Assembly: GCA_041665545.1 (NCBI GenBank)
Contig: JBAYIQ010000001.1
Location: 137,911-201,910 of the forward strand
DNA: 64,000 nucleotides
From: Patescibacteria group bacterium
GTDB lineage: Bacteria; Patescibacteriota; Patescibacteriia; UBA1558; GWA2-36-10
Direction of reading: 5' to 3'
The position numbers and the translations under genes are program-made. Under the pieces are notes generated by a model. It saw nothing but the letters and a program-made list of their open reading frames with translations. It was not told the origin of the DNA and did no database searches. Every line of letters starts with the position of its first letter. The first letter of the stretch is position 1. Positions 1 through 64,000 of this stretch are shown piece by piece.

Positions 1-4
1 ATAC

Positions 5-1024
5 GTGTCTTGGACAAAAAAATTGGAAATTTATTCTGGAGAAACTACTTTTGCTGAAGATATTGTTTTATTTTTGGACAACCGAGAAAAAACCCATCTA
101 TCAGCCGGCAGTAATACTTGGATTATCAACAAACAACAAAACCAATATGGCTTTTTTGACTCGGAAAATAATCTAAATATCACCGACATTGAGCAGGAAA
201 AATCCCAAGTGGCCTTCAAATTCACGGAAAAATACCAATTAGTTGATTGGTCGCCGAACAACCAAGAAATTTTGCTAAGTCTCAAAAATGTTTATTATTT
301 ATTTAACTTGGACCAAAAAAATCTGCGCCAGTTAAATATCATTGCTCCGGATAAAATAATTTGGGACAACAATGATGCTGGTTTAATCTGGTACCAAAAA
401 AATAAAAAAATATATCGTCACTACACTAATCAGCCCGATGCCAAAGACCAAGCAATAAGCGTTGATTTATCTTTTGTTGACTTTGATGTTGTTGGCGATT
501 ATTTATTGACTCTAAGCACTGATGACAAAACCTTTCAATTCCAAAAAATAAAAAAAACCGATTTCTCAATAGCTGATAAAATAGAAAATCTTAACAAAGG
601 CGCGCTCAAGGCCTGGCAAGCAGATGACAAATTAAGTATATTTGCTTTGGGTGCTGGATTATACATCAAAAAAGCTGACACCAACCCCACAATCATCCCC
701 CACACCGTGGCTGATATTCATGATGACCGGATTTTATTTACCAATGGCTATGAGACCAGTGTTTATAATTTTAAAGAAGACTGGTCAACGCTTATTGATC
801 GCTCTACCAAAATTGTCACTGATGTCCTCTGGCATCCCAATGGCAGTTATTTCTTGAGCGAGAGCAATGATCAGACATTTATTACCGAGATTGATGGCCG
901 TGACAAAAGAAATACTATTTCCATCTTAGAAAATCCTCTAAAGAAATTATACCTGTTCAACAATAAAGGTGATAAATTATTTATTCTGACACCTGACGAA
1001 AATTTTTATTTGACGATACAATAA
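5..1024 (+). CDS. hypothetical protein, possibly beta-propeller-like; may continue upstream of the window
   Basis: 339-aa ORF starting at window edge; no recognisable catalytic motif; ends at hairpin terminator 1046-1078. Confidence 0.45.
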   Translation: MSWTKKLEIYSGETTFAEDIVLFLDNREKTHLSAGSNTWIINKQQNQYGFFDSENNLNITDIEQEKSQVAFKFTEKYQLVDWSPNNQEILLSLKNVYYLFNLDQKNLRQLNIIAPDKIIWDNNDAGLIWYQKNKKIYRHYTNQPDAKDQAISVDLSFVDFDVVGDYLLTLSTDDKTFQFQKIKKTDFSIADKIENLNKGALKAWQADDKLSIFALGAGLYIKKADTNPTIIPHTVADIHDDRILFTNGYETSVYNFKEDWSTLIDRSTKIVTDVLWHPNGSYFLSESNDQTFITEIDGRDKRNTISILENPLKKLYLFNNKGDKLFILTPDENFYLTIQ

Positions 1025-1045
1025 AGTAAAAAAAATAACATTAAA

Positions 1046-1078
1046 GATCCACAAGTTAAAATGTGGATTTTTTAGTTA
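1046..1078 (+). terminator. rho-independent terminator (ATCCACA-loop-TGTGGAT + T-run)
   Basis: inverted repeat atccacaagttaaaatgtggat followed by ttttt. Confidence 0.55.
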
Positions 1079-1093
1079 TACACAGGCAAAGAC

Positions 1094-1123
1094 TTGACGT
1101 TCGCTTTTTGTTCGGTATATAAT
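1094..1123 (+). promoter_or_regulatory. sigma70-like promoter (TTGACG-17-TATAAT) with tandem GTTCG repeats in the spacer; candidate LexA operator
   Basis: ttgacgttcgctttttgttcggtatataat directly upstream of lexA; CGAAC direct repeats overlap -35/-10. Confidence 0.45.
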
Positions 1124-1307
1124 ATAAGTACAAAGTAACAAGTAGAAAGTAGAAAGTTACGACGACCCCCCCCGCAAGCTTTATGGTATACACAGCTAGA
1201 TGTCATGTAATAAATCATAAGACACATACTACGCATATACTTTTAACTTTACCGCCCAAAGGGCGGTCGCCCTGTGGGCGATACTTTCTACTTTTAACTA
1301 AAAACAT

Positions 1308-1910
1308 ATGTCTCACATTACAAAAAAACAAAAATTGATGCTGGATTACATTACCGAGTTTATTCAGCTCAATGGCTATGCTCCTAGCTACCGAGAAATA
1401 GCCGAATACTTTGGCCTATCCTCTACGGCCACAGTCCATGACCATGTGCGCGCTTTAGAAGACAAGGGCTTAATCACCAGCACTCACAATGCTGCCCGCT
1501 CTCTCGAGCTAGTCAAATTCCGCTTTGGTAAGGCCATAGAATTGCCTCTAGTAGGCTTGATTGCCGCTGGTGAGCCAATTGAGGCCATTGAGCAAAACGA
1601 AACCATTACAGTGCCCCAAAGCATGGCTAGGGATGAAAACAGCTATGTCTTGAAAGTACGCGGTGATTCTATGATTGAAGATGGTATTTTGGATGGCGAC
1701 TATGTGATTGTCGAGCGTAGCTTTTACCCACAAAATGGCGATGTTGTGGTAGCCCTGCTGGATAACACCTATGCCACCCTAAAGCGTTATTACCGAGAAA
1801 AAGACCGCATCCGGCTACAGCCAGCCAATAGGACTATGCAACCCATTTATGACAAAAACCCAGCCATCCAAGGTATAGTCAGAGGCGTCTTAAGAACTTT
1901 CAACCAATAA
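1308..1910 (+). CDS. lexA: LexA repressor (SOS regulator, S24 peptidase)
   Basis: N-terminal wHTH; Ala-Gly cleavage site (LIAAGEPIEA); catalytic Ser (RGDSMIEDGI) and Lys (TLKRY) spacing typical of LexA. Confidence 0.9.
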   Translation: MSHITKKQKLMLDYITEFIQLNGYAPSYREIAEYFGLSSTATVHDHVRALEDKGLITSTHNAARSLELVKFRFGKAIELPLVGLIAAGEPIEAIEQNETITVPQSMARDENSYVLKVRGDSMIEDGILDGDYVIVERSFYPQNGDVVVALLDNTYATLKRYYREKDRIRLQPANRTMQPIYDKNPAIQGIVRGVLRTFNQ

Positions 1911-2110
1911 TATGCCAAAAAGAAAACTAAAATTTTGGTACCGCAAAATGATGTTACATCAGGAAAATGAGCTGCTTAAAAAATATTCTCGTAAGATTAT
2001 GGTCCATCGCTATCTTAATTTTCTGCCAAAAAAACAGCTTTTAAAAATCATATAGTGCCTGCGAGTCAGGCCTACTGACTAGCGTCCAATCTGGAAACTA
2101 TTTAGTGGGC

Positions 2111-2139
2111 TTGACTTTTTTATATATTTCCATTATACT
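2111..2139 (+). promoter_or_regulatory. promoter TTGACT-17-TATACT for rpmA
   Basis: cttgacttttttatatatttccattatact 35 nt upstream of rpmA start. Confidence 0.5.
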
Positions 2140-2174
2140 ATTTTTACATTTTTAACATCTAATTTAATAAAAGT

Positions 2175-2453
2175 ATGGCACATAAGAAATCCCAAGGATC
2201 TACAACTCTCGGCCGTGATTCCCAAGCCCAGCGTCTAGGAGTCAAGTTATTTGCTGGCCAAGTAGCCAAAGCTGGCTCTATTTTGGTACGCCAAAGAGGC
2301 ACCAAGTTTAAACCGGGCTTGAATGTAAAACGCGGTAAAGATGACACTTTGTTTGCTACAGTTGCTGGCGCAATTAAATTCCGCACAGTCAAAAAACCTC
2401 GTTTTGACAGTAGTCTAAAAAATATGCGCTATATTGATGTAGTCGCCAAATAA
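2175..2453 (+). CDS. rpmA: 50S ribosomal protein L27
   Basis: [39 protein letters not shown] matches L27 signature. Confidence 0.9.
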
Positions 2454-2465
2454 TTTTTTATACTT

Positions 2466-2506
2466 AAAAACAGCCCCGCACCGTATGGTGTGGGGCTGTT
2501 TTTTTA
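2466..2506. terminator. bidirectional GC hairpin terminator (repeat copy 1 of 2; see 8427-8466)
   Basis: aaaaacagccccgcaccgtatggtgtggggctgttttttt; near-identical to element at 8427-8466. Confidence 0.6.
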
Positions 2507-2516
2507 AATAACTATT

Positions 2517-3437
2517 TTATTGAGATTTCAAATATTTTCTGACCGCAAAAATTGTACTTATGCTGTTTAAGAAAGCTAGAGCCAAAAACTGGCCACCAAA
2601 AATAACCCAGAACTTACTATGAAAATAATTGGTTAAATTAATAACCTCACTGCCCTGATAATAGACATTGAGTGAGGGCTGTAAAAAGTTAGCGGCTGTA
2701 AAGACAACCAAAACAACCAAGATCAGGGCTAACAAGGCATAAAGCAAACTCTCAATGATAAACGGTATTTGCACAAACCAATTGCTAGCGCCAACTAATT
2801 TAATTATTATAATCTCATCTTTCCGGGTATAAATACTCATGCGGATAGTGTTGAAAATCACAATAGCGGAAATAAGTATAAATATGCCAATGATATACCA
2901 GCTATAACGATTGACTGAATCGGAAATTTTATTGATCTGAGAAATAAATTGTTCATAATTATGAAAGGCACTACTCTCTACTATGGTTTTATACTTATCC
3001 TGCTGTATAAAAGTCAATATTGTTTGGTACTGATTCAAATCATAAGCGTTGACTGCTAGATTATAGGAAAAGGGGTTTTCATTCTCACCAAAAATATCCA
3101 AGGCCTTAAGTACCGAACTGTCGGCATTACGCTCTTGAAAAAGTTTTTTATTGTCCTCTGGTGTGATGATAGTAACTTTTTTTACCTCGGGCAAATACTT
3201 CAGATCATCGTATAGGGCATCAAGATTTTCCTTACTGACATTGGGCTTTAGTGACACCAAAATATCTACCTTCTGCTCGACGCCCTGTAAAGTAGCTTGC
3301 TTCAAATAATCAATGCCCAAAAGAAAAGTGACCGAAAATAAAGACAAAAACATCATGGTCACGGTGACTAGGGTCAGCCAAAAATTTCGAAAAAATCCCT
3401 GCAAAGCAAACTTGATGATTCTAAAAAAACTATACAT
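2517..3437 (-). CDS. ftsX: cell division permease FtsX
   Basis: 4-TM FtsX-like permease with large periplasmic loop; directly downstream of ftsE; C-terminal LVGASNWFVQIPFIIE motif region. Confidence 0.8.
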   Translation of the reverse strand: MYSFFRIIKFALQGFFRNFWLTLVTVTMMFLSLFSVTFLLGIDYLKQATLQGVEQKVDILVSLKPNVSKENLDALYDDLKYLPEVKKVTIITPEDNKKLFQERNADSSVLKALDIFGENENPFSYNLAVNAYDLNQYQTILTFIQQDKYKTIVESSAFHNYEQFISQINKISDSVNRYSWYIIGIFILISAIVIFNTIRMSIYTRKDEIIIIKLVGASNWFVQIPFIIESLLYALLALILVVLVVFTAANFLQPSLNVYYQGSEVINLTNYFHSKFWVIFGGQFLALAFLNSISTIFAVRKYLKSQ

Positions 3438-3442
3438 ATTTT

Positions 3443-4123
3443 TTATAATAAATAACGACCGTGCGTTTGATCACTGATCACATAACCATGATCTAAGGTT
3501 ATGACGCGACTCTTTAAATTATTAACCACATCCCGATTGTGAGTCACCAGCAAAACAGTAGTGCCCATACTATTTATTTTTTTCAACAAGTCAATAATAT
3601 CTCGCGTATTGATAGAATCCAAATTTCCAGTCGGTTCATCGGCCACTAGTAGTTTTGGCTTGTGCACCAAGCTACGACCAATAGCTACTCTCTGCTGTTC
3701 ACCGCCAGATAATTGATGGGGATAGCGATCGCCCTTGTCTTTGAGGCCAACCAGGGAAAGCATCTGTTGGGCTGTTTTGATAATTTCTTTTGGCTTATAG
3801 CCACAAACCTCCAAAGCAAAGGCAATATTTTCATAGGCCGTTTTTTTCGGCAACAACTTATAATCTTGAAAAATTATTCCCAATTGCCTACGCAAGGTTG
3901 GTATCTCATAATCCTTAATATTAGTAATGTCCCAGCCCCCTATTATTATTTTGCCAGAAGTGACTTTTTCTTCAGCAATAATTAACTTAATCAGGGTGGA
4001 TTTTCCACTACCGCTTTGACCAACTACAGAAATAAACTCACCTGGCAATACTTTCAAACTAACATCCTTTAGGGCCTGAATATTTTTTTTGTAAATTTTC
4101 GATAAATTAGTTATTTCAATCAT
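3443..4123 (-). CDS. ftsE: cell division ABC ATPase FtsE
   Basis: Walker A GQSGSGKST, signature LSGGEQQRVAIGR, Walker B LLVADEPTGNLD, about 226 aa. Confidence 0.9.
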   Translation of the reverse strand: MIEITNLSKIYKKNIQALKDVSLKVLPGEFISVVGQSGSGKSTLIKLIIAEEKVTSGKIIIGGWDITNIKDYEIPTLRRQLGIIFQDYKLLPKKTAYENIAFALEVCGYKPKEIIKTAQQMLSLVGLKDKGDRYPHQLSGGEQQRVAIGRSLVHKPKLLVADEPTGNLDSINTRDIIDLLKKINSMGTTVLLVTHNRDVVNNLKSRVITLDHGYVISDQTHGRYLL

Positions 4124-5070
4124 ATTGGTTCAACTTTTACATATATTAAGCCTGCCCCCAAAGAAGCAATTTGTTTAAAAGCTGTTTTGTCCATATCAAT
4201 CAAACGATTGGTCTTGGACTCTGGCCCATAATCATTGACAGTGACAATAACTGATTTGCCACTCAACAAACGCGTAACTTTCAACTTAGTTCCTTTTGGA
4301 TATTGGCGCGAAGCAGCATAAAGACCATTTTTATACCCAAAGCTACGATACCTAGACTGGTCATAAAAACTAGCCACACCATCATTGGCTGTTTCATCTT
4401 CAAAAACCGCCAAATAAATCGGCCCTGTTAATTTACTGAATGTCTGTTTCAAAAATTTTTCTTCCACATTGTTGTAGGCCCCTAACTTTAACCAAGTTTG
4501 CAATGACGGATCATATTGAAAAATTTGTTTATGCCAATTACTAGTACTTTGATAATAAAATTTTATGGCCAAATCATTTTTTTGAGAATCTAACTGATAA
4601 ACTCTTGATATCAGTTTAATATTTTCTGGCAGTTGGTAATCAGAGTATTCTGCAATATTAACCAGCTCTTTATCTTTGTCAACTACAATTTCTACTGGTA
4701 AAGAAGAACTGTCGGTGTTCTTTTTTAAATAAATTTTGTTATTCTTTATAGTGCTATTATCCAAAACCTGCCAATTATTTTGATCCGGGCTATATAACCA
4801 GGATTCAGCTGAGCTCAAAGAAAAAGCTGGCGTGGAATTTGATGGATAAAGCCCTAACTCAAATACGTTATTTGACACTGGATGCCAATCCACCACCCAC
4901 TGTTTTATTTCCTTATCCCAATCAACTAAAGTCAAATTTATACTGCCGACCGATATTTTATGAAAAAAATCCGTGTTAATAACATCAACATCCGCCTGAG
5001 CTGATGAAGCCAAAATACCAAAAAAACTAAATAGTATTAAATATTTTAATTTGTGTTTTATTTGTACCAT
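4120..5070 (-). CDS. secreted RlpA-like double-psi beta-barrel (DPBB) protein, putative cell-wall lytic/binding factor
   Basis: signal peptide; C-terminal GVASFYD..AASRQYPKGTKLKVTRLLSGKSVIVTVNDYGP..RLIDMDKTAFKQIA aligns with RlpA DPBB (ASWYG..VRVTNL.NGRSVVVRVNDRGP..RIIDLS). Confidence 0.7.
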   Translation of the reverse strand: MVQIKHKLKYLILFSFFGILASSAQADVDVINTDFFHKISVGSINLTLVDWDKEIKQWVVDWHPVSNNVFELGLYPSNSTPAFSLSSAESWLYSPDQNNWQVLDNSTIKNNKIYLKKNTDSSSLPVEIVVDKDKELVNIAEYSDYQLPENIKLISRVYQLDSQKNDLAIKFYYQSTSNWHKQIFQYDPSLQTWLKLGAYNNVEEKFLKQTFSKLTGPIYLAVFEDETANDGVASFYDQSRYRSFGYKNGLYAASRQYPKGTKLKVTRLLSGKSVIVTVNDYGPESKTNRLIDMDKTAFKQIASLGAGLIYVKVEPI

Positions 5071-5978
5071 TGATTTATTTGGGAGTTATTTTTCCAATCG
5101 GAAAAAAATTCATCCATACTCTTGGCCTTGATAGCGATGCCTCTTAATTCTTTAACCTCTTGCTTGGTTTCTGGATCAATACTATTACCTTGCAAACGCC
5201 ATATTATGTAATAACTAGGATTGCCGGGTAAAGTCATAATTTTGGTATATTCTCCGGGTTGCAAATTTTTTATTGGTTCACCAAACTCTCCCAGTTGATC
5301 AGTATTGACAAACATACTATCTTCAACATAAGTCATATCATCAGAAAACTCTTTGGCCACTTCTCCAAAATCTTTTTTATTATCAACTAGAGCTTGGTAG
5401 GCATTTTGAGCTTTTTGCATACCAGCCAAATCATTAAAATTATCCAATAAATACTTGTAAACCCTGGCTTCCCTAATCGCTGGTCTAACTACAAAATTTT
5501 CATAATCAGAGACATTAATCTTGGCTTTTTGCAGGCCTTGTTGCAAATTATCCTTACCACCCATGCTTTCATAAAAATCAGCTATATCTTGATCATTGAT
5601 GGTGATTTTATTATTTTTGGCAATACTTGCAACCCAAGTCTGGCGCAGAATCTTGTCCCAAGCAATTTCTTTAACCTGTTGGTCACTGGTTGTAAATTCT
5701 TCGCCTTGAGCAGTTGCTTGTTTTTTTAAATAATCAAAAGCAAAATTTTCATCACTAATATAATCCGCTAAAGCAATATTTATATTACCACTAGAATTAA
5801 TAACATTTCCGGCTGATAAATGATAAATTCTAGCAAATAGCGTGGCCACATCGCCAGTAAATTTTTTGGCGTAAATCATCCGAATCGTCCACCACTGGCT
5901 AGCCACAATCAAAATAAGCGCTGCTACAAGCAAGATTACGGTCTTTTTTTTAAAACTTACAATATTAAACTTTTTCAT
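5058..5978 (-). CDS. membrane-anchored periplasmic protein, possibly SurA-N-terminal-like chaperone domain
   Basis: N-terminal TM anchor; no parvulin motif seen; in operon between ftsB and RlpA-like gene. Confidence 0.4.
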   Translation of the reverse strand: MKKFNIVSFKKKTVILLVAALILIVASQWWTIRMIYAKKFTGDVATLFARIYHLSAGNVINSSGNINIALADYISDENFAFDYLKKQATAQGEEFTTSDQQVKEIAWDKILRQTWVASIAKNNKITINDQDIADFYESMGGKDNLQQGLQKAKINVSDYENFVVRPAIREARVYKYLLDNFNDLAGMQKAQNAYQALVDNKKDFGEVAKEFSDDMTYVEDSMFVNTDQLGEFGEPIKNLQPGEYTKIMTLPGNPSYYIIWRLQGNSIDPETKQEVKELRGIAIKAKSMDEFFSDWKNNSQINQWYK

Positions 5979-6367
5979 TTAAAAAAATAATTAAACCATT
6001 TAACATAATTTGGCGATGATTTGGCTAACTCTGTTTGAACTGAACCTGCAGTGCTAGAGACAAAATTTATCTGCTTTTCTCCGGGCTTTACTAAATTGAG
6101 CTTAGTCCTAGCTTCTTTTTCTATATACTGGTCAGTCTTAAGATAAGCTATCATATTTCCAATTTTATCGGACTTGCTTTCCAAATCATTGAGTTGATTT
6201 TCTAGGGTCCTGATTTCTTTATTGATTTCGTAGCGCACCATTGCTTCACGAAAAACTTTGACAACAGACAAAACTAATAATACAACTAAAATCAAATTAA
6301 CAAATCGGGACTCAAAAAAAGCCCTGACGGAATCTTTTTTTTTGCTTTGACCTATCATCTTCTGCAA
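5975..6367 (-). CDS. ftsB: septum formation initiator FtsB/DivIC family
   Basis: single TM + coiled coil + YIEKEARTKLNLVKPGE motif typical of DivIC/FtsB. Confidence 0.7.
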   Translation of the reverse strand: MQKMIGQSKKKDSVRAFFESRFVNLILVVLLVLSVVKVFREAMVRYEINKEIRTLENQLNDLESKSDKIGNMIAYLKTDQYIEKEARTKLNLVKPGEKQINFVSSTAGSVQTELAKSSPNYVKWFNYFFK

Positions 6368-6463
6368 AAAGCATTTATATAATTATAACACAAAAGGACT
6401 TTTTTTCAAAAGTTTCTTTGCTAGCACGAAAAAAAGTGCTATAATATAAACAAATAAAAATAA

Positions 6464-7384
6464 ATGCAAATTAACCAAATCAAAACAAAAAAAATGACTT
6501 GGCTGCATATCAGCAAGCCAACGCCAGCTGATATAGAATATCTGCGCACTGAATACCAGTTTCACCCACTTGACCTTGAGGATTGCATTGGTCGTATTCA
6601 ACGGCCACAAATCAGCGAATACCCTCACTATCTTTTCTTTATTTTAACTTTTCCTTTTTACGATCGAAAAAATAGAGTAATCGAATCCAGCGAAATGGAT
6701 TTTTTTATTGGACCAAAATATTTGATCACTATCAGTGACAGCCTGACCCAAGTGGTGGACAACTTTTTTCACGACATGCAAAAAAATGACTATAGTCAGG
6801 ATCAATACATGCAAGATCATCCTGTTTTTCTACTTTATGAAATACTGCACCGCCTGCAAAATTATACTATGCCCATGCTAGATCACGTCAATCATGATAT
6901 TGAAGAAATGGAACACAATATTTTTGCTGGCAAAGAAAAAATAGTGGCCAAAGAAATTCTCAACATCAAAAGAAACATTGTGAACTTACGCAAAATAATG
7001 CAGGCCCACAAAAATATAATAAAAAAACTGATGGCCAGCAACACCAAAGTTTTTATGCCTGACAACACTCAGATATATTTTTCTAACATTTTGGACCGCA
7101 CTAAGGATATTTGGGATATCTTAGAAACACAAAAAGAAAACATTTCCGCCTTTCAGGAAGCCAATGAATCACTGATGTCTTACAAGTTGAATGAAATAAT
7201 CCGCGTGCTAACTATAATCTCAGTGGTCTTGATGCCGGCCAATTTATTGGCTGTTATCTTTGGCATGAAGAGTGAGGCCACACCGATTGTCGGCGCACGC
7301 TTTGATTTTTATATTATTGTCTCTATAATGCTGGTAATAATGGTGGGACTACTCAGCTACTTCAAAAAAAAGGATTGGCTATGA
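6464..7384 (+). CDS. corA: CorA-family Mg2+/Co2+ transporter
   Basis: about 300 aa, two C-terminal TMs with GMK (GMN-like) motif IFGMKSE after first TM. Confidence 0.75.
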   Translation: MQINQIKTKKMTWLHISKPTPADIEYLRTEYQFHPLDLEDCIGRIQRPQISEYPHYLFFILTFPFYDRKNRVIESSEMDFFIGPKYLITISDSLTQVVDNFFHDMQKNDYSQDQYMQDHPVFLLYEILHRLQNYTMPMLDHVNHDIEEMEHNIFAGKEKIVAKEILNIKRNIVNLRKIMQAHKNIIKKLMASNTKVFMPDNTQIYFSNILDRTKDIWDILETQKENISAFQEANESLMSYKLNEIIRVLTIISVVLMPANLLAVIFGMKSEATPIVGARFDFYIIVSIMLVIMVGLLSYFKKKDWL

Positions 7385-7453
7385 TTCTTGCCAATACAGC
7401 TTTTATCTGCTATAAATAATCCCAACTTTCCAATTGGGATTTTTGAATAATTT

Positions 7454-8425
7454 ATGGATAATTTTTGGGAAAAACTTAAACCACCCATTCTGACCACCAC
7501 GCCAATGGCGGGAATTACTGACTCGGCCTGGCGCCAACTCTGCAAAAAATGGGGTGCTGATGTGGTTTATACTGAATTCGTGTCGGTCGATGCTCTGTTT
7601 TATGATAGCAAAAAAACCTTGCAAATGCTGGAGTACAAAGCTAGTGAACAGCCAATTGTTGCCCAAATCTTTGGCAAAAGAAGCGATTTGTACCCCAAGG
7701 CCGCTAAACTAATTGAAAAACTCGGTTTTACTGGCGTGGACATAAATTTCGGCTGTCCAGCCAAAAAAGTAGCTGGCCATGGCGGTGGTATATGCCTACT
7801 CCGCGATATGGATACTGTCAAAAAAATAGTAGCCAATACTATTGAAGCAGTGACAATTCCAGTTTCCATAAAAACTAGAATTAGCTTGAATGCTGTGTCT
7901 GGATCTCCAGAAAAGGGAAAAATTACGGCCGTAGATTTATTAGATGCCTTGCAGGATTGTCCCCTAGCCGCGATTATTGTCCATGGACGCACCTATGAAA
8001 CTCCTTTTGCTGGCCCTGTTGACTTAGAAATGTTAAAAAATTTGCGTGAAAAATTCACTAAAGGAATATTTTTAATCAATGGCTCTTTTCAAAGTGTAGA
8101 ATCAGTAGTCAGTGATTTACAATACACCCAAGCTGATGGCATTGCCTTGGCTAGATCGCTCTATGGTAGGCCATGGATATTCAAACAAATCAAAGATTAT
8201 TTATTGACTGGGCAGTATCAAGAAATTACTTGGCCGGAAATAAAAGCTACTGCTATTGAGCATGCTCACCTGCTCTACGAAAATAAAGGGCCAAAAGGTT
8301 TTCAAGAAATGCGTAAACATTTATTATTTTATGCCAAAGGCCATCCTCAGGCCAGCTCACTCCGATACAGTTTGGTAAGAGTAAACACTCCACAAGAAGT
8401 AGAAAAAATATTCTCGGAAATATAA
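7454..8425 (+). CDS. dus: tRNA-dihydrouridine synthase
   Basis: TTPMAGITDSAWRQL, FGCPAKKV, TIM-barrel Dus motifs. Confidence 0.85.
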   Translation: MDNFWEKLKPPILTTTPMAGITDSAWRQLCKKWGADVVYTEFVSVDALFYDSKKTLQMLEYKASEQPIVAQIFGKRSDLYPKAAKLIEKLGFTGVDINFGCPAKKVAGHGGGICLLRDMDTVKKIVANTIEAVTIPVSIKTRISLNAVSGSPEKGKITAVDLLDALQDCPLAAIIVHGRTYETPFAGPVDLEMLKNLREKFTKGIFLINGSFQSVESVVSDLQYTQADGIALARSLYGRPWIFKQIKDYLLTGQYQEITWPEIKATAIEHAHLLYENKGPKGFQEMRKHLLFYAKGHPQASSLRYSLVRVNTPQEVEKIFSEI

Positions 8426-8426
8426 A

Positions 8427-8466
8427 AAACAGCCCTGCACCGTACGGTGCAGGGCTGTTTTTATTT
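8427..8466. terminator. bidirectional GC hairpin terminator (repeat copy 2 of 2)
   Basis: aaaaaacagccctgcaccgtacggtgcagggctgtttttattt. Confidence 0.6.
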
Positions 8467-8469
8467 ATA

Positions 8470-11400
8470 TTACATTGGCGATGGATGACTGCCAGGTGGA
8501 AACTTGTTAATAACACCCCTAACCGTGCTTTTAATAGACTCTGCTCCTTTTTTCAAAAAAGCTTGTCGCATAGCATTATCATCCAGCTTCAAAGCATCAA
8601 CCTTATGATCACCATCAGTATCAATCAAATAATGATCCGACCTTAAAGGCCAAACACCGGTATGATATTTCTGAACCAGAGCATACTCATCACCCATTTT
8701 CACTGGTACCCAATGACCAGATGGTATATCTTTGACTTTATCAAAACTATCAAGGGCCGAAGCTTCAAAGCCATGCATGTTTTCGGCAATAATTTGCGGA
8801 TTGCTTAAATCAAAATGTCCCGAACTTAAATCTATTTTATCACCACGCTTCAAAGCATTAATAAATAAATTAGTTTTCTCTTCAGACCAGCCGTGATCTC
8901 TAACATAATCATGTACTAATCCCGACAACTGTTCTTGATTACCACTGGCCACTACCTTAGCCACCAATTCATCTAGATGACCGGAGTTATTTGCCGCCTC
9001 ATATAGACCATGATTATAATCCCCGCCCTGTGTTAAAAATGTTTCCATTTGTTGTTGAGCAGCTGCTTGGGTAGCGGCCTCGGCAGCTTGAGCTGTGGCT
9101 GCTTCGGCGGCTGTTTTAGCTGCTATTTCAGTATCTACCAAATGCTGAGCACTTTCTTTAGCGTGATTTAATACATTGGCCAATTGATCTGAACTTATTG
9201 CTTGATGCGAATCAGCCAAGGTAAATGAACCATCAGCCAGTCTATCTACAGCCTGGCCATTGAATGTCCACTCATGCACAGAGCCATTAGGACTCAAAAA
9301 ATCTGTGCCAAAACTTCTAACCTCATGAGACACGACATCAACATTTTCTGTAGTTAAACGGACGCCAGCTTTGGCGGCTGCTTCTAAAGCGTCATTGTTG
9401 GCTAGTATGTTTGCCTCTCCACCGGCAGCAGCCATAGCATCAGCTCCGGCTTGTAAATGATCAATGGAATCCGAATGGCCAAGTACGCTGCTCAAATCGA
9501 TATTCTCACCAGGTATCAATTGATCAATATCGTGATGCAAACCAAATGCTTCTGGATGCGCGGCTGCGCTGTCTTTGACAGCGTCTATCATGTGAGTTTG
9601 TTTGGCCTCACCCAAGGCGCTCCATTTTTCATCACCCATTTGCTCGTGTACCTTGGCCTCAATAATTTTCCATAACGAATCACCTTTTTTTACTTTTACC
9701 ACAAAATCAATGTTTTTCGTATTCTGCTCAACTGCCTGTTCTGCTGCTACTTGAGTAGAATTAGTTGCGGCTTCATTAGCAGCATGAGCGGCTTGTTCAG
9801 CAGCATCAGCAACAGACTTAGCCATCATTTTTGCCGCCATTATATTAGAATAAATGCCAGCACCAACACCCAGACCAATAGATACGCCTTGCCTAATCAT
9901 TGACTTGGTACGATATTTATCAACCTCTGGTATCAGCTGTTCAGCACGTTCATCTTCAGTCTTTCCTTTGAGCACGTTCAACAAACGATTTGCGGTTTCT
10001 TGTTTTTTTTGTTCAGCTGAATCTTCTGTCCCCGCGACCTCTTCTTTCCCCTTTTCTTTTTGCCCGGCCTTTTCTTTGGTCTTATCTAAAACTGACTCTT
10101 TTAATTTTTCATAATAAATCTTTTCAAGAGTCTTTACTACTTCAGACTGAGCTGCTCCAAAGCGACCAGCTTCGGCCACTCCTACACCTTTTTCCAAGCC
10201 CATCCCCCTGAGGCGAGCCAACTCTACACCCAAATCTGATAATGATTTTTCCTTGAGGCTAGCTTCAAAAACATGTAACAATCTATCATGATTATTTTTA
10301 TCTTTCTCTTTATAAAAATTATACCCATGAACCTCGTCAATCAAACCTTTTTGTCCTAATCTCTTGGTTTTGGTATCCATCAATCCTTCGGCCGTCATAT
10401 AAGTACCACCACCAGAGGTAATGGTTCTACCAGCCACAAACGCTGAACTAGCAAAAACATTGGAAGCAACGGCATTTGTTAGACTACCCAATATACCACC
10501 GCTAGCAAAAGTAGCACCGGCACCAACGGCCATTAAGCCAATACCAGCTACCAGTCTGGCTTTACTATGTCTCTTCCACCATTCTTTAAACTTGTTCATG
10601 GTGTTTTTGTCGCCTGACTCTGCTAGAGCATCAACATTGGACTCCTCTTTTTGCAAATATTTAATATAAGCCTCGGCCAATACTTTTGGATCTAGTTCTC
10701 CACCAGCTTTCATGGCCTCAATTATCTCAATAATCTCGCCATGCTTTAATGATTCATATTTATCATGAGCTGAATCCAATTCATCTTGCGCCTCTTCTTT
10801 GTATCCACCAATCAAAAAATTACGATTCTTGCTAAATATTCTTTTTCTCTTTTTAACCAAATCAAAATATTTTGCTCGAGCATCATCAAAAGTAGCAATT
10901 TGCTCTGCTGTTCTTTCTGGTAAAATCACTGTTTTTTCCGGCTTTTGTCCAGACTCAGTCTTGGGACCTGGAACTGGTTCAGAAACAACTTCAGGGGGTG
11001 TTTCTGGACTCGTAGCTGCTGGTTTTATCGTTTCTGGCTCGGGATTAACAATCGGCTTTTTCTCAGCACCATTTTTTAATTTATTTATTTCGTCTTCAAT
11101 TTTTCTTATTCTGGCCTCAGCCAATAAGACTGCCTGCTCCAAAGCATCGGGTACTAATAAATCTTGTTCTTCTTTTGATTTCTGCAAAATAGCTGTGGCT
11201 AAGTCTGGCTTACCTAATAATTGAGCGGCTTCTTGCAAAGCACTTAATTTAGTTTCCCTAGTTTTGGCTGAATTAATTTCGGTAATCAAATCTTTCAATG
11301 GAGCTATCAATCTCTCCATTTGGGCTGTTTTTATTTCAACTTCCAAGTCTCTGATTTTATTTTCAACTGACAACTGGGCTTGCTCCAAGGTAGAGCTAAG

Positions 11401-12162
11401 TTCTGTGGATTGATCAGCAAATCTAGGATCATTAAGTAAAACAGCGGCTTGCTCAAGAGATCTTTGTTTCAATGTACGGTCACTTTTTTGTATGGCAATA
11501 TTTATTTCGTCAAGTAAGGCCTTCAGACGACTTATGCTGCCCTTAATCCTAGCATCCCTAATATCGTGCTTTGCTTCAAAAATTACTGGCTCATTCTCCA
11601 TTGTATCGGTCACAATTGCCTCGGACGATTTGATGTTATCTTGAACAGGAATTTCTAAGTTAATAACTGGCTCGCTGGGTTTTTCATTAATCAGTAAATC
11701 TCTATTATGTAATTTTAAAACCGCTTCCTTGAGATGTGATTCTAGGGTACCGGGTATTTCTTTTTCGTTTATCTTACCCCGACGAAAAGCATTTATCCTA
11801 TCCGTCACCATGTCCGCATCAATCTCCTTCATATGCTGACCAATCTGCGAGTACAATTCCAACCAATCATTGGCCCCTGAATAATCAAAATTTTCAAACT
11901 CTGGAATTTTAGGTGCTTCTGGTTTTCCATCTAAAACGAGTTTCACTTCTTTTTTACTAACATTTGCTAATACATCAACTTCCGCTGTCAAATCAGGCTC
12001 ATCAGAACCTTCTTCTGCTCGAAAATTGGTTGCCACACCATCAATCTTCTCTATAAATTGGTTACCCTCGGCTACCACCTCTTGGTTGGAGGGTTCTGGG
12101 GCCTGCTCCTGACCAGCGGTTTCGAACACAGGAGTAACTTCTGGAGATTTTTTATCTGTCAT
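8470..12162 (-). CDS. giant membrane protein (1230 aa): coiled-coil N-terminus, Gly-rich TM segments, LysM-like motif
   Basis: long heptad-like Q/E/K-rich region; two hydrophobic Gly-zipper segments (VAGIGLMAVGAGATFASGGILG; GVSIGLGVGAGIY); VKVKKGDSLWKIIEAKV resembles LysM. Confidence 0.55.
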   Translation of the reverse strand: MTDKKSPEVTPVFETAGQEQAPEPSNQEVVAEGNQFIEKIDGVATNFRAEEGSDEPDLTAEVDVLANVSKKEVKLVLDGKPEAPKIPEFENFDYSGANDWLELYSQIGQHMKEIDADMVTDRINAFRRGKINEKEIPGTLESHLKEAVLKLHNRDLLINEKPSEPVINLEIPVQDNIKSSEAIVTDTMENEPVIFEAKHDIRDARIKGSISRLKALLDEINIAIQKSDRTLKQRSLEQAAVLLNDPRFADQSTELSSTLEQAQLSVENKIRDLEVEIKTAQMERLIAPLKDLITEINSAKTRETKLSALQEAAQLLGKPDLATAILQKSKEEQDLLVPDALEQAVLLAEARIRKIEDEINKLKNGAEKKPIVNPEPETIKPAATSPETPPEVVSEPVPGPKTESGQKPEKTVILPERTAEQIATFDDARAKYFDLVKKRKRIFSKNRNFLIGGYKEEAQDELDSAHDKYESLKHGEIIEIIEAMKAGGELDPKVLAEAYIKYLQKEESNVDALAESGDKNTMNKFKEWWKRHSKARLVAGIGLMAVGAGATFASGGILGSLTNAVASNVFASSAFVAGRTITSGGGTYMTAEGLMDTKTKRLGQKGLIDEVHGYNFYKEKDKNNHDRLLHVFEASLKEKSLSDLGVELARLRGMGLEKGVGVAEAGRFGAAQSEVVKTLEKIYYEKLKESVLDKTKEKAGQKEKGKEEVAGTEDSAEQKKQETANRLLNVLKGKTEDERAEQLIPEVDKYRTKSMIRQGVSIGLGVGAGIYSNIMAAKMMAKSVADAAEQAAHAANEAATNSTQVAAEQAVEQNTKNIDFVVKVKKGDSLWKIIEAKVHEQMGDEKWSALGEAKQTHMIDAVKDSAAAHPEAFGLHHDIDQLIPGENIDLSSVLGHSDSIDHLQAGADAMAAAGGEANILANNDALEAAAKAGVRLTTENVDVVSHEVRSFGTDFLSPNGSVHEWTFNGQAVDRLADGSFTLADSHQAISSDQLANVLNHAKESAQHLVDTEIAAKTAAEAATAQAAEAATQAAAQQQMETFLTQGGDYNHGLYEAANNSGHLDELVAKVVASGNQEQLSGLVHDYVRDHGWSEEKTNLFINALKRGDKIDLSSGHFDLSNPQIIAENMHGFEASALDSFDKVKDIPSGHWVPVKMGDEYALVQKYHTGVWPLRSDHYLIDTDGDHKVDALKLDDNAMRQAFLKKGAESIKSTVRGVINKFPPGSHPSPM

Positions 12163-12166
12163 ATAC

Positions 12167-12333
12167 TAAAAATTACTATTAATTTTATTTAATATGTCAT
12201 CAATTTCCGCTTTATTACTGGCCTCACTTTTCTTTTGACGTCGACTAATGGCTTCTTGTTTCAATTTATTTACAGCCAACAAAAAATTGTTATAAATCTC
12301 TTTAATTTTAGAAATCTTTTGGTTGTTATCCAT
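12167..12333 (-). CDS. possible small ORF (55 aa, coiled-coil) not in ORF track
   Basis: ATG at 12333 to TAG at 12167; MDNNQKISKIKEIYNNFLLAVNKLKQEAISRRQKK...; no RBS evidence. Confidence 0.2.
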
Positions 12334-12337
12334 AAAA

Positions 12338-12640
12338 TTAAACAATGGCCGTCTTGACTTTGCCCATTTCCACTTTCAAATCATCAATAATACTTTGATA
12401 AATTTCTTTATAATCCGACACTTTGGTAGCAATAAATTGATCGGCTTTTTCGGGATCATTGTCTCCTAATAATTTATCCAGGGCTTGTTTATCACCTTCT
12501 GACAAGCGAGTTAAAACCACACGGTTGAAACGAGTGGTTACTAATTCCATAATTTGCTCTTGAATTTCCTGCTTTTTTTCTTCAGGCAAGTCTTCTAGAC
12601 CAAATTCTTTAAAAAAATCTAATTGATTTGTGGAGTCCAT
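12338..12640 (-). CDS. hypothetical small acidic protein
   Basis: 100-aa ORF in AT-rich context, good codon usage consistency. Confidence 0.45.
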   Translation of the reverse strand: MDSTNQLDFFKEFGLEDLPEEKKQEIQEQIMELVTTRFNRVVLTRLSEGDKQALDKLLGDNDPEKADQFIATKVSDYKEIYQSIIDDLKVEMGKVKTAIV

Positions 12641-12696
12641 AAAAATAAGTATTAGCTTAATAATAATACGACTTAATTATAAAATCTTTCGGCAAA

Positions 12697-12746
12697 AAAA
12701 ACAAGCCCCAACCTCTGCACGCGTTGTGCAAAAAAGGTTGGGGCCC
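12697..12746 (-). terminator. GC hairpin terminator of GC-rich cassette A
   Basis: gccccaacctctgcacgcgttgtgcaaaaaaggttggggc immediately after stop of 12763..14079. Confidence 0.5.
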
Positions 12747-12762
12747 GTACGAATCTTGGAAA

Positions 12763-14079
12763 CTAGGCGGCTTCCGCACCCTCGGCAATGTAGGGTGCGA
12801 TCGACCCGAGCTGTCTGTCCACCAGGACACGCAACTCGCTGCGACCAGCGAAATCGGTCTTAGCCACAGCATCGACGGCCAGTTTGACGGCCGAGCCGAT
12901 ATCGGGATTATTGAGAGCGGTGACCAGAGGCATCAGCTCAGCCAGACGAGCATCGCCCTTGCCCTCGGCAGTGATCACTGCGATCCTCTTGTCGAGGGCG
13001 GTCTTGACGACATCGATACGCTTGGCCGCCAGCTCGTTCAGTCGAGCCTGAACCTCTGGGCTGGGTGTCGGGTCCTCAATCAGAACACTCTTTACCTTAT
13101 AGCCCGAAACGCTTTCCAGCCGGGCAATGGCCTCATCCCAGTTCGCGTCTTCAAAGACGCCGCCGACTTGGATCTTCTCCAGAGTTTGACCCTTAAGGAG
13201 AACCCGAAAGTCAGCACCGAAGATTTCACTCGCATACTTGACCAAGCCGGCATCAGTCCGCACCTCGGGCGGAGCAGACCAATAGGCATTCAGATTCTCC
13301 GGCCCATCAAGAATGGGGATGAACTTAACATTTACATCTCCCCCGACCTCGATATCGGGTTCACCATCAAGACCTGGGATCTTGCCACCAAGAGTAGGTA
13401 TTTTCTCAGTGACACAAGAGAGTTGTAAACCACGTCTTTCCAGGACGACATTGAATTCGAGACCTGGGGCATTCCTAGGAATCTTCGTCCGGTGGAAACC
13501 GTTGTAGAAGACATACTTGTCGAACATCCACCAGGCGTGAAAGCAACGGCGTCCGAACAGTTTCGGCGTCCATAGTTCCTGCTCCGGAACCTGAATGTTC
13601 ATGATGGCCATCGTAGATCCCGTGGCCAACGACCAAAAAATCACGGTCACCATGTGACCAAATGTCAGGATACCCAAGGTCAGGCACACGCCAGTCACAA
13701 TTGTCGAATAGAATGCCCAGGTGTCTCGCTTGTTGCCAAGCCACGGCCGCGGTTTGTAGGTGTAGTAGGCCTGTAGCGCCGTAATAGCCGCAACGAGCAG
13801 TGCCAACACCACACGAAACCACGGGAAATTGTGGGAGACCTCCTTACCAGCTGTCTTTCCAACTGTCACAGCTGTCTTTACGTCCTCAACTACAGCCGAC
13901 GGCGCAAAAAACAGCCAGTGATGGTTCCAGGAAGCGGCCAGCACTCCCACAGCCAGCAAGGCCGTGGTAATGATCGCTCTCCACCCCACCTTCAGCTTTG
14001 TGCTGTTATTGACCAGCGCGGCAACAACGGACACGATGATCGCAATCACCGCATCAAGGACGAACTTGTTCTGAAACAT
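12763..14079 (-). CDS. SPFH/band-7 domain membrane protein (HflK/C-flotillin-like), GC-rich horizontally acquired gene
   Basis: multi-TM N-terminus; C-terminal KAVDAVAKT..RIAVITAEGKGDARLAE SPFH-like region; GC content far above flanks; own consensus promoter and AAAGGAGGGG SD. Confidence 0.6.
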   Translation of the reverse strand: MFQNKFVLDAVIAIIVSVVAALVNNSTKLKVGWRAIITTALLAVGVLAASWNHHWLFFAPSAVVEDVKTAVTVGKTAGKEVSHNFPWFRVVLALLVAAITALQAYYTYKPRPWLGNKRDTWAFYSTIVTGVCLTLGILTFGHMVTVIFWSLATGSTMAIMNIQVPEQELWTPKLFGRRCFHAWWMFDKYVFYNGFHRTKIPRNAPGLEFNVVLERRGLQLSCVTEKIPTLGGKIPGLDGEPDIEVGGDVNVKFIPILDGPENLNAYWSAPPEVRTDAGLVKYASEIFGADFRVLLKGQTLEKIQVGGVFEDANWDEAIARLESVSGYKVKSVLIEDPTPSPEVQARLNELAAKRIDVVKTALDKRIAVITAEGKGDARLAELMPLVTALNNPDIGSAVKLAVDAVAKTDFAGRSELRVLVDRQLGSIAPYIAEGAEAA

Positions 14080-14189
14080 GACCCCTCCTTTGGGGTAATA
14101 GGTTAACGATTGACTATCTATACATTTCCAAGACTTGTCAACGAACTTGCCAAAAACCTATGTTTTGTGACAATATATTATTATATCAC

Positions 14190-14218
14190 TTTTTTCTATT
14201 TTAGTCAAGAAATAGCTG
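14190..14218 (-). promoter_or_regulatory. consensus promoter TTGACT-17-TATAAT for GC-rich SPFH cassette
   Basis: minus-strand ttgactaaaatagaaaaaagtgatataat; region 14090-14390 also carries multiple TTGACA/TTGTCAA copies. Confidence 0.5.
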
Positions 14219-14388
14219 CTCCCCAATATTTGACACCAGGGCTTGTCAATTTAATACTAAAGTTTGATGTAACTACGTCTCGCACGCCAAAGCAAACTTT
14301 AATTAATAAATTAAATTTTTTTATAGGCCACTATCCCTCCTTAAGTGTCAAGCATTGGATTTTAACGCGACGGCGTGTCAATATTTTT

Positions 14389-15249
14389 CTACTTCTGACA
14401 AATTGGACAAAAATGTGTGCCTCTACCAGCTATTTTGTGTTTTTTTATTTCGGTTTTTTTACACTTTAGGCAGAGTTGTTTAGCGCGACCATAAACTTTC
14501 AAATATTTTACATAGGCCCCCCCGTTGCCATCTGCAGTCCGATAATCACTGAAAGTAGTGCCACCAAATTTTACTGCTTTGTTCATGATATAGTGACAAG
14601 CCTGGAAAATCTTTTTCTTATCTTGATCCCCAAGTGTGCTAACTCGCCTATCAGGCCTGACACTAGCCCGAAAACAAATTTCATCAGCATAGATATTGCC
14701 AATGCCGGAAAAAATCTGCTGATTCAATAAAACGCTTTTTAAGACACCACTTTTTTTATTTATGGCTGACAAAAAATTCGGTAACGTAAAATTTTTAGTC
14801 AATGGCTCGAGTCCATATTTTTTTCTAATTTCTTCTTTAGCCAAATGACTGACTATTTTGAAATAACCAAATTGCCGCAGATCATTGTAAAACAAAATAG
14901 ATTTATCAGAAAAATATAATATAATATGAGAATATTTATTGGGCAACTCTTGACTGATTGGCAAATTATGACCACCAGCCACAATATTTTTTTTATTTTT
15001 ATAGATCAATTGACCGGTCATTTTCAAATGCACCAGCAAATAATCATTACCTTTTTTTAATTTAAAAATTAAGAGCTTACCAACTCGATCTACCTTGGAA
15101 AAACTATTGCCTACTAATTTTTTTCTAAACTCAAAAATATCACCATGAATCTGTTTGATTTTGTGGATCTCTATTTTTACAATCTTTTTATTAACAATTT
15201 TGGCTTGCAAACCACGCCTAATTGTCTCAACTTCTGGTAGTTCTGGCAT
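14389..15249 (-). CDS. mutM: formamidopyrimidine-DNA glycosylase (Fpg/Nei family)
   Basis: N-terminal MPELPEVE, C-terminal zinc finger CLKC..CPIC. Confidence 0.85.
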   Translation of the reverse strand: MPELPEVETIRRGLQAKIVNKKIVKIEIHKIKQIHGDIFEFRKKLVGNSFSKVDRVGKLLIFKLKKGNDYLLVHLKMTGQLIYKNKKNIVAGGHNLPISQELPNKYSHIILYFSDKSILFYNDLRQFGYFKIVSHLAKEEIRKKYGLEPLTKNFTLPNFLSAINKKSGVLKSVLLNQQIFSGIGNIYADEICFRASVRPDRRVSTLGDQDKKKIFQACHYIMNKAVKFGGTTFSDYRTADGNGGAYVKYLKVYGRAKQLCLKCKKTEIKKHKIAGRGTHFCPICQK

Positions 15250-15295
15250 ATTTTTGTATTTTGCTCACCCCGTGAAATATAGCACATCAACCAAA

Positions 15296-15330
15296 AAATA
15301 AAAACGCCCCACAAGTGGGACGCTTTTATT
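15296..15330 (-). terminator. rho-independent terminator
   Basis: gcgtcccacttgtggggcg + T-run downstream of 15338 gene. Confidence 0.5.
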
Positions 15331-15337
15331 CAATTTC

Positions 15338-17557
15338 TTAATATTGGTTTAGTACTGTATCTGTCACATTATAAATCTTATTTCCAGAATATTTTTTCAA
15401 TTCTTCCAAACTGACTATATGGACTTTTTTACCATTTATGATGACATATATTTTGCCATCATTGGCTTTTAACAAAGCGCCGTCGGAATAAAGCTTTATA
15501 CCATATATTTTACTAATTTTTCCTTGAGCGGCTTTATTATCAATTTTGGTTTCAACATATTGAGCTATTACTTCATCTGTCACATTGTATATTCTTTGAG
15601 CAAAATAGTTGTCATATAGATATTGCCAATTTGGTATATGATAAATCTGGTTACCAAGTACGTGATAAACTTCTGGTCCACAACCACGCACAAGAGATCC
15701 GGTAATAAATTCCATTACGCCTTTGATGTCACCATCGATATCTGGTTTACAGACGACTTCTTTGATACCCAAAACTTGTGGGGGTAATTGACCCAAGGTG
15801 TTTGGCGTAGTGAAGGTGCGATCAATGTCATAAGATGTACTGTTACCGCTATCTTTGGCTCTTATTTGATAATGATATGTGGTACTAGGCAACAAATCAG
15901 TTAGCGCCATAGTATGAGTAGCGTGATAATTGGTGCCTTGGTATTCGGAGCCATAAGAAGTGGAAGTACCATACAGCATCCAAGTCAGAGATTGACGAGT
16001 AGTTTCCCAAGTAATGTTGGCTGAATTAGTAGTTACGCTACTTTGAACATTAAATATATTGATGGGAATAAATCCGCCACCACCGCCACCACCACCGCCA
16101 GACGGTCCTGGCTGAGGATTAGGAGGCGTTATGGCAGTACACCTAGTACTACATACATCTGATCCATTGGGACCAGCGTCGCATTCTTCAGTACCAGTCA
16201 CTTCTCCATCACCACAAAATTGATCTACTGGAGCTGGGCACTGTAGCATTGGCGGTACAAAGTGGGCATAGCAAGCAACTTGATTATTTGGGATAACTAT
16301 TTGAGCGGCTAAGCTTACATCAGTCTGGTCAATAACTTCATCGTTATTTAAATCATAAAGAATATTATAATTACTATCGCCTGCTTGAGACCCGTCTGAA
16401 TCCTTTATACCCTGCCATAATCCCTGACACCAACCAATGTTGGTATAATTTTCGCAACTAAAGTGAAACTGGTCATTGGGATCTTCAAACTGCTGGTAAC
16501 ACTGGGCATCATCACCAGTGCCATGCATCAATGTCACAAAGGCCAAATCACTTAAATTAATAACTTCGTCGTTATTAATATCAGCTACATCATTATATAC
16601 TAAATGTGTTGAAGAGTTGGGATCAAAATAAGCTTTCAAAATGCCTAAAAGTGCACTGCACCAAGGAGCATAAGGTTTTGGCTCAGGTTCTTTTATTTTA
16701 CAAAGACGAACATCGTCAAGAAAAGTGCCATAACTATCACTTGGCCCAATGTCCTTAAAAGCTATTTCTGTATTTGTGCCATCAGCAGTAAATACGTAAT
16801 CAGAAGCGACCCAATTACTTTGAGCAAGTGGCGCAATACCAGTAGCCGGACCATTGGTAGCTACCTGATTACCATTAACTTCTACTGCTAGATTATTTTG
16901 CTCAGCAGCAATATCATGGCGGGCAGCAAATGACCAAAATAATTTATATTGTGCACCTACTTCTGTGACTATATTTTGTATTACACGTGTTGACTGGTCA
17001 CCATCAAGCTCAGAATATTGTAAGCCATCAGCTGCTATATTAGCACTCCATCCTCTGTGAAGCTCTAAAGTAGTAAGTGAATTATCAGAAACCTTTTCAA
17101 TTACCCAACCAGACACGGAGCTCATTATCTGCCACAAAGAACTATCTGTCACCATTGGCTCTTCAAAACTACCGTTTACAAAGAGATTGCTTTCTCCAGA
17201 ACATTCTTCTATCTCAATGAGTGTGCAGTTGGCCGTACAGGTAGCGGACCCACTTGGACCATCATCACATTGCTCACCTGGATCCAAAACTCCATTTCCA
17301 CACACTGGAGGAGGTACGGAACATTGTCCAGCTGTATCACCATGCTCTAAATGACCAGGAACGGCCTCTGGAGCCACCTTTATTTCCACCGCGCCTTCAC
17401 TAGTAGTGTGGCAAATGGAAACCAAAGTAATGTTTTCACTAATTAATTGATCACTAGTATCAATAGGCTGTTCAGCAAAGGCCGTTGCCCCACCTGACCA
17501 AACTATTACTGACAAGACGGCAAAACTAACAAAAATATTTTTTAATAATTTTTTCAT
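15338..17557 (-). CDS. secreted multi-domain surface protein (Cys-rich CxxGxxDxGExCDDG repeats, dockerin/EF-hand-like D-x-N-x-D-x-V repeats, Fn3-like domain, poly-Gly linker, C-terminal IYNVTD repeats)
   Basis: signal peptide MKKLLKNIFVSFAVLSVIVWSGGATAFA; CGNGVLDPGEQCDDG and CGDGEVTGTEECDAG; DINNDEVINLSDLA and DLNNDEVIDQTDVS; GGGGGGGG. Confidence 0.6.
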   Translation of the reverse strand: MKKLLKNIFVSFAVLSVIVWSGGATAFAEQPIDTSDQLISENITLVSICHTTSEGAVEIKVAPEAVPGHLEHGDTAGQCSVPPPVCGNGVLDPGEQCDDGPSGSATCTANCTLIEIEECSGESNLFVNGSFEEPMVTDSSLWQIMSSVSGWVIEKVSDNSLTTLELHRGWSANIAADGLQYSELDGDQSTRVIQNIVTEVGAQYKLFWSFAARHDIAAEQNNLAVEVNGNQVATNGPATGIAPLAQSNWVASDYVFTADGTNTEIAFKDIGPSDSYGTFLDDVRLCKIKEPEPKPYAPWCSALLGILKAYFDPNSSTHLVYNDVADINNDEVINLSDLAFVTLMHGTGDDAQCYQQFEDPNDQFHFSCENYTNIGWCQGLWQGIKDSDGSQAGDSNYNILYDLNNDEVIDQTDVSLAAQIVIPNNQVACYAHFVPPMLQCPAPVDQFCGDGEVTGTEECDAGPNGSDVCSTRCTAITPPNPQPGPSGGGGGGGGGFIPINIFNVQSSVTTNSANITWETTRQSLTWMLYGTSTSYGSEYQGTNYHATHTMALTDLLPSTTYHYQIRAKDSGNSTSYDIDRTFTTPNTLGQLPPQVLGIKEVVCKPDIDGDIKGVMEFITGSLVRGCGPEVYHVLGNQIYHIPNWQYLYDNYFAQRIYNVTDEVIAQYVETKIDNKAAQGKISKIYGIKLYSDGALLKANDGKIYVIINGKKVHIVSLEELKKYSGNKIYNVTDTVLNQY

Positions 17558-17726
17558 AAGTGTAATTACTTAATTTAATTAAAATATATAAAAATAAAAA
17601 TTATTTTTTATTTTATAATAGCTATCGACTGATAAATATTATTAGAGTATTTTTATCGCTTTTAGTCAATGACAATAAAACGACCATCTACCATTTCTTC
17701 TTACCACAAATCACAGCTGGAGTCAA

Positions 17727-19379
17727 TTAAAATAAAATCAATAAAGCCAACAAGCCAATAAAACCCATGGTCGAGGCAATGGTTTTTAAGTGTTGTTTCC
17801 TGATCTCAATAAAAATATTTAACAACAAAGCAATAACTGCTACCAAAATCATAATTTTATAATACCAAGCGGAAATATCAAAAATTGGCCTTAAGCTATT
17901 CGAATCGGTGTTCTTGATAAATAAATATTGATTAAGCGCGCTTTGATTATCCAATAATATTTTTTGCCAAGCCAAGTCTTGAGTTGTTATGTTTCCTGCT
18001 AAATCTGAGACTACTATTGTCGCTGGAACAACTGGACTAAAAAATTGATCATCCACGTTTTGCACAACCCTATGACCTGTCCATAAGTTATTATTTTGAT
18101 CATCATTCTTTAGAGCAATATCAAAGCCATGGTATCTGACAAGGGCTGATTTTGTATCAGCACTCAACACTGCTTCTATTTTTACAATGGCCTGATTGTT
18201 TGTGGACTTGATGGCTGATATAAAGCTTTTCTCTTCATCTATAGTCGGCGCTTGATCGTCATACTCCACTAAATATCCCTGTGAAACACTTAATTGCTGA
18301 CCAAGAACAGCTTGAACTGTAATTTTATTCATACCCGGATCCAAAATCATCTGAACCGTAGCCTGTCCTTCAACCACTTTGCTTGTAGATTGCTTGTTAT
18401 CATTCACAAATAAAACTACTTGCTCTGCCTCTGGCGCCAAAATATTTATATCAATATTACCTTCTTTGGTAAGCAAATTATCAATAGCAGTGGTTATTTG
18501 GGGCTTGGCTAATGGCTCAATGTCCTTTGGGATCACAACGCTGACACTCTTTTCTGATAACACCGTTGGTTCTGTGGTAGTCGAAACCAATGTTTTCAAT
18601 GGTTCAACTGGTTTTACTTCTTGCATTGGTGATGTTTTTTGAAAACCAAACATCTGAGCTACTAGTTTGGTATCGAATTCCTGATACTGGCCAGCTATCA
18701 TGGCTACACCAATTTCATTGTAGTCGGGGTCTACTAAATTAGCATAATGTGTGGGGCTATTTTTCCAAGCTTCAATTACTTCAGCTGGCGCCGAGTAGCC
18801 AATAGCTAAATTCTCGCCAGCTACTTGATAATTATAGCCCTTTGAAGTAAGCCAATACCGTAAACCTTTTTTTTCAGGACTGACATGGGCAAAATATTGA
18901 TTGACCACCATATCCTCGGCTTTAGCAAAAGCGGCTGCTTGTAAAATTTCGCTCTCTCTAAGCGGTTGCAAGTCCAAAGATTGTCTTAAAGTGTTGGTCA
19001 AAGTCACAATTTCTTTACTCTCTGCTTTCAAAAAATCCGGCGTCAACCAAGCAGTCACCGGAAAAACAAAAACAAAACCAACTACCAAAATTTTTATTAA
19101 AACGGCGCTCAGAGAATAAAAAAATATGCGCCGAGTTTTTAAAATATGCGGTTTGAAATTATTATTTTTATTAGGGATAAAAAAATCTTTCATAAATAAA
19201 TAATTTATTGAATCCATATCTAATTTTGCTCTTTGGAAGTCGTTAAGTCCATCATGACTAGAGTCGGTACTCAAAGGATCAGAGTGGTAAACAAAAATTT
19301 CATCATAATCTGATAGGCCATCGCCATCACTATCGCGCCTCTTTAGGTCCTCGAAATCACCAATTTTTTTTCTAGGCAT
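17727..19379 (-). CDS. membrane protein with thrombospondin-type-3-like Ca-binding repeats and CAP/SCP/PR1-like domain
   Basis: DSDGDGLSDYDE repeats; TM; YFAHVSP..GENLAIGY..AWKNSPTHYANL CAP-domain signature; C-terminal TM. Confidence 0.6.
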   Translation of the reverse strand: MPRKKIGDFEDLKRRDSDGDGLSDYDEIFVYHSDPLSTDSSHDGLNDFQRAKLDMDSINYLFMKDFFIPNKNNNFKPHILKTRRIFFYSLSAVLIKILVVGFVFVFPVTAWLTPDFLKAESKEIVTLTNTLRQSLDLQPLRESEILQAAAFAKAEDMVVNQYFAHVSPEKKGLRYWLTSKGYNYQVAGENLAIGYSAPAEVIEAWKNSPTHYANLVDPDYNEIGVAMIAGQYQEFDTKLVAQMFGFQKTSPMQEVKPVEPLKTLVSTTTEPTVLSEKSVSVVIPKDIEPLAKPQITTAIDNLLTKEGNIDINILAPEAEQVVLFVNDNKQSTSKVVEGQATVQMILDPGMNKITVQAVLGQQLSVSQGYLVEYDDQAPTIDEEKSFISAIKSTNNQAIVKIEAVLSADTKSALVRYHGFDIALKNDDQNNNLWTGHRVVQNVDDQFFSPVVPATIVVSDLAGNITTQDLAWQKILLDNQSALNQYLFIKNTDSNSLRPIFDISAWYYKIMILVAVIALLLNIFIEIRKQHLKTIASTMGFIGLLALLILF

Positions 19380-19530
19380 ACTTATTTAATAAACATGATA
19401 GTTTAACACTTTTTAACAGATTAGTCAATATATTTTTATTATAGCATATTTAACTATTTAATTAAACAAAAAACCAGTTAAAAAACTGGAGAAAAATAAC
19501 CGACTAGAAATGCAAAAAATAACTTATTAT

Positions 19531-19663
19531 CTCGTGCCCTTCGACGCTGAATGTCCCTCGACTTCGCTCGGGACACTCGATTCTTCAGAGTCGAATGGTC
19601 GGAGGTGCTGATAAGCACCGTAGACCACGAGTGAGACTTTTGCGAAGCAAAAGGCGAATCGAG
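19531..19663 (-). repeat. tRNA-3'-adjacent structured element, copy 1 (immediately follows CCA of tRNA-Thr; followed by terminator)
   Basis: RNA sense CTCGATTCGCCTTTTGCTTCGCAAAAGTCTCACTCGTGGTCTACGGTGCTTATCAGCACC...GAATCGAGTGTCCC..GGGACA..CACGAG; three hairpins plus two crossing long-range helices. Confidence 0.7.
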
Positions 19664-19739
19664 TGGAGCCGTCTCGCGGGCTTGAACCGCGGACCTACGC
19701 CTTACCATGGCGTTGCTCTACCAACTGAGCTAAGACGGC
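19664..19739 (-). tRNA. tRNA-Thr (anticodon GGT)
   Basis: cloverleaf GCCGTCT/AGACGGC acceptor, anticodon loop ATGGTAA, T-loop GGTTCAAGCC, CCA encoded. Confidence 0.85.
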
Positions 19740-19754
19740 ATATAAATTAAATAT

Positions 19755-19879
19755 CTCGTGCCCTTCGGCTCACTCCGTTCGCTCAGGGCATTCGACTCCT
19801 TCGAGTGGTCGAAGTCCGAGGCAAAGCCGAGGGCGCAGACCATGAGCGAAGTTCCGAGCCTGCGAGGAACGGAGTCGAA
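19755..19879 (-). repeat. tRNA-3'-adjacent structured element, divergent copy 2 (between tRNA-Tyr and tRNA-Thr)
   Basis: starts CCATTCGACTCC right after ACCA and pairs with downstream GGAGTCGAATGG; shares CCATTCGACTC, GAGCGAA and terminal CGAAGGGCACGAG with copy 1. Confidence 0.55.
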
Positions 19880-19965
19880 TGGTGGGTGGAGAAGGATTCG
19901 AACCTTCGAAGGCGTATGCCAACAGATTTACAGTCTGTCCCAGTTGACCGCTTTGGTATCCACCC
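19880..19965 (-). tRNA. tRNA-Tyr (anticodon GTA), type II with long variable arm
   Basis: GGGTGGA acceptor, anticodon loop CTGTAAA, variable arm, T-loop GGTTCGAATCC, CCA encoded. Confidence 0.85.
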
Positions 19966-19979
19966 AAAATAATAAATAT

Positions 19980-20222
19980 TTATTTTTTAAGCAACTTTTG
20001 AAAAGCTTCCCCGCCTTTGTACTTTTTAATCTGTAACTCCCTACGATAAGTATCATTACGATTATTAAAATTTTCAATATGCTTTATTACCCAGGAGATG
20101 CCATTTTTCGTAGATCTGACTTTACCAGCGTTATGCAACATTAATCTATTTTCTATATTTTTTGTATGACCAATATAATATCTATCTAACTTACTACTAT
20201 ATAAAATATAAACTACAAACAT
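19980..20222 (-). CDS. small GIY-YIG nuclease superfamily protein (YhbQ/UPF0213-like)
   Basis: FVVYILYSSKLDRYYIGHTKNIENRLMLHN = GIY-(10-11)-YIG spacing with downstream R and N; 80 aa; ends 14 nt upstream of tRNA-Tyr. Confidence 0.65.
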   Translation of the reverse strand: MFVVYILYSSKLDRYYIGHTKNIENRLMLHNAGKVRSTKNGISWVIKHIENFNNRNDTYRRELQIKKYKGGEAFQKLLKK

Positions 20223-20238
20223 CGCTTTCTTGAAGATT

Positions 20239-20321
20239 TATGCCGCCTCGGGCGGCACCCCGCCCGCCGGCGGTGGCAGTCTGTCCCGGTTGACCACTTC
20301 GGTACCGACCCTCCACACTAA
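20239..20321 (-). pseudogene. fossil 5' half of a tRNA-Tyr (acceptor, D-arm, anticodon stem through CTG of anticodon loop) interrupted by a 35-nt GC-rich double hairpin
   Basis: GGGTCGGTACCGAAGTGGTCAACCGGGACAGACTG + CCACCGCCGGCGGGCGGGGTGCCGCCCGAGGCGGCA + TAAATCT, then diverges into RBS/ATG of GIY-YIG gene. Confidence 0.6.
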
Positions 20322-20373
20322 TACTTACCCAAGATAATAAATATTTATTATCTATAAAAAATTACAAAACTCA

Positions 20374-21261
20374 CTAAGACAAATTATCTATTTTTTCGTT
20401 GAACTCGATTATTTTATTATTTTCCGGATTAACGGCCTTTAATTGCTCCAAATAATCATTAGCCAGCGCTTTGTCCTGGATAATTATACAAAGATTTATC
20501 AAAAAGTCAAGAATTTTAGGATTGTTTGGAGCCAAAATATAGGCACGTTGGGCTGTTTGCAGGGCTTTTTCTTTATCATCAAGCTCCATGTAAACCTCAG
20601 CTAATGACAAAAAATATAAATAATTATCATCAGAAAGTGAAATCGAACGCAAATAATCATCTTCCGCTTGTTTTAAATTGCCACGCTCTTTGGCAATATC
20701 AGCTAAAGAAAAATAGACGCTGGAGTCAGCTTCGTGTGTCAGTCGCAATAAATATTCCAAAGTTTCTTTGGCTTCATCAAATTGCTTGCGAGCTCGGTAA
20801 AGATCAACTAATAACTTATAAGCCTCGACATTATGAGTATCAAGAGACAAGCCATCAATTAATTTGTCTTCCGCTTTTTGATATTCTTCATTATTGATCA
20901 GCTGTCTGGCTTCTACTAAAAAGCTATCCAAGGTCTGCGATTTGCCAACGGCTTCGCTTAATTGCTTTTCGCCTTTTCTTTTTAACTCGTGTTCAAATGA
21001 TCTTAATCTTTGATAATAATTTTTAAAATTCAAATTTATTTGATCCTGAATCGGCTCCAATATTTTTTTTATTCTAGCAGACAAACTTTGAGCGCCACGA
21101 TACAAACGTCCTTGTAAAATTATCTGTTTTTGTCGCTCGGCTTTTATTTCCGGTAAATTATTAATATTAATACTGGCCAAATTTGGCGACTTGCGCAATA
21201 ACATCTGGACTATAAAAAAACCAGAAGCTAGTATTAATATTATAAGTAAAATGTCTGTCAT
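20374..21261 (-). CDS. membrane-anchored tetratricopeptide (TPR) repeat protein
   Basis: N-terminal TM; repeated A/Y/L TPR-like 34-aa units. Confidence 0.6.
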   Translation of the reverse strand: MTDILLIILILASGFFIVQMLLRKSPNLASININNLPEIKAERQKQIILQGRLYRGAQSLSARIKKILEPIQDQINLNFKNYYQRLRSFEHELKRKGEKQLSEAVGKSQTLDSFLVEARQLINNEEYQKAEDKLIDGLSLDTHNVEAYKLLVDLYRARKQFDEAKETLEYLLRLTHEADSSVYFSLADIAKERGNLKQAEDDYLRSISLSDDNYLYFLSLAEVYMELDDKEKALQTAQRAYILAPNNPKILDFLINLCIIIQDKALANDYLEQLKAVNPENNKIIEFNEKIDNLS

Positions 21262-21263
21262 AA

Positions 21264-22133
21264 TTAGGCCTTATTGGCGCTACCCAAAATTTTAATTATT
21301 CTTTCTACCTCGGCTTGCACGCTGACAATGCTGGGTGTCAAAATTGCCCGAGGATCAATAATATTTCTTTCCTGGTTCATGCTTTTCCACAAAGATTTTT
21401 TAAAAACCAAGCGTAAATTAGTGTCAATATTTACCACGCTCACTCCATTGGCCACGGCCTCTTTCAAATCCTTTGGTGGCAGACCAGATGCTCCATGCAA
21501 AACTAAAGGTATTTTTACTAAAGAGTGTATCTTTTTTAATCTCACCTGGTCCACTTTTTCCAAACCCACAAAGCGACCATGAATCGTGCCAACTGATATA
21601 GCCAAAGTGTCAACTTTGGTTAATTTAACAAATTTCTTGGCCTGCTCAGGATCGGTCATTAATTCTTCCATATTGATCTCCCCTTTTTCTAAGCGCACCA
21701 AGCCCTCTTTGCCCAAAATAGAACCCAACTCTGCTTGTACAAAACAATGGCTTTTTTTGGCTAATTGTCGCACTTTTTTGCTCAAACGGACATTGGTGGC
21801 AAAATCCTTTTCCGAAGCATCAATATGTACAGAATTGTAGCCAACTTTAATACATTCTTTGATAATTGACAAGTCCTTGCCGTGATCCAAATGGATAGCC
21901 ACTGGAATCTGCCTGGCCACAGTTTCGGCTACATTCTTGATTAAATTATAAACCACCACTGTGTTGGAATACTTAATAGCTGATTCTGATGTCTGAATAA
22001 TGACCGGCGCTCTCAGCTTAGCTGCCGCTTTAGCAATCGCTAAGGTAATTTCCAAATTGGAAGTATTAAACGCTCCGATGGCATAGCCACCTTTTTGCGC
22101 TTTGGCTAACATTTCGCCTAATGGTTTGATCAT
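21264..22133 (-). CDS. fba: class II fructose-bisphosphate aldolase
   Basis: AIGAFN, IHLDHG, class II FBA (TIM barrel, Zn ligand His) motifs. Confidence 0.85.
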   Translation of the reverse strand: MIKPLGEMLAKAQKGGYAIGAFNTSNLEITLAIAKAAAKLRAPVIIQTSESAIKYSNTVVVYNLIKNVAETVARQIPVAIHLDHGKDLSIIKECIKVGYNSVHIDASEKDFATNVRLSKKVRQLAKKSHCFVQAELGSILGKEGLVRLEKGEINMEELMTDPEQAKKFVKLTKVDTLAISVGTIHGRFVGLEKVDQVRLKKIHSLVKIPLVLHGASGLPPKDLKEAVANGVSVVNIDTNLRLVFKKSLWKSMNQERNIIDPRAILTPSIVSVQAEVERIIKILGSANKA

Positions 22134-22137
22134 TTTT

Positions 22138-22899
22138 TTATTTTATTTTTTTTATTATAGAAAAAAATTCTTGCGCATCTAAGCTGGCATTGCCAACCAA
22201 AGCTCCACAAATATTCGGCAGATCAACAAAATCCTTTATATTGTGAGGGTTGACACTACCGCCATAAATTACGCCACAGTATTTTTCTTCATGGCCAGGC
22301 AAACTATCAAGCAAGCTTTGCTGGATCAATGAGGCCGCATAAAAAGCATCAGCCGAACCGATAGCTTGGCCAGTACCTATCACCCAAACCGGCTCATAGG
22401 CAACAATTATTTTTTGGCGATGATCTACTGTAATATTTTTCAGAGCTTCATAAACTTGATGCATGATAACCAAATCTTTTTGGCCTTCTTTGCGCTCTTC
22501 AAATGTTTCGCCCACACAAATAATCGGCAACAATTTATTCTTCAGAGCGGCTTTGACTTTTTTATTTACCATTTCATCAGTTTCCCCCAAACGACGCCTT
22601 TCGGAGTGACCCAGTATTACATACTTGCAACCAATTTCTTTGATCTGTTTCATGGAAACCTGACCAGTGAAAGCTCCAACTTTTTCATAAAAACCATCTT
22701 GCGCTCCCAAAGCAATCTTTGAGCCCTTGATCACCTCGGCCACCGAGCTCAAGGCAACAAAATCTGGACACAAAACCACGTTGAGATCTTGGTTTATTTT
22801 TTCTTTGCTAAGAAAATTTTTCAAAGCCAAGGCCTGTTTAACTGCTTGTTTTTCATCAAGCTGCATTTTCCAATTGGCAATCAAGTATTTTTGGATCAT
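22138..22899 (-). CDS. tpiA: triosephosphate isomerase
   Basis: ILGHSERR, AYEPVWVIGTG, GGSV motifs. Confidence 0.9.
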   Translation of the reverse strand: MIQKYLIANWKMQLDEKQAVKQALALKNFLSKEKINQDLNVVLCPDFVALSSVAEVIKGSKIALGAQDGFYEKVGAFTGQVSMKQIKEIGCKYVILGHSERRRLGETDEMVNKKVKAALKNKLLPIICVGETFEERKEGQKDLVIMHQVYEALKNITVDHRQKIIVAYEPVWVIGTGQAIGSADAFYAASLIQQSLLDSLPGHEEKYCGVIYGGSVNPHNIKDFVDLPNICGALVGNASLDAQEFFSIIKKIK

Positions 22900-22962
22900 A
22901 TTTTTGGGGTCACGCTTATAATATATATAATAACATTTTTTCCCAGATAATAAAATTTTTCG

Positions 22963-23886
22963 CTAAAGCCACTGGTAATTTTTAAAAACCCAGCCACTCA
23001 ATATTTTGGCGTCTTGAAAACGATTTTCATGCGCCGATGAGCCCAAAACTACTGTCAAAATTTCATTACTATTATCATTGGCTACCTCTACTACCAGACA
23101 ATAGCCGGCGGCTTCGATGTAGCCAGTTTTTCCAGCTTTGACATTGAGATAGCTCTTGAGCAAATTATTGGTACTCAATACTTTTTGATTGCGCCCTTCC
23201 TGAGTAAGCAAGCTGTATGATTTTTGCACCACGGCTTTTTGGATTTCCTGCTTAGCAAAAGCCACCTTGGCCATTTTTAACACATCAAGTGCTGTGGCTT
23301 GATTCCTAGCATCCAAGCCAGTCGGTTCTACAAAATTGCTCTGATTCATTTTTAGCTCTAGGGCTTTGGTGTTCATGGCTTTGACAAAATCCTCGGCGCT
23401 TAAACCGGTACTTCTAGCCAAAGCGCGAGCGGCATTATTATCCGAAGCTACCAAAGCAATGTTAAACAAATCACGAACTGTCACATTTTCTCCCCGCAAA
23501 ATATTTGGTTTCAGTTCTGATGTTTCATCAGCTTGCTCCATGGTCACAATTTTGTCCCAACCAGGATTGTGATCTAGAAAAACTAATACCGTCATTAATT
23601 TGGTAATGCTAGCCAATGACCTGACTTGATCGGCATTTTTTTGCCACAAAACTAAGCCAGTATTTTTATCCATGACCGCGGCTGACTGGGCGCTAATTTT
23701 TACTCCCCAAGAATTGTTATCTATTTTACGGGGGATCAATTTCCCCTCTTCTAAACGCTGATCACCTAAAGTTACTTTGGTTTGCGTGTCATTTTCTTGC
23801 AACTGAATTTGTGGCAAATGATAAAAGCCCTGAACTGTCAAATTCCAGGAAAGTAAAACTGCTGCTAATGTCGCCCAAACATTCAT
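22963..23886 (-). CDS. D-alanyl-D-alanine carboxypeptidase (peptidase S11, PBP5-like)
   Basis: signal peptide; SITK (SxxK), SDN (SxN), KTG motifs in order. Confidence 0.8.
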   Translation of the reverse strand: MNVWATLAAVLLSWNLTVQGFYHLPQIQLQENDTQTKVTLGDQRLEEGKLIPRKIDNNSWGVKISAQSAAVMDKNTGLVLWQKNADQVRSLASITKLMTVLVFLDHNPGWDKIVTMEQADETSELKPNILRGENVTVRDLFNIALVASDNNAARALARSTGLSAEDFVKAMNTKALELKMNQSNFVEPTGLDARNQATALDVLKMAKVAFAKQEIQKAVVQKSYSLLTQEGRNQKVLSTNNLLKSYLNVKAGKTGYIEAAGYCLVVEVANDNSNEILTVVLGSSAHENRFQDAKILSGWVFKNYQWL

Positions 23887-24017
23887 CTGGTTAGAAATTT
23901 AGATAATTAAATCTTTGGCTACCAAAGTAAAATTTTAACAAATAACCTATACTATATATCATAAATATTATTTTTGTGAATTTCTAACCGGATTCATCCG
24001 CTTAGAAATTTAGATAA

Positions 24018-24713
24018 TTAAATAATATCATCCCTATTTATTTTTTTATATTGACCAAGTGGCAAATCGCCTAAAGTTAATTTTCCTTCTTGCACTCGCA
24101 CCAAATTAATTACTCGATAACCAATAGCACTCAACATGCGTCTGATTTGTCTTTTCCAACCTTGATGCAAGGTAATTTCAATATTATTATCACTGATTAT
24201 TTTTATTTGATCGACTCTGGCCAATCCTTCTTCCAACTCAATTCCTGACTCCAGCAACTTGGCATCTTGGGTTACAAATTTTCTATTGACTGTTACTTGA
24301 TATTTTTTTGACTTAGCGTAACGAGGGTGTGTCATCAGATTGGTCAATTCGCCATCATTGGTCAAGATAAGCAAACCACTCGAATCCTTATCCAGTCGTC
24401 CGACTGGCCATATTTTTTCTCCAGCTGGCAACAAATCCGTCACTTTATCTTTATTATGAGCATCCTCCAAAGAGCAGACATAGCCAACTGGCTTATGTAA
24501 AACATAATAAACCTTATTTTCAGTCTGCAATTTATGGCCATCAAATTTAATCTCATCAATGTCGGGATCAATATTGGTAGCCACATTTTTTTCTACTTGG
24601 CCATTGACCGAAACTCGCCCCGCCAATATCAAAAGCTCAGCTTTGCGCCGAGCAGCAATACCAGCTTGCGCCAAATATTTGGCTAATCTTTGTTTAGCTG
24701 GGGTTTTCGTCAT
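24018..24713 (-). CDS. rluB: pseudouridine synthase, RsuA/RluB family
   Basis: S4 domain N-terminus; GRLDKDSSGLLILTNDG catalytic Asp motif. Confidence 0.8.
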   Translation of the reverse strand: MTKTPAKQRLAKYLAQAGIAARRKAELLILAGRVSVNGQVEKNVATNIDPDIDEIKFDGHKLQTENKVYYVLHKPVGYVCSLEDAHNKDKVTDLLPAGEKIWPVGRLDKDSSGLLILTNDGELTNLMTHPRYAKSKKYQVTVNRKFVTQDAKLLESGIELEEGLARVDQIKIISDNNIEITLHQGWKRQIRRMLSAIGYRVINLVRVQEGKLTLGDLPLGQYKKINRDDII

Positions 24714-25257
24714 TATTGGTATTTTGAATTAACTTTTGCAAGTTCTCATCAGAATTGAGCTTGGCAAAATCCGGTAGCTCTTCCACACTATTAATGCCTA
24801 AATGACGTAAAAAATCCATAGTCACATTGTAGACCGGAGCCAAATTTTCTTTGTTTTCCTCTACTTCAATCAAACCGCGAATCAATAAATTCCTAATAAT
24901 CAAACTGCAATTTACTCCTCTGATCTGTTCCAATTCCTCTTTGCTGATTGGTTGTCGATAAGCAATGATGGTTAGGGTTTCCAAGGCCGGCCTAGTCAAT
25001 TCACTGCTTAATTCTTCTTGAAAATAACTATACAAATAATCAGCATTTTTCGGATTGCTTATGAATTGAATTTTTTTGTTATTGACGGCTAGATGCAGAC
25101 CACTGTCTTCACGGTTGTATTTTTCTTCCAAAGTAACAATGGCTTGTTTAATATCTTCTACTTCCACTTCCAAAAATTTTGCTAGCTCGTCAATGGCTAG
25201 TGGCTTGCCACTGGCTAGAATTAAACTTTCGATAATTGATGAAATATTATTTTTCAT
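24694..25257 (-). CDS. scpB: segregation and condensation protein B
   Basis: about 187 aa, tandem winged-helix ScpB pattern, adjacent to scpA. Confidence 0.75.
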   Translation of the reverse strand: MKNNISSIIESLILASGKPLAIDELAKFLEVEVEDIKQAIVTLEEKYNREDSGLHLAVNNKKIQFISNPKNADYLYSYFQEELSSELTRPALETLTIIAYRQPISKEELEQIRGVNCSLIIRNLLIRGLIEVEENKENLAPVYNVTMDFLRHLGINSVEELPDFAKLNSDENLQKLIQNTNNDENPS

Positions 25258-25259
25258 AG

Positions 25260-25970
25260 TTATTTTTCTGATTTTACGACAATATTTATTTCGCCAAACA
25301 TATTATCTTGTTCAGCCATTATTTCTCTTTGCTTGATCAGCTCCAGCATAGCCAAAAAACTGACAATCGTTTCCATTTTATTATTACTATCCGTCACCAA
25401 ATGAGAAAACTTCACTTCTAGCTTATCCTTGATAAACTCTTTGAGATGTAAAATTTTCTCCCCAATAGAAATAGCTTTTTGCATTACTACTTTCGGAATG
25501 TTCACAAAACGCTCAATTCTTCCCAAAACATCCACAAAAATACTATTTAAAATATTTATATTTGTACTAAGCGGTGCAACAAATTCTTGCTTGACGGGTA
25601 ATTTCATGGCTTGCTGACGAGACCAAGAATGACGATGTTTGTTGTTATAAAGTTTATTTATGGCTTTACTAGCTTCAAAATACTGCCGATAAATCTTTAA
25701 CTGCTTTTCCAAAGAAGCGGTATCGTCATCTGTCTCCAAGGCCAAATCAGGCAATAGATATTTTGACTTAATATAAATAAGTCGAGAGGCAATCAACAAA
25801 AAATCAGCCACTTCTTCTGAAACTAGATTATCAGCTCCCTCTATAAGGGTCAGATATTGATCAGTAATTTTGGCTAAAGATATTTCCGTAATTTGCAACT
25901 TATTTTTTTCGATCAGTTGCAAAAGTAAGTCCAGTGGACCTTCAAATTGTTCCAAGGTAATTTTGTGCAT
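25260..25970 (-). CDS. scpA: segregation and condensation protein A (start revised to MHKITLEQFEGPLDLL)
   Basis: ScpA N-terminal motif LEQFEGPLDLLL; ORF-track N-terminal 80 aa derive from GC-rich noncoding element; AAGGA RBS before internal ATG. Confidence 0.75.
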   Translation of the reverse strand: MHKITLEQFEGPLDLLLQLIEKNKLQITEISLAKITDQYLTLIEGADNLVSEEVADFLLIASRLIYIKSKYLLPDLALETDDDTASLEKQLKIYRQYFEASKAINKLYNNKHRHSWSRQQAMKLPVKQEFVAPLSTNINILNSIFVDVLGRIERFVNIPKVVMQKAISIGEKILHLKEFIKDKLEVKFSHLVTDSNNKMETIVSFLAMLELIKQREIMAEQDNMFGEINIVVKSEK

Positions 25971-25989
25971 TTTTTCCTTAAATTCTGCC

Positions 25990-26340
25990 AATATTATATC
26001 ATTTATCAAGTTTTTTTCCAAATGAAAAGAGGGCCCTGTGCAACGTGGTGCGCGGCAACAGGACCCCCCGCGAGGCCGTTGACATGGAGTCTTCGGCCGC
26101 AAATTTTGTTTCGGGGAGCCTCCGCAAGCGACTGACAGAGGCTCCCCAGTAACAAGTGTCGGTGACACCTTGAACCAGTTGTGACGCGCAGGGTGTGTGC
26201 CCCGCGTCAAGCAGCATGGCTAAAGCGCCGCACTTGTAACTACCCCTCGGCAATCTTAGAACCCGCATACCATGCAACTGCGGGCGAGCGTTGGTTGCCG
26301 ATGGGCCTATTGCTTATATCACATTTATAGTTTTATGTCA
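25990..26340. ncRNA. GC-rich highly structured intergenic element (candidate ncRNA of unknown class)
   Basis: about 350 nt at roughly 60% GC in AT-rich genome; 10-bp stem GGGGAGCCTC/GAGGCTCCCC, GACGCG/CGCGTC, GGTGTC/GACACC hairpins; no ORF in correct context. Confidence 0.3.
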
Positions 26341-26342
26341 AT

Positions 26343-26373
26343 ACCAAAAACGACCCGCCGGGTCGTTTTTTAA
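26343..26373 (-). terminator. rho-independent terminator after aspS
   Basis: aaaaacgacccgccgggtcgtttttt. Confidence 0.6.
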
Positions 26374-26377
26374 AATA

Positions 26378-27772
26378 CTACGCTTTTTTTAATTTCAATT
26401 CGTCAAGTTGTTCCTTGCTAACTTCCGATGGCGAATCCATAAGCGGATCCCTATTATCCGTAGTTTTCGGGAAAGCAATGACTTCTTTGATACTCTGTTC
26501 GCCAGCCAAAATCATCAGCAATCTATCCAAACCAAAGGCAATACCGCCATGCGGAGGCACGCCATACTTAAAGGCCTCCATCAAATGTCCAAATTGATTT
26601 TGAATTTCTTTATCGCTATGTCCCAGAGCTTTGAATACTTTTTTCAAAACTTCAGGATCATGAGTACGGATGCTACCGCCAGCCACCTCCGAGCCATTGA
26701 GTACCAAGTCATACTGAAAAGCTTTAATGTCTTTCAAATCACCTTTTTCCACAACCGCTATTTTGTTTGGATCAAAAGCGGTAAAGGGATGATGCACTGC
26801 CCCCCAACGCTTATCACCTTCTTTGTATTCAAACATTGGAAAATCCACAACCCAAGCAAAGGCCAATTCATTATTATCATTTTTGTCTTTACGCAAATCT
26901 GGTTTATCGGAATTATATTTAGATATTGCTTCTTGAAAACTAATACGCGGAAAAGGCGTTTGCTGAATTTTTTTATTTGGTAAAATTTCTTTAACCAAAT
27001 CAATCATTAATTTTTCTGTCAAAACCAAAATGTCTTCTTGTTCCACAAAACTTTGCTCGATATCCAGTTGAGTAAACTCCGCTTGCCTATCTCCTCGCTG
27101 ATCTTCATCGCGGAAACAGCGCACAATCTGGCAATATTTGTCAAAACCAGCCACCATCAACATTTGTTTGTATTGTTGTGGTGATTGAGGTAAAGCATAA
27201 AATTTACCAGGATAATTACGGGATGGCACCAAAAAGTCGCGAGCACCTTCGGGCGTGCTTTTGGAAATGTATGGTGTTTCAATCTCAAGAAAATCCTGTT
27301 TATAAAGTTCATTTCTCAAAAAATTTATTACCTTGTGTCGTAATATAATATTATTTTGCAAACGCTCATGACGCAAATCTAAATAACGATATTTTAAACG
27401 CAATTCTTCATTGGCTTGACGTTCTTCATTGTCAATCTCAAAAGGCGGAGTTTCAGCCGAAGACAAAATTTCTATTTTTTTGGCCAACAACTCTACCCCA
27501 CCAGTAGGCATGTCCTTATTTATCTGTTTAACGCCTCTGGCCTGAACAATACCAGTAATCGCCAAAACAAACTCGGTCCTAACACCAGCCAAAATTGCTT
27601 GGGAAGCTTCATCTAACTCGGCGGGCACAGCTACAACCTGAACAATGCCCCAGCGATCTCGCAGGTCCAAAAAGGCAATTTTGCCCATATTGCGACGAAC
27701 ATTGACCCAACCCTTGAGTAATACTTCTTGGCCAACTAAATTGCTTGTTTCTATTGTTTTTGTTCTTGTCAT
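26378..27772 (-). CDS. aspS: aspartyl-tRNA synthetase (short, non-GAD-insert type)
   Basis: class II motifs; CFRDEDQRGDRQAEFTQLDIE matches AspRS motif 2 region; 464 aa. Confidence 0.85.
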   Translation of the reverse strand: MTRTKTIETSNLVGQEVLLKGWVNVRRNMGKIAFLDLRDRWGIVQVVAVPAELDEASQAILAGVRTEFVLAITGIVQARGVKQINKDMPTGGVELLAKKIEILSSAETPPFEIDNEERQANEELRLKYRYLDLRHERLQNNIILRHKVINFLRNELYKQDFLEIETPYISKSTPEGARDFLVPSRNYPGKFYALPQSPQQYKQMLMVAGFDKYCQIVRCFRDEDQRGDRQAEFTQLDIEQSFVEQEDILVLTEKLMIDLVKEILPNKKIQQTPFPRISFQEAISKYNSDKPDLRKDKNDNNELAFAWVVDFPMFEYKEGDKRWGAVHHPFTAFDPNKIAVVEKGDLKDIKAFQYDLVLNGSEVAGGSIRTHDPEVLKKVFKALGHSDKEIQNQFGHLMEAFKYGVPPHGGIAFGLDRLLMILAGEQSIKEVIAFPKTTDNRDPLMDSPSEVSKEQLDELKLKKA

Positions 27773-27780
27773 AAAATATA

Positions 27781-28083
27781 TTATTTACTATCAGTTTTTA
27801 ACAAAGACCAAATATCACTATTTATGTTTGAAAATAAAGCATGAGCTTCCATTTGATCCTTATCTGCCCTATAAGCATCTACCAACCCATGGCTGGTAAA
27901 ATAAATAGCATCTTGAATGGACTTATAGTGGCTAGACCAATTTTTAAATTTTTCCAAAAGCTCTTTAAAGGCAACTTTTGTTTTATCTTCCACCGCTGAT
28001 TCGTCAATCAAAGAACACCAAAGTAAAAATTTTTCTTCGATATGGCTGTCTGGGGCTTTAAAAATTTTATTTTCTGATAACAT
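27781..28083 (-). CDS. hypothetical protein
   Basis: 100-aa ORF, no recognised motif. Confidence 0.4.
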   Translation of the reverse strand: MLSENKIFKAPDSHIEEKFLLWCSLIDESAVEDKTKVAFKELLEKFKNWSSHYKSIQDAIYFTSHGLVDAYRADKDQMEAHALFSNINSDIWSLLKTDSK

Positions 28084-28094
28084 ATTAATTTTAA

Positions 28095-28170
28095 TGGAGC
28101 CACCCGTCGGAATTGAACCGACAACCTATGGTTTACGATACCATTGCTCTGCCAGTTGAGCTAGGGTGGC
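28095..28170 (-). tRNA. tRNA-Thr (anticodon CGT)
   Basis: GCCACCC acceptor, anticodon loop ATCGTAA, T-loop GGTTCAATTCC, CCA encoded. Confidence 0.85.
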
Positions 28171-28196
28171 AAATTTATAACTTTAATTATAAGGTT

Positions 28197-28270
28197 TATC
28201 GCCCAGAGGGCGACCCCGTCCCGCAACGCGAGATGGCGACACCACTGCTCTACCAATTGAGCCCGCCCGG
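28197..28270 (-). pseudogene. fossil 5' half of tRNA-Thr(CGT)-like gene fused to GC-rich hairpins
   Basis: GCCGGGCGGGCTCAATTGGTAGAGCAGTGGTGTCGCCA resembles 5' half of adjacent tRNA-Thr, then GC hairpins GCCCAGAGGGC etc. Confidence 0.5.
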
Positions 28271-28322
28271 CACGCCGATGGCGTAGCCATGGCGGAAGGG
28301 CTATCTCGGCCCAAGGCCGTCT

Positions 28323-29618
28323 TTATGGCCTTAATCTATAAATCGTCCTAGGAAACGGTATGGTCTCCCGGACATGTTCCAAGCCGCAAACCCAAGCCAC
28401 AATACGCTCTAAGCCAAAGCCAAAACCACCGTGTGGGACCGAACCATATTTTCGCAAATCCAAATACCACTCAAATTCTTTGAAGGGCAATTTATGCTCT
28501 TTGATGCTTTTTAGTATTGTGTCATAGTCATCTTCTCTTTGTGAACCACCGATTATTTCACCATAACCCTCAGGTGCCAACAAATCACTGCAGGCCGCCT
28601 TGTCTTTATCTTTCTGATCACGCTTCATGTAAAAAGCTTTTATCCGGCTTGGATAGTTATTTATAAAAATTGGATTGTCGTATTCTTTGGTCAGCATGGT
28701 TTCATCATCAGCCCCAAAATCATCACCATCTTTGATATCTGAGCCAAGCTTTTGTAATTTTTTTATGGCTTCAGAATAAGTCAAATGATAAAATGGCTTA
28801 TCAATATTTTGCAAAATCTTAACATCACGTTCTAATATTTCAAGTTCTGTTTTATTTTTTTCCAAAACTCGTTTGACCATGTGTCTGATCAATGCCTCTT
28901 GAGTGCCCATATTCTGTGTTAAGTCTACAAAAGCCATTTCAGCGTCCATCATCCAAAATTCTGTTAAGTGGCGTCTGGTCTTGGACTTTTCTGCTCTGAA
29001 AGTCGGACCAAAATCAAAAACGCGTCCATGAGCATAAATAGCTGCCTCTAAATAAAGCTGGCCACTCTGTGACAAATAAGCAGTTTCATCAAAATATTTT
29101 ACCGAAAATAAATCAGTTGTCCCTTCACAAGCACTAGGCGTCAAAATTGGTGAATCAATTTTAATAAAATTATTTTGCGCCATGAATTCATAAGTGGCCT
29201 GAATCAAAGTATTGCGTACGCGCTGGATAGCCCACTGCTTTTTGGAGCGCAACCACAAATGACGATTGTCCAGCAAAAAATCAATGCCATGATCTTTTTT
29301 GCTAATCGGATATTCTTCGGCAATCTGAAAAAAATCAAAATCTTTTACCAAAATTTCATATTCCTCTTTTTTGGGATGCTTGTTAACTAGGCCAATTATT
29401 TTCACCGAAGATTCTAGAGATGCTTTTTGGGCTAGCTCCCATTTGTCTTTTGGCAAATCATCGGCATTGACAATAGCTTGAGAAAAATCCGAGCCATCCC
29501 TAAGTTGCCAAAACATAATTTTGCCAGAAGAACGAAAATTATAAATCCAACAGCGAATCTCTACTTCTTGGCCGACAAATTGAGCTAAATCTTTTAATAA
29601 TATTGCTTGCATAATCAT
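28323..29618 (-). CDS. asnS: asparaginyl-tRNA synthetase (start revised to MIMQAILLKDL)
   Basis: GPTFRAEKSKTRRHLTEFWMMDAEMAF matches AsnRS motif 2/3; class II; N-terminal 28 aa of track ORF likely spurious. Confidence 0.8.
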   Translation of the reverse strand: MIMQAILLKDLAQFVGQEVEIRCWIYNFRSSGKIMFWQLRDGSDFSQAIVNADDLPKDKWELAQKASLESSVKIIGLVNKHPKKEEYEILVKDFDFFQIAEEYPISKKDHGIDFLLDNRHLWLRSKKQWAIQRVRNTLIQATYEFMAQNNFIKIDSPILTPSACEGTTDLFSVKYFDETAYLSQSGQLYLEAAIYAHGRVFDFGPTFRAEKSKTRRHLTEFWMMDAEMAFVDLTQNMGTQEALIRHMVKRVLEKNKTELEILERDVKILQNIDKPFYHLTYSEAIKKLQKLGSDIKDGDDFGADDETMLTKEYDNPIFINNYPSRIKAFYMKRDQKDKDKAACSDLLAPEGYGEIIGGSQREDDYDTILKSIKEHKLPFKEFEWYLDLRKYGSVPHGGFGFGLERIVAWVCGLEHVRETIPFPRTIYRLRP

Positions 29619-29712
29619 TATTTTTATATGTAAATAATACCTAAAAATACGCTTTATTACAAGTAAGATAACTAAATAAAAAATGCTCAAAAATACCAAC
29701 AAAACATACCCC

Positions 29713-29741
29713 TTGACAGGTTTTTAATTATATGCTATCAT
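29713..29741 (+). promoter_or_regulatory. promoter TTGACA-17-TATCAT upstream of candidate RNase P RNA
   Basis: ccttgacaggtttttaattatatgctatcat. Confidence 0.45.
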
Positions 29742-29761
29742 ATTTTATTGATCTTCGAAAT

Positions 29762-30110
29762 AACGAGTTGGGGGGTGTTGGGACGCTCGAGAAGTCCTGG
29801 GGACACCTGCTAGTTGTGGTCAGGGCCCGAACTGTTTGGGCTCGCTGTAATCCCGCAAAGGTTAGCGGGTGCAGTTTATCAGACCACGGATGGCAATCCT
29901 GATCCTTGTCTGTTGGGACAATGGGGATGGACCCGTCTTATCGTCGTCCCGAGGCCTCGGGCGACCAGCTGGCAGTGCCGATTTTTGAAAAACGTTCCCC
30001 ACAGACGGTGACGTGAAGCGCTCACGTTTCCTAGCGGGGATATCCTTGGCCAGGAGAGAATACAGGCCTCGGCTTACCTTCAGGACTTGTCCTGGCACCC
30101 CCCGTGTTCC
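29762..30110 (+). ncRNA. rnpB: candidate RNase P RNA (bacterial type A-like)
   Basis: P1 pairing GGGGGGTG (29769-29776) with CACCCCCC (30096-30103); CR-I-like GAGAAGTCCTGGGG; CR-IV-like ACAGGCCTCGGCTTA (30062-30076); GC-rich about 340 nt with own promoter and terminator. Confidence 0.55.
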
Positions 30111-30116
30111 TACCGA

Positions 30117-30165
30117 TGAGGAGTCTTTGTCTACACCATGGCAAGACTCCTTTTCTTTTTGTTTA
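30117..30165 (+). terminator. rho-independent terminator after RNase P RNA
   Basis: ggagtctttgtctacaccatggcaagactcc + ttttcttttt. Confidence 0.55.
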
Positions 30166-30220
30166 AAATAAAGAAATACCGCCGTCGAACCAGTGGGTTC
30201 GATGGCGGTACGAAATGTCC

Positions 30221-30412
30221 CTACACCTTCATGCAGGGAGCGTGAGGTGTGTCGCGATGCAAGCGCAGCTTCTCGGGAGTGATGTTGTTCCCGCACTCCG
30301 CCATACTGCACTTGACGCAATGCTCGCTCTTGAGGTGCCGAAGCCCCCTTTCCGAACGCGGAAGCGTTCTCCTGTTCGCATTGTTCCCCTTGGTGACCTG
30401 CTTCTTGCCCAT
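30221..30412 (-). CDS. small GC-rich Cys-containing protein (64 aa), moron-like cassette B
   Basis: start MGKKQVTKGNN preceded by AAGGAGGG SD; Cys cluster HCVKCSMAECGNN; promoter TTGACA-17-CATAAT at 30461-30489 (minus); 14-bp GC hairpin terminator 30178-30212. Confidence 0.45.
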   Translation of the reverse strand: MGKKQVTKGNNANRRTLPRSERGLRHLKSEHCVKCSMAECGNNITPEKLRLHRDTPHAPCMKV

Positions 30413-30547
30413 GGGTCCCTCCTTGAGATACATGATCACCAACGAAAGAGCAGTCTATATATTATGTATAGAAATTATTCTTTTGTCAAACAAACAACCC
30501 GCCCGCCACCGCATTGCGGGGCGAAACGGGTTGAAATTAAAAATAAT

Positions 30548-31720
30548 TTATACTGTAACGGTTGCTCTTTGTTTGCGCCGACCAAAAAATACTACAAAAA
30601 AAGCAATTAAACAAAATAAAGCACTAACAAAAAATGGCAGATGTAAATGAGTCTGAAATAAAAAGCCAGCAATCAGTGGCCCAAAAATTGAAGCCATATC
30701 AGATAAGGCGGTTAAAGTACCCAAAACTTCACCGCGTCTTTGTGGATCGGCACTACCGACAGTAATGCTATTCATTATGGCGCGCAAAACACCTTGAGAA
30801 AAAGTGGTTATGAATACGCCCAAGAAAAAAATAATTGGAAACCATGATCCCATAAAAATAAAACCAACTACACACAACAATAACAACCAGAGCTCTAATT
30901 GAAGCACCTTAAATCTTTTTAACCAAAAATGCTTTAGGGCTAGGCCTTGGTTAATGACTAAAACAACACCCATTATAGTGATGACCATACCACTCAAAAA
31001 GGAACTAAAGTGCAAAACATCTTTGAAATAGATGGCCAAAATTGATTGCATGCCAAAAGCCGCCATTCCAAAGAAAAACCAAGAAGCAAATGATGGCCAC
31101 AGCGGTTTATTTAGCACGGCCCGCTTGAGTGGCACAAAAGGATTGATACTGATCTTACCTGATGTGCGATGATTGATATTTGATTCGGGCAAATATTTCC
31201 AAGAAATAATGGCATTAACTAAAGCCAAAAAACCCACAAATAGAAAAGGAAAATTTGGTGAAATGGCGCTTAGCACACCACCAATGAAGGGGCCGATCAC
31301 AAAACCTAAACCAAAAAGAGCGCCAATATAACCAAGATTGGTGGTTCTTTCTTTTTCATCTTTAGCCAAATCAACTAAATAGCCCTGGGCTGTAGATATA
31401 TTACCAGCGGCCAGACCATCGATCACTCTACCCAAAAATAATTGGAACACATTGTGAGCAGAGGCAAAGACAAACCAGCCAATGGAAGTGCTCAACAGTG
31501 ACAAAAATAAAACCGGCTTGCGACCATAGCGATCAGAAATTGCGCCTAAAACTGGATTGCTAAAAAACGAACAAAAAGCGTATACCGCAATCAAAGAAGT
31601 GATGGTCAAGGGCGAAATTCCAAAAGAACTAACAAAAAAAGGCAGGACTGGTATGATGATACCCAGTCCAACAACATCTATTAAGACCGTGAATAATATT
31701 AACGATTTCGCTCTTGGCAT
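30548..31720 (-). CDS. MFS transporter
   Basis: 12 TM; GAISDRYGRKPVL MFS motif A. Confidence 0.8.
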   Translation of the reverse strand: MPRAKSLILFTVLIDVVGLGIIIPVLPFFVSSFGISPLTITSLIAVYAFCSFFSNPVLGAISDRYGRKPVLFLSLLSTSIGWFVFASAHNVFQLFLGRVIDGLAAGNISTAQGYLVDLAKDEKERTTNLGYIGALFGLGFVIGPFIGGVLSAISPNFPFLFVGFLALVNAIISWKYLPESNINHRTSGKISINPFVPLKRAVLNKPLWPSFASWFFFGMAAFGMQSILAIYFKDVLHFSSFLSGMVITIMGVVLVINQGLALKHFWLKRFKVLQLELWLLLLCVVGFIFMGSWFPIIFFLGVFITTFSQGVLRAIMNSITVGSADPQRRGEVLGTLTALSDMASIFGPLIAGFLFQTHLHLPFFVSALFCLIAFFVVFFGRRKQRATVTV

Positions 31721-31721
31721 A

Positions 31722-32237
31722 TCAGATACGCTTGATTGATTTCAAAAAAATCCAAGCAATGATGCCACCCAAAAGGGCATTGAGTAATTGCTGATAGCTC
31801 ATCATACTACTAACCAGATTGGCTAGAGAGGTAGTTTTGATTATTTTAGAAACAAGTATACTAGCCAGAGAATAAATAAAAATATATTTAGCAAAACTAG
31901 CCACAGCCACAGCCAGCCAAAAATTTTTTTCTTTGAAATAATTAAAAAATAAGACTAATAAAATATTGCCAATAATAATCACTGGAATCAAGGGCAACAT
32001 GATGGCTGGCAAGAGTCCAGTACTAAAAGCAATCACGCTGGGTAAAAAACAAATTAACAAAGCATTGTTTGCTCCCAACATTATTACCGCAATATACAAC
32101 AAGGCGTTGACCAAAGGGCCAGTGATTTGCTGTAAAGGAAAAAGTGGCAACAAAGCAGCCAAACTCATCATGGCCAAAAGTTGTGTGACTACAACTATTT
32201 TTTTATCACTAATTGCTTCTGCTTTTGCTTCAGCCAT
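31722..32237 (-). CDS. small integral membrane protein (possibly ECF-transporter S-component-like)
   Basis: 5-6 TM, 171 aa; no diagnostic motif. Confidence 0.35.
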   Translation of the reverse strand: MAEAKAEAISDKKIVVVTQLLAMMSLAALLPLFPLQQITGPLVNALLYIAVIMLGANNALLICFLPSVIAFSTGLLPAIMLPLIPVIIIGNILLVLFFNYFKEKNFWLAVAVASFAKYIFIYSLASILVSKIIKTTSLANLVSSMMSYQQLLNALLGGIIAWIFLKSIKRI

Positions 32238-32239
32238 AT

Positions 32240-33958
32240 TTATATTTTGACCTGCCTGCTAGTTTTATTAAAATGCGTATGACAAATTTTGTGAATTATT
32301 TTTTTGTCAGTAAAATACTCGGCGTAAAGTTTTTTCATTTCCGGACTATCTTGAGCAGCTTTTAATTTAGAAGCAATGTCAATATTAAATAAACTCTTGG
32401 CTCTTTTGGCTCTAATTTTTTGATTAGTAGGCACTGGTTGTCCGCCACCGCCAATACAACCACCCGGACAAGCCATGACTTCCACATAATCATACTTAAC
32501 TTGTTTTTTCTTTAATTTTTTTAATAATTTTTCAGCTGAACCAGAACCACTGACAAAAGCCACTTTATATTCTTGGCCTTTTATTTTCAAAGTCGCTTCC
32601 CGCAAACCTGCTATGTCACTAGAATTTTGCCAGCAAATATTTGGTAATTTCTGGCCAGTCAGTTGAAAATATACTGTCCGCAAAGCTGACTCCATCACAC
32701 CACCTACGGCACCGTAAATAACTCCCGAGCCAGTCGGCCGACCCAGCGGGTCGTCTAGAGCTTTGGGCTTCAAATTTGGCAAATCAATTTTGTGTTTTTT
32801 AAATAAATAAGCTAATTCGCGTGTTGTCAGAACATAGTCAACTGGCTTTAGGCCATTTATTTTCAACTCCGATCTATTCATTTCCCATTTTTTGGCCACA
32901 CAAGGCATGACTGAAACCACAACTATATTTTTGGGATCTATTTTTTTGCTCTGAGCCCAATAAGTTTTTATTAATCCACCCAAATTTATCTGCGGAGAGC
33001 GAACCGTGGTCAGATTGGGAATAAACTCTGGATAAAAAAATTCAATGTATTTTACCCAAGATGGGCAACAAGAGGTGAACATTGGCAATGTACCTTTGGC
33101 TTCAACGCGCTCAATGAATTCCTTGGCTTCCTCAATAGTAGTCACATCAGAACCAACTGCTACATCAAAAACATAGTCAGCACCCAGCATCTTCAAGCCA
33201 GCTGAGAGCTTTTCGGTCACAATAGCGCCTGGTTCCAAGCCAAACTCCTCACCAATACTGACCCTGACACTAGGCGCAAATTGGAAAACCACTACTTTAT
33301 TTTTGTCTAACAAGGGCTTTTCTACACCTTCAAACTCGCCAGCGCCCTCAAAAGCACCCACCGGACAATGCACTAAACACTGACCGCAATAGATGCAGTC
33401 AATATTTTTATCTTTAGTGGGTACCACATTGAAAAAAGTATTGTCTTGCTCGTAAGTCAAAAAATCAACTCCCTGCTTATGACAAATCTCCACACAGTTA
33501 CCGCAATCAATGCACTTGGAACTGTCGTATTGCAAAGCCGTACTAAAAGGATAAGTGGGAAATTTATTTTTTCTATCTGGAAAACGAGTAATAGTAGAAT
33601 TAAATTTTTTGGCCAAATCTTTGATCTGGCACTTATACATATAGACACAGTCGTTGCACTCTTCACGGTGCTGAGCAAAAATCAATTCCATATTTACTTG
33701 CCGCGCCTTGGCAATCTCTTCTGACTCAGTGAAGACTTCCATACCCGGTGAAACATAAGTACTGCAAGAAGTAGGCAAACCTTTTTGGCCTTTAATCTCC
33801 ACCACACAAATACGACAATTTGGTTTGATTTCTAAATCCGGATGCCAACAAAGAGTTGGTATGTAAATACCATTGGCTTCAGCCGCTTGCAAGACGGCCT
33901 GGCCTTCTTCGGCGATTATTTTTTTATTATTTATTTTTATTTCAATTTTTTTGGCCAT
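32240..33958 (-). CDS. hydA: [FeFe]-hydrogenase catalytic subunit HydA
   Basis: 2Fe-2S N-term (CRICVVEI); two 4Fe-4S ferredoxin motifs (CIDCGNCVEIC, CIYCGQCLVHCP); H-cluster motifs TSCCPSW, MPCVAKKWE, ACPGGCIGGGGQP. Confidence 0.9.
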   Translation of the reverse strand: MAKKIEIKINNKKIIAEEGQAVLQAAEANGIYIPTLCWHPDLEIKPNCRICVVEIKGQKGLPTSCSTYVSPGMEVFTESEEIAKARQVNMELIFAQHREECNDCVYMYKCQIKDLAKKFNSTITRFPDRKNKFPTYPFSTALQYDSSKCIDCGNCVEICHKQGVDFLTYEQDNTFFNVVPTKDKNIDCIYCGQCLVHCPVGAFEGAGEFEGVEKPLLDKNKVVVFQFAPSVRVSIGEEFGLEPGAIVTEKLSAGLKMLGADYVFDVAVGSDVTTIEEAKEFIERVEAKGTLPMFTSCCPSWVKYIEFFYPEFIPNLTTVRSPQINLGGLIKTYWAQSKKIDPKNIVVVSVMPCVAKKWEMNRSELKINGLKPVDYVLTTRELAYLFKKHKIDLPNLKPKALDDPLGRPTGSGVIYGAVGGVMESALRTVYFQLTGQKLPNICWQNSSDIAGLREATLKIKGQEYKVAFVSGSGSAEKLLKKLKKKQVKYDYVEVMACPGGCIGGGGQPVPTNQKIRAKRAKSLFNIDIASKLKAAQDSPEMKKLYAEYFTDKKIIHKICHTHFNKTSRQVKI

Positions 33959-34946
33959 TTTTTTCAGGTGTAATAATTTTATAAATCAAACTACGAAATG
34001 GTCCGGGCACGCTCTTACCCAAGGCGCAAAAGCTAGTATTTTCCATAACCAAAAATAAATCATTCAAAATCGCTTGGTCAATCATGCGTTTGTGCACCAT
34101 TTCAGCCAGACGATAAACTCCCTCGCGACAAGGCGTGCATTTATCACAATTGGCTTCCATAAAAAACTTGGCCCAGCGATAAAGTAATAAATAGGGGTCA
34201 GTTTTTTGCTTGTCATAGACTACAATGGCGCCAGATCCGCCCACTGGGCGATCAAGCTCACTGCTTAAAAAAATCTCCCTGCTAGCGCCCCCACCAGCTT
34301 GCACAAAAAAATCTTTTTTGGGCCAAGAGCCAGTTTTTTCCAAAACATCTTTGATGGTCAAGTCCAAAGCCATTTCATGAACGCCTGATTTTTTGACATC
34401 ACCAGAAATCGTATAAAATCTGGTCTGCTGATAATCATCGTGCGCTATTTTGGAAACACAATAAAAAGTTTCAATATTATTTATCAGTGTAGGGTAGCCG
34501 TAAATACCTTTTTGACCGGGAAAAGGCGGTCTGATTCTTGGGCGCGCTAATTTATTTTCTATTTCCTCACAGACAACAGTTTCTTCGCCAGACAAATATC
34601 CACCCTTTTCTTCAAAGACCGTAATTGGCGCTTTGCCAATTATTTTTTCCAAGGGTTTTTTGAAACGGCGATAATATTTTTTGTTTAAATAAATTATACC
34701 CACACTTCCAGGGATACAAGCCAGAGCTTGCTTAACTCCATCAACTAAAATATTAGCGTGATGTTGTAAAATAAAAAAATCTTTGTGGACATTGGGTTCA
34801 CCTTCTGAACCATTAGCCACAATATATTTTTTGCTCCCACTGGCATCAAGCACCATTTGCCACTTCAAATAAGTAGGATAGGCGGCTCCGCCACGCCCTA
34901 GTAAATTACTTTGTTTTAATTTTTGTATTAAATCTTTTTTAGCCAT
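33942..34946 (-). CDS. NuoF/HydB-like NADH-binding FMN flavoprotein subunit (short form)
   Basis: GRGGAAYPTYLKW (NuoF GRGGAGFPTGLKW), 4Fe-4S CDKCTPCREG. Confidence 0.8.
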   Translation of the reverse strand: MAKKDLIQKLKQSNLLGRGGAAYPTYLKWQMVLDASGSKKYIVANGSEGEPNVHKDFFILQHHANILVDGVKQALACIPGSVGIIYLNKKYYRRFKKPLEKIIGKAPITVFEEKGGYLSGEETVVCEEIENKLARPRIRPPFPGQKGIYGYPTLINNIETFYCVSKIAHDDYQQTRFYTISGDVKKSGVHEMALDLTIKDVLEKTGSWPKKDFFVQAGGGASREIFLSSELDRPVGGSGAIVVYDKQKTDPYLLLYRWAKFFMEANCDKCTPCREGVYRLAEMVHKRMIDQAILNDLFLVMENTSFCALGKSVPGPFRSLIYKIITPEKNGQKN

Positions 34947-35014
34947 AATTAAATATTATTTTACCATATTTTGGCCTTAAAGAAAAATTTGACAAAAAGA
35001 AAACAGGGAGGACT

Positions 35015-35368
35015 TTGCCTGATGGCGCGATCCTCCCTGTGCGTGGTACAAGCGGCCATTCGGCCGCGCGGCGTTCGGGCTTGGCCAAACATCCAGACTG
35101 CACCTGTCCAGACCCACTTGTAGACAACGGCGAATTCCGCTGTAGACGAATGGTCGTTGACCTTAGGGCTCCTAGCCGCAATACCCGATATCGGTGGGCT
35201 CCGCTGGCTCGGTATCAGCCAGAACAACGACTATGGCGTTGTTATGAGAAATATGTGGAGGCCCAAGCGCTTGGTATTTGGCCAGCTGACCAGCCGAACC
35301 CGCCAAGGGAAGAGCCGAACAGCGGTCTAGCCGTGGCTTTGGGCCCCCTTGAAAAAAGAGCGTACTAA
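35015..35368 (+). CDS. GC-rich hypothetical ORF (cassette C); could alternatively be noncoding
   Basis: GGGAGGA SD before ATG; GC far above flanks; terminator ctgccaaaattagcag+T at 35421-35450. Confidence 0.3.
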   Translation: MPDGAILPVRGTSGHSAARRSGLAKHPDCTCPDPLVDNGEFRCRRMVVDLRAPSRNTRYRWAPLARYQPEQRLWRCYEKYVEAQALGIWPADQPNPPREEPNSGLAVALGPLEKRAY

Positions 35369-35457
35369 GGGGAAATAGTAGCATAATATCTAATTTGTGT
35401 CAATAACAACAAAAAACTGCCAAAATTAGCAGTTTTTTAGATGACAACCAATATTTA

Positions 35458-36114
35458 CTATTTTTTATCAAGATTTTTACTAGCTTCTTGATAAATTAAA
35501 CTTAATCGATCATACCAAGTATTAAAAAACATTTCAAACTCTGCCCTAACTTTTACCAAATCCTCCTTATGTTCATAAGTATTGACCTCTTGCTGAAACT
35601 CGTTATAATCCATATCCCACTGATGAATTTGGCTGATAATTATTTTTTTTACTTCGCCGGCAATTTTAGGAACTATATTCAGTACTAATTCTCGCCGCAA
35701 ATCAACTATTTTCTTTGATTTTTCTCTTATATATTTAGCGGCCTCACTAATTTGCTCACCGGCATCAGGGGTTTTTTGTTCTGTTTCCGGGCTATCAACT
35801 TCTCTAAGGGCGTGCTCAACTAATTTATCAGTGTCATCAGCGGATGATGGGGCCGCAATACTTTCTGTTTCACCACCATCATTAAAGGGAGATGCTAAAA
35901 TGCTTTCTAGTTCTCTAAACTTTTGAGCGGCTCCTGGAGCGGTCAATTCAGTCAAACGCTGACTCAGTATCAAAATTCTTTTATCATCATCTGCTACTCC
36001 TTGGGCGATCAATTTTTGACGCTCGTCATATAATTTATTTATTTCCTCCTGCCTCGCATCTTCAACTCTATGTCGTGGTGTATCCTCAACAAAGCCTGAT
36101 AATTTTTCAGTCAT
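35458..36114 (-). CDS. hypothetical coiled-coil protein
   Basis: 218 aa, charged heptad-rich. Confidence 0.4.
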   Translation of the reverse strand: MTEKLSGFVEDTPRHRVEDARQEEINKLYDERQKLIAQGVADDDKRILILSQRLTELTAPGAAQKFRELESILASPFNDGGETESIAAPSSADDTDKLVEHALREVDSPETEQKTPDAGEQISEAAKYIREKSKKIVDLRRELVLNIVPKIAGEVKKIIISQIHQWDMDYNEFQQEVNTYEHKEDLVKVRAEFEMFFNTWYDRLSLIYQEASKNLDKK

Positions 36115-36165
36115 ATTTTTTTAATTAAATTTTAAATAAAATAGATGTTTATAATAACAAAAAAA

Positions 36166-36906
36166 CTATTGGGCTGTCCAACCGCCATCCACATGCAAAA
36201 TCTGCCCCGTCACATAACTAGAAGCATCGCTAGCCAGATACAAAGCCGCATCAGCAATATTTTCTGGCTGTCCGACATGCCCCAGGGGCGTCATATTGGC
36301 GACCAGTTGCTGAAATCCAGAATCAGCTAAATATGACTTAGTCATATTGGTGTCAATGACTCCTGGAGCAATACCATTGACTCTAATCTTAGCTTTAGCC
36401 AAATCTACAGCGGCCGCTCTAGTCAATTGAGTAATGCCACCTTTAGAAGCACAATAAGCCAGAGAACCAGCAAAACCAACTGTGCCAGCAATTGAGGTCA
36501 TGTTAATAATAACTCCAGGGCTTTTTTGAGCCAACATAATTTTGGCTGCCGCTCGCAAGCCATAAAAAACTCCCGACAGATTGACTTCAATAGTTTTGTG
36601 CCAAATTTCATCACTGGTGTCCTGTGCTGTACCACTAGTAGCAATGCCAGCATTATTTACCATGATATCCAAACGACCAAATTTTTTCACTGTCTGTTCC
36701 ACCAAAGCATCAACTTCCGTTGATTTAGAAACGTCACACTTTATAAACATAGCTTGCTCGCCATATTTATTAGCGATTTCTTGCCCTGATTCATTAATAT
36801 CTGATAGCACTACTTTAGCGCCTGCGCTCAAAAACTTTTCGACTATGGCCAAGCCAATGCCAGAAGAGGCACCGGTCACAATGGCTATTTTATTTGCTAA
36901 TTGCAT
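36166..36906 (-). CDS. SDR-family oxidoreductase (3-oxoacyl-ACP reductase FabG-like)
   Basis: TGASSGIGLAI Rossmann motif, NNAG, YxxxK (YCASK). Confidence 0.8.
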   Translation of the reverse strand: MQLANKIAIVTGASSGIGLAIVEKFLSAGAKVVLSDINESGQEIANKYGEQAMFIKCDVSKSTEVDALVEQTVKKFGRLDIMVNNAGIATSGTAQDTSDEIWHKTIEVNLSGVFYGLRAAAKIMLAQKSPGVIINMTSIAGTVGFAGSLAYCASKGGITQLTRAAAVDLAKAKIRVNGIAPGVIDTNMTKSYLADSGFQQLVANMTPLGHVGQPENIADAALYLASDASSYVTGQILHVDGGWTAQ

Positions 36907-36939
36907 ATATTTTTATATTAATTATTAAATATTTTAAAA

Positions 36940-37266
36940 TTATTCACTGCTTATTTGGCAAACCGTATCCACGCATTTTATCTGATCCTTATTTATTTGT
37001 GGACAAGGACCACAGACACTGCTTGGGGGATTTTTAAACGGACAATAGGGTTGCCAACGAACATTAGCCACAACACCGCAGGCACAAAGAGTACAATCCG
37101 ACGCCACTAGATGACACTCAGTATCAGCGGTACAAGTTACTCTTGGCTTATTATTTATTAGATTATTAAGATACTGATTATAAGTATGAAAACTGCCCTG
37201 ATTATTCAAATAAATAAAGCCATAAATCAGACCAGCCAATACTAAAATAAATAATATTAATTTCAT
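36940..37266 (-). CDS. small secreted Cys-rich protein
   Basis: signal peptide + 10 Cys in 85 aa. Confidence 0.45.
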   Translation of the reverse strand: MKLILFILVLAGLIYGFIYLNNQGSFHTYNQYLNNLINNKPRVTCTADTECHLVASDCTLCACGVVANVRWQPYCPFKNPPSSVCGPCPQINKDQIKCVDTVCQISSE

Positions 37267-37311
37267 GGATTAATATTACCATTTTATTGAATTTTTTGGT
37301 ATGGCTACAAA

Positions 37312-37479
37312 AAAACTGACCCTAGTCTGTCATTCCCGCGCCCCTCGGTCTTGAGCTCGGGGTCGAGAGAAAGGCGGGAATCTACCATGGTTATGCCTTA
37401 GGGCAAATCAATGGTAGATCCCGGATCACCTGTCCGCCTCTGGCGGAAGTCCGGGATGACAGTGTGAGGTCAGTTTTTT
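37312..37479. repeat. 168-nt GC-rich imperfect palindrome / long hairpin (bidirectional terminator or structured ncRNA)
   Basis: aaaaaactgacc...ggtcagtttttt outer stem; TGTCATTCCCG/CGGGATGACA; GGGAATCTACCAT/ATGGTAGATCCC inner stems. Confidence 0.5.
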
Positions 37480-37500
37480 ATAATTACTTTTAAAAAAATA

Positions 37501-38118
37501 TTATTTTTTCTTGGCTGTTTTCTTTTTGACAACTTTGGCCTTAGCTTTTTCTTTAACAGCTACTTTAGCTGCGACTTTGCTTTCAATTTTTGGTTTGACT
37601 GCTTTTTCTACAACAGCGTTAGGAGTCAATATTTTGATCAATTGATCCATCTTGGTGTTTAACAGCTTAATCTGTTGCATGACTTCTCCTGAATCTTTCG
37701 TATCATTCCCACCTTTACCAAAACAATTATCGCAAAAAATTGGCTTACCAGCAGTCGGCCTAAATGGCACCTGACAATCTTTGCCGCATTTAGCGCAAAC
37801 AGCGTTATGCATTTGTTTATCTTCAAAGTTAAAACGATCACGTCTGTCGCCACCAAAATTACTTGGTCCTTGCTTGGAAGAACCACCATTTTTCTTTTCA
37901 AAACATTTACTGCAAAAAATTGGTCTGTCGCCACTTGGTCTAAAAGGAATTTCGCAAGCTTGACCACATTCACTGCAAGTTGCTTGATGCATGGCTGGTC
38001 TGGCGCCATCTCGGCCACCTGACCTGCGATTTCCACCAAATGATTTATTGCGGTCAAATCCACGACTAAAACTGCCACTGGAGGGCCTTCTATTATTGTC
38101 TCTATCAAAATTTCCCAT
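37501..38118 (-). CDS. tandem zinc-ribbon (CxxC...C...C) protein with RGG/Arg-rich N-terminus and Lys-rich (KAKAK) C-terminal tail; candidate nucleic-acid-binding protein
   Basis: two copies of C..CG..C..PFRP...PIFC..CF; C-terminal AAKVAVKEKAKAKVVKKKTAKKK. Confidence 0.55.
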   Translation of the reverse strand: MGNFDRDNNRRPSSGSFSRGFDRNKSFGGNRRSGGRDGARPAMHQATCSECGQACEIPFRPSGDRPIFCSKCFEKKNGGSSKQGPSNFGGDRRDRFNFEDKQMHNAVCAKCGKDCQVPFRPTAGKPIFCDNCFGKGGNDTKDSGEVMQQIKLLNTKMDQLIKILTPNAVVEKAVKPKIESKVAAKVAVKEKAKAKVVKKKTAKKK

Positions 38119-38199
38119 TATTTATGCTTAATTACTTAATAATAAGCGACTATAACACATTTTTAGATAAAAATCAATGGGCAGAGGAAACACCACTAA

Positions 38200-39303
38200 T
38201 TACAAACTTATTCTTCCTTCTACAATTTCTGATTTTTTTTCAAGGGGCACAGTAGACCAAGAATAAAATTGCTCCAAAAATTTCTTTTTATCATTATCCA
38301 AAATTAAACTAACTTGAGAGCCCTGACTTTGCAAGGGAAATAAATAAATAGACCCTTTTTTTGTTTGAACATCTATATTCAATCCCAAGCCCAAGCCAGT
38401 TTGGGTATCAGCGGAAAAATATTGATCAAAGATAAAATTGCCTAAAGAGTAAAAAATTGGCTTATTATTATAAATTTCTAAACCCTGAACCACGTGCGGA
38501 TGATGACCAATGATGATGTCAGCGCCGCTATCTGACAGAGCGTGGGCGCTTATACTTTGTGTCGTATTATATTCATGCTCGTACTCTGTGCCCCAGTGAA
38601 TATTCACAACTACTAAATCTGCTTGCTTTTTATACTCCCCAATTATTTTTTTTGCTTCCTCTAGATCAAAGCTGTGATAAACCATACTAAAACCAAGCAT
38701 GGCAACTTTTACACCATTAATCTCTACTACTTTACCGGTGCACTCCCCTACTTCGGCATCTGCACAGCCAGAAAAATTAATACCCAGATTTTTTAAATTT
38801 ACTCTAGTCTCCTGTACACCACTAACACCTTGATCAGTCAGGTGATTATTGGCAATATTAAAAAAATTAAAATTATATTTTTTAAATTCACTGACTACTT
38901 CTGGACTAAAAGCAAAATCATTGCTAGCCACTGGCGGATAATGCTGACCATTGTCAGTCACTGCTCCTTCCAAATTGGCCGAAATTATATCACTGCCCAT
39001 AAAAAATCTTTTTTCTTCACCAGCCAATTGGTCAAGCAATGGTGCTACTCCATTTTTAGCAATCTTGACACCGACATTTCTATCTAGCATGATGTCACCA
39101 AAAAACAAAAAAACCACCGACTTTTCAATCGGTGCTTGGTTTATTTTTTCATCGTCTAACAATTCTTTGTACTGCTGATTGACCATAATCGCTGGTTTGA
39201 TAGTAGAGACTACCGCATCTAGACTTTTATTATAATAATCTACTACCAAAAAATGTCCGGCAATGGCCAAGGCAATGATAATAATGGCAAGTTTTTGATT
39301 CAT
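38200..39303 (-). CDS. capA: CapA/PgsA-family metallophosphatase (poly-gamma-glutamate capsule synthesis protein-like)
   Basis: NNHLTDQG, NIHWGTEYEHE, GHHPHVVQG, SLGNFIFDQ motifs. Confidence 0.75.
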   Translation of the reverse strand: MNQKLAIIIIALAIAGHFLVVDYYNKSLDAVVSTIKPAIMVNQQYKELLDDEKINQAPIEKSVVFLFFGDIMLDRNVGVKIAKNGVAPLLDQLAGEEKRFFMGSDIISANLEGAVTDNGQHYPPVASNDFAFSPEVVSEFKKYNFNFFNIANNHLTDQGVSGVQETRVNLKNLGINFSGCADAEVGECTGKVVEINGVKVAMLGFSMVYHSFDLEEAKKIIGEYKKQADLVVVNIHWGTEYEHEYNTTQSISAHALSDSGADIIIGHHPHVVQGLEIYNNKPIFYSLGNFIFDQYFSADTQTGLGLGLNIDVQTKKGSIYLFPLQSQGSQVSLILDNDKKKFLEQFYSWSTVPLEKKSEIVEGRISL

Positions 39304-39355
39304 TAGTTGTTTTCTATATTATTATAATACTGGTGACACTGGCTTTTGTAAATAG

Positions 39356-41092
39356 CTAACCCATTTGTTCGCGCCACAAAGCAGCGTAAAGACCAGATTT
39401 TTCTAAGAGCTGCTGATGAGTACCACTTTCTACTAAACTGCCTTTTTCTAAGACAAATATTTTATCAGCATGCAAGATAGTTGATAAACGATGAGCAATA
39501 ACAACTGTAATCAAGTCTGGTCTTATTTTTTCGATATTCTTTATAGTCTCGGTAATTTCTTTTTCAGTCAGTGAGTCTAGACTACTAGTGGCTTCATCAA
39601 AAATAATAATATCAGGATTACGCAACAAAGCCCTAGCAATAGCTAATCTTTGTCTCTCGCCACCAGATAATTTCAAACCACCTTCGCCTATTTTGGTGTC
39701 TAAACCCTTTTCCGCGCGACTCAAAATATTATCAGCCGCCGCTTGGTGTAAAACTTCTAGACACTCAGCATCAGAGGCACTAGATCTTACAAACAATAAA
39801 TTTTCCCTGATAGAACCTGCGAAAAGCTGAGTCTCTTGGGCCACCAAACCAATGCGCTGACGAAACTTATCAAAATCAATTTGGGTACTGAGATGATTAT
39901 TGAATCTCAATTCGCCACTGGCTGGTTGGTACAAACCGACAATGAGTTTTATTAAAGTAGTCTTACCAGAGCCAGAAGGTCCTACAAAAGCCACATTTTC
40001 CCCAGATTTTATAACAGCATTTAAATTTTTTATAGTCTCAAATTCAGCGCTGTTATATTTGAAACCAACGTTAACAAAACTAATTTCTTTAAGATCATCC
40101 AAAATGATAGCGTGCTCTGGCTTCTTGGCTGGTTCTTGCTTCAATATCTCATCGAGGCGACTCATGCTAGCGGATGTCTCTTGATACTTGGCCACCACCT
40201 GTCCAAACTGAGCTAGGGGTGTAAAAATAAAAAATGAATAAATAAACAAAGTAAAAAATTGACCCAAAGAAATATTTTGTGTAAAGATCAAATACATCAT
40301 CACGCCAATCAAAATAGTGCGCATAGTATTTAATAATGTCCCTTGCCAGAAACTAAAAGTCCTTACTATCCGTACTTTTTTTAATTCCAAAACCAAAATA
40401 TCGTCATTTACTTTATTTAATCTATTAATTTCCTGTTGGTCCAAGCCGAGTGATTTTACTAATTGCACATTACGCAAAGTTTCGGTAGTGGATCCAGCTA
40501 ACTCAGCTTGTTGGGTGATAATTAATTTTTGCGCCTCTCTAATTTTTTTACTCAAAAAATAAGTACCAAAACCCAAAATTGGTAAAAGTAAAAAATAAAT
40601 CAAACCAATCAACCAGTGTACTATAAAAGCATAAACCAAAACAAAAATAATACCGATCAATGATACAAATACCATGTTTATCAATTGACCGATTAATTCT
40701 TGAGCGTCATTTCTGGCCTTTTGTAATTTCTGCAACAATTCACCGGACTGTTGGTCTTCAAAATTTATATAAGGCAAGGAAAATGAATGTTTAACGCTGT
40801 TAGAATACAGGGTAGTACCTACTCGCTGCGTAATAACATTGACATAATAATCCTGAAAATTCTTGGCAATCCTAGAAATTAGTGCTACGCCCATGAAAGC
40901 CAACAAGAGCCAGCCAATGCCCATAAAAAATTGGCCTTGAGTCAAAGTGTCAAACTTAGAAGCATAATTATCAATCATTAACCTAAACACTTGGGGATCA
41001 AGTAAAGAAAAAAGCTGGTTGATACTAGCCAAAATCAAGGCATAAACTAAATGTTTTCTATACCCCAATAAATAATTCCATAATAATTTCAT
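39356..41092 (-). CDS. ABC exporter, fused permease/ATPase (MsbA-like)
   Basis: 6 TM + Walker [18 protein letters not shown], Walker [10 protein letters not shown]. Confidence 0.85.
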
Positions 41093-41096
41093 ATGT

Positions 41097-41300
41097 TTAC
41101 ATTACTTCGTGACCTTGGGCTTTGATTATTTTTTTTATTTCGGCCAAGCTTATTTTATGCTCATCAAACTTAAGTTTTGTTTCCTGCTTAGCAAAATTTG
41201 TTCTAGCTTCTTTGACACCAGCATCTTCCAAGGCACCATCAATATTCATGGCGCAAGAGCTGCAGTGCATACCATTTATTTTTAATATAGTCTCTGTCAT
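41097..41300 (-). CDS. copZ: copper chaperone, HMA domain
   Basis: [11 protein letters not shown] MxCxxC motif. Confidence 0.85.
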
Positions 41301-41301
41301 A

Positions 41302-41490
41302 TTATTTTATTACATTAATTACTCCCCGATACATACCCATACTACAAGTAAAGGCAATTTTTCCAGATTCAGACGGAGCCGTAAACTGTATTATTTCTTC
41401 TGTGCCAGGACTCACTACTTTTTCTATATTTAATTTTGGTATAGTAAAGGCCTGAGCGCAACTATAGGCATTGTTATTTTTTAAAGTCAA
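41302..41490 (-). CDS. C-terminal part of a cupredoxin-like (PF13473-type) domain; probably frameshifted from upstream ORF
   Basis: AYSCAQAFTIPKLNIEKVVSPGTEEIIQFTAPSESGKIAFTCSMGMYRGVINV matches cupredoxin_1 C-half; TTG start; A6 homopolymer at junction. Confidence 0.4.
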   Translation of the reverse strand: MTLKNNNAYSCAQAFTIPKLNIEKVVSPGTEEIIQFTAPSESGKIAFTCSMGMYRGVINVIK

Positions 41491-41495
41491 GGTTA

Positions 41496-42308
41496 CTAAG
41501 TCGCCGGCTTAACATTGATACTTTTTGGCTCATAGCCATTGTTGCTTATGTTGATAGTGATTTTATCTTCTGTGACGACTTGGTCATCAATATTTTGGTT
41601 AGAAATATTCTTGGTCAAATTGGAAAAATTCCAAGTGCTACCAGACAAGGCAATAGCGCTGTTTATTGAAAATAATGACAAGCCAATAATTAAAACAGCG
41701 GCCACTCGATAAAAATTCTTCTGCCATTTGGCACTCAAACTGTTGGCCGTATAACCCAAGATAAAAAATAAAGGAATGGTGCCTAATATAAAAGAAAACA
41801 TAATTAGCGTGCCGGCTAAGCTTGAACCCGTAGAAATGGCCAAGGCCATCATAGCTTGTGTAGTGCCACAGGGTATAAATATGGTCATAAGTCCAAGCAG
41901 AGCTGGCGTAAAAATATCCGCGCTCTTGGCTTTGTTACGCACCATCTTGGTCAAAAAGCGTGGCGGCTGGATCACAAAATATCGAAATATTGGATGGACA
42001 TTCAACAAGCTCAAGGCCGTCCCAATCATAAACAAAGCAATCAAAATCTGTAAAATAACCCGCACTGTAAATGACAGTGTAAAAAATGAACCTAGCCAAC
42101 CTAGAATAAAACCTAAAATAGTATAGGCAATAAGTTTGGCCACCAAGAAAGCCACGATTGGCAAAGCTTTGTTTGGCTTAGATTCTTGTTCTCCCTCATG
42201 ACGCTGAGCAATGGCTGTGGCTAGTAATCCACCTTGGACTGCTAGACAAGTGAGCCCACCCGTCAATAAACCAGTCAAAAATATGGTTAACAAATTTGTT
42301 TCTGACAT
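41496..42308 (-). CDS. multi-TM permease with conserved TM cysteines (CcdA/DsbD-TM-like or TauE-like) ending in N-terminal part of cupredoxin-like domain
   Basis: GLTCLAVQGG and FIPCGTTQAMM; C-terminal EDKITINISNNGYEPKSINVKPAT resembles start of cupredoxin_1 domain. Confidence 0.45.
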   Translation of the reverse strand: MSETNLLTIFLTGLLTGGLTCLAVQGGLLATAIAQRHEGEQESKPNKALPIVAFLVAKLIAYTILGFILGWLGSFFTLSFTVRVILQILIALFMIGTALSLLNVHPIFRYFVIQPPRFLTKMVRNKAKSADIFTPALLGLMTIFIPCGTTQAMMALAISTGSSLAGTLIMFSFILGTIPLFFILGYTANSLSAKWQKNFYRVAAVLIIGLSLFSINSAIALSGSTWNFSNLTKNISNQNIDDQVVTEDKITINISNNGYEPKSINVKPAT

Positions 42309-42314
42309 AAAAAA

Positions 42315-44534
42315 TTAATTAATTTTTACTTTTTTTAAACGCAAGGAATTCAAAACTACCGAAACTGAACTCAAGGCCATGGCCGCTGACGCCAAGATAG
42401 GATTCAACAAAACACCAAACCAAGGATAAAGTGCGCCCATAGCTACCGGAATCAAAATAATATTATAAGCAAAAGCCCAAAATAAATTCATTCTGATGGT
42501 GCTGATAGTTTTTTTGGAAAGATTCAAGGCCAGGGCTACAGAGTGCAAATCTTTGTTCACCAAGGTAATGCTAGCCGACTCCATGGCTACATCAGTACCC
42601 GATGACATAGCAATACCGACATCAGCTACAGCTAAAGCTGGTGCATCATTGACACCATCGCCAACCATAGCCACTACTTTGTGCTTGGCTTGCCAGCTTT
42701 TTACAACTTTAGCTTTATCATCGGGCAACACTTCGGCCACTACTTCATCAATGCCCAGGGTTTTAGCAATGGAACTGGCTGCCAATTTATTATCACCAGT
42801 CAACATGACAGTGGTAATACCCTGCGCCTGTAAAGCAGCGATCGCACTTTTGGCACTATCTTTGACTACATCGGCTACAGCCAAATATGCTAAGACTTGT
42901 TTATCCCTAGCCAGTAGCATGACGGTCTTGCCCTGACTTTCTAAATTAGCAATTTTATCTTCTGGATAAGACAAAGAATTTTCTTGCATCAAAGCGCGAT
43001 TACCAAAAAATAATTTACTGTTTTTTATTTCTCCTTTGATACCCTTACCAGGTATCGCTTGCCAATTATCTATATTTAAAAATTCTAATTTCTGATCTAA
43101 AGCGGCCTGCACTATACAAGTAGCCAAGGCATGCTCAGAATTATTTTCCAAACTAGCAGCCATTTGCAAAATATCTTTATCCGACATATCCACCAAAGGA
43201 ACAATGTCGGTAATTTGTGGCCTTCCTTGAGTCAAAGTGCCAGTTTTATCAAAAATCACTACCTGCACTTTGTGAGCTAATTCTAAACTCGCGGCATCTT
43301 TAATCAAAATACCATTTTGCGCGGCTCGGCCAGTGGCTACCATGATAGCCGTCGGTGTCGCCAGACCCATGGCGCAAGGACAAGCAATAATCAAAACTGC
43401 CACCATATTGAGCAATGCTCTAGTCAAAGCTGGCTCTGGTCCAAAAATAAACCAAATCACAAAAGTCGCCGCCGCCAACACCAAAACAATTGGCACAAAA
43501 TAAGCGGCAATCAAATCAGCCAATCTCTGAATGGGAGCTTTTGATCCTTGGGCTTGGGCTACCAGCTTAATAATCTGCGCCAACATAGTATCAGCGCCAA
43601 CCTTGCTGGTCTGAAAATTGAAACTACCAGTTTTATTGATAGTAGCACCAATCACTCGATCGCCAACTTTTTTATCCAAAGGCAAACTCTCACCAGTAAT
43701 CATTGACTCGTCAACCGCTGACTGACCACTGACAATCACGCCGTCAACGGGAATTTTTTCACCCGGCCTGACTCTAATGATATCTCCGACTTTGACCTGC
43801 TCAATCGGCAAATCAATTTCTTTATCGTTTTTTACTACGCGAGCCGTCTTGGCTTGCAAGCCAATTAATTTTTTGATAGCGGTAGAAGTGTTGAGTTTGG
43901 CTTTGGCCTCTAAATAGCGACCTAATAAAATCAAAGCAATGATCAAGACCGAAGCATCAAAATAAGGCATGACTTCAATGCCTAGAGACATGACGAGGTC
44001 AGGCAATAAAGTAACTACTACTGAATATACAAAAGCTACGGTTGTGCCAATAACTACTAATGTATCCATGTTGGCTCGCCTTTTTTTCAAAGCCTGCCAA
44101 GCCGAGTGATACAAAGCAGCGGCTGCCCAAAGTTGTATTGGTATAGCCAAAATCAGTTGGACATAAAAATTTTTAAGCAAAGTGGGAGCAAACATATCTA
44201 GCCCCGGAAAAGTACCCCACAGCAACAAGGCGCCAAAAAACAAAGAAACAATTACTTTGGTCTGTAATTTTTTTAAAGCAATATTTTTATCCAACTGCTG
44301 TTGATCCCAAGTATAGTTTTCGGTAACAATTGCCTGATAGCCAACAGCGGCTACGGCGGCTGACAAATCAGCTGGCGATATTTCTTTTTCTAAGGTTATA
44401 GTCGCTGACTCGGTAGCCAGATTAACATTGGCCTCCAAAACTCCGGGTAATTTTTTTAAAGCGCGCTCCACAACACGCACGCATGAAGCACAATGCATAC
44501 CAACTATTGGTATGTCTTTTGTATATTTGGCCAT
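42315..44534 (-). CDS. copA: copper-translocating P1B-type ATPase
   Basis: N-terminal HMA GMHCASC; CPC motif [13 protein letters not shown]; DKTGTLT; [10 protein letters not shown]. Confidence 0.9.
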
Positions 44535-44559
44535 AATAAATTATTAATTTTTTTGAAAA

Positions 44560-44829
44560 TTAAGACCAACGCTTGATGATGGCCATCACTTCGGCGACAG
44601 CTGTATTGGCCTTACCTTTTTTGATATCACGGGCCGTACAGGTCTTCAAATGATTTTCTAAAATCAGATGATCAGTCTGTTTCAAAGCGCGTTGAACGGC
44701 TTGGGACTGATGGATAACGTCTAAACAATAAGCGCCTTTGGAGACCATGTCTTCTACTTTTTGTAGTTGACCAATAGAAATACGCAAGCGATGTAAAATT
44801 TTCTCGTGAGTGTTTTTTGGTTTATACAT
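44560..44829 (-). CDS. csoR: copper-sensing repressor, CsoR/RcnR family
   Basis: 89 aa; conserved Cys-His-Cys positions (YCLDVIHQ...KTC). Confidence 0.75.
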   Translation of the reverse strand: MYKPKNTHEKILHRLRISIGQLQKVEDMVSKGAYCLDVIHQSQAVQRALKQTDHLILENHLKTCTARDIKKGKANTAVAEVMAIIKRWS

Positions 44830-44900
44830 ATGGTTATAATATTAAATCCATATCCCCCCCCTAGGGATATAGTAACACATAGAATAAAATAGCACAATGT

Positions 44901-47585
44901 TTATTTAGAGTGATGACGATTATGATAATGAATAAAGACCATTTTGATAAGCTCTAACAGAACAAACAATGCTACAGTCATCAAAATAATCGCCTGCCAA
45001 TGCCACCAATTCAATGGCACGGTCTTAATAAAATGATTTAAGAAAGGCACATAGACAGCCGCTATTTGTAATAGCACTCCTATCACTACGGCTAAGTTTA
45101 ATAAATGATTCTTAAAAGGATTGGATTTGAATATATTTTTTTCCAAATTTTTTATACTATAAATATACAGCAGAGTACTAATACCTAAAGAAGCAAAGGC
45201 AATGGTCCTAGCCAAAGCTAAATCACCTGTGCTTTTCCAAAAATAATAATACAAGCCCAAAGAGCCCAAAGTAGTCAGTACGCTAATTATAAATATTAAA
45301 AACTTGCCTTCAAAGTCGAGCAGCGAATTACCAGGACGCTCCCGATGCTCCATGATGTCTTTGTCTTCTGGCTCTTGAGTCAAAGCCAAACTAGGCAAAC
45401 CATCGGTAATCAAATTGATCCATAAAATATGCGTAGTCAAAATAGGCAAAGGATAACCCAGCAACATAGCCACGGCAATAATAGTTATTTCTGAAAAACT
45501 ATCGGACAAGAGATATAAAATTACTTTTTTCAAGTTAGCAAATATCAATCTCCCCTCTTTGATAGCCATGACAATGGTCCGAAAATTATTGTCCAACAAA
45601 ATCAAATCAGCCACTTCTTTGGCAATGTCTGATCCCGTGCTGACTGTCACTCCCACATCAGCGGCTTTGAGCGCTGGTGCATCATTGACACCATCGCCAG
45701 TCATGGCTACTACTTCTCCTCGCGCTTTCCAAGCTTGAATAATCCTTAATTTGTCTGATGGCGTAACTCGCGCATAAACTTTTATCTGTTCTACTCTGTC
45801 GTTGAGTTGTTTGTCGGACATTTTTATCAACTCATCACCAGTCACTACTTGATCGTTGTCTGTCGCCAGCTTTAAGCTTTGTGCAATATGAAAGGCCGTG
45901 AACTTACTATCGCCAGTAATCATAACAGTTTTGATGCCAGCTTTTTTGGTCTGTTCTAGGGTTTCCAACATTTCTGGTCGAAGAGGATCTGACAAACCCC
46001 ACAAGCCAACCATTACTAAATCTGTTAATTCTTTTTTAACACTAATATCTAAGGGATAATTTTTTGGCACTAGACGATAGGCGCCAGCCAAAACACGCAG
46101 CCCCCTCTTGGAAAGATGCTCTAATTCTTCGTGCCAAATTTTCTTACTACGTTCATCTTGTAATAAAACTTGGCCGTTATCGGTGTACTTAATACTATTA
46201 GGAATAATTATTTCTGGCGCTCCTTTGATATAGATAATATCTTTTTCAGCATCATGGGAATAACGTGTAACCATAAACTTATAACTAGAGTCAAAAGGTA
46301 TTTCTTCCAAACGAGCTTTTTTTTGTTGTAAATTATAATCGCCATAAGTCATGGCAAAAAACAACAGAGCTTTTTCAGTTGGCGTGCCAAAAATTTCCCA
46401 GCGCTTATCTGGATCATCGGGATTTTGGACAACAGCGTCATTACACAAAATAGCAATATCAATAAGCTGTGACATATCTTTGTCCCATTTTATTTCTCGT
46501 ATGGCTTGGGACTGAAAATCAATATGACGTTTGATAGTCAAAAGCTCGGTCACTCGCATCTCGCCTTCGGTCAAAGTACCGGTCTTGTCAGCACAAATTA
46601 CAGTCGTAGCTCCCAAAGTCTCGGCTGACACCAGCTGACGCACTAAGCCCTGTTTTTTCAAAATGCGTTGCATACCCACAGTCAGAATCACCGTCAAACT
46701 AATCAGCAAACCCTCGGGTATAGCAGATACGGCCAAAGCCACAGCTACGGTAAATATTTGCGCCCAATGATAGCCCTGCACCAGACCCAAAATCATGACT
46801 ACAAAAGCCACGCTGACAATAATAGTAGAAATTGTTTTGGCAAATTTGTCCAGCTTTATCTGTAGAGGTGTAAAATCGTTTTCCACTTCATTTAGCAATT
46901 TAGCAATTTTGCCCAACTCTGTTTGCAAACCAATGGCCATGACCACTCCTTCGCCTCGCCCCTCGGCTACCACTGTACCCATATAAGCCATATTCTGGCG
47001 CTCAGCCAAAACAGTGCCAATGGGCAAGGAGGTAACTATTTTTTTTATAGGCCAAGACTCACCAGTCAGAGCCGACTCGCTAATAGTTAAATTATTAACT
47101 TGTAATAATCTAAGGTCAGCTGGCACTTTATCACCAGCGCGTAAAATAACTATGTCACCCGGCACCAAAAACTTGGCGTCAATCATTTGTTGGTGATTAT
47201 CCCGCCGGACTATGGCTTGTTGCTTGATGACTTGGCTCAATTTGGCCAAAGAATTATTGGCCTTGTACTCTTGCAAAAATCCAATGACCACATTCAAAAC
47301 AACCGCCAAAATTATCACATAAGCATCAACTACTTCTTTGAATAAAAAACTAATCACCGCGCCAACTAACAAAACATAAACCAAAGCACTTTTGAATTGG
47401 GAAACAAATATTTTCCAAGCTGGCAAACTTTTCTTTTGAAGCAAAATATTATATCCGTAATTTTTGCTTCTTTTTTTTATTTCTTGGGCATCTAAGCCCC
47501 GAATATCTGAACTAAGCTCTTTTATAGCTTGATGCTCTTTAAGATGATGCCATTCAATTTGTTTTTTTGCCATTTTATTTATCAA
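44901..47585 (-). CDS. P2-type cation-transporting ATPase (Ca2+/Mg2+-type)
   Basis: 894 aa; [25 protein letters not shown], 10 TM. Confidence 0.85.
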   Translation of the reverse strand: MINKMAKKQIEWHHLKEHQAIKELSSDIRGLDAQEIKKRSKNYGYNILLQKKSLPAWKIFVSQFKSALVYVLLVGAVISFLFKEVVDAYVIILAVVLNVVIGFLQEYKANNSLAKLSQVIKQQAIVRRDNHQQMIDAKFLVPGDIVILRAGDKVPADLRLLQVNNLTISESALTGESWPIKKIVTSLPIGTVLAERQNMAYMGTVVAEGRGEGVVMAIGLQTELGKIAKLLNEVENDFTPLQIKLDKFAKTISTIIVSVAFVVMILGLVQGYHWAQIFTVAVALAVSAIPEGLLISLTVILTVGMQRILKKQGLVRQLVSAETLGATTVICADKTGTLTEGEMRVTELLTIKRHIDFQSQAIREIKWDKDMSQLIDIAILCNDAVVQNPDDPDKRWEIFGTPTEKALLFFAMTYGDYNLQQKKARLEEIPFDSSYKFMVTRYSHDAEKDIIYIKGAPEIIIPNSIKYTDNGQVLLQDERSKKIWHEELEHLSKRGLRVLAGAYRLVPKNYPLDISVKKELTDLVMVGLWGLSDPLRPEMLETLEQTKKAGIKTVMITGDSKFTAFHIAQSLKLATDNDQVVTGDELIKMSDKQLNDRVEQIKVYARVTPSDKLRIIQAWKARGEVVAMTGDGVNDAPALKAADVGVTVSTGSDIAKEVADLILLDNNFRTIVMAIKEGRLIFANLKKVILYLLSDSFSEITIIAVAMLLGYPLPILTTHILWINLITDGLPSLALTQEPEDKDIMEHRERPGNSLLDFEGKFLIFIISVLTTLGSLGLYYYFWKSTGDLALARTIAFASLGISTLLYIYSIKNLEKNIFKSNPFKNHLLNLAVVIGVLLQIAAVYVPFLNHFIKTVPLNWWHWQAIILMTVALFVLLELIKMVFIHYHNRHHSK

Positions 47586-47710
47586 AAATTTTCTAAAGTC
47601 CAGTATTTTACTGTTGTCTAGCTATTTATTATACCAAAAAAACCTGTTTTGAGCGAAAATTTTGCTCTCCTCTTGAAACTTGCCGGCTTTTTCAGTATTA
47701 TTAACTCACT

Positions 47711-49525
47711 ATGGATATACAAAAACAGCTAATTGACCAGCTGGCTAAGACCATTGGCACTATATTGGAGCAAGCTGTCACCAGCGACGATCTTAAATTA
47801 TCAACTCCGCCACAAGAAAATTTAGGCGACTATGCTTTGGCTTGTTTTGTCTTGGCCAAAAAGAATAATATTTCTGCTCCTGAGCTAGCTAAAAAACTAG
47901 CTATAGCTTGGCCAAAGAATAATTTGTTTGCCACAGCGCAAGCTATGGGGCCCTATCTTAATATCAAAATGGACGCCAACAATTTTAGCAAGTTGGCCCT
48001 TGACGAAATTTTGAGCAATAAAAAATTTGGGCAAAACAACTCTGGTAAAAATAAAAAAGTTCTAATAGAATTTTCTAGCCCCAACACCAATAAGCCCCAA
48101 CACATTGGTCATATACGCAATAATCTTTTGGGGCAAAGTTTAGTAAATATTTATAGGACTTGTGGTTATAAAGTGACTAGTATGGTCAACATGAATGACC
48201 GTGGTATTCATATTGTCAAAAGCATGTTGGCTTGGCAGGAATTCGGGCAAAACGAGACACCACAAAGTACTGGTATCAAGGGCGACCACTTGGTCGGCAA
48301 ATATTATGTAAAATTTAGCCAACTACTAAAAGAAGAGGAAAAAGTATACCTGCTCAAAAATAATATTGATTTATCAAAGATCAATGATTTGGCCAAAAGA
48401 AAAATCAATGATGATTTTTTAAAACAATCTATTTGGATGCAGAAAGCTCATAAAATGCTTATCCTATGGGAAAAAAATGACCCCCAAATAAAAAAACTTT
48501 GGCAGACCATGAACTCTTGGGTTTATGAGGGCTATAAAAAAACCTATGATGATTTAGGTGTAAAATTTGACCACACTGATTATGAAAGCGAAAATTATCT
48601 ATTAGGTAAAGATATTGTTGACTTTGGTTTAAAAAATAAAGTTTTTTATAAAAAAGAAGATGGCTCTGTCTGGATTGATCTGACTAAAGAGGGCTTAGAT
48701 GAAAAGATAGTCTTGCGTAGTGATGGCACCTCTGTTTATATGACTCAAGACATGGGCACAGCTAAACGACGCTATGATAAGTTCAAATTTGACCAAGCAA
48801 TTTATGTAGTAGCTTCCGAGCAAGACTACCATTTTAAAGTATTATTTTTGATCTTAGCCAAACTTGGTTTTGCTTGGGCCAAAAACTTATATCATTTATC
48901 TTATGGCATGATTTCTACGCCTGACGGTAAAATAAAATCTCGCGAAGGCAAAACTGCTGATGCTGACGCTATTATTGAGGAGACAATCGCCCGTTCCAAA
49001 ACCATGATGGCTCAAGCCGAAAAAAAGAACCTAAAACAAAATGATCAGGAAGCTATTGCCAAAGACGTAGCTATGGCGGCTATCAAATTCTGCATGCTTG
49101 GTACCAATCCGCAAAAAAATATTGTTTATGATGCCCAAAGCTCTATCACGCTTGATGGCTACACTGGACCATTTGTCCAATATACTCATGCTCGTATTTC
49201 TAGCATCCTAAACAAAGCTGAAAAAGTAAAAAAAATTAACTGGTCTACCTTACAAATAAACGCCGAGGAAATAAAATTAATCAAACAATTGGTACTTTAT
49301 CCGGAAATCATCAAACAAGCCGCTCTAGAATATAATCCAGCCGTACTGACTCACTATCTTTTTGACTTGGCTAAAATATTTAATAATTTTTATCAGCAAC
49401 ACTCAGTATTATCAGCTGACAATGAAGCTCAGAAAAATTTTAGATTAAATATTTGCCTGAGTTGCCGACAAATCATAGCCGCTGGTTTGGAAATTTGCGG
49501 TATCAAGGCCCCAAAAATAATGTAG
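47711..49525 (+). CDS. argS: arginyl-tRNA synthetase
   Basis: class I HIGH motif (PQHIGHIRNNLLG), C-terminal DALR-like anticodon-binding region, about 600 aa. Confidence 0.8.
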   Translation: MDIQKQLIDQLAKTIGTILEQAVTSDDLKLSTPPQENLGDYALACFVLAKKNNISAPELAKKLAIAWPKNNLFATAQAMGPYLNIKMDANNFSKLALDEILSNKKFGQNNSGKNKKVLIEFSSPNTNKPQHIGHIRNNLLGQSLVNIYRTCGYKVTSMVNMNDRGIHIVKSMLAWQEFGQNETPQSTGIKGDHLVGKYYVKFSQLLKEEEKVYLLKNNIDLSKINDLAKRKINDDFLKQSIWMQKAHKMLILWEKNDPQIKKLWQTMNSWVYEGYKKTYDDLGVKFDHTDYESENYLLGKDIVDFGLKNKVFYKKEDGSVWIDLTKEGLDEKIVLRSDGTSVYMTQDMGTAKRRYDKFKFDQAIYVVASEQDYHFKVLFLILAKLGFAWAKNLYHLSYGMISTPDGKIKSREGKTADADAIIEETIARSKTMMAQAEKKNLKQNDQEAIAKDVAMAAIKFCMLGTNPQKNIVYDAQSSITLDGYTGPFVQYTHARISSILNKAEKVKKINWSTLQINAEEIKLIKQLVLYPEIIKQAALEYNPAVLTHYLFDLAKIFNNFYQQHSVLSADNEAQKNFRLNICLSCRQIIAAGLEICGIKAPKIM

Positions 49526-49562
49526 TTAATTATTAATTTTTAAAAAGAAAGTTTTACAAAAA

Positions 49563-50735
49563 ATGGACAAAAAATTATACAAGTATTGGAGCGAGGAAGA
49601 ATTTAAAAAAGCCAAGGACTTTGCCGCCAACAAGCAAACTCCTTTTTTATTAATTGATCCTAAGCGCGTTGCTAAAAAATACAAAAGTTTAAAGGCCAAC
49701 CTACCCTTGGCCAAAATATACTACGCCATGAAGGCCAACCCGCACGATGAAATCATCAGGACTTTGGCTGACTTGGGCTCAAATTTTGATGTGGCTTCTA
49801 TTTTTGAAATACAAAACTTGATGGACTTGGGTATTGCTGGCGACCGCATGAGCTTTGGCAATCCAGCCAAAAAAGAATCAGATATTATATTTGCCTACCA
49901 ACATGGCATCAGGATATTTGTCACTGATTCCATGGATGATGTGCACAAATTAGCCAAAAATGCTCCTGGCGCCAAAGTTTTTTTCCGCTTACTATTTGAA
50001 GGCAATGGCGCTGTCTGGCCATTATCCAAAAAATTTGGTGCTCATCCTGATATGTTGTACAAACTTATCTTGGAAGCCAAAAATCTAGGTCTAGAGCCCT
50101 GTGGCATTTCCTTTCATGTTGGCTCCCAACAAAAAGATATTGGTCAATGGGATCACGCTCTTTCTTTGTGCAAATACATGTTTGACACTATGAAATCCGA
50201 GGGCTTGGAGCTCAAAGCTATCAACTTGGGTGGTGGCCTACCAACCAAATATGTCGGACCAATACCCAGTCTAAAAAAATACACTGACGTTATCAACCGT
50301 TTGCTTAGTGAAAATTTTGGCGACAATATGCCAGAAATAATGATTGAACCCGGCAGATATATTGCTGGCGACTGCGGTATGATCATCAGTGAAATAATTT
50401 TGATTTCCAAAAAATCCGAGACCTCTGAACATCGCTGGGTTTATATTGATGTCGGAAACTTTACTGGCTTGTGTGAAACCGAAGAAGTGATTTTTCCGAT
50501 CTACGCTGACCCAGAAATTTATCTTCCAGGACAAACCTCGGAAAGCGAAGTAATATTGGCTGGACCAACTTGCGATTCCTCGGATATTATTTACCAAAAC
50601 TACAAGCATAAATTGCCCGATGATCTCAAAGAGGGTGATCGACTGTATGTCATGAGCACTGGCGCTTACACCTATGCTTACAGCGCTGTTTGTTTCAATG
50701 GCTTTCCAGTTTTGAAAACTTATATCCTAAGATAA
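49563..50735 (+). CDS. fold-III PLP decarboxylase (ornithine/lysine/arginine decarboxylase family)
   Basis: YAMKANPHDEIIRTLADLGSNFDVAS (YAxKAN PLP-Lys motif), GGG loop, CDSSD. Confidence 0.8.
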   Translation: MDKKLYKYWSEEEFKKAKDFAANKQTPFLLIDPKRVAKKYKSLKANLPLAKIYYAMKANPHDEIIRTLADLGSNFDVASIFEIQNLMDLGIAGDRMSFGNPAKKESDIIFAYQHGIRIFVTDSMDDVHKLAKNAPGAKVFFRLLFEGNGAVWPLSKKFGAHPDMLYKLILEAKNLGLEPCGISFHVGSQQKDIGQWDHALSLCKYMFDTMKSEGLELKAINLGGGLPTKYVGPIPSLKKYTDVINRLLSENFGDNMPEIMIEPGRYIAGDCGMIISEIILISKKSETSEHRWVYIDVGNFTGLCETEEVIFPIYADPEIYLPGQTSESEVILAGPTCDSSDIIYQNYKHKLPDDLKEGDRLYVMSTGAYTYAYSAVCFNGFPVLKTYILR

Positions 50736-50836
50736 ACAAAAAAACGCCCTGCAATTTCTGTGGGGTGTTTTTTATTTTAAACAAAATTAAGAACGCGTCC
50801 CCGAAGAAACGCGTTCTGGAAAGAACAGGCCTACTT

Positions 50837-51253
50837 TCACTTGCTCACACTGGGAAAATGCGGGTCACGGTACTCGTCATTGTCGTCTTTGACAACGAAA
50901 GGAGAAACATCCTCCAAGCGCAACTCGGTGGTGCAGATGAAGGGTGACGACTCGACGACACGCGGTGGTTGAAACAGATTGGCCTCAGGAGTCAGCTTAG
51001 AGGCCAAAAAGTCCCGAATCCTCCTATGCCAGAGCAAGCCCAATGGCTTCTTGTTCTTCCTTTGCCAGACCAACTCCAAGCGCCAAGGCCTTTCCTCAGC
51101 CGTGATCGACACCTCCAAGCCACGATGGCTGATGTACTTCATAATCTCCGGCAACAGTAGCCCAAGCTGCTGACCCAGATGCCTCCTGACAGCCAAGGTG
51201 TTGACATGACGACCGTTAGCGAACTTAATGTCAGCTCTTTTCTTACCGACCAT
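50837..51253 (-). CDS. GC-rich hypothetical protein (cassette D), 138 aa
   Basis: AAGGAGGAA SD before ATG; promoter TTGACA-17-TATGTT at 51303-51331 (minus); GC-rich. Confidence 0.5.
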   Translation of the reverse strand: MVGKKRADIKFANGRHVNTLAVRRHLGQQLGLLLPEIMKYISHRGLEVSITAEERPWRLELVWQRKNKKPLGLLWHRRIRDFLASKLTPEANLFQPPRVVESSPFICTTELRLEDVSPFVVKDDNDEYRDPHFPSVSK

Positions 51254-51339
51254 GAGCTATTCCTCCTTGAAGGTTCAAGTGCCCCAAAAAATGGGAATAT
51301 GATAACATATAATATTTATCCCCTCTTGTCAATGGCAAA

Positions 51340-51372
51340 ACAAAAAAACAACCCAGTGGGTTGATTATTAAT
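51340..51372 (-). terminator. terminator of tRNA-Lys/structured-element transcript
   Basis: caacccactgggttg + T7 on minus strand. Confidence 0.55.
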
Positions 51373-51382
51373 AATGCATGCT

Positions 51383-51507
51383 CTCGTGTCCCTCGACTCA
51401 CTCCGTTCGCTCGGGACACTCGATTCGCAGGAATGAGAATGGTCGGAGGTGCGATAAAGCACCGTAGACCACGAGTGAGTCTTTTGCAAAGCAAAAGGCG
51501 AATCGAG
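51383..51507 (-). repeat. tRNA-3'-adjacent structured element, copy 3 (immediately follows CCA of tRNA-Lys)
   Basis: about 88% identical to copy 1 over first 70 nt; compensatory changes in hairpins (GGTGC-TTTATC-GCACC vs GGTGCT-TATC-AGCACC). Confidence 0.7.
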
Positions 51508-51584
51508 TGGTGCGCCCAGTAGGATTCGAACCTACGACCGTTTGCTTAAAAGGCAACTGCTCTACCAGGCTGAGCTATAGGCGC
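51508..51584 (-). tRNA. tRNA-Lys (anticodon TTT)
   Basis: GCGCCTA acceptor, anticodon loop CTTTTAA, T-loop GGTTCGAATCC, CCA encoded. Confidence 0.85.
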
Positions 51585-51666
51585 ATAAATATAAAAATAC
51601 GCAAATTATTATAGATTAATTATTGGGTATTGTCAATTTTGCTTTAATACACCTTTAGCGCTGTTA

Positions 51667-51695
51667 TTGACAAAAATAAATAAATATGATATAGT
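51667..51695 (+). promoter_or_regulatory. promoter TTGACA-17-TATAGT for DHH phosphoesterase cassette
   Basis: ttgacaaaaataaataaatatgatatagt. Confidence 0.5.
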
Positions 51696-51718
51696 AACGA
51701 ACTTGTTCTTTATAAACT

Positions 51719-51771
51719 CCTAATCAGAATTTTGTCCAGCAAATTGCCTGATAAAGCTCTGATTAGGAAAC
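51719..51771 (+). promoter_or_regulatory. 5'-UTR stem-loop (11-bp stem TCCTAATCAGA/TCTGATTAGGA with 29-nt loop)
   Basis: perfect inverted repeat between promoter and SD of DHH gene. Confidence 0.4.
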
Positions 51772-51800
51772 TATCACTTCTCTGAACTGGAGGACTTACC

Positions 51801-52700
51801 ATGGATTACCCGCGGAACTCGGTCTGCATCTATCACAGTGCGGACAATGACGGCGCTTGCAGTGCGGCCATCGCCAAGTTGGCGGCTCGTGTCAGACTGA
51901 TCCCCTGGAATTATGGACACCCCATACCCTGGGAGAGAATACCCGTCGGCGCTACGATCTTTGTGGTCGATCTGCTGCTCACCAGCCAGAACGACAACAG
52001 TGGTTTCCAGGACATGGAGCGCCTGCGCAAGATCGGTAAGCTCGTCTGGATTGACCATCACGACAAGGCCATCAACGACGCCAAAGTGTTGGGTTTGGCC
52101 TATGATGGCATCCAGCGAGTTGGTCAGGGCGCTTGCGCTTTGACCTGGGAATATTTCTTCCCCAACAAGCCCATGCCCGAAGCAGTCCGGCTGATCAGTA
52201 ACTTCGATGTCTTTGACCATAGGGAGGTAAAGACAGTCCATTTCCAGTACGGCTTGCGTGCTTGCAATGCCAAGCCCTGGATGGACATTTGGAAAGATCT
52301 TCTTAAGCCACCCTTCCAAAGCGATGCTCTGGTCAACCAGCTGGTCAGTGATGGTATCCCCATCACCAAGTACCTGACCTTGGAATTCGCCCGCTACATG
52401 CGAGTCTGTGGCTTCGAGACTATTCTCGACGGGCACCGTGCCATTGCGGTGAATCGTGCTCTGGTCAACAGCCAGATCTTCGAATCTGTACACAACCTCG
52501 AAGACTATCCGTTGCAGATGTACTTTTACTGGAGCTCTGACGGCTCATGGAAGGTGAGCATGCGTTCGCCCGACGGTCGCGTGAACTGTGCAGAACTCGC
52601 AGCCAAGTACGGTGGTGGCGGACACAGCCGAGCAGCCAGTTTCGTGTGCCAGGAACTGCGCTTTGAACTCAAAGGGCGACCTGACGCCGATCCTGACTGA
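51801..52700 (+). CDS. DHH/DHHA1 phosphoesterase (NrnA/DhhP-like nanoRNase or cyclic-dinucleotide phosphodiesterase), GC-rich cassette E
   Basis: motif I HSADNDGA, motif III WIDHHDKA, DHHA1 GGGGHSRAAS; GC-rich; TGGAGGA SD. Confidence 0.7.
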   Translation: MDYPRNSVCIYHSADNDGACSAAIAKLAARVRLIPWNYGHPIPWERIPVGATIFVVDLLLTSQNDNSGFQDMERLRKIGKLVWIDHHDKAINDAKVLGLAYDGIQRVGQGACALTWEYFFPNKPMPEAVRLISNFDVFDHREVKTVHFQYGLRACNAKPWMDIWKDLLKPPFQSDALVNQLVSDGIPITKYLTLEFARYMRVCGFETILDGHRAIAVNRALVNSQIFESVHNLEDYPLQMYFYWSSDGSWKVSMRSPDGRVNCAELAAKYGGGGHSRAASFVCQELRFELKGRPDADPD

Positions 52701-52711
52701 GTAACGAGAAG

Positions 52712-52745
52712 TTGATCCTGACCCCGGCTAGTGGCAACACTGGTC
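52712..52745 (+). terminator. GC hairpin terminator (GACCCCGG...CCGGGGTC)
   Basis: inverted repeat after DHH gene stop. Confidence 0.45.
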
Positions 52746-52855
52746 GGGGTCTTAAATTTGTTTATAATTTATAAATATTGGGTATAAATTGTATATAAAC
52801 CCGGCTTGAAAAAAGCCGGGAAATGGGTTAAGCTAATCCTACATTAAGCAAACCC

Positions 52856-54301
52856 ATGCTAAAAATACCTCCGCAAAACATAGAGGCTGAAGCCAGTATT
52901 TTAGGCGCTTTATTGATAGACAAAGAAGCCATCATCAAAGTAGCCGATGTTTTACGTTCTGATGATTTTTATAAAGACAGCCATGGCTTGATTTACCAAG
53001 CCATTCTTGATTTGTTTGAAAAGCATGAGCCAATTGATATTTTATCAATGGCCAATCGCTTGAGCGAAAAAAAACAACTGGAAGCAATTGGTGGCAAATC
53101 ATACTTAGCCGAACTGACAGCGTCTGTACCCAATGCTTCACATGTGGCCAACTATGCCAGCATTATCCGTAAAAAAGCCACCTTGCGCAAACTAGAACAA
53201 GCGGCCTCAGAAATCAGCGAATTTAGTTTTTCGGAAGATCAGGATGTGGAAAAATTATTGGATCGTGCTGAACAAAAACTTTTTGCTATTTCCCAGTCTT
53301 CGCTGAAAAGAAACTTTATACCCATCAAAAATGTTTTAAATGATGCCTTTGCTCGTATTGATGAATTACACAAAACTGGTGGCCAAGGCACCAGAGGCAT
53401 ACCTACTGGCTATACTGGTCTAGACAAAATCCTATCCGGTTTACAAAAATCCGATCTCATCATTTTGGCCGCTCGCCCATCTTTGGGCAAAACCACTTTG
53501 GCTTTGGACTTAGTGCGTCATGTGGCTATTCGTGCCAAAGTACCGGTCGGCATCTTTTCTTTGGAAATGTCCAAAGAACAATTGGTTGACAAACTGCTAG
53601 CGGCCGAGGCGCAAGTAGATCTGTGGCGCATGCGCACTGGCAAATTATCCGATCGTGAGGAAGATGATGATTTTCCCCGCATTGGCAAAGCCATGGGTGT
53701 GCTATCTGAAGCACCAATTTTTATTGACGACTCTCCTAACATCAGCATCATGGAAATCCGCACCAAAGCTCGTCGCCTCAAAATGGAACATAATTTGGGC
53801 TTTTTGGTAGTTGACTATTTACAACTCATGGACTCTGGTGGTCGCCAAGAAAACCGCGTCCAAGAAATATCAGAAATATCTAGAGCTTTAAAACAAATTG
53901 CCAGAGAGCTTGATATACCGGTCATGGCGCTATCTCAATTATCCAGAGCCGTGGAAAGCCGCTCGCCAGCCATACCAAAATTGGCTGACTTGAGAGAATC
54001 TGGCTCCATTGAACAAGATGCTGATATTGTTATGTTTATTTATCGCCGAGCCAAAGACAAAAGTCGCGGTGAGTGCCCTGAAGAAGAAAAATTTGTAGCC
54101 GAAATTCACATTGATAAACACCGCAATGGCCCGACTGGCTTGACCCGCTTATTCTTTGACGAAAACAAAGTAACCTTCAAAAACTTGGACACTGACAAAT
54201 CAGAAATACAAGATCAGACCGGCTCCGGCCAAGGCAATATCCAAGAGCCAATATCCAGCGAAGAATTCCCCGTGGCTGGCGGCTGGCAAAATATACCCTA
54301 A
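52856..54301 (+). CDS. dnaB: replicative DNA helicase DnaB
   Basis: N-terminal PPQNIEAEASILGALL; Walker A ARPSLGKTT; RecA-like C-terminal domain. Confidence 0.9.
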   Translation: MLKIPPQNIEAEASILGALLIDKEAIIKVADVLRSDDFYKDSHGLIYQAILDLFEKHEPIDILSMANRLSEKKQLEAIGGKSYLAELTASVPNASHVANYASIIRKKATLRKLEQAASEISEFSFSEDQDVEKLLDRAEQKLFAISQSSLKRNFIPIKNVLNDAFARIDELHKTGGQGTRGIPTGYTGLDKILSGLQKSDLIILAARPSLGKTTLALDLVRHVAIRAKVPVGIFSLEMSKEQLVDKLLAAEAQVDLWRMRTGKLSDREEDDDFPRIGKAMGVLSEAPIFIDDSPNISIMEIRTKARRLKMEHNLGFLVVDYLQLMDSGGRQENRVQEISEISRALKQIARELDIPVMALSQLSRAVESRSPAIPKLADLRESGSIEQDADIVMFIYRRAKDKSRGECPEEEKFVAEIHIDKHRNGPTGLTRLFFDENKVTFKNLDTDKSEIQDQTGSGQGNIQEPISSEEFPVAGGWQNIP

Positions 54302-54459
54302 TTAGTAAAAAGTATCGCCCACAGGGCGATAAAGTTTCAAGGTTAGAAAGTAAAAACATCCCTTAAATAAAAACTGATCCTTGAAACTTCAAACAAACAC
54401 ATATATAATACGGCTGTAACTTTTAAACTTTCGACTTTAATAACTTTTAACTAAATTTT

Positions 54460-54753
54460 ATGTTTAATAAACTAAAACAATTCAACGATTTGAGAAAACA
54501 AGCTGGCGTTCTAAAAAATGCCTTGGCTGGAGAAATTGTTGAAGTAGAAAATAAAGCTGTTAAAATAACTATGGATGGCAACCAAGAAATAAAAAGCTTG
54601 GAAATAAAACCAGAATTCATGCACACTGAAAAGAAAACTGAGCTAGAACAAGAGCTTAAAAATGCTTTTGCAGAAAGCATCAAAAAAGTCCAACGCAAAA
54701 TGGCCATGAAAATGCAATCTATGGGTGGTTTTGACATGCCGGGATTAAAATAA
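54460..54753 (+). CDS. ybaB: nucleoid-associated protein YbaB/EbfC
   Basis: 97 aa; typical YbaB length and MxxxxxQAQ..ELE pattern; precedes recR as in many bacteria. Confidence 0.75.
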   Translation: MFNKLKQFNDLRKQAGVLKNALAGEIVEVENKAVKITMDGNQEIKSLEIKPEFMHTEKKTELEQELKNAFAESIKKVQRKMAMKMQSMGGFDMPGLK

Positions 54754-54834
54754 TGCGCCCCGTTAAAAATTCACGAAAAAAACTATTTTTTATTTACGAA
54801 ATCTGCACTAGCTAAATACATAAATTTTTAACGA

Positions 54835-55426
54835 GGTGAAACATCTACCAGATTTTATCCAAAAATTAATCAATGAATTTGATAAACTGCCGGGCATTGG
54901 GCCAAAAACATCCACTCGGTTGGTTTTTGATTTACTGCATCGTCGCGAGGACATCCAGGAATTTGCCAAAAGTTTGAACGAGGCCTATGAAAAAGTTCAT
55001 TTCTGTCCCCAGTGCTTCAATCTGACAGATACGGGACTCTGCAATATCTGTCGTGATCCCCAGCGGGACCAAAGTATTATTTGCGTTATTGCTCACAACC
55101 AAGATATTGAAGCTATTGAAAGAACCAATGAATTCACTGGCACCTACCATTTGCTTAATGGACTCTTGGGACCACTAGAAGGCATCACGCCTGATAAACT
55201 AAAAATTAAAGAACTGCTCGAGAGAGTCAAAAAAAATAACATCAAAGAAATTATTCTGGCGCTTGACCAAAGTATGGAAGGCGGAGCCACCACTATGTAT
55301 CTTTTGAAAATTCTGGCTGACAAAAATGTTGTGGTCAGTCAGCTAGCCCGTGGCATACCCATGGGCGCCAATATAGAATACACGGACGAAGTCACACTGT
55401 CTTCGGCCTTAAAAAATAGAAAATAA
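54835..55426 (+). CDS. recR: recombination protein RecR (GTG start)
   Basis: HhH LPGIGPKTS, C4 zinc finger CPQC..CNIC, Toprim domain. Confidence 0.85.
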
Positions 55427-55428
55427 AA

Positions 55429-55452
55429 TACCCCGCAGCTAGCGGGGATTTT
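55429..55452. terminator. bidirectional terminator CCCCGCagctaGCGGGG
   Basis: between converging recR and rplU. Confidence 0.55.
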
Positions 55453-55453
55453 T

Positions 55454-55774
55454 TTATTTAGTAACAATCTTTTCGATGTTTACTTCTTCTTTGATTTGTC
55501 TGTGACCGTATCTTTTTCGATAACGAGTTTTGTTGTGGTATTTGAAAACATCAATTTTCTTCTCTTTGAATTCTTTGACCAAGGTAGCTTCAACTTTAGC
55601 ACCTTTGACCAAAGGAGCACCAACCGTAATATTTTCTTTATCATCGATTATAGCCAACACTTCTTCAAAAACAACAGTTTGACCTGCTGTAGTGCCTTTT
55701 ATTCTTTCGACGCTTAATTTTTGCCCAGTGGCAATCAAATATTGTTTACCACCAGTTCTGATTATTGCTTTCAT
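55454..55774 (-). CDS. rplU: 50S ribosomal protein L21
   Basis: MKAIIRTGGKQY...KYHNKTRYRKRYGHRQ L21 signature. Confidence 0.9.
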   Translation of the reverse strand: MKAIIRTGGKQYLIATGQKLSVERIKGTTAGQTVVFEEVLAIIDDKENITVGAPLVKGAKVEATLVKEFKEKKIDVFKYHNKTRYRKRYGHRQIKEEVNIEKIVTK

Positions 55775-55853
55775 AAAATCTATAGCTATTTTTAATACGG
55801 GTTAAATATTAACAAAGATTAGCAATTGTGTCAATAATACTGAATACACGCCA

Positions 55854-55882
55854 TTGACAAGATATGAAATGTGTGATATAAT
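55854..55882 (+). promoter_or_regulatory. perfect consensus promoter TTGACA-17-TATAAT (cassette F, gene 1)
   Basis: ttgacaagatatgaaatgtgtgatataat. Confidence 0.6.
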
Positions 55883-55958
55883 ATAAAATCGTGGTTAATT
55901 TCTACCACGTGCACCTTAGCAAGACACAAGGTAAATATGGCCAATGGAGGTCCTTGAA

Positions 55959-56693
55959 ATGGAAAAGACCGAAAAGACCGCCTTTGCTGTTCTGCACATG
56001 AGCCGTCACGAATCCAGCTCGCCCCAAGCCAACTATGGCCTGGGAACACTGGGTCCCATGGACTACCGCGGAATCCCGGTTCGCTACCACCCCAATTCCT
56101 TCATGCGTGACTCCGGTTACCGCATGCTGGAAATCCAGCTCCCGAAGAACCAGAACGAAGCGGGAGTCGCGATGGCTGTCATGCACGCAGGTCAGATTCG
56201 GGGAGCCATCAGTTCCCTGCAGGATCAGCTCAACAGTCTGACACCGGAAAAGATCTCCCACTACAACCTGATGATCAACGAACTGCTTCGCAAGGGCTAC
56301 CTGATGCACAGCCAAGTCCTCTACTTCAAACCCTGGCAATCCGGTCTCGTGGCCAAGTACGGCTGGGGCATCAATGGCTCTGGTGGCATGGTCATGTTCG
56401 GACAGAACAACTTCGGACAGAGCTTCGGAGTACAGGCCGGACACCAGCTGGTGCAGGTGGTCTTCCGACCCACTCCGTACGCCGACGGACTGATCTGTCG
56501 CTACGGCTGGGGCATCACCGTATGCCAGCCGGAAAGCATCAAACGTGTGCTGAGTGGTCTGCGCAAGCAGCTCGACAACGCCGTGTTCTTCCAGGAGCAC
56601 GGCTGTCTACTCGAAGACTTCGATCGGCCGAGTCTGGCATGCCGACTGATCGCCCGTCAGGCGACCCACGCGTGCCAGCAAACCACCGCATAG
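55959..56693 (+). CDS. GC-rich hypothetical protein with duplicated YGWGI motif (alt start 55944)
   Basis: GGAGG SD 7 nt before ATG at 55959; repeats AKYGWGINGSGG / CRYGWGITVCQ; GC-rich. Confidence 0.5.
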   Translation: MEKTEKTAFAVLHMSRHESSSPQANYGLGTLGPMDYRGIPVRYHPNSFMRDSGYRMLEIQLPKNQNEAGVAMAVMHAGQIRGAISSLQDQLNSLTPEKISHYNLMINELLRKGYLMHSQVLYFKPWQSGLVAKYGWGINGSGGMVMFGQNNFGQSFGVQAGHQLVQVVFRPTPYADGLICRYGWGITVCQPESIKRVLSGLRKQLDNAVFFQEHGCLLEDFDRPSLACRLIARQATHACQQTTA

Positions 56694-56772
56694 CGAGCAA
56701 CTGCTTGCTACGGTGACAACGACAGGACATTTTCTGACGCCAAGCGTCTGAAGGTGTCCTGTTTTCTTATAT

Positions 56773-56800
56773 TGACAATAGCTATATTATATGCTATAAT
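56773..56800 (+). promoter_or_regulatory. consensus promoter TTGACA-16-TATAAT (cassette F, gene 2)
   Basis: ttgacaatagctatattatatgctataat. Confidence 0.55.
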
Positions 56801-56858
56801 ATTAAATGTACCCCAGGATTCTAGTCTCGGGTTGTTCATTTCCAAGGAGGGATTTCTC

Positions 56859-57257
56859 ATGAGTCCGAAACAGCTTGCTGCCATCCCGTTCTGCATTTTG
56901 ACCGTAGTTGCCATGTTCTTATGGGTTGCCGGTCGTCCCACTGGCAAGCCCGACACAACGCGACTCTTCTCAATTGGGACTGATGCCCATCAGGTTCCGT
57001 GTGGTGACATCGGCTACGATGCCACCTTCCGCTACTATGCCGGAAACGACACGGCGGGCGTGACGGTAGCCAATCTCAATCCCGGGCTCGTAACGATCCA
57101 TCTCATGGATCGCCTGAGCAGGGATATCTACGGACGCAAACCCGTGCGGATCAACGGTGATCAGGCCAACCTGGAGATCATCAACAACGCCACCAATGAG
57201 GTGATTTGCCGCTGGCAGATCACCATCGATCGTCAGGTCGGTGTTGCCACCCGCTGA
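56859..57257 (+). CDS. GC-rich small secreted/membrane-anchored hypothetical protein (start revised to MSPKQLAAIPF)
   Basis: AAGGAGGGA SD precedes ATG at 56859; N-terminal hydrophobic segment; track ORF start 56754 lacks SD. Confidence 0.5.
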   Translation: MSPKQLAAIPFCILTVVAMFLWVAGRPTGKPDTTRLFSIGTDAHQVPCGDIGYDATFRYYAGNDTAGVTVANLNPGLVTIHLMDRLSRDIYGRKPVRINGDQANLEIINNATNEVICRWQITIDRQVGVATR

Positions 57258-57295
57258 GTACGCCCTCCTCCGGTCAGGCCACAAATGCCCGACCA

Positions 57296-57346
57296 AAACT
57301 CGTCGTCCATATCTTTTGGATCAAGCGACGAGTTTTCTTTTTACAA
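57296..57346 (+). terminator. long-stem terminator
   Basis: aaaactcgtcg...cgacgagtttt + ctttttac. Confidence 0.5.
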
Positions 57347-57399
57347 AAAAACCACTAAATAAATTAGTGGCTCTATAAACAAATTATTTCTAGATTTAG

Positions 57400-57876
57400 C
57401 TAAGATTTAACTATTATACAACGACCAGTAAAACCGGCCTTAAATTTTTCTAGTTCTATAAATTTATATTGCCAATTATAGTCAGGGATTATAGAAGTAT
57501 GATTAACATAAAACCCTTTTATATTTTCTATATTACCCTCAAATCCTACAATAAGAGCTAAATGGCCTCCAAATCTTTTCCAGAAAAAAATTCTTTCCCT
57601 GAGTGGTTTATAATCTTCGAAAGCCCATTTGATTGAAATAATTGGTAGACAATTTTGCTTTAATGCCTCGCCTAGTTGAACAGAATCTACATTGCACTGG
57701 GTCGTTGCCTGAAAACCATACTCTTGAGCCAAACGAACTAACCCGCCATGACTCCACCCGGAAGAATCTTTATAGGCACCAAACTCAATACCTTTTTTAA
57801 TATATTCTATTATTGATGGTGAAAGGGGTTTAGCTTGCATTGCGAGAAATCCATCTATTGCCATTTTAAGGCACAA
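57400..57876 (-). CDS. C39-like (papain-fold) peptidase domain protein
   Basis: 158 aa; TQCNVDS (Cys), GWSHGG, GGHLALIVGF (His) arrangement resembling Peptidase_C39_2/BtrH-like. Confidence 0.4.
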   Translation of the reverse strand: MCLKMAIDGFLAMQAKPLSPSIIEYIKKGIEFGAYKDSSGWSHGGLVRLAQEYGFQATTQCNVDSVQLGEALKQNCLPIISIKWAFEDYKPLRERIFFWKRFGGHLALIVGFEGNIENIKGFYVNHTSIIPDYNWQYKFIELEKFKAGFTGRCIIVKS

Positions 57877-58086
57877 AATACCACACGAAGATTTTTCCTA
57901 ATATTCAGCGTCCTTAGAACTCTTAAAACCGAGCTCCTGCCATTTAGACAAATCCCACTTTTGTGAATAAAATGGCACTTCTATTTTCACGGAATTTATT
58001 TCTTTTCTTATTATATAAAAACTGGCCGTCGCACCTGCCTGTCTGCCGATAGGCGGGCACTTGACCCAATAGCATATATTTACTAT

Positions 58087-58139
58087 CGAATGGTCGTAGA
58101 CCACGAGTGAGTCTTTTGCGAAGCAAAAGGCGAATCGAG
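58087..58139 (-). repeat. truncated copy 4 of tRNA-3'-adjacent structured element
   Basis: CTCGATTCGCCTTTTGCTTCGCAAAAGACTCACTCGTGGTCTAC then deletion of hairpin and distal half. Confidence 0.55.
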
Positions 58140-58224
58140 TGGTGGGCATAAGAGGACTTCCGCCTCCGCCCCTCACTTTGTTCGGGGCTATGGCGGACAG
58201 GCGAACCTCTGATTATTTTAGAAA
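58140..58224 (-). other. acceptor-stem-like structured element ending in GCCCACCA, 3' of tRNA-Val; pairs with sequence 5' of tRNA-Val (around 58340-58375)
   Basis: TATGCCC/GGGCATA, GGCGGAAG/CTTCCGCC, CCTGTCCGCC/GGCGGACAGG long-range complementarities flanking tRNA-Val. Confidence 0.4.
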
Positions 58225-58301
58225 TGGTGGTCGCACCTGGACTCGAACCAGGGACCTTCGCAATGTGAATGCGACGCTCTAACCAACTGAGCCATGCGAC
58301 C
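58225..58301 (-). tRNA. tRNA-Val (anticodon CAC)
   Basis: GGTCGCA acceptor, anticodon loop TTCACAT, T-loop GGTTCGAGTCC, CCA encoded. Confidence 0.85.
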
Positions 58302-58531
58302 ATATTAATAACCAACTGCTTGTCCGCCAAAGCTCCAAGGGAGCGACGGCGGAAGCTATATGCCCTTAAATAATAAACTACCGAAAATGGCTTAGCCATC
58401 CGTAGCTCCAAATAAAAATAACTATACTTTATACGTTTTGTCATCCTACTCCGCCAGCTGGCGGATATGGATGACATCCTTCGCACCGCGAAGGATGGTA
58501 AAAACCCTTAGCATTCAAAGCTATTTTCTTT

Positions 58532-58606
58532 TGGTGACCTCTAGGGGAATCGAACCCCTGTTGCCAGGATGAGAACCTAGTGTCCTAACCACTAGACGAA
58601 GAGGCC
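58532..58606 (-). tRNA. tRNA-Glu (anticodon CTC)
   Basis: GGCCTCT acceptor, D-loop AGTGGTTAGG, anticodon loop TTCTCAT, T-loop GGTTCGATTCC, CCA encoded. Confidence 0.85.
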
Positions 58607-58647
58607 AGAACCAAAAGAAAATAGCTTTTAGAATAAAGGTTGCCTGC

Positions 58648-58757
58648 CCGCCGAAGCTTTGAGCGTAGCGAGGAGCGAAGGCGGGAGAACCTGATGTCCT
58701 AACCGCTCGCCTCGCTTCGCGAGCGAAGCGGGTTAGACGATGGGGCCAAAACACTGG
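58648..58757 (-). pseudogene. fossil 5' half of tRNA-Glu with GC-hairpin insertion in D-loop and GC-rich tail
   Basis: GGCCCCATCGTCTAAC[CCGCTTCGCTCGCGAAGCGAGGCGAGCG]GTTAGGACATCAGGTTCTC vs tRNA-Glu GGCCTCTTCGTCTAGTGGTTAGGACACTAGGTTCTC. Confidence 0.5.
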
Positions 58758-58795
58758 ATATTAAATCAAAAATTTAGCTAAAAGTCAAAGTTATA

Positions 58796-60076
58796 CTATT
58801 TTTTCACAGACCCCACCAAATATTCCCCTGCCTCCCAAGGTCGAGCCATAAGTTCATAAACTATCTGCTCCATTTTCATGCCCCGTGAACCTTTGACCAA
58901 AATAACATCACCAATCTTTATCCTCTCTTGCAAAAAAATACCAGCTTCAAGGGTTTTGGGAAAATGAAAAATTTTATCTTCACTCAGGCCGGCCTGTATA
59001 GCGCCTCTAGCAATGTCCCTGGATCGCTCACCAACGACAAACAAATAATCTATTTTCAAATCATAAACCATTTTGCCAACCCTTCGGTGATCATTTTCAC
59101 TCTCAGCGCCTAGCTCCAGCATATCGCCAAAAACAGCAATTTTTCTACCCTGACTGGGTAACTCGCTTAAGATTTGCAAAGCCACCTTGGAAGACTGCGG
59201 AGAAGAATTGTAGCTATCATCAATCAACCAGCTATTTTTCACACCAGGCAAAAGCTTGGTGCGCCCTGACGCTGACTGATAATTTTGAATATTTTCCGCT
59301 GTCTCTACTAGGTTGAGACCCATAACCAGAGCCACTGTACAGGCAGAAGCTGCGGCTAGAGCATGCTGACTGCCTAAAACATTTGGCAAAAACACTGGCA
59401 ATTCTGCGCCTTGATAATGTATCTTGAAATTGGTGCCATATGTTTCATCATGGAAAGTAAGATGTATATTAGAAATTTTGACATCACAAGTATCGCTCAA
59501 ACCAAATGTTTTGACTGGTGCTGGGCTATTTTTTTTCAAACTTTGTAAAAATGGATCGTCGCCATTGAAGATTATCCAATCATGACTGCCCAGACGCTTA
59601 GTAATACTAATTTTTTCTTTGGCAATATTTTCTATTGAACCAAAATATTCCAAGTGACTTTGGCCGATAGCAGTAATGACGGCAATGTTTGGCTTAGCCA
59701 AACTAGTCAAATATTGTATATCTTGCGGCCGGTCAGCGCCCATTTCCAAAATCAATACTTGTGGATATTTTTTATTCTTAAACAAAAGCAAACGCCAGGC
59801 CTTAAAAATTATACTAAGCCAAGAAAAAATATTCTTGCCACCGCTCTTAGCCGAACCCAAAATAGCCAAGGGCAAACCCAATTCATTGTTAAAATTTTTA
59901 GCGCTACGCCCCACTTTATATTTATTTTTTAAAACCGCAAAAACTGCCTCTTTAGCTGAGGTTTTGCCCACAGAGCCGGTAATACCAATAATACGCGGCT
60001 GGTATTTTTTAATTACTGCCTTGATTAATGGCTTCAAAAGCCAAGAAATAAACTTACGATACTGTCTTTTGTTCAT
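58796..60076 (-). CDS. murF: UDP-MurNAc-tripeptide--D-Ala-D-Ala ligase
   Basis: Mur ligase GITGSVGKTS; dcw cluster position upstream of ftsI. Confidence 0.8.
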   Translation of the reverse strand: MNKRQYRKFISWLLKPLIKAVIKKYQPRIIGITGSVGKTSAKEAVFAVLKNKYKVGRSAKNFNNELGLPLAILGSAKSGGKNIFSWLSIIFKAWRLLLFKNKKYPQVLILEMGADRPQDIQYLTSLAKPNIAVITAIGQSHLEYFGSIENIAKEKISITKRLGSHDWIIFNGDDPFLQSLKKNSPAPVKTFGLSDTCDVKISNIHLTFHDETYGTNFKIHYQGAELPVFLPNVLGSQHALAAASACTVALVMGLNLVETAENIQNYQSASGRTKLLPGVKNSWLIDDSYNSSPQSSKVALQILSELPSQGRKIAVFGDMLELGAESENDHRRVGKMVYDLKIDYLFVVGERSRDIARGAIQAGLSEDKIFHFPKTLEAGIFLQERIKIGDVILVKGSRGMKMEQIVYELMARPWEAGEYLVGSVKK

Positions 60077-60077
60077 A

Positions 60078-61886
60078 TTAGCGTTCTGGTGCTATCTTAT
60101 AATATTGTATTAAAAATTGGGCAATTTCACCAAACAAAGGAATGGCCGTGCCTTCAGAGTATTGTGCTGTCTTCGGATTGTCAAGTTTGGTCAGTAGCGT
60201 GAACTTTGGCTTACTAGCCGGAGCAAAACCAATGAAGCTATGGATAGTCACGGTACTATCATATTTTTTGGCGCCAATATTGGCGACCTGCGCTGTGCCT
60301 GATTTACCAGCTACATAATAACCCGACACACGAGCACCTACGGCATGTTCACTATCAACCACATTGACCAGCATAGCGGAAATTTGCGAAGCCGTACTGG
60401 CACTGATCACATTTTGTCTAATTATTTTTGGCTGATAACTTTCTATCACCTGATCATTATACCTCAATTCCTTAATAACGTAGGGTTGCATTAGATTACC
60501 ACGATTAGCCAAGACATTAAAGGCGTTAATCATCTGCAATGGCGTGACCGTAATGCCCTGACCATAAGAAGCCGTGGCTTTGTAAATATCGCCTTTTTTT
60601 TCTAAAGAGCTAATATCACCCTCTGATTCCTGACTCAATAAAATATTACTTGTTTTACCAAAGCCAAAATTACTCATGTAATCATGAAAAATTTTATTAG
60701 GCACATCTTGAGTAGCAAAAATAATACCAGTATTGATAGAATAGGCCAATACTTTTTTCATATCTGACCAGCCATACTCTTTTTTGCCAGCATTGCGAAT
60801 CACTTGGCCAAAAGCAAACTTTACTTCGCCAGTATCCTCATAGCTAGTCTCGGGTGTCACCTTTCCTTCATTGATAGCAATGGCCATACTAATGGCCTTC
60901 ATCACTGATCCGGGCTCATAATTTTGAAATACGGCCAAATTATTATAAACCTCTGGACTATCTACCTTCCCATAGTCATTGGGATCAAAACTAGGATAAT
61001 CGCACATGGCCCGAATAGCCCCAGTAGCTGTTTCCATAACAATTACTGTGCCACTATCAGCCATGTTTTTTTCAACGGCTTTTTGCAAAGCTTGGCAAGC
61101 TTTGTATTGCACAGTGTGATCAATAGTCAAGACCACATCCACTCCTGGCCTGGCTTGTTCGCCTTGGCTATCGGCAAGCAGTACTCCTTTTTGATCTTGC
61201 TCACCAACAATCTTTCCGGACAGACCGGATAATTCATTATTCAAATATCCTTCCAATCCATATTTACCCTCTCGACTTATACCGTCTTCATTAAAACCCA
61301 AAAAACCTAAAATGTGAGCCCCCACTTCTTTGTCAGGATAAAAACGTAAAACTGATTTTTTAAGACTAATACCCAAGTCTTGGATAGCGATTAATTTTTT
61401 TGACCCAGACAGCCCCTTATTTACATCATCCAACAAAATATTTAGTTCGTCTTTGATACGGTCAACTTTATCTTCACTGACGTTTTTGGCTATCACTTCA
61501 TAACGCTTGTCAGTGAGATTGGCTTTTTCTTTAATTACATTAACATCTATTTCTAAATTCTTAGCCAAAATATCCGCAATATTTTGAGGCCGGGTGATCA
61601 TTTTGGGGTCAAGGGCTACTTCATAAAAAACTTTGTTTACAGCCAATGGATATAGCTCGCCATCTTCACTTTGACTAGCCAAGGCAAAAATCCGACCCCT
61701 TTCAGGAATCACTTCTTCATCAACTGTTCGCTGGTTTAAGCCCAACTGCACATAGTAATCATGCTTGATAATTTGCAAATAAAACAAACGACCAATAATT
61801 ATCAAGACAAACAAAAAAATAATCCCTTGTAAAACATTGATCCTTGAAGCAATGGTCTGTTCTTGATTATTACGGCCGATATTCAT
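60078..61886 (-). CDS. ftsI: penicillin-binding protein 2 / FtsI transpeptidase
   Basis: N-terminal TM; SVMK (SxxK), SIN (SxN), KSGT (KTG) motifs. Confidence 0.85.
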   Translation of the reverse strand: MNIGRNNQEQTIASRINVLQGIIFLFVLIIIGRLFYLQIIKHDYYVQLGLNQRTVDEEVIPERGRIFALASQSEDGELYPLAVNKVFYEVALDPKMITRPQNIADILAKNLEIDVNVIKEKANLTDKRYEVIAKNVSEDKVDRIKDELNILLDDVNKGLSGSKKLIAIQDLGISLKKSVLRFYPDKEVGAHILGFLGFNEDGISREGKYGLEGYLNNELSGLSGKIVGEQDQKGVLLADSQGEQARPGVDVVLTIDHTVQYKACQALQKAVEKNMADSGTVIVMETATGAIRAMCDYPSFDPNDYGKVDSPEVYNNLAVFQNYEPGSVMKAISMAIAINEGKVTPETSYEDTGEVKFAFGQVIRNAGKKEYGWSDMKKVLAYSINTGIIFATQDVPNKIFHDYMSNFGFGKTSNILLSQESEGDISSLEKKGDIYKATASYGQGITVTPLQMINAFNVLANRGNLMQPYVIKELRYNDQVIESYQPKIIRQNVISASTASQISAMLVNVVDSEHAVGARVSGYYVAGKSGTAQVANIGAKKYDSTVTIHSFIGFAPASKPKFTLLTKLDNPKTAQYSEGTAIPLFGEIAQFLIQYYKIAPER

Positions 61887-61908
61887 AATCTATGCGGCAC
61901 TTTTGGGA

Positions 61909-62229
61909 TTATTTTAAAGCCACTTTGTCTATGGCTGTACTCAAATAAATTATATTAGCATTATCAACTTTTACCAAATTTAATCTCTGACTTTCCTGCT
62001 CAACCCGCTCAATTGACTGCAAAGTACCAATCTCTGCATTCAACAAACGCAGTTTGTCTTCGGTCTGCCGAATATTATCGCTCAGCTCACTGCGCTGCAA
62101 ATTTTGAGCATTGCTGTAATTGGTCAAAAACAGGCCAGCCATCCAAAAAACTATGGTCAAGATTAGAAATAAATGACTAAACTTCTTCATGTTTTCCCAA
62201 AGTGATAACTTGTTAATTTTGTAAGACAT
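61909..62229 (-). CDS. ftsL: cell division protein FtsL-like
   Basis: 106 aa, single TM + coiled coil, between rsmH and ftsI. Confidence 0.6.
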   Translation of the reverse strand: MSYKINKLSLWENMKKFSHLFLILTIVFWMAGLFLTNYSNAQNLQRSELSDNIRQTEDKLRLLNAEIGTLQSIERVEQESQRLNLVKVDNANIIYLSTAIDKVALK

Positions 62230-62250
62230 ATTTTTATTTTTGTTTTTTGC

Positions 62251-63222
62251 TTAAAAGGCGATTTTTTGAGCGACGCGGAGTTGTGCGCTACGACAACGCG
62301 GATTAGCTTTTATTTCCTGTTCGCTTGGCTTGATCGGCTTCTTGGTCAAAACTTTCAAGCTAGCCTGGCTGTCACAGGTGCAGATAGGTGAGTCGGGCGG
62401 GCACTGGCAGAGCCCAGTTTGCTCCTTAAAAAAATTCTTTACTATTCTGTCTTCTAGCGAATGGAAACTGACCACTGCCAGGTGCCCGCCCGGGGCCAAG
62501 ATATCAACTGCCTGTGGCAAAGCTAATTGTAAATTTGCTAATTCCTGATTTACCTCTAGGCGCAAAGCTTGAAATACTAAGGTCGCTGGATGGCGTCTAA
62601 ATTTTGGCAAATCTGTTTCTTTTATATTCAATATTCGGAGTATGACGGAGACAAGCATGGAAGTTTTTACAAATTTTTGTTTTTGTTTATTGAGTTGTCG
62701 CCAGGCAACTAGCCCAGTGGCAATCTTTTTGGACTTCACTTCTTCGCCATACTCCCGCAATATTTTTTCAATTTGTTTTTCTGGATAGTTCAAAACAACG
62801 TCCGAAGCAGTCAATTTTTGGTTTTGAGTATCAAAACGCATGTCTAGATCCGCGCTGTCTTTGAAAGAAAATCCTCGTCCAGCTTGATCCAGCTGATCAG
62901 AAGACAGCCCTAAGTCAAATACTATCCCAGAAATTTTATCTAATTTATCGCGGTTTTTTTCAACCGCTGACTTTAAATGTACAAAATTATCATGAACTAT
63001 TATTAAACGATTTTTATACTTTTTTAACTTTTGCACGCTGTGCAGTATGGCTCGCTCATCAAGCTCTAGAGCCAAAACCTTGCCGTGCGGACCATTTTTT
63101 TGCAATATTGCTTCACTGTATCCTCCGCCTCCCAAAGTACAATCAATGTAATTCTGATTCTTCTGTGGCGCCAATTGCTGAATCACCTCTTGGAGCAAAA
63201 CACTGCGGTGCTGATAATCCAT
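62251..63222 (-). CDS. rsmH: 16S rRNA m4C1402 methyltransferase
   Basis: HRSVLLQE, YIDCTLGGGGYS SAM-binding motif. Confidence 0.85.
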   Translation of the reverse strand: MDYQHRSVLLQEVIQQLAPQKNQNYIDCTLGGGGYSEAILQKNGPHGKVLALELDERAILHSVQKLKKYKNRLIIVHDNFVHLKSAVEKNRDKLDKISGIVFDLGLSSDQLDQAGRGFSFKDSADLDMRFDTQNQKLTASDVVLNYPEKQIEKILREYGEEVKSKKIATGLVAWRQLNKQKQKFVKTSMLVSVILRILNIKETDLPKFRRHPATLVFQALRLEVNQELANLQLALPQAVDILAPGGHLAVVSFHSLEDRIVKNFFKEQTGLCQCPPDSPICTCDSQASLKVLTKKPIKPSEQEIKANPRCRSAQLRVAQKIAF

Positions 63223-63223
63223 A

Positions 63224-63664
63224 CTAAATGCCTAGGTCAACAAGCCCTTCGGAAATCTGATTGCTATCTTTTTCAGAAACACGTTGATATTTGGACCAAG
63301 CTTTTTCATCCCAAACTTCCAGTCTGTTGTATAAGCCAGCCAAAACGACCTGCTTGTTGAGATCGGCAAATTGCTTCAAATAATCGGGCAAAATAATACG
63401 GCCTTGTTTGTCCAAGACCACATCCATGGCTCCAGCCAACATCATTCTAGAAAAAGCTCTAGACTTGGCTTGAGAAATTGGCAAATTACTTAGCTTGTCC
63501 ACTAATTTTTGCCATTCTTTAGCAGTATAGATGAAAAGACAATTGTCCAAGCCCTTGGTAATGACAGCGCCATCCGGAAAAAGATTCCTAAATTTGCTAG
63601 GAATTGCCAAGCGGTTTTTGTCATCTAAATTATATTTGTACTCGCCAATAAACATAGAGCCCAA
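63224..63664 (-). CDS. mraZ: transcriptional regulator MraZ
   Basis: MFIGEYKYNLDDKNRLAIPSKFR; tandem SpoVT/AbrB-like domains. Confidence 0.85.
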   Translation of the reverse strand: MGSMFIGEYKYNLDDKNRLAIPSKFRNLFPDGAVITKGLDNCLFIYTAKEWQKLVDKLSNLPISQAKSRAFSRMMLAGAMDVVLDKQGRIILPDYLKQFADLNKQVVLAGLYNRLEVWDEKAWSKYQRVSEKDSNQISEGLVDLGI

Positions 63665-63666
63665 TG

Positions 63667-63835
63667 TTATCCACAGCTTTAATAATTAATCCCCCACTTT
63701 TCACCACTTTTTTCTATATTATTTACATTATACCCCACCGAAGCATTTTAAGCAATAAAAAAAGACCTTATTTATCCACAGATCAAGGTCTTATTACAAC
63801 ATAAATTATTAAAATGCGTATAGAACTTATCCACA
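63667..63835 (+). promoter_or_regulatory. cluster of three perfect DnaA boxes (TTATCCACA) upstream of mraZ
   Basis: TTATCCACA at 63667-63675, 63772-63780, 63827-63835, all same orientation; box 2 flanked by 8-bp inverted repeat AAGACCTT/AAGGTCTT. Confidence 0.5.
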
Positions 63836-64000
63836 CCCACACAGTTCGCCATACTTCTTGGGTAATAAATTGTTGCGTAAAATCGAATTTTCTAGAGATT
63901 TTTTTTAGAAAAAAAAGACCCTATTCTAACCCGGGTCTTGTGAGGGGTTTTACTGGCCTTAAGCCAGCAGCACAGGAAGGAGAATGATCACAAACTCCGT

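Follow-up and report, generated by a model that had tools for sequence, protein, structure and literature searches.

Organization of the locus

The DNA analyzed here, hereafter the window, is a stretch of 64,000 nt from a contig of a natural Patescibacteria MAG (Parcubacteria/Komeilibacteria-like). Two GC-rich open reading frames, ORF1 and ORF2, follow one another in a neighborhood of housekeeping genes (argS, dnaB, ybaB, recR, rplU, a murE-like ligase gene, PBP, rsmH and mraZ). The slot that they occupy is bounded by rplU on one side and by tRNA-Val(CAC), tRNA-Glu(CTC) and the murE/PBP cell-wall genes on the other. An initial annotation, made by a model from the letters of the window and a list of its open reading frames, had placed them between rplU and the tRNA genes. 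They are indeed next to rplU, but a gene for a C39-like peptidase intervenes on the tRNA side. The features of the locus are as follows (window positions).

55454-55774, minus strand: rplU open reading frame
55806-55834, minus strand: rplU promoter, near-consensus TTGACA-N17-TAATAT with TG (10 of 12 matches), back-to-back with P1
55854-55882, plus strand: P1, promoter of ORF1, TTGACA, 17-nt spacer, TGaTATAAT (extended -10)
55889-55958, plus strand: ORF1 leader (5' UTR), about 70 nt when counted from the predicted transcription start, with GGAGG at 55946-55950
55890-55909, plus strand: 5'-end hairpin in the ORF1 leader, from folding
55902-56600, minus strand: antisense open reading frame of 232 aa that arises as a by-product of GC-rich codons
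55959-56693, plus strand: ORF1, 244 aa (249 aa from an alternative ATG at 55944)
56358-56372 and 56502-56516, plus strand: YGWGI repeats of ORF1 (Y134-I138 and Y182-I186)
56721-56768, plus strand: ORF1 intrinsic terminator, hairpin with 14+5 pairs, then TTTTCTT (-33.6 kcal/mol, z -4.8)
56772-56800, plus strand: P2, promoter of ORF2, TTGACA, 17-nt spacer, TGcTATAAT
56807-56858, plus strand: ORF2 leader (5' UTR) of about 52 nt, including GGAGG at 56846-56850
56859-57257, plus strand: ORF2, 132 aa, with a signal-anchor at the N terminus and a domain of about 105 aa that is predicted to be extracytoplasmic
57295-57342, plus strand: ORF2 intrinsic terminator, 12-bp stem rich in G+C, then TTTTCTTTTT (-27.9 kcal/mol, z -4.7)
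57400-57876, minus strand: C39-like peptidase gene, between ORF2 and tRNA-Val

Each of the two genes extends from its own promoter to its own terminator, and the description of them as autonomous units therefore stands. The perfect promoters, Shine-Dalgarno sequences and terminators of the initial annotation are all present, except that both promoter spacers are 17 nt long rather than 17 and 16. The two promoters conform to the sigma-70 consensus of the extended -10 type. In both genes GGAGG is located 8 nt upstream of the ATG. The ORF1 start at 55959 is preferred because of this spacing and because remote homologues, which begin MKTAY, align from there. Both terminators were missed by a simple terminator scan because their loops are long.

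Three perfect TTGACA/TATAAT promoters are found in the window versus 0.08 expected, a number reached in none of 100 shuffles. The third of these drives the native tRNA-Lys gene, the rplU promoter is near-consensus, and promoters of this type also precede the slot genes of relatives. Thus, the claim that these signals are unlike those of native genes is not supported.

The control elements could be followed through related loci, which are given here as L numbers and the search for which included a RecR-anchored genome scan. In L005, P1 has kept its -35 and -10 hexamers and its spacer has diverged, and a promoter nearly identical to P2 is found upstream of ORF1 in L005 and of ORF2 in L006. The stem of the ORF1 leader is preserved in L005 by a two-sided change (G-C to A-U), and the ORF1 terminator hairpin also forms there despite substitutions (-31.0 kcal/mol, z -5.7). 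The ORF2 terminator is 91% identical in L014 and is present in L005 and L006 as well. The 5' UTR of ORF2 shares 80% identity with that of L014, whereas the coding sequences have only 32% of their residues in common. Among ORF1-family transcripts whose promoter fits the pattern, a 5' hairpin begins 1-6 nt from the predicted start in eight of eight, and the sequences of these hairpins are unrelated. The sequence AATAGTTC was considered as a common leader motif and was set aside, since it occurs in some relatives and is absent from the window.

The ORF1 and ORF2 proteins

Both open reading frames are genuine protein genes that evolve under purifying selection. They are conserved in other genomes, and their dN/dS values are 0.44 for ORF1 and 0.22-0.26 for ORF2 (three sequences), unlike the unconserved noncoding DNA that the initial annotation had allowed for. 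Third-position substitutions are in excess in both, and GC3 exceeds GC1, which in turn exceeds GC2 (.73,.61 and.40 in ORF1). The 232-aa antisense open reading frame was rejected as a gene because in L015 it is reduced to 93 aa where the sense frame is intact.

The high GC content, the duplicated YGWGI motif and the N-terminal anchor of the second protein were all found as originally described. The ORF1 protein is soluble and has a pI of 9.1. Its two halves are homologous (half-versus-half hhalign probability 91.8%, E 7e-7), and in an AlphaFold2 model of moderate confidence (pLDDT 73.7, pTM 0.76) each comprises some five beta strands and then a long helix. The ORF2 protein has one hydrophobic segment near its N terminus (residues 6-24, Kyte-Doolittle 2.47) and is predicted to be a small single-pass anchored or exported protein. 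Structure prediction had been suggested for both proteins, and it gave a usable model for ORF1 but not for ORF2, where the AlphaFold2 model was derived from a 2-sequence alignment (pLDDT 45.7).

The original view that neither protein has a known domain was borne out by family searches: no match was obtained in Pfam, PHROGs or NCBIfam, and PADLOC returned nothing at E <= 1. Nor did the defense and toxin-antitoxin component models within PADLOC, Pfam and NCBIfam match either protein, where a match in the latter two means one of meaningful E. A remote-homology search had been proposed; sequence and profile searches of the PDB gave only noise. Foldseek with the ORF1 model yielded no significant match in PDB or BFVD. 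Its top matches are enriched in OB, S1, RPA and eIF2alpha structures (best PDB E 0.05, TM-scores < 0.3), and without a significant match an OB/S1-like fold is not claimed. No relative of ORF1 or ORF2 was found in viral contigs (IMG/VR), and no homologue outside the rplU slot was present among 1.84 billion representative proteins. A metagenome scan with the P0005-P0008 alignment gave no match. Searches of the same family databases produced nothing usable for the other GC-rich genes and nine slot neighbors.

ORF1 is the founder of an undescribed family, the members of which are soluble, for the most part mildly basic, 220-294 aa long and built from a tandemly duplicated, beta-rich-plus-helix module. 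Remote homologues share 27-31% identity with it at the protein level. The family alignment is marked by two homologous halves, by YG-x-G and G-Y/F hairpin motifs, and by an I-x-x-V/A-I-x-x-L-x-x-Q helix at the end of both halves. Most members terminate in a short basic helix, which looks amphipathic by eye. The ORF2 family comprises four members only (jackhmmer), all in the closest relatives. Kinship of ORF2 with the other small anchored proteins described below was rejected, because jackhmmer was confined to these four members and BLASTP found nothing.

A fixed slot with variable contents

This slot holds an ORF1-family member in 11 related loci of Parcubacteria/Komeilibacteria-like genomes, with rplU invariably on one side and the tRNA/murE genes on the other. 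Because the family keeps this position throughout the clade, with identities as low as 25-30%, it appears to have resided for long in a hypervariable locus and not to be a recent insertion here; the initial description of the two genes as inserted is not supported. The family is missing from L014 and L022-L024 and is therefore dispensable.

The two genes had also been regarded as a pair, which the relatives do not support. L006 and L014 have an ORF2-family gene but none of the ORF1 family, and L016-L020 have the converse. There, ORF1-family genes are accompanied by unrelated small anchored proteins or, in L018 and L019, by none. A small signal- or anchor-bearing protein is adjacent in nine of the 11 ORF1-family loci, and at least five unrelated families of such proteins, ORF2 being one, adjoin ORF1-family genes. 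This frequent association could reflect a mere shared dumping ground.

Comparison with a housekeeping protein of the same neighborhood illustrates how rapidly the contents of the slot change. RecR of L014 is 99% identical to that of the window, and the ORF2 proteins are only 32% identical. Elsewhere RecR identities of 88-93% contrast with 25-28% for the ORF1 family, and between L018 and L019 the values are 81% for RecR and 48% for the ORF1 family. The slot has been anciently occupied but is hypervariable, with gain, loss or swap of whole alleles among close relatives. Copies of the promoter flank the ORF1 unit, and these repeated copies and the conserved terminators could serve as recombination arms. 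A neighboring DHH unit is a clean 1.1-kb insertion/deletion with a breakpoint inside the dnaB promoter.

Base composition of the two genes

ORF1 and ORF2 have GC contents of 58% and 57% within a window of 39.7%, and the contrast has sharp edges. Their GC3 values are 0.73 and 0.68, compared with a median of 0.37 for the open reading frames of the window, whose GC3 distribution is bimodal. At each of the related loci the ORF1-family gene is GC-rich in an AT-rich genome, with GC3 values of 0.59-0.96 versus 0.19-0.34 for rplU at the same loci. No earlier description of GC-rich gene classes in Patescibacteria/CPR was found in the literature. Other GC-rich islands within the window look structured and noncoding. 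One of these (29745-30165) had been guessed from motifs to be RNase P RNA, an assignment for which Rfam gave no support even at E <= 10.

The substitutions in ORF2 bear on whether this composition is decaying. At third positions, 22 W>S changes were counted versus 20 S>W changes, where host bias predicts an S>W share of 0.77 (P 3e-5). The base composition of ORF2 is at equilibrium. A second GC-rich gene, c138 (50837-51253), has an excess of S>W changes (36 to 14) that is compatible with slow decay or with parsimony bias. The argument for equilibrium therefore rests on the 42 changes in ORF2 and on the constant GC3 of the family.

Codon usage in these genes is biased toward NNC and CTG. Ordinary translational selection is inadequate to explain this bias because rplU does not have it. 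The possibility that the coding sequences conceal RNA structure was considered and was rejected by synonymous-codon shuffles, against which they gave folding z-scores of -1.5 and -1.3, inside the span of three host genes (-2.2 to +0.1). The whole transcripts do fold better than shuffled sequences (z -5.8 and -5.0), but this arises largely from the terminators, since the excess structure is abolished in synonymous shuffles.

Candidate explanations

Due to the abrupt jump in composition, GC-rich reads of another organism might be thought to have been joined to an AT-rich contig by faulty assembly or binning. The junctions are 100% the same in JGI, ENA and Logan assemblies, which are independent and come from different samples and assemblers, and the homologous arrangement is present in more than 10 other MAGs, leaving such an artefact a vanishingly small probability. 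It is also very improbable that the two units are structured noncoding RNAs in which long reading frames arose by chance from a scarcity of stop codons. The structured look of the other GC-rich islands, the folding of the whole transcripts and the existence of a long antisense frame could all be cited for this reading. For practical purposes, however, it is refuted by the codon-position pattern of substitution with dN/dS below 1, by protein homology that outlasts DNA similarity, by the loss of excess structure in synonymous shuffles, by the break in the antisense frame in L015 and by the absence of any Rfam match.

More serious is the proposal that foreign DNA from a GC-rich donor or phage was recently placed beside rplU, with promoters that were brought along or captured, and is now decaying toward host composition. 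The sharp edges of the GC contrast, the presence or absence of units among close relatives, the clean boundaries of the DHH unit and the S>W excess of c138 would all be expected of such cassettes, whose anatomy agrees with the published description of phage morons (PMC3594210). We nevertheless consider a recent foreign origin quite unlikely, given that the ORF1 family is found in one slot clade-wide and is GC-rich everywhere (GC3 up to 0.96), that ORF2 is at compositional equilibrium and that homologues are lacking both off-slot and in IMG/VR. Furthermore, the surroundings are housekeeping genes, Pfam families of the neighbors, taken 10 kb in each direction, revealed neither an integrase nor a phage gene, and PHROGs had no match. 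Alternatively, a cytosolic ORF1-family protein and a small membrane-anchored protein might form a two-gene module, such as a sensor with a membrane effector, a toxin with its immunity protein, or an anti-phage system. Partners of this type adjoin nine of 11 family members, in L009 the two genes are separated by 35 nt and seem to be co-transcribed, hypervariability affects both partners, as it does in conflict systems, and the basic C-terminal helix, if amphipathic as it appears, could contact the membrane. This arrangement seems unlikely because the partners belong to so many unrelated families, gene order differs (ORF2 is downstream here and the partner is upstream elsewhere), each gene usually has its own promoter and terminator, and either gene may stand alone, an ORF2-family gene in L006 and L014 and an ORF1-family gene in L018 and L019. 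PADLOC had no match, and ORF1 and ORF2 have consensus promoters, which are unusual for defense or toxin genes.

We lean toward the explanation that ORF1 and ORF2 are two independent single-gene units from a native, lineage-specific accessory pool, which occupy a conserved but hypervariable slot, are actively maintained at high GC and encode abundant interface proteins. A perfect promoter, a 5' hairpin, a strong ribosome binding site, NNC/CTG codons and a strong terminator would together yield long-lived and heavily translated mRNAs, and such mRNAs would in turn provide abundant protein. To judge from these signals, the products of both genes are probably abundant. Hypervariability, raised dN/dS and membrane-anchored partners point to an interface of interaction or conflict (with a host cell, phage or neighboring cells) and not to a housekeeping role. 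The high GC content appears to be actively maintained and to be no leftover of recent transfer; it may be kept by selection at the mRNA or codon level, or else through GC-biased gene conversion at a hot spot of recombination.

Comparison with known gene classes

Phage morons are autonomous promoter-gene-terminator units of deviant GC content that reside in prophages (PMC3594210). Like ORF1 and ORF2, they are single genes with their own promoter and terminator that are expressed apart from flanking genes, differ from their neighbors in GC content, and are present or absent between related genomes. Unlike morons, ORF1 and ORF2 are located in a housekeeping region of the chromosome and no phage homologues were found for them; the ORF1 family has long resided in one fixed slot clade-wide, and its composition appears to be maintained and not to signal recent transfer. 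The lgr (large GC-rich) genes of Protochlamydia amoebophila, leucine-rich-repeat genes of 5.6 kb, stem from recent serial duplication within a single genome (PMC2216083). They resemble the ORF1 family in being restricted to a lineage, in having a G+C content far above that of the symbiont genome and in lacking whole-protein homologues elsewhere (PMC2216083). In contrast, the genes described here measure 0.4-0.9 kb, occur as single copies at a fixed position and are found in many genomes.

Integron gene cassettes are also small, mostly single-gene units of unassigned function, arranged head to tail, whose content varies by strain. They are typically promoterless, being expressed from a shared Pc promoter beside an intI integrase gene, and carry an attC recombination site at their 3' end, whereas ORF1 and ORF2 each have a consensus promoter. 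Here no integrase Pfam family is represented in the 10 kb flanking either side, and the units end in ordinary terminator hairpins and T-runs, with no attC-like site apparent on reading.

S-layer and ompA genes encode very abundant envelope proteins and have strong promoters and stabilizing 5' leaders. ORF1 and ORF2 resemble them in having a promoter of consensus type, a long leader that bears a 5' hairpin, strong signals for ribosome binding and termination, a marked codon bias and a sequence that is highly variable between close strains. However, ORF1 is small, basic and without an export signal, and the codon bias is not found in rplU. Hot spots of GC-biased gene conversion are represented by mouse Fxy in the pseudoautosomal region and by recombining core genes of bacteria. 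They too combine very high local GC3, raised GC1 and GC2, and faster protein evolution with a recombining locus. At the locus described here, by contrast, the edges match a single coding sequence and several separate small genes are affected.

Implications

CPR bacteria are rich in unannotated genes, and little is known of their dealings with hosts and phages. The rplU-tRNA-murE slot offers a tractable handle on both problems, because it is a fixed and recognizable place that holds hypervariable genes of a new family with signals for strong expression. A broader proposal, which we advance with more doubt than belief, is that AT-rich Parcubacteria carry a class of compositionally insulated, self-contained genes with consensus promoters and stable mRNAs. 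Their GC3 of 0.6-0.96 would be held by selection or local conversion bias, and their hypervariable proteins would be swapped as whole alleles at fixed slots. At least six protein units of the 64-kb window would belong to this class. Under this proposal, the ORF1 family would comprise abundant proteins of a new fold that are possibly associated with nucleic acid or membranes and that mediate specificity between symbiont and host or between symbiont and phage.

The locus also poses an evolutionary puzzle, in that a family with such GC3 values has persisted beside an rplU gene at 0.19-0.34 across a divergence that erased most protein identity. If selection holds the GC content, this would imply that such minimal cells have an unrecognized layer of control at the level of mRNA or codons. 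Should biased gene conversion be responsible instead, the slot would be among the sharpest bacterial examples of that process.

Two GC-rich expression units

ORF1 and ORF2, two adjacent genes within positions 55850-57350, have GC contents (58% and 57%) and third-codon-position GC values (GC3; 0.73 and 0.68) well above those of the window (39.7% GC; median GC3 0.37). The initial annotation described two GC-rich ORFs with perfect promoters, GGAGG Shine-Dalgarno (SD) sequences, terminators, and a YGWGI duplication, and all of these are found in the sequence.

Features of the ORF1/ORF2 region
55854-55882, +, ORF1 promoter, TTGACA-N17-TATAAT with extended -10 TG
55959-56693, +, ORF1 CDS, 244 aa
56772-56800, +, ORF2 promoter, TTGACA-N17-TATAAT with extended -10 TG
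56859-57257, +, ORF2 CDS, 132 aa, single N-terminal hydrophobic anchor
57400-57876, -, C39-like peptidase gene, AT-rich, 158 aa, weak Peptidase_C39_2 match (E 0.003), between ORF2 and tRNA-Val

The promoter hexamers are perfect as reported, but both spacers are 17 nt rather than 17 and 16 nt. In each gene GGAGG lies 8 nt 5′ of the ATG, and the SD position and homolog alignment make an upstream ATG at 55944 a less likely start for ORF1. The YGWGI copies occupy ORF1 residues 134-138 and 182-186. Terminator hairpins followed by T-runs close the units (-33.6 kcal/mol for ORF1 and -27.9 kcal/mol for ORF2; z about -4.8).

Perfect TTGACA-N17-TATAAT matches occur three times in the window, versus 0.08 expected by chance. 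The third is that of the native tRNA-Lys, so promoters of this kind are not foreign, and the earlier view that the promoters are unlike those of native genes is not supported. The units do lie between rplU and the tRNA locus, but the C39-like peptidase gene intervenes before tRNA-Val. This gene is missing from the corresponding position in three homologous loci of related genomes (L014, L015, and L006).

An assembly artifact is excluded as the source of the abrupt GC jumps, because 18 kb around the two genes is matched at 100% identity by a JGI metagenome, by an ENA assembly, and by a Logan assembly built from a different run. The window sequence is also contained in the 295,640-bp contig JBAZSO010000001.1 of the Patescibacteria MAG GCA_041662385.1. 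Among relatives identified via RecR, the nearest named ones are MAGs of Candidatus Parcubacteria and Candidatus Komeilibacteria.

Protein genes and candidate RNAs

Coding was tested directly because a GC-rich island in an AT-rich genome could be a structured RNA. Comparison of ORF1 with its 87%-identical homolog in a sister MAG (L005/L015) gives a dN/dS of 0.44, with 19, 15, and 30 substitutions at the three codon positions, and three ORF2 sequences give 0.22-0.26. Both genes show the order GC3 > GC1 > GC2, and protein homologs are detectable after DNA similarity has been lost. Noncoding DNA had been suggested in the event of no conservation and a dN/dS of about 1; the ratios and the homologs elsewhere indicate instead that ORF1 and ORF2 are real protein genes. 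Constraint is weaker than on all six compared housekeeping neighbors (omega 0.02-0.11), and dN is 0.07-0.09 versus 0.005-0.03 in five of the six (argS, 0.12). A 232-aa antisense ORF over ORF1 was rejected as a gene, being disrupted in L015.

Whole transcripts fold more stably than dinucleotide shuffles (z -5.8 for ORF1 and -5.0 for ORF2), a large share of this excess being due to the terminators. With synonymous-codon shuffles within the CDS, the z values are -1.5 and -1.3, both inside the span seen for three host genes (-2.2 to +0.1).

Three other GC-rich islands of the window, each with a TTGACA-type promoter at one end and a terminator hairpin at the other, fold better than shuffles and have no codon-position GC pattern.

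Noncoding GC-rich islands
26025-26300, -, z -4.4
29745-30165, +, z -5.6
34995-35375, -, z -3.5

No Rfam family matched any of them even at a lax threshold, and they are candidate structured RNAs. The guess that island 29745-30165 is RNase P RNA found no Rfam support and was dropped. A GC-rich stretch beside tRNA-Thr(CGT) (28180-28330, -) includes GCTCAATTGGTAGAGC, which resembles a tRNA D-arm; no tRNA is called there by either ARAGORN or Rfam.

An undescribed protein family

Neither protein has a match in Pfam, PHROGs, NCBIfam, PADLOC models, or PDB sequences, in agreement with the initial view that they lack an obvious known domain. Among 1.84 billion representative proteins, an exhaustive HMMER search recovered only four remote relatives of ORF1 (27-31% identity), and six further members came from related genomes sampled via RecR (family profile E 6e-14 to 3e-5). 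In an alignment of 12 family sequences, conservation is limited to a few positions: the Gly residues of YG-x-G and G-Y/F hairpins and, in both of two long helices, an L-x-x-Q motif. Only the lineage of the window has the exact YGWGI repeat; remote members lack the second copy together with the short insertion that bears it. Family members are predicted to be soluble and are mostly mildly basic (pI 6.1-9.3).

The halves of ORF1 are mutually homologous (hhalign probability 91.8%, E 7e-7). An AlphaFold2 model from six sequences, of moderate confidence (pLDDT 73.7, pTM 0.76), predicts about five strands and a long helix per half. Against PDB and BFVD, Foldseek gave no significant match to it; its best, weak matches tend toward OB/S1-type barrels, which is only a lead. 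For ORF2, only three relatives were found, all from the nearest genomes, and structure prediction gave no usable model. ORF1 represents an undescribed protein family, and ORF2 is a small orphan protein with an anchor; each gene forms an expression unit of its own. A literature search found no published description of the ORF1 family or of the GC-rich pattern in Patescibacteria.

Probable maintenance of high GC content

GC3 among window ORFs is bimodal: host genes lie at 0.24-0.48 and five larger protein genes at 0.63-0.73. The five encode a 438-aa membrane protein and a 138-aa protein (GC3 0.63-0.67), a DHH-like phosphoesterase, ORF1, and ORF2. Each GC-rich single-gene unit has its own TTGACA promoter, strong SD (GGAGG-type in the three units listed below), and terminator.

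Further GC-rich single-gene units
12763-14079, -, 438-aa multi-pass membrane protein, no Pfam match
30230-30421, -, 63-aa ORF, same unit design by reading, no Pfam match
50837-51253, -, 138-aa protein, no Pfam match

The 138-aa protein occurs in four relatives at 33-68% identity. The DHH/DHHA1-like phosphoesterase gene (51801-52700, +), in a GC-rich unit at 51678-52763, is cleanly absent from sister genomes L014 and L015. Its breakpoint falls inside the dnaB promoter, right after the -35 hexamer, which the inserted gene now uses; both junctions show a short microhomology, ATAAATAT.

ORF1-family genes are GC-rich in every other locus (GC3 0.59-0.96, versus 0.19-0.34 for the adjacent rplU). Codon preference is for NNC over NNT (ATC 0.92, TTC 0.88, TAC 0.86), plus CTG, AAG, and CAG. 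Polarized third-position changes among three ORF2 sequences number 22 from A+T to G+C and 20 in the reverse direction, whereas the host bias would make 77% of them G+C to A+T (P 3e-5). This amounts to compositional equilibrium at high GC, just as host genes are balanced at low GC (279 versus 264). The 138-aa gene has 14 versus 36 such changes, which weakens the pooled signal (P 6e-4); part of its excess may stem from parsimony bias, given the higher divergence of this gene.

Recent foreign acquisition would explain deviant composition as a fading trace of import. The third-position balance of ORF2 and the constant high GC over deep divergence argue that the composition is maintained, and we consider such an acquisition quite improbable. 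Ordinary translational selection is an unlikely maintaining force because rplU lacks the codon bias, and the synonymous-shuffle result makes specific RNA structure unlikely. Two candidates are left: selection favoring an mRNA that is GC-rich, nuclease-resistant, or special in some other way, and GC-biased gene conversion where the locus recombines. Gene conversion agrees with the elevated GC1 and GC2 and with the faster evolution of the proteins.

An old slot with fluid content

All ORF1-family genes found, in 11 distinct loci, share one chromosomal slot, pointing away from rplU and ahead of tRNA genes and a murE-like ligase/PBP cluster. In nine of these loci the family gene has a small neighbor whose product bears an N-terminal signal or anchor; the neighbor is upstream in all of them except the window and L005. 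Such adjacency is what a true two-gene ORF1-ORF2 module would display. However, the small partners make up five or more groups unrelated in sequence, an ORF2-family gene occurs without an ORF1-family gene in L006 and L014, and L018 and L019 carry an ORF1-family gene without any small partner. Three further slots (L022-L024) have no ORF1-family gene, and that of L023 has an s140-like small anchored protein. Because the family holds the same slot in 11 loci and each gene is found without the other, ORF1 and ORF2 are not obligate partners, nor is ORF1 a newcomer; a true module is rather unlikely. The observation behind the initial annotation is confirmed, and its interpretation is partly supported.

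On the far side of the slot, ARAGORN places tRNA-Val(CAC) and tRNA-Glu(CTC) at 58225-58301 and 58532-58606 (-), and by reading the same pair also borders the slot in L009, L016, and L019. GUG and GAG, both G-ending, are the only codons that these tRNAs read, and both tRNAs are close to GC-rich genes. Within the L013 slot, a SAM riboswitch (RF00162; 1056-1160), whose 59.9 bits exceed the gathering score and which has a terminator of its own, precedes a 121-aa GC-rich orphan gene directly 5′ of the ORF1-family gene. L006 (~378-442) and L014 (~8089-8152) carry a ~60-nt palindromic insertion, flanked by a short ACGGGG repeat, between the rplU and slot promoters. Neither the window nor L005 has this insertion, which resembles a miniature inverted-repeat element. 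In L014 a 47-aa ORF (8705-8848), preceded by an SD of its own and encoding a predicted transmembrane helix, lies 3′ of the ORF2-family gene in the same promoter-terminator frame; the window ORF2 unit has no counterpart.

Between L014 and the window, RecR is 99% identical and the ORF2-family protein only 32%, with 80% identity in the promoter and leader and 91% in the terminator. ORF1-family identity is 25-28% at RecR identities of 88-93%, yet 48% for one pair at 81%. This nonmonotonic relationship agrees better with whole-allele replacement than with uniform fast divergence. In L005 a 29-bp promoter copy lies on each side of the ORF1 unit, and in L006 a single copy is followed directly by ORF2; therefore, units could be gained or lost through recombination between promoter copies.

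Proposed expression and relation to known systems

Transcription would start ~7 nt past each -10 element, near 55889 (ORF1) and 56807 (ORF2). The predicted ORF1 mRNA opens with a hairpin (55890-55909) that a compensatory change preserves in L005. A predicted 5′ hairpin 1-6 nt from the start occurs in all eight ORF1-family loci with a pattern-matching promoter, although the sequences are unrelated. Such hairpins, as in ompA and Gram-positive leaders, shield mRNA from 5′-end-dependent RNases. Together, the consensus promoter, 5′ hairpin, strong SD, GC-rich body, and strong terminator would yield an abundant, long-lived message. The ORF1 product is probably a soluble cytoplasmic protein, and that of ORF2 a small protein predicted to be membrane-anchored or exported.

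Phage morons possess a promoter and terminator of their own and deviant GC, an anatomy shared by the ORF1 and ORF2 units (PMC3594210). Unlike morons, these units have no surrounding phage and no phage homolog, and have resided long in one chromosomal slot. They are not integron cassettes, because they carry their own promoters, no attC-like site was seen at their ends by reading, and no integrase lies within 10 kb. For a lineage-restricted family that is GC-rich within an AT-rich symbiont, the nearest precedent is found in the Protochlamydia lgr genes, whose size, copy number, and type of protein are different (PMC2216083).

The slot is old and hypervariable, with a GC contrast that is maintained and sometimes extreme. 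On balance, and judging from sequence, we lean toward ORF1 and ORF2 being abundantly expressed accessory genes that may act at an interaction interface and whose composition is maintained.
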